From: Salpingoeca rosetta
Taxonomy: Eukaryota > Protista > Choanoflagellata
NCBI GenBank assembly: GCA_033442325.1
Contig: JAWQFM010000027.1
Coordinates: forward strand, 543,334 to 562,892
DNA length: 19,559 nucleotides
Direction of reading: 5' to 3'
Shown: positions 1 to 19,559 of the stretch, piece by piece
How the letters are laid out: each line of letters starts with the position of its first letter
Position numbering within the stretch: position 1 is the first letter of the stretch
The notes under the pieces: model-generated
Database searches by the model: none
Told to the model about the DNA's origin: nothing
What the model saw: the letters and a program-made list of their open reading frames with translations, nothing else
Made by a program: the position numbers and the translations under genes

Positions 1-127
<127 letters not shown>

Positions 128-135
128 CGCTGCAG

Positions 136-467
136 ACATCCGCAAGCTGATTGCGTACAATCTCGCCAGCGCCTCGCCAGCGGAGGTGGAGAAGATCAAG
201 GTGCGAACAGCAAGTTGGGGGAAGCTGTCGCTGCGTTGATGGCCCACGCGATGGTTTGGTCATGTCATGGTCGTCTGTCCGTCTTGTCGATGTGCTGAAC
301 CAATGGCGCTCTTCTAAAGCCCACAACTTGTCTCTCCTTTCCTCCTCACAACCATGCACATCAACCAGGATGAGATGAACCGTGGCATGTACATTCGCCG
401 CATGGACGCGCTCGAGTGGCTGCTGCAGCGCGCCTCCTCCCTCATCGACCAACGCAACAAGGACTGA
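136..467 (+). CDS. 3' end (last two exons) of an unidentified protein-coding gene; exons 136-200 and 369-467
   Basis: Acceptor ctgcag|136 follows a (CA)n intron; donor AAG|gtgcga at 201; acceptor caaccag|369; stop TGA 465-467. The spliced frame reads (D)IRKLIAYNLASASPAEVEKIK-DEMNRGMYIRRMDALEWLLQRASSLIDQRNKD*. Phases are consistent and third positions are GC-rich. Product not recognised. Confidence 0.75.
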
Positions 468-905
468 TGCGAGCCCACACAGACGCGCCAACAAAAGCAA
501 CCACCACCCCCCATGTCTGTCTGCAGCGTGTGTGCTATGGTGTGTGGTGTGTCGCCAGCCTCTCTGATCATCGGCATAGACAAGACATAACCCTTTGTGA
601 TCAAACTTGTTGATTTCCAGCATCATTTAATGATGAAGAGCTCGAAGTACGTGAGCGGCACATGGCAGTACAAGTGTGAAGGACTGCTCAGTCACAACAA
701 AAGAGCACTGGCGACAGGATGACAGTGGCGGCGGGCGCAACAGTGATTGTCGATGACAGTGACGCGCGATTCCTTGCTTGTTGGCTGCTCTGGTGAACAT
801 GTTCAGAAGCACAGAGAGCAAAACGATTGTGTGAGTTCATTCCAACCAATCAAAAGTGCATGAAAGAAGTGTTGGTCGAATCTCAAGCAGAAACAAGTTT
901 GGAGC

Positions 906-1044
906 AACACTCAGACAAATGCCTCTTTGTCGTTCATGAAACGTTTCCACGCAGGCTGAGAAGGCTTCGGAGAACCCAAAGCAAAACCAGCCCACTATCC
1001 GGAAATGTGACAGATCAGACTCGTCATTTTGTTCATCACCGTGC
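906..1044 (-). ncRNA. SNORD15: Box C/D snoRNA, U15/SNORD15 homologue (double guide for LSU rRNA)
   Basis: On the - strand: C box GTGATGA (1039-1033); ATGACGAG-T-CTGA (guide plus D' box 1018-1015); AGAGGCATTTG-T-CTGA (guide plus D box 914-911); short terminal stem GCAC/GTGT. Both guides are complementary to the conserved LSU segment CAAAUGCCUCGUCAU and match the two U15 antisense elements as recalled (targets equivalent to yeast 25S Am2281 and Gm2288). Confidence 0.88.
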
Positions 1045-1343
1045 ATGCCCTTTTCACAGAGTTGGTCTCTCGACCACGTACAGCAGAAAACACCATCACA
1101 TGTGACAGCGCTGTCATGCTCACCTGTTCAGCGGGTTTTGGGCGTCCAACAAAAAATGGCACGGAAACAATGGGGGCACTTGGTTGTTCGGTCGGTGAGG
1201 TGGGGAAGTGGCCTGGGCTCAAACAAGAAGCGGGGGCACAACAACGAGAATGTGAGTGGATGGTTGAAGCGCACGCGAGTGCTGCTAATAATAAAGCTCA
1301 AACAAAGCACTCATGATAAGACCAGGTACACAACAGTGACGTG

Positions 1344-1435
1344 GTGAAGGAATCAGCGAAAGGTCATTCAACATATGTTGATTCAGCCCCGATAGATGGT
1401 TAAAGTTTGCCTAAGCTATCATCACACTCCTTCAC
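1344..1435 (-). ncRNA. SNORD2: Box C/D snoRNA, snR39B/SNORD2 homologue
   Basis: On the - strand: 8-bp terminal stem GTGAAGGA/TCCTTCAC (1435-1428 with 1351-1344); C box GTGATGA (1425-1419); guide ACCATCTATCGGG-G then D' box CTGA (1386-1383); C'-like TGAATGA (1370-1364); D box CTGA (1356-1353). The guide is complementary, with one mismatch, to conserved LSU CCCGAAAGAUGGU. The D'+5 rule selects the G (yeast Gm805 equivalent). Confidence 0.85.
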
Positions 1436-1646
1436 AAACACAGAGAAGAGGCGGGAGAGAACACACAACAGTCAAACACCCATATGGGACCATCGCACAA
1501 ACCTAATCGAGAAGTCGTGTGTCTGTCTGTTGGTCGATGAGAGTGGAAGAAGGAGAAAATGAACACGTGCACACACACAAGAGAAGCAAAGAAGGCCAGT
1601 GCAAACTTTTTCCCCCTTTCTGCTTGGCCACGTGGCAGAGCCGATG

Positions 1647-1652
1647 TTTATT
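1647..1652 (-). promoter_or_regulatory. Candidate AATAAA polyadenylation signal of the RA-PH gene
   Basis: TTTATT on + (AATAAA on -), about 380 nt downstream of the TAG at 2032. Motif only. Confidence 0.3.
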
Positions 1653-2031
1653 TGAAGATGTGCTCGAAATATCCGACATGAACAAACCGCACCATTTTGC
1701 AGGTGCGTTGAAAATGTGCGAGAGCAAACAAAGGCAGAGAGAGAGAGAGAGGACAAGATGCAGAGACACAAACACACACACACACACACATCACACACAT
1801 ACACACACACACACACATACACACAGAGCAAGCAAAGTCAGCATGAATAACAACAAGCAAGCAACCAACCAACAAGGAAAAAAAAAAGAAGATCATCAAA
1901 TCATCTCGTCATGTCATGCATGGTCTTTCTGCGCCTCCACAGCCAACTCTCTCTCTCTCTCTGTCTCTCGCACGCACACACACACACACACGCACACACA
2001 CACACACACTGTCGTTCTCTCGAACAGGCTG

Positions 2032-5000
2032 CTATACATCTACAATGTTGTCAGCGTCGTAGTCATCAGTGTCAGAGCCATCGTCAGCGCCAGTGTCCGT
2101 TGCAGTTGCCGCTTTCGAAGTTGCAGCTTCAACGGCCACATAACCGTGGCTGGAGCCCTGCAAGGAGAGACACAAGAAGCACTGTCAGCACTGGAGGGAA
2201 AACAAGAAGAAGAAGAAGAAGAAGATGATGATGATGATGATGATGATGAACCAAGCACAGACACAGGTGCACACGTGCACAGGAGGCGAAAGATCCAAGG
2301 CACCCTTGAACACACACACACACACGCACACACACACACGCACGACGCGTACCGCGTGGCTGTCCTCGTCTTCGCTATCCGTCTCGCAGCCGTAATGATC
2401 CAAGATGGTTTCCAGGTTCTGGTAAACCTCCAAGTCCTCCAACAACACCACTTCCTCATCGTCATCGTGAGCAGCAAAGTCAACAACACCCTGCAAAGGC
2501 ACCGTCGCTTCCGCTTCCTTGGCGCCATTACCCGAGGTGTCGCCACCATCATCACCATCGCCATTCGTGTTGGCACTGCCATCACCTAGCGCAACCGTGC
2601 CCATCATCTCGCGTGCCAGCTCGAGATCATCCTCCGTCATCGACGCGCCGTCCAGGCTGTCAAGCAGGTGCGAGCGCAGCGCATCAAAGTTCTGGTAGCC
2701 CTCAAGCGTGTCAATGGACGGTGTGCCTGCCTCCTCATCAGCATCGGCGTCTGCACCACACACCACCGACGATGAAGTGTCTCGGCGCTTCTTTCGCTGC
2801 TCCTCTTCCTCCTGCTGCTGCTGCTGCTTCGCTTTTTCGTGCTCTAGCAGCTGCTGCTCAAGCGCACGCTGCTGCTGCTCTGGCGCGAGCGTGGAAAGGG
2901 GGCGTGGCCGTGGTACCGGCCTACGCTGTACGCTTGCTGCCTGCTCTGTGTCAAACGTATCATCCTTCTCCTCCTCCTCCTCCTCCTCCCCTTCGCCGGC
3001 GTCGCCAGCGCGAAGCGGCTCCGGGTCACCGTACAGCTGCTCATCCTGTGGCTGCTGCTGTTGGTGCGTTGTGGGCGCAACGCGCTGATGCTGATCTGGA
3101 TCACCATACAGTGCGTCATCGCCAGGTGCCGCTGCTGGGGTGACGGGTTTGTCGGGGTCGCCGTAAATGGCATCGCCCTGTGCCGGTGCTGTGCCCAATG
3201 TAGCAGGTGTCGGGTCACCGTACAGGTTGTCAGCAGCAGGCGGCGCTGCTGTCCGCGTCGTGCCGGTAAATGCGTCACCGTACACATCGCCCTCCGCCGG
3301 CAGCGGTGCTCGTGCTGCGTCATTGTTGCCTGCAGGCACGGGGTCACCATACATGTCATCGCCAGCTGGCAGCGGCTGCTGCTGTTGCTGTCGGAAGTCT
3401 TGGTCTGGGTCGCCGTACAGCGCAGAGACGGGCCTGGATGGTGGGTTTGTTGCCTGGCAACCAATCAGAAGTATCATGGAGAGCGGTGCGTGTGGCGAGG
3501 CAAGGGTGGCAACAAGAGCATGAAAGCGATAACCACGCATATTTGTTAAGCGTGGCAGAGAAAAGGGGAGAGATGGATGGATGGATGGATGGACAGAGGG
3601 ATGGGATTGACAGATGGACATGGGCCGCACACAGACACACACAAGCAAACAAGCAAACAAGCAAACAAACAAGCAAACAAGCAAACAAGCAAACAAACAA
3701 ACAAACAAACAAACAAACAAAACAAAACAAAACAAAACAAAACAAAACAAAGCAAAGCAAAACAAAACAAAACAAAAAAACAATCACACACCTCGCTGTA
3801 GATGGGAGCCGCCGTAGACCCAGCTGAGAACGACTTTGGCTTGTCGTACTCTGGCTGCGAGTAATCATACTCGTCGTGGCTGGGCGCCGTGGGGTAGGCG
3901 TACTCGTGCTCCACGGCAGGTCGCCCGCCAGGCTGCATGCTGCGCTCGAGTGTGTGTTGGTACGGCTCCCAATAGTCGCCCTCACCACCATTGTTGCTGG
4001 TGGAGGTGGCACCAGCGGTGTTGTTTGGTGCGGTGTCAGTGAGCGACTCGCCGTAGTCCAGGGTGGGGTCCGTGATGCTGGTGGTCAGCACCTGGTATGA
4101 GGTGGTGGTTGCATTGGAGCGCACAGACTCGCGAAGCAGCGACTGCCCAAACACGTTGTCTGCATCCGCACCACCAGCTTCATCGCCAGCATCACCACTG
4201 GTCGATGGCTGCTGTTGCTGGTCCGCTGGCGCTGCTGTCGCTGCAGTTGGTGGCGGCGGTGCTGGTCGTCGTGCCGCCATGCCTGGCTTTGGTTTTGGCT
4301 TTGGCTTTGGTTTCGGCTTGGGCTTGGGCGGTGTTGCCTTGCTCGCTGCGCTTGCAGCGTCATCACCATCCCCATCACCTCCATCAGCGGCACTCTGCTT
4401 GTCTTCTGCTGCGCCCTCAACCGCTGCCTGTGCGCCATCATCTCCCACGCGCACCGGTGCCGCTGCTTCCATTGCTGTTGCTGCTGTTGTTGCTGTTGTT
4501 GCTGGTGTGTCTGCGTGTTCGTCCGCTGGTGGCGGGGGTGCTGGCCGCTTGTCGCGCAGTGAGGCCGGCTTTGTCGCACGTGATATGGGCGGCGGCGGCG
4601 GCGTTGTTGGCGGTGCAAACGCAGGCGACTTGGGCAGCAGCACAGCATACTCCTCTTCAGGGCCAGGCGCCACGGCAGCACCGCTCACAGTACTGGTTGC
4701 CGTACGCGTCGCCGCAGTGGTGGTGGTGGTGGTGGTGATTGCTGGCAGGGTTGGCACGGTTGCGGGCGTTGGCGAGAATGCTGGCAGGGTTGGGACGGTG
4801 GCCGGTGCGGTGTTGGTCATGGGGGCGCCCCGTCGCATGGATGCAGACGCAGACGCAGATGCAGACGACACTGACACGGGTGTTGCTGCTGACGCTGACT
4901 GGCCAGGGTTGCCAGGCAGCGGCATGGCTGCACGCAAGGGCTGTGCTGGCGGCGATTCGGACGGTTGTTCCGGCTGCTTGGAGGCGTCTGCCGCCTGCGC

Positions 5001-7222
5001 TTTGCTCCTCAACTCCTCCAGTGCTTGCTCCAGGGCATCGCACCGCTCCGAGGAGAACCCTTGCGCAAGAAACTGCGACCCACGCAACCCAAGCACCTGC
5101 GGCCCTTCAAAGCCGTTGGTGTAAAACTTGCTGCGAAAGTCGGACAGGCCAGACTGCTTGATCCAGCGCAACACGTCAGCCGAGTCCCAGTCACGCGGGT
5201 TCGCAGGCAGGCCGCTGGTCTGTGGCTCCTTGCGCACAAACGTGGGGCGGCGGTGGCTGGCACGGTCACGACTGAGCGTGGGAATGTAGGATGGATCGTC
5301 CTCCTGCTCCGAAAAGTGCCGGATGGAGGTGCCACGCTGCATGAGCGATGGCGATGACGACGACGGTGGTGCCGTTGCTGCTGATGATGATGCTGTTGCT
5401 GCTGATGATGATGGTGTTGTTGATGATGGCGGGGGCAGTGGTGGAAGCGGCCTGCTCGTTATGGACGCAGCAGAGCCCTGGGCTGAAAGCGCTGGTGATG
5501 CTGCTGGCGTTGAGGCTGTGGTTGTGGTGTGCGGGGCGGACGGAAGTGGTGGTCGTCCTTGCGTGCTTGGCAATGGTGGTGGCGGCGCCACGGTCGTGGT
5601 GCTGTGTGAACCAGACATGTCGTTCTGCTGCTGCCCCGATGGTGACATGTTATCGAATCCGCCATAATACAGCTGCTGTTGCTGCTGCTGGGATGCTGCT
5701 GTTGACGATGATGACGATGATGATGATGTCGGAGCGCCGGTCGCTTCTTGAGCCGTGCCACTCTTCCGTACGCTCATTGTCATTGGCGGCGGCGGCGGCG
5801 GTACTTGGCCAGGGTGGCGGCGGTGTTGGGGTAGCGGCTGGCTTGGCAGCGGCAGCAGCGGCACTGGTGGCAGCTTTGATGGCAGGCGCACGTCACGTGG
5901 CGAGGGCGAGGCACTCCCGTCCACCGCTTGCTGCTGCTGTTGCTGTTGTTGGCTGCGTGTGAGCATGTTTCTGCTTGCAATGGCTGCATCTGGATCACCA
6001 TACAAGTCCTCAGGAAGATCGTCGTAATCACCAGCGGTGCTGCTGCCGTCGTTGCCGCCCTCCACATCATACACCTCCCCATACATGTCCCCGCCACCCT
6101 GCGCAGGCGGAGGTGGTGCATGCATGTGCGGCTGTTGGTGCTGCTGCGATGGCGGGGGCGGTGGCGGTTGTGTGTCAACGGCATCATCAGCAGATGCGTC
6201 GCCATAGATTTCACCCATGGGTGCCACGTCACCGTACGTCTCATCAGAGGCGGGCGGTGGCGGCGAAACTGCTGCTGGTGTCTGTGGTGCCGGTGCTGGG
6301 GCGCGGGAAGGTGCCATGGGGGTTGCGGTTGGTGCTGCAGCCGTTGGGGTTGGCATTGTGGCAGTCACAGTGGCTGTGTTGTCGCTGCCGTGTGCGGTCC
6401 TGTCGCCATCTGCCTTGGCGCTGCCAATAGCAGGAGGGGTCGGGAACACCTTGACCCGCTGCTGTGTGGGTGGCGGTACAGGCGCTTTCTTCTTCTTCGG
6501 CGGCGCCGGTGGTGGCGTCTTCTTCTTCTTCTTCTTCGTCTTCGGGCCGGCACCAGACTCCTGACCCTGTTGTTGCTGTTGCTGTTGCTGCTGCTGTTGT
6601 TGTGGGAGTGCAGCTGTTGGTGGTGGCAGGGGCGGTGCCTGCTGCGGCGGGGCGTCGCCATCAATGTCGCCGTACACATCCTCCTGCACAGCTGCGCCTG
6701 GTGGCGGCGGTGGCGGCGCCTCCTGTGGCGGTCTATCATCAGCGTCACCATAAACCGCATCGCCACCCTGCAACTGCTGCTGCTGCTGCTGATTGTGTGT
6801 TGCTTGTGGTGGTGGTGGTGTAAACTGAGCGCCCGGGTGTGGCGGCAGCACGGCGTTGAGGCCGCCGCCAACGGAGCCAAACTGGCTGCGGGGCCGTGGT
6901 GCTGGCCGTGGTCGTGGTGACGGCTGCACCTCCTGCTGCTCCTGCTGCTGTTGGTGGTCGTGGTGTTGGATGGCCGGGTCTCCATAAATAGCGTCGGGGT
7001 AAGGAGGGGTAGCGGTGGCAGTGGTGGACGCCGTGGTGACGGGCGCATGCGTGTCTGGGTCACCATACACATCATCAGCTTGAAGAGCGGGCGGTGCTGT
7101 TGCTGTTGGGAATGACGATGCTGATGATGCCGACATGGTTGTTGTCGGCGGCGATGGCTGGAGGCCTGTATCGCCGTACACATCTGCGCCCGTTGGGGCA
7201 GTGGGCGACACCTGTGGCGTGT

Positions 7223-7267
<45 letters not shown>

Positions 7268-9780
7268 TGTGTGTGTGTGTTTGGGGGGGGGGGTGACCGT
7301 TGCGTGTCAATGTGTGTGAGACAAAGGGTGGGGGGAAAGGGAGAGTCGACCCGCACAACGCTTACAAGGCAGCAAGCAAGTAATACGGTTCGCACACAAC
7401 AGTGCGCACACACAAATACAATCGCATGCAGACAGCCAAGGAACAAAAGACATTGTGGGTGATAACCTGGTCGCGGTCTGTGTCTGACGTCTCGCCTTCG
7501 CCAATGGCGGGCAGAGAGCTCTTGCTCGTCTCCCGTGACGCCGTCTCGCTCAGGAAATTCTGCAGTGATGTGTGTGCAGTGTTGGGTGGTGATGTGATGA
7601 AGGGCGGTGGAATGATGGTGATACGGTGTAGCAGCAGCACGGCTGTATGGGATAGGGGTGTGACTGACACAACACGCAGTGCCTGTTTCGAACGACGCAC
7701 GCACGCACGCACACGCAAGCGTACACACGCACGCACATGCACACACACACACGCCCATGCAGCCCGCCTGTGAATGTGCGTGTGCGTGCGCGCGTGCGCG
7801 TGTGCGTTGGTGGTTGATTGATTACCTCTGGGAGCTGGAGGGAGTAGCGGGAGCCCTTGGTCTGGGCAGCAGCCTCCATAATCGCCGTCACCCAGTGGTA
7901 CCGGTCCATGTCGTTGGACGCGCACATGAACTTGCACTCGTTCTTGAAGTGCGCCAGGATCTTGACGCATTGAGGTTGTTCGTTGGTGTTGGTTGGCTGG
8001 TGTGTGAGCACGTGATGGCTGCGCACACGTCAACAAGCACACAAGCACACACACACACATACACACACAAGCACAACACACATACGAAACACGGACACAG
8101 ACACAGACGAGCGCACACACAAACACACAAACACACACACTCACAGACAAGCACACACTCTCACCTGCTTGCGCGTGTTGGGCCAGAGCGGTTCGCTGAA
8201 GGGCTTGAGGCAGAAGCAGAGGTTTGTCGACGGCGCGTGTCGCGTGTGGCGCACAAAGTACACGTACATGTTCTTCAGGGGCCACTGCCCAAGGGAGCGG
8301 TCATACTCTTTTGCTGTTTGCGGCGGCTTCTTGTAGTACGTGAGCGTGCACTGGTTTCGCGACAGGATAAAGTGTCGTGACTTCCACGACTTGTGCGAGC
8401 CACCACGCTTCGACAGCGTCCCTGGTGTGTATTGTGTTGTGTTGTGTAGTGTTGTGTTGTGTTGTGTAGTGTTGGGTTGCGTGTGGTGTGCATGGGTGAG
8501 GGTGGACAATAGAGACAGCGAGGGCGTGTGGGTTGTGCATGGTCAGATGTTTGCGGGCGTTTGATTGTCGTGTCGGTGTGCGATTGCATTGCTAGAACAC
8601 AATGCAGCTTCACCTGCAATGGTCTTGAGGGTGTCGTTTTGTGGAATGATGGGAACCTAAGACGAAGCAGCAGAAGAGGATGCACAAGCACATGCGCATG
8701 CAAGAACAAGTACGCAATGCGTGGGTGAGGTTCACGTGAAGTGCAGTGGCACGCTGTGCAAACGCACACTGGTCAGACATATAACGTGCACCCCAAAACA
8801 GAGCGCGCACACACACACACACATACACACACACACACACACGCACGCACGCACGCACACACACACACACGCACACACACACACACATGACAGCACCTGC
8901 GCGAGTTGGAAGCGACAGGACGCTCGAATCTCGTCTGGCCAGCTGGCGCGAACTTCGATCAGGCTCTCACCCCGGCTGATCCACCTGCACCAGTGGACAC
9001 GCGGTGGTGATTGGCGGTGTGGGTGGAATGTTTGGTTGAGCGGCACTGGAACAGACAGTGGTGGTGAAGTAATGTTGCGAACAACACGAAAGCATACAAC
9101 AGTTCCCTCGTGTCGTGCTGCAAAAACCACGCCCAAAACCAAACAAGCAGTACGGCAAGGCAAGCAAGAAAGACGCGTCAGAAGCGAGGAGATTGCTCTG
9201 CATCACGTACCGTTGGATTGGTGGCTGCTCGAACACCTCCATGAGCTGCCATCGCATGTTGGGTTCCAGGGTGAGGCGATGCTGACTCGTGCACAGGCTC
9301 ACCACCAAGTCCACGGTCACAGTCGCGTCAACCTGCAGTGTTGTGTTGTTGTGTTGGTGTTGGTGTTGGGTGTTGTTGGGTGTTGTTGGGTTGTTCGTTG
9401 TTGGTTGTGTGAGCGCACGTGTGGTTGCGAGTACGCGTATGTAAGAGCAAGCGCACGAGTGAGTGCTTGCGAATCTGTGCACAGTAGAATGGAGAGTGGG
9501 CTTGGGGCAGATCACCGAGACAGGACAAGGATGCATGGCCCGAAGACCAAGACAGGACAGACAGAAGCCCACACGTGAGGACCCACCCACACCCACCCAC
9601 ACACACACACACACATACACACACACACACACCTGACCCACACATGACACGAACCTGCATGCGCATTTCCACGACGTCACTGGGCGTCTTCTGGTAGTAG
9701 ACGGTGAGGATGGTGGATGCGGATCCCGTGAAGGTGCGCCCAATGTCCTCCATGTTGCCGCTGGTCATGAGGTCGTCCAT
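2032..9780 (-). CDS. RA-PH (MRL/Grb7-type) + SAM domain, proline- and tyrosine-motif-rich scaffold, ~1836 aa; exons 9780-9655, 9332-9211, 8984-8897, 8656-8614, 8421-8165, 7960-7826 (alternative in-frame acceptor 7996), 7559-7467, 7211-3792, 3453-2353, 2157-2032
   Basis: All 9 introns are GT..AG with matching phases; total 5511 nt. RA-like: ILTVYYQKTPSDVVEMRMQVDATVTVDLVVSLC..RWQLMEVFEQPPIQRWISRGESLIEVRASW (compare RIAM WCLYEIYPELQIERFFEDHENVVEVLSDW). PH: IAGTLSKRGGSHKSWKSRHFIL..TYYKK..NMYVY..APSTNLCFCLKP..KFMCASNDMDRYHWVTAIMEA. No C-terminal BPS/SH2 was seen, so it is closer to the RIAM/lamellipodin architecture than to Grb7. Confidence 0.88.
3572..3780. repeat. Compound intronic microsatellite (GGAT)n, (AAAC/AAGC)n, (AAAAC)n
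   Basis: Read directly; lies within intron 3791-3454 of the RA-PH gene. Confidence 0.93.
5001..5210 (-). other. SAM-domain-coding segment within the RA-PH gene
   Basis: LPANPRDWDSADVLRWIKQSGLSDFRSKFYTNGFEGPQVLGLRGSQFLAQGFSSERCDALEQALEELRSK fits the SAM pattern W-x3-DV-x2-W-I/L-x3-GL-x2-F/Y-x3-F-x2-N-x-I/F-x-G-x2-L-L. Confidence 0.85.
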
Positions 9781-10174
9781 GATTGATGTTGGTTCGAGTG
9801 CTTGAAAATCACACTGCTTGCTTGCAGGGGAGGGGGAGCACGTTCTTTGGCGGCCGCGTGCGTGCGCTTCAAGCCCGAGGGACCGCTCGCTTGATTGCTG
9901 GAGGCGATGGGGTGGGCGGATGCCAATCACCCTTGCTTGCCGCACGTCCACTCTCGCCACAACAAGCCAAGTACAAGCAGGCACAAGCAGCAGCGCAACA
10001 AGCGCACAACCAAAACAACAACAACTTGGACTGCTGGTGCTGCACCAAAGCGCCCAATTAAAGAAAAACTTGTGAAGGATTCAATGCACATTTATGACGA
10101 ACAAGAGAGAAAAAAACAAAAAGGGAAGGAAGCAACGCAAAGAGAGAGAGAGAGAGCGACGGACGCTGCTGACG
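9781..10174. promoter_or_regulatory. Short divergent (probably bidirectional) promoter/5' UTR region
   Basis: Only 394 bp separate the ATG of the - strand RA-PH gene (9780) from the ATG of the + strand SSX2IP-like gene (10175). Inferred from gene geometry only. Confidence 0.55.
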
Positions 10175-10552
10175 ATGATGGAAGAACTGGACCTGTCTGC
10201 GTTGTTGATGAACGACGAGGAGGACGACGGAGGCAACGCAGGCGGCGACCTTGTAGACCAGCTGGGGTTTGGCAAGGGAAACGGACAGCCAGTGCAGCAG
10301 CAGCAGCAGCAGCAGAAGCCGTATGGCGTGCCGTCTTCATCGTTTGCAGAGACGCTGCAAACAACGACGAACAGCGGCAGCACCAGTCGCAGCACTGACG
10401 TCAGTGGCATCGGCCGTGGCCGTGGTGTCAGCGCAAGCAGCGAGGTGGACGACAGGGACCTGGCACACCGCTCCACCCACATTGACCACATTCTCGACAT
10501 TCTCGGCATTTCACCGCTCAACGCAGTGGACCGCTGTCAATCCCCAGGTGAG

Positions 10553-10601
<49 letters not shown>

Positions 10602-11762
10602 CTGAAGGTACCTTCTTCGTATCTGAGTTTGTCTCCTTGTGTGTTCAAAGCACGACTTGTGTCTCTGCACCACCCCCCCCTCCCCCCAACTGGCACTGCT
10701 CATGCTGCATACACACGCATGAACACACACACACACGCAGAGGATGCGCACGCAAGCCTAGAGGTGGTGGAGCGACTGCTGGACCTGCACCGCTACAACA
10801 AGCGCATGTATGAGGACTTGCAGTCCACGTAAGTCCACACCCTAATTGCTTGAGCGCTTCATAGCGTGCGTGCTTTAATAACGTGTACGCATGTTGCGCA
10901 GGCTGCAGTGAATTGGTGTTGCTTATCCAACCCACTTCGGCGGGTGTCCACAGTACTTACCGGTGCTCACATGTGTGTGTGTGTGCGTCATCGCGATTCA
11001 CCAACAGCATGGACCGTCTCAAGGACGACCGGCACCAGCAGGACCTACAGAAGGCAGAACTGAAGGTGGGCAAGATGTGTGTGTGTGTGTGTGAGGAAGT
11101 GGGAAGGACGACAGGGCGCGGGGTGCGTGCTTGTGTGCAGCCGAGTCATTCCCTTGCTCTCTCCCTTTCCTCCCAAAGCCACCACCCACGCATACCCACA
11201 ACTGCACATGCCGTAAACACCACGCCATCCCTTGACAACCCTCTCTCCCCCTCCCATGCCTCCCCCCCGTCACTCAGAACACGATACGGGAGGTTGAGCG
11301 GGCCCGTGATCAGGTGCAAGAGGAGCTGCGCCAGGCCCGCGTCGCCATCTCCCGCCTGCAGTCAGACCTCAAGACCCAGCAGGCAGAGGTAAGGTGTTTT
11401 GTGTCTGTATCTGTGTGTGTGTCTGTGTGTCTGTGTGTGTATCTGTGTGTGTCTGTATCTGTGTGTGTCTGTCTGTGTCTGTGTGTGTCTGTGTCTGTGA
11501 GTCTGTGTGTGGATGACATCTGTCCCCATGACTTTTCTTGCTGCGACCCTTGCTGTACATTTCTTGCCTTTGGCGACCTCACCTTCACCCTCCGCCCGCT
11601 GTGCCTGCGACCAGTCGAAGCGCGTGAAGCAGAATGCGGACACGCTCATCAACCAGCACGTGCACGAGCGCAAGCGGCTGCAGCGCCAGTACGACGCCCT
11701 CAGAGAAGCGCTCAGCAAGGTTGCCAAGCACAAATTGGGGTTTGGGGGGTTCATGTATTTGA

Positions 11763-11845
<83 letters not shown>

Positions 11846-12009
11846 ACAGTGTGCACAGGGGATGACTTCGGGTGCCTTCTCAGCTCACACACACACATGT
11901 GGCACGTGTGCAGAAAATTTCGCAGCAGGAGTCGCGTGGGCTGTCCATCCACTGCCTGAACGAAGAGAACAGGTGCTGTGCATTGGCTGTCGCACCCACA
12001 GGCTGCACG

Positions 12010-12056
<47 letters not shown>

Positions 12057-12663
12057 TATGTGTGTGTGTGTGCTGCTCCTCTTCTCACTGCTCACTGCGG
12101 TATCACGTCACCATCACCACACCAACCCATGCACATGGTCACCATCGCCATTGTCGTCGTCGTCGTTGCTGCCAGGTTGACGCGTGCCGGTGGTTCTCGT
12201 GGCAAGTGGGCCGTTCCAAAGAAGTGAGATGTCATTCACATGTGCATGTGTGCGTGTGTGCTTGTGCTTGTGTACGGCACTTCCTTCCGTGCACTGCCAC
12301 CTGTCTTAACGCCTGTGGCGTTTCGCAATCATGGTGCCCACCCTAGCTACCATCATCCCCGCGTTCCTTACCACCACCACCACCACCATCATCCCCACGT
12401 TCCTTACCACCACCACCACAACCACCACCACCACCATCATCCCCACGTTCCTTACCACCACCACCACCACCACCACCACCACCAGTGCGGCCGGGGCGAT
12501 TGAGTCGGAGATGCAGGAGATGCTCGAGCGACGCGTTCATGCCCTCAAGGACGAGAACGACCACATGCGACAGGCCCTCGCCGTGAGTTGTCCCTGCTGC
12601 CGAAAGATAGTGGTGGTAGGAGGTGCTGCTGCTGCTGCTGATGCTGCTGCTGCTGCTGATGAC

Positions 12664-12717
<54 letters not shown>

Positions 12718-12942
12718 ATCGCTCATATGTCTGTTCTCTCACCTTGCCGTCCATCACCACCACCACCACCACCACCAGTCGCTTGATGTTGACCTCGGGC
12801 AGGTGCTCCGCTCCGCCAATGTGCCCTCGTCCCCGCTCGATGAGTCATCCACATCACTCAACGACTCGTTTGATGGTGAGCACACATGTGCGCGCGCGTA
12901 TGTGTGTGTGTGTGTGTGTCCGCGCGTGTGTGTCTGTGTCTG

Positions 12943-12977
<35 letters not shown>

Positions 12978-13317
12978 GTCTGTCTGTCTATCTGTGTTGT
13001 TGTGTACGCGTGCATAAATGCAACACACGCTGGCCTACCCCTCATTCAACGCTACACCCACTTCACTTCACCACCACCACCACATCTCACCACCACATCT
13101 CACCACCATCATCACCATCACCAGCGCGGCGGCCGCTCGGGTCTGGGCAGTTCCAGCTGCCGTTTGATGTCGCCGGCGAGCGGATTGAGCGCTCGCTGAA
13201 GAAGAAGATGCAGCACTTGCAGCGGCAGCTCGAGGACGTCACCAGGCGCCACACGGAGAACACAGGTGAGGTCGGTGGTGGTGGTGGTGGTGATGATGAT
13301 GATGTTGCTGTTGCTGC

Positions 13318-13352
<35 letters not shown>

Positions 13353-16170
13353 ATGGTGACGTGTTCATGTGGTTTGTTTATCTGTATGTGTGTGCGCGCT
13401 TGTGTCTCTGGCACTTCACTTCCTTCGTGGATGTGTGTGTGCCATTGCGTCATACTCACGACGCGTGCGCTTGGTTTCCATGCCACCACGATATTTCTTG
13501 TGTTGCTTCTCTTGTTTCCGCTCCTGCAGATACGGAGGATGTCGCCAAGCTCAAGGTGAACACACACCCCACACCTACTCGCACACACACACACACATAC
13601 ACACACTCACACAATTACGTGCACACTTTCTCGTTCTTTGAACTCTGTGTGTCACCACGTACCAACCTCTCCCTCCCCTCACCTCTGTCATCATGATCAC
13701 CACCATTCCCTCCTCCACATCAGGCGGAGATTGCTGAGCTCAAGGAGGTGATGCAGCAGCAGCAGCAGCTGTTGCTCGAGGCGGAGGCAGGGCTGGCATC
13801 GTCGTCATTCGCAAAGTGCGGAAACAACAACACCATCACTGCACTGCTGTTGGGTGTGGATTGCCATTCCTCCTCTCACACTCACTCACTCACTCACTCA
13901 CTCACTCACACCCAACCTTGCCTCACTCACTCACTTCCCGTATTCACCCTCTCACTCACCCCACCCACCCACTCACTCACTCACTCACTCACTTCCCGCA
14001 TTCACTCACTCACTCACTCACTCACTCACTCACTCACTCACTCACTTCCCGCATTCACTCACTCACTTACTCCTCCCTCAACCGTCAACATCACCACCAC
14101 CGCCATCGCCACCAAGCAGGGAGCACTCGTTCCTGCAGTCGCCGGGCGCCCGCGCACCGGCAGCAAACGCGTCGTTTGTCGCGCGCAAGGAAACGTCGCT
14201 GCAGAAGGAGCGGTGAGGGATTGGTGGTGATGGCGGTGATGGCGGTGGTGATTGTGCTGGTCGCCGTGGTCGTGGTGCATGGCCTCTTTGAATGTGCACG
14301 CGTGTTTGTTCACAATGCTTCAGTGTCACACACACACGCACGCACACACGCACGCACATACACACTCTCACACATACCACGTACACACTGTCTGTTCTCA
14401 CCCACCCTGCCACCAACAACACCATCCCCCCTTCACGCCTTCAATGTTTCATGTGCAGCGAGCAACTGAACGCGTGGGCGCTGGTGTTGGCGGAGAAAGA
14501 GGCCAACTTGGCTCACGAGTTTGCAGAGCTGAAGAGAGCCGAGCTCAGGCAGAAAGTCAGGTATGTGTGTGTGTGTGTGTGTGCTGACTGGCTGCCTTTC
14601 TCACCAACTCCTCTCTCCATTCCTTCCTCCGCCCCTTCCACCCTTCCACCCCACCCTTCATCTCACCTGTTGCCCTCCTCCCACCCATCTCGTTCTTCAC
14701 AGGACGCCTGGGGCCTTGAGCTGGCTGGACACGCCAACAAAGCCGTCCTCATCATCGCTCTCCACAACATCGTCTGTCTCCAACACATTCGCGCAGCCAC
14801 CGCAATCATCATCAGCAGCAGCACCAACCGGAACAGGTGGTACTAGTGTTGGTGAGCGCGGTCGTGGCTCGTCCGCCCTCCACCACTCCGTGTCTGCACC
14901 GCTGACCAGCACGCCACCGTCGACATCAACACCTGCTAGCACCTCCGCGGCCAACGCAGGCACGGGCGAGCCGGGCCAGGCGTTGTCGACATCTTCGCCA
15001 CTGCGCGAAATGAAACGCGCAAGCGATTTCCTGCGCCAGGACGGTGCGCACACAGGACATGACACCAGCGGCAGCAACAACAGTGACAGCAACAACGACA
15101 TTTACCGCAAGCACACCAGCAGAACCAACACCCACACCAGCAATGGCAATGATGACAATGATGATGGTGGTGAGGGTGAGGGTGATGCAGACCTTGATGC
15201 TGCGTTCCCATTGTCATCCTTCTCCCCAATCCGTCGCGGGTCTGCCGGCAACAGCAGTCGAGGCGGTAACGACGGCACCAACAGCAGCACCAGTCTGGCC
15301 ACATCTGTTCGCAGCAACTACGAAGCGGCCACACCCATTATGAACAGGCTGGCTGATCTTGATGCCATGAGCAACCCAGACGGTGACGGCCGTGGTGGTG
15401 GTGGTGGTGGTGGTGGTCATGATGTGTCCAACGCTTCCACCACCCGCAGCACCAACCTCTCCCCGATTGTCAGCATGACCGGCAGCAATGGCGGTGGCGG
15501 TGGCGATGGTGATCGTGATCGTGATGTTGCGAGCATGGTGTTGGATGAGAGAGACGAATATGCGCAGCACCTCAAACACATGCACGACTATGAGTACCGC
15601 CGATTCCGCGACCAACCCACCCTCGCTCAGCCACGTGATGACAACAACAATGATGATGGTGATGACGGTGATGGTGATGATAATGGTGGCCGTGCTGGCG
15701 GTCGTGGTGGTCGCCAGCAGCAGCAACAAGTTCACGGTTGGTCAGCGAGTGCACACGCAACACCGCAGCAGCAACGGGCGCACACAGCAAGCACACACGG
15801 CCGTGGTGGCGCCGACACCAACACCTCCAACACAAACGCCAAGAGCGCGACCATGGCGGCGGCAATGTCAACACCACCACCCGCATCGTCATCATTGTCA
15901 GCATCAGCGCTGGTCAGTCCCCGGTTCAGTGACTTCAACACGGTCATGTCTGAGATTTCAACACCGCGACCAGCATTGCGGTCCTCTGCCTTCCTCCCGA
16001 GTTACGTCACACCTGCACGCGCCAGCAGTGGTGGTGGCGGTGATGGTGGTGGCAGCAGGCGGCGCCATGATGATCGTGGTGGTGGCAGGCTGGATGTTTC
16101 TTCATCGCCGATGCGAAGCGACACGAGCTGGCACCAGCTGTCACAAGGTGACGACTTTTGTGTGTGTTCT

Positions 16171-16201
<31 letters not shown>

Positions 16202-16716
16202 GTGCGTGTGTGCGTGCGTGCGTGTGTGTGCGAGTGGATGTGTGTGCGTGTGCGTGTGTGTGTGTGCGTGCGCGGCAGTATTACCTTCCCTGCTCGCCTT
16301 TCCTGCTGACCTTGCCCATGCTGCTTGACCTGTGATGCTTCCCTCTCACCCGCGTGTACGCCCCACTTCAGACTCGCACACATCGCCCCAATACGCGCGA
16401 CAGCGGCAAGACCACCAGCAACAAGACAGGGGTGAGGGGGGATCGGAAGAGGCGGAAGACATGCCACCGAGTTGGTTGGCTGGCGGTGTTGGTCTGGAGC
16501 GGCTGGAGCAGCTCAAATCGCGACTGCACGCCGTTGGCATTGTCTCGCCAAGCAAACGCAACACAGGCACACACGCGCAACAACAGCAGCAGCGAGGAGG
16601 GGCGGAAGGAACATCCAGGGCAGTGGATGCAACAAAAACGGGAGAGGAAGCAGCAGATGCTGCAGGCACCATTCATTTCGCAGGTCTGTATGTGTGTGTT
16701 CGTGTTTGTGTGTGTA

Positions 16717-16755
<39 letters not shown>

Positions 16756-16969
16756 TGGGGGGGGGGGTGTGTGTGGGGGTGGGTGTGTGTGTGGGTGTGT
16801 GGGTGTGATGGCTGTCACTGATGTTCTTTCCTGTGATTGTCCTCCCTGTTTTCGACCATTCACACCTGCCCGCGTGCTCACGTGTTCACGTGTGTGTTTG
16901 GGTTCAGGCCACGACTTTGTGCCGCTGTCCCAACCAGATCTCTCCATCAGCTTTGACGGCCGCATCTGA
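10175..16969 (+). CDS. SSX2IP: SSX2IP/ADIP (Msd1) homologue, afadin- and alpha-actinin-binding coiled-coil family, ~1102 aa; exons 10175-10547, 10741-10828, 11008-11065, 11278-11388, 11615-11719, 11914-11972, 12176-12223, 12486-12582, 12779-12875, 13125-13265, 13530-13555, 13724-13815, 14120-14212, 14459-14560, 14703-16147, 16372-16683, 16908-16969
   Basis: 16 GT..AG introns, all phase-consistent; 3309 nt. The spliced protein shows collinear SSX2IP-like blocks: LLDLHRYN, QHVHERKRLQRQYDALREAL, IHCLN..RAGGSRGKW, ERRVHALKDENDHMRQAL, FQLPFDVAGERIERSLKKK, KLKAEIAELKEVMQQQQQLL. Compare recalled human QYNHDMKRKEREYNKLKERL, ILNYVGRADGKRGSW, CKEMIKTQQQLL. Confidence 0.85.
11766..11843. repeat. (TG)n microsatellite, intronic
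   Basis: Perfect TG run in an SSX2IP-like intron. Confidence 0.95.
12349..12484 (+). repeat. Three-copy higher-order repeat ACCATCATCCCC(G/A)CGTTCCTT+(ACC)n at an intron 3' end
   Basis: Three near-identical units separated by variable ACC runs, ending at the acceptor before 12486. Confidence 0.88.
12624..12717. repeat. (GCT)n then (GAT)n trinucleotide tract, intronic
   Basis: Read directly; source of spurious poly-D/poly-M/poly-H ORFs. Confidence 0.93.
13879..14068. repeat. (CTCA)n tetranucleotide array with three embedded TTCCCG(T/C)ATT interruptions
   Basis: Read directly in intron 13816-14119. Confidence 0.9.
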
Positions 16970-16978
16970 GCACTTGCT

Positions 16979-16982
<4 letters not shown>

Positions 16983-17049
<67 letters not shown>

Positions 17050-17140
17050 CACTGCGGGTGTTTAGCCATCTCCATGCACTGTTTTGTTGTTGACATGTGT
17101 TCTTTCGTGATCACACGCCGCGTTGATGATGGTGATGATG

Positions 17141-17172
<32 letters not shown>

Positions 17173-17177
17173 GATGA
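16983..17177. repeat. (TG)n and (GAT)n tracts in the 3' UTR region of the SSX2IP-like gene
   Basis: TG run 16983-17046 and GAT run ~17124-17178. Confidence 0.9.
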
Positions 17178-17431
17178 TGGCTTGTTGTCTGACGTTTCTT
17201 GTCGTCCTGCATGTGCTTGTGCATAAACCCGCATTCCTGCCATCACTGCGCCCAGACACATGCAAGCTGTGCTGTGACTGCGAATTCGTGGTGGGTATCA
17301 TGTACTTGAAAAGGACAATGGGAAGTTGGTGGGTGTTGTGGCTGTTGGTATCACGATGGGTGATGAAACTGGACACTTGAATGGCAGGTGTCTGTGATTT
17401 GACATAATTGTGTGTGTGTGCGTGTGTGTGT

Positions 17432-17462
<31 letters not shown>

Positions 17463-17661
17463 GTTTTGCGACAGACCTAGCGCATGAAGAGAGGTTGGGA
17501 ACACGAAGGGAAAGGGGGTACGAGAACGAAGGAAAGGTGGTGACAGTGTGCGGAATGGTTGCATATGCCAAAGCATTCGCGCGTGCGAAAGGAGGGGAAA
17601 GTGAACAAGCAATCCACACGCACAGAGCGCGCACACAAACACAGCCACACATTGGCACCAT

Positions 17662-19495
<1,834 letters not shown>

Positions 19496-19501
19496 CTGAC
19501 C

Positions 19502-19538
<37 letters not shown>

Positions 19539-19559
19539 TGTGTGTGTGTGTGTGTGTGT

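Follow-up and report, generated by a model that had tools for sequence, protein, structure and literature searches.

A candidate non-coding host gene for two box C/D snoRNAs in the choanoflagellate Salpingoeca rosetta

The locus and its setting

The locus described here lies in a 19,559-nt stretch of the Salpingoeca rosetta genome (contig JAWQFM010000027.1 of assembly GCA_033442325.1, positions 543,334 to 562,892), which we refer to as the window. On our reading of the window, two convergent genes are separated by a gap of 1.5 kb, with the last two exons of a plus-strand gene on one side and the end of the minus-strand RA-PH-SAM gene on the other (Table 1). Positions 553-1735 are free of tandem repeats, dinucleotide arrays stand on both flanks, and the DNA of the locus is single copy in the genome, which for all our searches comprised 55.4 Mb in 68 contigs. 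Within this gap lie two box C/D snoRNAs, here called sno1 and sno2, on the same strand and 300 nt apart. An earlier note on this DNA, made from the sequence alone, had described a repeat-free island between convergent genes that holds two co-oriented minus-strand box C/D snoRNAs, one snR39B-like and one U15-like. The positions of the two stop codons and the repeat-free interval bear out the first part of this description, and the Rfam matches, boxes and guides reported below bear out the second.

Table 1. Features of the locus in window coordinates. A slash within or after a splice motif marks the border between exon and intron. Splice-site ranks apply to the minus strand, 470-2035; percentiles for donors are among all GT in the window.
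Feature	Position	Strand	Remarks
Plus-strand gene, last two exons	TGA stop 465-467	+
RA-PH-SAM gene, end of CDS (TAG)	2034-2032	-	after last intron, readable directly
Donor ATG/GTGCGG	1692	-	8.3-9.2 bits, 99.2-99.4th percentile; second donor
AATAAA	1652-1647	-	380 nt after RA-PH-SAM stop; one of only two in window, either strand
CACGTG E-box 1	1634-1629	both
CACGTG E-box 2	1569-1564	both
Candidate exon 1 (putative)	1599-1503	-	pyrimidine (TCT/TOP-like) tracts 1599-1579 and 1561-1545
Candidate intron 1, holds sno1	1502-1213 (290 nt)	-	between the donor at 1502 and the acceptor at 1213
Donor TAG/GTTTGT	1502	-	7.1-7.7 bits, about 98th percentile; third donor
sno1, snR39B/SNORD2-like box C/D snoRNA	1435-1344	-	Rfam SNORD96 family, boxes, guide
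sno1 terminal stem	1435-1428 with 1351-1344	-	perfect, 8 bp
sno1 box C	1425-1419	-	GUGAUGA
sno1 D' guide	1400-1388	-
sno1 box D'	1386-1383	-	CUGA
sno1 C'	about 1373-1368	-
sno1 box D	1356-1353	-	CUGA
Branch-like CTCAC of intron 1	1256-1252	-	followed by pyrimidine tract
Acceptor CCCAG/	1213	-	6.8-8.3 bits, 95.5-97.8th percentile; best with 24 introns, third with 20
Candidate exon 2, non-coding	1212-1124 (89 nt)	-
Candidate intron 2, holds sno2	1123 to 790 (334 nt) or 785 (339 nt)	-	starts at the donor at 1123
Donor CAG/GTGAGC	1123	-	10.6-10.7 bits, 99.8th percentile; best donor in gap
sno2, U15/SNORD15-like double-guide box C/D snoRNA	1044-906	-	Rfam SNORD15, boxes, guides
sno2 box C	1039-1033	-	GUGAUGA
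sno2 D' guide	1029-1020	-
sno2 box D'	1018-1015	-
sno2 D guide	925-916	-
sno2 box D	914-911	-	CUGA
CTCAC of intron 2	835-831	-
CTGAAC of intron 2	806-801	-
Acceptor CACCAG/	790	-	named in the earlier note; 2.5 bits, 77.6th percentile, low
Acceptor AGCAG/	785	-	6.9-7.0 bits, about 96th percentile; third with 24 introns, second with 20
Candidate terminal exon 3	789-600	-	putative end
ATTAAA	631-626	-	160 nt after last acceptor; one of three in window, both strands

Two box C/D snoRNAs and their predicted rRNA targets

At the Rfam gathering thresholds the whole window gave zero matches. With reporting by E-value on positions 600-1800, sno2 was matched by SNORD15 (RF00067) at 1044-906 with 47.6 bits and an E-value of 9.6e-9, aligned to the full length of the model (1-146), and sno1 by the SNORD96 family (RF00055) at 1431-1348 with 30.6 bits and an E-value of 0.0017. 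Both families were thus matched where the earlier note, which had proposed an Rfam check, placed its snoRNAs, and both below their gathering cut-offs of 75 and 43 bits, respectively; because its score falls short of this cut-off, sno2 is named U15-like here and not a curated member of SNORD15. Both models were then run against the genome, and the sole match of each, two different families, was at this locus (E 1e-7 for RF00067 and E 0.019 for RF00055). Both RNAs carry a box C of the form RUGAUGA, a box D of the form CUGA and a terminal stem, which in sno2 is about 4 bp long.

The guides were tested against the LSU rRNA of the same genome. Three of them pair over at least 10 bp (13, 10 and 10 bp) beside box D or D', and the target is opposite the fifth nucleotide. 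The D' guide of sno1 is paired at 13 of 13 positions with nucleotides 1191-1203 of the organism's own LSU rRNA, and G1194 faces the fifth base upstream of box D', in keeping with the fifth-nucleotide rule. In yeast and human this G is presumably the position targeted by snR39B and SNORD2, respectively, and sno1, together with fibrillarin, would guide its 2'-O-methylation. The organism's own LSU reads CCCGAUAGAUGG where the consensus guide of the family would imply CCCGAAAGAUGG, and sno1 has the matching A, which is compensatory to the U of its own rRNA. The D guide of sno1 had no convincing rRNA target in the LSU, the 5.8S or the partial SSU.

The two guides of sno2 are directed at adjacent sites in the CAAAUGCCUCGUCAU region of the LSU rRNA. 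The D' guide forms 10 bp with the organism's own LSU and faces G2933, and the D guide forms 10 bp and faces A2926, 7 nt from G2933. Yeast splits the two guides of U15 between two snoRNAs, snR13 and snR75, and we take A2926 and G2933 to be the sites of U15 and of this yeast pair; sno2 would guide methylation at both. Here too the guide is fitted to its own rRNA: where the LSU has CUCGUCAUUU, sno2 carries an A before AUGACGAG, at a position that is G in 54 of 55 U15 homologues found on metagenome contigs. Given two compensatory changes between guide and target, chance pairing is untenable, and both snoRNAs are almost certainly real. With them the choanoflagellate gene set gains two guides for rRNA methylation that are unannotated and evidently functional, and they illustrate clearly how a guide and its rRNA target co-evolve.

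Splice signals around the snoRNAs

To score splice sites we used matrices from introns inferred in the same genome, with n = 20 and then n = 24 only. Seventeen of these introns come from myosin-head exons located with Pfam, their borders set by HMM continuity, reading frame and GT-AG; further ones were taken from RPL30, SNU13 and V-ATPase E, together with two window introns read by eye. The training introns are 131-372 nt long (median 270), their donors are AG/GTG(C or A)G-like with a nearly invariant G at +5 (GTTCGT and GTGTGT are among them), and among branch-like motifs in their last 70 nt CTCAC is the most frequent (13/24).

Each snoRNA lies in a candidate intron whose length falls inside this range. 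The distance from the donor to sno1 is 67 nt and from sno1 to the acceptor 131 nt; for sno2 the corresponding distances are 79 and 116 nt. A CTCAC stands 40-42 nt before the acceptor in both candidate introns. The earlier note had named four splice motifs, and all of them are present at its positions on the minus strand, as are the CTCAC branch-like site and pyrimidine tract that it saw ahead of the acceptor at 1213. The donors at 1123 and 1502 and the acceptor at 1213 rank high, the donor at 1502 being only moderately good. The choice of 790 as the second acceptor fared less well: it scores low, and an AG five bases beyond it, at 785, scores higher. It is, on the other side, the first AG after the CTGAAC, and two myosin introns use a CTGAAC 8-11 nt before their AG.

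How often would such a bracket arise by chance? Among 7,437 random 100-nt placements in DNA of the same genome, a donor and an acceptor at least as good and in the same relative positions were found with a frequency of 0.004 in the case of sno2 and 0.043 in that of sno1, or about 2e-4 combined. Since the background includes the training introns, this test is conservative. At the level of sequence, there is one snoRNA per candidate intron, with competent signals on both sides.

A positive control is provided by U24. A search of the genome for this family led to U24 copies in introns of the V-ATPase E gene, in which the protein sequence gives the exon borders because this host is conserved and protein-coding. 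Its last intron is 363 nt long and has a single U24 copy, separated from the donor by 113 nt and from the acceptor by 155 nt; another intron of the gene holds four snoRNA copies. Intronic C/D snoRNAs more than 100 nt from both splice sites, a geometry similar to that of the candidate introns, therefore exist in this genome, although in this case the host is a conserved coding gene. Six-frame searches with PF01991 and PF02854 for further snoRNA host genes gave nothing, and an Rfam scan of L7Ae-family loci by E-value returned microsatellite noise only.

In yeast and plants, many snoRNAs arise independently of splicing, by precursor cleavage or from promoters of their own. The same could apply here, through endo- and exonucleolytic processing of a dicistronic precursor or through two independent promoters, in which case the resemblance to splice sites would be a coincidence. 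GT and AG are common dinucleotides, the sno1 bracket by itself has a P of only about 0.04, and the acceptor at 790 is weak; in Neurospora crassa, moreover, 9 of 55 C/D snoRNAs appear to be independently transcribed (PMC2780460). Coincidence would, however, have to account for the best donor in the gap falling 79 nt before sno2, for the combined bracket probability, and for the presence in both spacers of a CTCAC, a pyrimidine tract and an AG at intron-like distances. Furthermore, no TATA-like element was apparent by eye in the sequence immediately ahead of either snoRNA, and the one other C/D snoRNA locus checked in the genome, U24 in V-ATPase E, is intronic. We consider production without splicing unlikely, and both snoRNAs probably reside in spliced introns.

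Signals upstream and downstream of the candidate exons

The two E-boxes lie within 70 nt, between the AATAAA and the donor at 1502, and the two pyrimidine tracts are in the same interval. CACGTG occurs at 16 sites in the 19.6 kb of the window, and the probability of finding two in a given 130 nt is about 0.005. Core promoters bearing CACGTG are reported as the hallmark of ribosome-biogenesis genes across holozoans, a choanoflagellate included (PMC2570694), and the pair seen here is a candidate core promoter of this type. Candidate exon 1 holds the window's only CTG(C/G)C-plus-pyrimidine run on the minus strand, and the sequence hints at a possible 5'TOP start for the host. The AATAAA probably serves the RA-PH-SAM gene, which lies upstream, as its poly(A) signal. 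Poly(A) hexamers are an unreliable signal here, however, because the V-ATPase E gene has none within 600 nt of its stop. Taken together, the E-boxes, the pyrimidine tracts and the AATAAA favour a promoter belonging to the locus itself, without proving one.

These signals bear directly on the possibility that the RA-PH-SAM coding gene is the host. This gene is on the same strand, and its stop codon is only about 530 nt upstream of the locus. The AATAAA could be skipped by splicing from the donor at 1692, which lies upstream of it, or from another 3' UTR donor, to an acceptor at 1527 (5.3-6.9 bits) or to the one at 1213; in some transcripts, the introns with the snoRNAs would thus fall in the 3' UTR of a coding mRNA. 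Such a transcript would nevertheless have to read through one of the window's two AATAAA, placed between the stop and the locus, and through two E-boxes and pyrimidine tracts directly before exon 1. In addition, an intron from 1692 to 1527 would leave a micro-exon of 24 nt, and a signalling scaffold would be an unusual host compared with the translation-related ones of this genome. Protein word searches with the 1,270-aa exon of this gene, whole and with the SAM region only, gave no match. We regard the RA-PH-SAM gene as an improbable host.

In an anecdotal check, paired E-boxes were also seen upstream of RPL30 and of another L7Ae-family locus. The CTGCC-pyrimidine run was considered as a shared promoter motif and set aside; the evidence is anecdotal only, with SNU13 having it and the other loci not.

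Coding capacity of the candidate exons

The earlier note had called the intervening exon short and devoid of anything recognisable as coding, and our searches, in which the candidate exons were taken one at a time, agree. ATG is absent from the minus strand of 1640-1503 and from exon 2. Across the whole model the earliest ATG is the one at 663 in exon 3, with a reading frame of 20 codons, which leaves the candidate exons without a meaningful ORF, as would be expected of a non-coding host. That the exons are part of an unrecognised protein-coding or micropeptide gene hosting the snoRNAs is very improbable: two frames of exon 2 are open and several ORFs of 50-120 aa overlap the region, but the open frames match nothing, neither they nor any ORF of the region has a Pfam match at E below 0.1, ten maximal ORFs of the region have zero exact matches in a collection of 15 billion proteins, a protein word search with the 64-aa ORF that crosses the acceptor at 790 was without a match, and the GC content of the snoRNA region is 0.49, compared with 0.55-0.68 in the coding parts of the window.

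A candidate snoRNA host gene

Our best explanation, to which we give about an even chance on the strength of these sequence signals, is an independent non-coding host gene that carries a single snoRNA in each intron. The host would be a short minus-strand RNA polymerase II gene whose only useful products are the two box C/D snoRNAs. Transcription would start in the pyrimidine-rich stretch behind the two E-boxes, at about 1600-1545, and the primary transcript of roughly 1 kb would be spliced at 1502/1213 and 1123/790 (or 785) and polyadenylated after the ATTAAA. The introns would be debranched and trimmed by exonucleases to the cores protected as snoRNPs, and the joined exons, about 350-400 nt long and AUG-free before the last of them, would be a disposable non-coding RNA.

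A fuller version of this proposal, in which the independent non-coding host is driven by a Myc/Max-type E-box and a TCT/TOP-like core promoter, is more tentative, and we hold it to be rather doubtful. If this reading of the promoter is true, growth-coupled hosts in the style of GAS5 and SNHG, promoter logic included, would date back at least to the last ancestor shared by choanoflagellates and animals.

Comparison with known snoRNAs and hosts

Although the earlier note presented the arrangement as a feature of the animal (GAS5/SNHG) type, this framing is overstated. The fungus Neurospora crassa has five conserved snoRNA clusters in UHG-like non-coding hosts, with one snoRNA per intron and ORFs of only 159-267 bp, as confirmed by RT-PCR (PMC2780460). 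In the light of these fungal hosts, such a layout is to be expected in a choanoflagellate. The present locus resembles UHG, GAS5, the SNHG genes and the Neurospora hosts in that each intron carries a single snoRNA, the exons are short and lack meaningful ORFs, and the splice signals are canonical. It differs in having only two introns and two snoRNAs, and in that its introns are predicted from sequence, whereas those of Neurospora were confirmed by RT-PCR. Animals and fungi are already known to have this layout, of which the locus is a further candidate example; the picture of snoRNA production is unchanged by it. If the splicing is true, non-coding snoRNA hosts would be present in the closest unicellular relatives of animals, and the gap between fungi and animals would be filled. 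No paper in the literature that we searched dealt with the snoRNAs of choanoflagellates or with their hosts.

Both RNAs have counterparts in other eukaryotes. In Neurospora, CD47 is the homologue of snR39b (26S-Gm785) and CD1 that of snR13 (PMC2780460). Like SNORD15A/B and the pair snR13 and snR75, sno2 is of the box C/D type, about 140 nt long, with two guides for LSU sites 7 nt apart; unlike SNORD15, it has A for G in a guide, fitting its own rRNA. Like SNORD2 and snR39B, sno1 uses its D' guide to pair with LSU CCCGA(A/U)AGAUGGU and selects the G, and it shares with them a length of about 85-90 nt and a terminal stem; unlike them, it has the compensatory A and a second guide without an rRNA target. 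A metagenome scan for U15-type snoRNAs yielded 44 contigs, none from a close relative; U15 and snR39B were linked on none of the 44, and no snR39B-type guide was seen on any of them.

The hosts differ as well. The earlier note had placed human SNORD15 and SNORD2 in RPS3 and EIF4A2, and this is correct, with SNORD15A in RPS3 and SNORD2 in EIF4A2 (PMC3025573). In S. rosetta, sno2 is not in RPS3 and sno1 is not in an eIF4A gene. With these guides outside RPS3 and eIF4A here, the human host associations therefore arose, or moved, later.

Guide and target compensation in the LSU rRNA

In the organism's own LSU rRNA, two of the positions with which the guides of the two box C/D snoRNAs pair depart from the usual eukaryotic sequence (CCCGAUAGAUGG and CUCGUCAUUU; LSU 1191-1203 and 2923-2939, on the minus strand of the rRNA stretch L001), and the guides of the snR39B/SNORD2-like snoRNA (window 1400-1388) and of the U15/SNORD15-like snoRNA (1029-1020) carry the compensating base. 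The U of CCCGAU in this LSU stands in place of the A that is methylated in yeast with snR39/snR59. LSU rDNA copies are scattered over contigs C3, C30, C8 and C24 of the genome, and the SSU adjoining the copy on C3 is incomplete, covering model positions 626-1823. Tandem U15-type snoRNAs, in 2-4 copies 0.8-2 kb apart, were also observed on several environmental eukaryotic contigs from metagenomes (L060, L063, L071, L045, L057, L076 and L079).

Possible host transcript and candidate introns

A possible intron (see table) is the ground for regarding the 3' UTR of the RA-PH-SAM gene as a rival candidate host of the snoRNAs. Splicing of this intron would take out both E-boxes and the AATAAA that lies between the stop codon of that gene and the locus.

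Possible intron and sequence elements around the snoRNA locus
Feature	Window	Strand	Remarks
Possible intron, 166 nt	1527-1692	-	Scores of 9.2 bits at donor 1692 (strong) and 6.9 bits at acceptor 1527 (fair)
Perfect 14-nt palindrome TGACAGCGCTGTCA	1103-1116	-	Starts 7 nt into candidate intron 2
AATAAA	1290-1295	+	Antisense within candidate intron 1; one of only two in the whole window

The tract preceding donor 1502 of the snoRNA locus resembles what is apparently a short 5' exon of the SNU13 gene (contig C20; L008 461-500). This apparent exon begins with GCTGCC and a pyrimidine run, and directly behind it come a donor and an E-box, CACGTG. As for the number of snoRNAs in an intron, the V-ATPase E gene (L092 716-1594; C7:656,206-657,709) holds five U24-type copies across two introns and, since four of the five share a single intron at a spacing of ~178 nt, an arrangement of one snoRNA per intron is not always kept in this genome.

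The palindrome in candidate intron 2 might fold into a hairpin or serve as a binding site for a protein. With the plus-strand AATAAA, a 3' UTR of 800 nt is possible for the gene that ends at 467 on that strand; it would lie antisense to the U15-like snoRNA and candidate exon 2. A run of N, an assembly gap, lies ~1 kb ahead of the window start (about 6870-7930 of L005, the stretch just upstream).

Follow-up and report, generated by a model that had tools for sequence, protein, structure and literature searches.

Gene structure and expression

The window analysed is the whole stretch of 19,559 nucleotides of Salpingoeca rosetta contig JAWQFM010000027.1. It contains, on the minus strand (as for all the features given below), a gene of 10 exons extending from 9780 to 2032, spliced from the genomic sequence with all introns GT..AG and all ten exons mutually in phase. 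The coding sequence (5511 nt) encodes 1836 aa, i.e., the length announced by the original prediction. The gene is real and expressed as a single spliced transcript that carries an RA-PH tandem, a SAM domain and tyrosine arrays.

The coding part of exon E1 (9655..9780, aa 1-42, ATG at 9780) provides the N-terminus and the first RA strands. Upstream of this ATG there is an in-frame stop and no earlier ATG, and the 5'UTR runs past 10000. Contig record 9 of RNA run X7 is colinear over 9652-10000; E1 has a GT donor and the E1-E2 joint is present. E2 (9211..9332, aa 43-83) encodes RA helix 1 and the W-x-L-x-E core; its joints in the RNA contigs are 9329/9652 and 8982/9209, and it corresponds to RA-PH profile positions 4-62, both when the genome is scanned and within the spliced protein. 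The RA domain ends in E3 (8897..8984, aa 83-112), for which the contig depth is 88 nt in bin 8801-9000, the 8982/9209 joint is found and the profile alignment is ungapped across the junction. The short RA-PH linker is encoded by E4, a micro-exon of 43 nt (8614..8656, aa 113-127). Judged by the lengths of the RNA contig pieces, E3 and E5 must be separated by about 43 nt, the depth of bin 8601-8800 is about 42 nt, and E4 is the sole AG..GT-flanked candidate of 41-45 nt; it aligns with the linker of the family profile.

E5 (8165..8421, aa 127-212), present in RNA contigs of X4 and X7, contains PH strands 1-7, including the basic K..K.R signature. E6 (7826..7960, aa 213-257) contains the PH C-terminal helix (profile positions 180-216) and is backed by X4 contig record 3 and by the E6-E7 joint 7559/7826. 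E7 (7467..7559, aa 258-288) is an acidic/Ser linker: 95 nt separate E6 from E8 in both contigs, and a 2-nt GT-AG ambiguity was settled as 7467/7211. E8 (3792..7211, aa 289-1428) offers 1140 open codons, which encode the SAM domain together with the bulk of the disordered body; its reading frame is unbroken and stranded RNA depth is continuous over 4001-7200. E9 (2353..3453, aa 1429-1795) is an open frame with a phase-0 AG acceptor and a GT donor, and holds the second YGD array, an acidic region and a conserved C-terminal block. The predicted E10 (2032..2157; aa 1796-1836, then the stop at 2034-2032) is in frame behind an AG acceptor that follows a pyrimidine tract. The E8/E9 and E9/E10 joints were placed solely by GT-AG, frame and motif continuity.

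The RA-PH exons had been predicted to share a transcript with the 7211-3792 exon, and contigs from two studies plus raw reads do join E1 to E8. One Logan contig of 1523 nt (run X7) goes from the 5'UTR and E1 through E2, E5 and the intervening exons into E8, while a contig of 1282 nt from a separate study (run X4) connects E5 and E6 with E8, which it covers as far as position 6612. Raw stranded reads of run X22 cover the joints 7559/7826 (n = 11) and 8982/9209 (n = 7). In this run the depth of the RA-PH exons is about 40% of that of E8; some transcripts may therefore be headless, i.e., without RA-PH.

RA-PH head

An RA-PH tandem of the MRL/Grb7-10-14 type occupies the first 250 residues. The spliced protein was compared with profile A1, built from 16 RA-PH sequences that do not include it: the match reaches 218 bits, spans aa 38-247 and crosses all splice junctions ungapped. 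The members of A1 themselves score above the Pfam RA cut-off. The PH domain is recognized from E5 alone (PF00169, E 1.1e-7). The RA domain gives no match when the exons are searched singly and is clear once the protein is spliced.

The best PDB matches of the A1 profile are RIAM (7.5e-12), Grb14 (1.1e-10), Grb10 (1.6e-9), lamellipodin and the Grb7 RA domain. Modelled with AF2, the Choanoeca perplexa orthologue (pLDDT 89.4, pTM 0.85) retrieves RA-PH tandems only among the top 15 Foldseek matches, which cover both domains (about 255 columns, TM about 0.64), with Grb14 and Grb10 structures at ranks 9 and 12. The Atlas neighbours are Grb10, RAPH1 and Grb14. The N-terminus is thus RA-PH, as proposed. 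The more precise claim of a RIAM/lamellipodin head holds for the tandem, which RIAM, lamellipodin and Grb10/14 fit about equally, and fails for membership of the MRL family, which is rejected: there is neither an N-terminal coiled coil nor any FPPPP motif.

All sequences of alignment A1 keep the basic residues (K/R) of PH strands 1-2, which line up with K14, R23 and R25 of Akt1. By sequence reading, the basic residue of RA strand 2 (R39) is not kept in C. perplexa, so that Ras/Rap binding is uncertain.

SAM domain

The predicted central SAM (4995..5201, aa 959-1027) lies in mid-protein and, on its modelled structure, is a divergent SAM domain with the SAM-bundle fold. It gives a weak Pfam match, below the cut-offs, and is supported by predicted fold and orthologue profile. 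The AF2 model has five helices (core pLDDT 83-92), the Foldseek PDB top 50 are all SAM/PNT (TM up to 0.83) and the PDB sequence matches are SAM only. Identity among orthologues is 42-50%, and 52% for the C. perplexa SAM block. A conserved motif (5232..5288, aa 930-948) with a basic RRPTFVR at its end precedes the domain.

Tyrosine arrays, SH3 ligands and other motifs

Outside the domains, about 1,500 residues are disordered and rich in proline, glutamine and acidic residues. The 15 predicted YGD motifs are confirmed as two arrays. The first (5994..7178, aa 300-694) has 8 copies with two YGE-type sites near; the second (3025..3417, aa 1441-1571) has 7 copies, 19-25 residues apart. The mean number of YGD in shuffled sequences is 0.24 and 0/5000 shuffles reach 15; for [VILM]YG[DE], 15 are found vs. 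0.04 expected. The copies are encoded by mixed codons, the identity between their flanks is 39% and no DNA tandem repeat was found at the arrays; it follows that the motif is maintained and has not been copied recently.

There are 14 YxxP sites (shuffle mean 5.5, 11/5000), one of which is within the PH domain; the 13 that had been counted are those outside it. A tyrosine cluster (3798..3974, aa 1368-1426) includes a conserved HEYAYP, and a single EEEYAVLLP motif is at 4632..4658 (aa 1140-1148). Both predicted YQN motifs were located: the first at 2689..2697 (aa 1681-1683), where orthologues have YENL at the equivalent place, the second, with HYG, in the conserved C-terminal block (2389..2451, aa 1763-1783). 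The motif peptides are absent from two supplementary files of one S. rosetta phosphoproteomics paper.

The several SH3 ligands that were expected amount to 7 class I and 3 class II PxxP sites. They include RPLPPLP (5433..5453, aa 875-881), predicted from its motif as a class I ligand. A polybasic Lys/Pro patch (6471..6539, aa 513-535) contains class I/II PxxP, and a (Lys-Pro)7 run (4284..4325, aa 1251-1264) lies between RPAPPPP sites at 4527-4547 and 4248-4268.

Orthologues and choanoflagellate relatives

Colinear orthologues exist in C. perplexa, C. flexa and Monosiga brevicollis (MONBRDRAFT_39221), as unnamed proteins in public databases. In C. perplexa the colinear protein is 39% identical to that of S. 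rosetta over RA-PH (E 2.6e-64) and 57% over E5 (PH). The order of the blocks is kept in the Choanoeca and Monosiga orthologues, together with the acidic-hydrophobic-Y-G class, RPLPxxP and the C-terminal YxN. The classes of tyrosine motifs are conserved across genera while the surrounding sequence drifts. The acidic-hydrophobic-Y-G class is enriched in 5/5 orthologues (0/2000 shuffles reach the count). RPLPx[LV]P occurs in all of them, 75-92 residues N-terminal of SAM, and the pattern ED[LM]..Y.N.[ED].[IV]..HYG in 5/5. EEY..LP has 2-4 copies per orthologue vs. one in S. rosetta, HEYAYP is also conserved, and YDVP and YEVP occur.

The nearest RA-PH relatives belong to another family of choanoflagellate proteins, in which the domains are arranged SAM-RA-PH. 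Its members include S. rosetta PTSG_04346, M. brevicollis MONBRDRAFT_29641 and homologues in Salpingoeca infusionum and Barroeca monosierra. They share the short linker, the invariant residues and a SAM, and their RA-PH is 26-42% identical to that of the C. perplexa orthologue in A1. They differ by their length (390-600 aa), by the lack of a tyrosine-array tail and by an N-terminal, canonical SAM (Pfam 56-63 bits) that has only the generic signature in common with the SAM of the array protein. Since the nearest relatives are these short proteins, the pairing of SAM with RA-PH is a lineage trait and not peculiar to one protein. As to the novelty claimed for the architecture, no paper was found on an RA-PH-SAM protein with tyrosine arrays; the protein is nevertheless not a one-off, given its orthologues in Choanoeca and Monosiga.

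Comparison with known adaptors

MRL adaptors (RIAM/APBB1IP, lamellipodin/RAPH1, MIG-10, Pico) have the RA-PH tandem as one structural unit, which gives top PDB profile and fold matches, and a long, disordered, proline-rich tail with SH3 ligands. Abl and Src kinases phosphorylate lamellipodin too. The array protein differs by the absence of a coiled coil/talin-binding segment before RA, and by its SAM and repeated tyrosine arrays. The tandem fits Grb7/Grb10/Grb14 as well as MRL, and these proteins are the nearest Atlas cluster; however, the choanoflagellate protein has neither BPS region nor SH2, and is proposed as an SH2 target, not an SH2 carrier.

p130Cas/BCAR1 resembles the choanoflagellate protein in having some 15 tyrosines arrayed in a disordered substrate region, many of them as YxxP (the orthologues also have YDVP and YEVP), and a class I Src-SH3 ligand, a layout that allows processive phosphorylation of Cas by Src. 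In contrast, the choanoflagellate protein lacks the N-terminal SH3, nothing in it points to the C-terminal helical bundle, YGD(P) dominates instead of YDxP/YQxP, and membrane targeting would be done by RA-PH. Gab/Dos, IRS and Dok also place an N-terminal lipid-binding module before a long disordered tail with YxxP, YxN and proline-rich SH3 sites; the choanoflagellate protein adds an RA fused to PH and an internal SAM, has no PTB, and its tail has no detectable sequence relationship to theirs. Functionally the likeness would be to p130Cas, Gab/Dos or lamellipodin, and the protein is a member of none of those families.

Proposed function

The gene probably encodes a choanoflagellate-specific docking (scaffold) protein that combines RA-PH membrane targeting, docking of a Src/Abl-type kinase, pTyr-SH2 recruitment and SAM pairing. 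From the domains and motifs we infer GTPase binding, SAM oligomerisation and tyrosine phosphorylation; the condensates of the original prediction are likewise hypothetical. The RA-PH head would direct the protein to membranes on which phosphoinositides are found together with a GTPase of the Ras/Rap type. The conserved RPLPxxP may dock the SH3 of a Src-type (or Abl-type) tyrosine kinase, which would then phosphorylate the acidic-hydrophobic-Y-G-D(-P) arrays. In sequence, these arrays are similar to the optimal peptide of Src and to a peptide from Monosiga. Choanoflagellate tyrosine kinases accept as substrates both the c-Src peptide AEEEIYGEFEAKKKG and the Monosiga RTKB2 peptide SEEVYGAVVDKKK, the latter being preferred by MbSrc1/MbSrc4 (PMC3082566). 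Once phosphorylated, YxxP and YxN could attract Crk/Nck/Abl-type and Grb2-type SH2 adaptors, and SAM might mediate self-association or partnering with another SAM protein.

It is unlikely that the protein is instead the choanoflagellate counterpart of lamellipodin/MIG-10, i.e., an actin adaptor working through proline-rich/SH3/profilin-type contacts and polybasic patches, with pTyr at most modulatory. The equal fit of RA-PH to lamellipodin/RIAM and Grb10/14 structures would agree with it, as would the tail with its PxxP sites, Lys/Pro patches and 4 proline runs of at least 5 residues, and a genome scan in which the RA-PH loci numbered just two and no distinct gene of MRL type was seen. Nevertheless, neither an FPPPP nor an LPPPP EVH1 ligand is present, the RA-PH linker has about 15 residues vs. 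about 45 in MRL proteins, and the best-conserved features of the tail are the tyrosine motifs and SAM rather than the proline runs.

Equally, the YGD arrays could be something other than phosphosites: short linear motifs for a non-SH2 partner (e.g., an adaptor ear-type domain reading aromatic-Gly-acidic) or condensation stickers. D-[VILMF]-Y-G-D-P is absent elsewhere in the 55-Mb genome. Being private to this gene, it is thus no general kinase/SH2 consensus here, and a dedicated non-phospho partner could use it. The 15 evenly spread copies recall the arrays of DPF/NPF-type motifs carried by endocytic scaffolds, and the disordered part contains 37 Tyr vs. 16 Phe, in the style of stickers and spacers. 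This reading is quite improbable, however: a hydrophobic residue at -1 with acidic ones at -2/-3 is the hallmark of tyrosine-kinase substrates and matches the choanoflagellate substrate peptides, orthologues vary the residue following Y-G (D, E, V, T, A) yet retain the upstream kinase-type context, and the arrays accompany a conserved SH3 ligand and YxN sites.

That the gene model has merged a small RA-PH gene with a low-complexity SAM gene is highly improbable, for although RNA depth is lower on the RA-PH exons than on E8, C. flexa transcript P0069 begins just ahead of the SAM block and the protein libraries searched hold no protein from this locus, the passage from E7 into E8 in two independent spliced contigs and in raw split reads already contradicts it, and RA-PH followed by SAM is found on one protein in a «complete» ORF of C. 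perplexa and in the M. brevicollis gene model.

The docking protein proposed here is a good, undescribed candidate for a main docking protein of tyrosine kinases among the nearest relatives of animals.

Gene structure and transcripts

The gene (minus strand, 9780 to 2032) is made up of 10 exons, as established by a three-frame reading and by inspection of the junctions: every intron is of the GT..AG type and the phases are consistent. The spliced coding sequence has 5511 nt, i.e., 1836 codons, which is the length (about 1836 residues) announced by the original prediction. RNA was mapped over positions 4001-10000 of the window, using two raw stranded runs (X21 and X22) together with Logan contigs assembled from X4 and X7, which come from other studies. 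The X7 contig (1523 nt) is colinear with the 5'UTR plus exon 1 (9780-9655), exon 2 (9332-9211), a piece of 130 nt, exon 5 (8421-8165), a piece of 230 nt and the start of exon 8. The X4 contig (1282 nt) contains exons 5 and 6 (7960-7826) and a 95-nt piece, joined to exon 8 as far as 6612. The RA-PH exons and exon 8 (7211-3792), whose union in one transcript was presupposed by the original prediction, are thus carried by the same transcript, since both contigs run from RA-PH exons into exon 8. Moreover, raw reads of X22 are split at two joints, 11 of them at 7559/7826 and 7 at 8982/9209. The joints of exon 9 (3453-2353) with exon 8 and with exon 10 (2157-2032) are predicted from the splice signals, the frame and the continuing YGD motif.

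Exon 3 (8984-8897, 88 nt to its GT) is shorter than the 130 nt present between exons 2 and 5, and is thus not sufficient alone. The binned RNA depth indicates about 42 nt of exon inside 8601-8800, and a scan found a single 43-nt candidate flanked by AG and GT, at 8656-8614. This micro-exon (exon 4, minus strand) belongs to the RA-PH linker; its placement relies on the lengths of the contig pieces and on the depth. An exon of 43 nt could easily be overlooked by gene predictors.

The RNA coverage depends strongly on the strand. In X22, the 5' exons and UTR are covered about 17x vs. about 40-55x for exon 8, and in X21 the depth rises steadily toward the 3' end. The lower depth in 5' may be due to 3' bias or to cross-mapping of CAG repeats; a shorter isoform devoid of the RA-PH head is also possible. 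It must be added that apparent mixed bases are observed in RNA at 5943, 6805, 6941 and 6959 (e.g., at 5943, where about half of the reads show C>T). Reads that originate from other polyQ genes and cross-map here are the most likely source, more so than alleles or editing, since these positions are located in or beside CAG/polyQ repeats having many loose ends.

In most introns there are long microsatellites of the (TG)n, (CA)n or (GTTT)n type; those of the (ACAA)n/(GTTT)n and (CA/TG)n types are found at 3637-3783, 7219-7280, 8038-8158, 8808-8887 and 9584-9632. The TG-rich stretch of the intron between exons 5 and 6 has about 70 other matches in the genome, with 72-97% identity. The annotated protein of the locus itself was not retrieved from protein libraries queried with the SAM region of exon 8 and with the first 95 residues of exon 8, nor was any 100% match to the PH exon among 1.84 billion representatives. 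Elsewhere in the window, an open frame at 18698-19504 (minus strand) matches the legume-like lectin family (PF03388, E 1.2e-6) and is probably an exon of a cargo receptor gene of the ERGIC-53/VIP36 type. The other long ORFs, in 10094-17918, have no credible Pfam match.

The RA-PH head

Pfam detects the PH domain on exon 5 alone (E 1.1e-7). The RA domain was detected neither by Pfam on single exons nor by a six-frame scan of the genome with PF00788. The absence of RA must nevertheless be rejected: the domain is missed exon by exon because it is fragmented over short exons, and the spliced protein matches an RA-PH profile across the junctions. The best match of the PH exon (among 1.84 billion representatives) is a 1179-residue «complete» ORF of Choanoeca perplexa, with 57% identity and with the same distance from PH to the N-terminus as in the window protein. 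The next matches are proteins with an N-terminal SAM_1, an RA over the cut-off and a PH, according to Pfam; they include S. rosetta PTSG_04346, M. brevicollis MONBRDRAFT_29641 and proteins of Salpingoeca infusionum and Barroeca monosierra. Sixteen RA-PH regions from these matches were aligned (A1) and an HMM was built locally. The spliced protein scores 218 bits against A1, as one domain (residues 38-247), and its alignment is ungapped at all five splice junctions crossed. Both the exon model and the RA-PH reading of the N-terminus, which had been proposed from the sequence, are validated by this score.

Compared with all PDB sequences, A1 retrieves RIAM first (7.5e-12), then Grb14, Grb10, lamellipodin and the RA domain of Grb7, both halves of the profile contributing to the matches. 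The first 250 residues of the C. perplexa orthologue (not the window protein) were modelled by AF2 with A1, giving a pLDDT of 89.4 and a pTM of 0.85. With this orthologue model, the top 15 Foldseek matches are all RA-PH tandems (RIAM, lamellipodin, Grb14, Grb10; about 255 columns, TM about 0.64), and from rank 16 onward there are only single PH domains. The neighbours given by the Atlas feature search are Grb10, RAPH1 and Grb14. As judged from profile and orthologue model, the head can thus be placed in the superfamily of RA-PH tandems (MRL, i.e., MIG-10/RIAM/lamellipodin, plus Grb7/10/14), in which a ubiquitin-fold RA is directly followed by PH, the two being packed as a single unit.

The linker between RA and PH, about 15 residues, is far below that of the animal proteins. 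In PH strands 1-2, the basic positions do not vary within the A1 family; they correspond in the alignment to K14/R23/R25 of Akt1, which bind lipid. The basic residue of RA strand 2 differs between S. rosetta and C. perplexa, i.e., it is not conserved. In the search of the genome for small GTPases, the sole full-length single-exon match is a Rab.

The SAM domain and the pre-SAM motif

Residues 959-1027 score 16.5 bits for SAM_1, 14.3 for SAM_2 and 12.4 for SAM_PNT in Pfam (cut-offs 24, 20.5 and 23, respectively): this SAM is a divergent member, under every Pfam SAM cut-off. All the weak Pfam matches of this segment are nevertheless SAM, and its phmmer match is the SAM of neurabin. Without alignment, AF2 gives a five-helix bundle (core pLDDT 83-92). 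Nothing but SAM/PNT domains appears among its best 50 Foldseek matches (rmsd 1.5-2 Å, target TM reaching 0.83). With a profile made from the five orthologous SAM blocks, the sole matches are SAM chains (ETV6/TEL, neurabin). The prediction of a SAM homodimer gave a score of 0.00, which speaks neither for nor against self-association.

The SAM block and the preceding motif ending in RRPTFVR form the best conserved part of the protein, with 45-52% identity between genera. RRPTFVR (residues 942-948; 5232-5252, minus strand) adjoins SAM and is found as RRPT[FIY]VR in all orthologues. It fits a site for basophilic (PKA/AGC-type) Ser/Thr kinases, and it could be a switch beside SAM.

The disordered body and its tyrosine motifs

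Outside RA-PH and SAM, the body contains much Pro, Ala, Ser, Thr, Gln and Asp. Its net charge is about -98; it has two patches of Lys/Pro and, in several places, runs of polyQ or polyP. Among its 39 tyrosines, 19 are followed by Gly and 15 belong to YGD, vs. 0.24 YGD expected (none of 5000 shuffles reaches 15). There are 13 YxxP outside the PH domain. Around Tyr, acidic residues are preferred at -3/-2 and Val, Leu, Ile or Met at -1; the preferred residues on the other side are Gly (+1), Asp (+2) and Pro (+3).

The second YGD array has one copy per 19-25 residues. The arrays did not arise by recent tandem duplication: the YGD copies use mixed codons, their flanks are 39% identical in DNA and Tandem Repeats Finder gives no matching period at the arrays. 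These same features indicate that the YGD motif is held by selection. D-[VILMF]-Y-G-D-P has three occurrences in the entire 55.4-Mb genome (68 contigs), always within this gene. The motif peptides were not found in two supplementary files of one S. rosetta phosphoproteomics paper.

Orthologues and choanoflagellate relatives

Orthologues were found in C. perplexa (EP00045_P011110), M. brevicollis (MONBRDRAFT_39221), C. flexa (EP00730_P005231) and in a JGI metagenome, the sequences from C. flexa and JGI lacking the N-terminal part. The common order of blocks is: RA-PH, Y-G motifs, RPLPxxP, pre-SAM motif, SAM, EEY..LP, HEYAYP and Y.N..HYG. An acidic-hydrophobic-Y-G motif is enriched in every species (none of 2000 shuffles reaches the count). 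Located 75-92 residues N-terminal to SAM is an SH3 ligand of class I, RPLPx[LV]P; its form in S. rosetta, RPLPPLP, is the textbook class I peptide for Src SH3. The EEY..LP repeats, HEYAYP and a C-terminal block ED[LM]..Y.N.E.I..HYG are also shared. YxN is present in up to seven copies in Monosiga, and YDVP/YEVP are found in several species. The C. flexa transcript P0069 starts immediately upstream of the SAM block. The Monosiga orthologue has no Pfam match at E 0.01 or better, and the public entries for the orthologues are named just «hypothetical» or «SAM domain-containing».

A whole-genome scan found only two loci matching both halves of the RA-PH profile: this gene and PTSG_04346, a paralogue of 390 residues with a SAM-RA-PH order (G000:C11:219614-222465). 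PTSG_04346 is 91-98% identical to the genome over most exon pieces, and two short pieces have 75% and 88%. Short SAM-RA-PH homologues exist in M. brevicollis (MONBRDRAFT_29641), Salpingoeca infusionum and Barroeca monosierra. An intronless SAM-SH2-RA-PH protein of 795 residues is encoded on the ENA metagenome scaffold ERZ23499131 (L023:3001-5388). Like Grb7/10/14, it combines RA-PH with SH2, but in another domain order, and it hints at a further diversity in the RA-PH family.

Comparison with known adaptor families

The comparison with the known families leads to the conclusions that: (i) the protein is not a Cas family member, since Pfam gives no SH3 match in any exon and the C-terminus, instead of a helical (FAT-like) domain, is of acidic low complexity and contains a single short block that is conserved; (ii) it is not a Grb7 family member, neither SH2 nor BPS being found by Pfam in exons 8 and 9 (1140 and 362 residues), exon 10 (41 residues) being too short; (iii) it is not an MRL family member, having neither a coiled coil before RA nor FPPPP. 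Concerning this last point, the first RA strand is reached after only about 20-25 residues, with no coiled-coil/talin-binding segment. The ATG at 9780 is downstream of an in-frame stop, and the start of the C. perplexa orthologue coincides with it. In the tail, FPPPP/LPPPP ligands of EVH1 were not found, the matches being limited to loose [FLWY]PxxP.

The substrate region of p130Cas has about 15 YxxP and a Src-SH3 ligand, to be compared here with 13 YxxP, 15 YGD and RPLPPLP. This resemblance is a likeness of design, not homology. The original description, a RIAM/lamellipodin head on a Cas-like body, is retained for the RA-PH tandem and for the layout of YxxP and SH3 ligand; it does not extend to membership of the MRL or Cas families. 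No description of the architecture, i.e., RA-PH and SAM with a tyrosine array, was found in the literature searched, where coverage is thin for subscription journals; the novelty put forward in the prediction stands within that scope.

Proposed mechanism and meaning

The optimal peptide of Src is AEEEIYGEFEAKKKG. Another peptide, SEEVYGAVVDKKK, derives from Monosiga: HMTK1 phosphorylates it, and MbSrc1 and MbSrc4 favour it over the c-Src peptide (PMC3082566). Upstream of Tyr, the context of the YGD arrays is that of tyrosine-kinase substrates. Taken together with the conserved SH3 ligand, this context suggests a processive SH3-docked phosphorylation, as in p130Cas. The analysis demonstrates how the protein is built, that it is expressed and that it is conserved; the mechanism that we infer would comprise three steps: (i) the RA-PH head would act as a coincidence detector for a phosphoinositide and a small GTPase, as shown for RIAM (PMC3471229); (ii) a kinase docked by its SH3 would phosphorylate the arrays processively, in the manner of p130Cas; (iii) the pYxxP and pYxN sites would then recruit SH2 proteins. 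The protein has YxN sites of the Grb2 type in addition to the conserved SH3 docking site.

Expression, conservation across genera, a head of the GTPase/membrane type, tyrosine motifs resembling those that choanoflagellate Src kinases prefer and SH3/YxN sites make this protein a candidate substrate hub. As far as the sequence libraries show, this combination of an RA-PH adaptor and a tyrosine docking protein is specific to choanoflagellates. The RA-PH tandem is usually associated with the animal adaptors of the MRL and Grb7 families. We tentatively propose, with rather less than even confidence, that RA-PH predates animals and exists in choanoflagellates in two forms, both coupled to SAM, the long form being the main processive Src/Abl substrate and an SH2 platform. 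The occurrence of the tandem outside animals, paired with SAM, bears on the assembly of the MRL and Grb7-family adaptors.

Choanoflagellate tyrosine kinases and SH2 domains are as numerous as in animals; to our knowledge, almost nothing is known of the substrates of these kinases. Transfection and genome editing are feasible in S. rosetta. If the proposal is true, the long form would be a unicellular functional counterpart of Cas/Gab, connecting the signals of small GTPases and lipids with the expanded network of tyrosine kinases, and would provide the first concrete and genetically tractable substrate hub for tyrosine signalling in a unicellular relative of animals.
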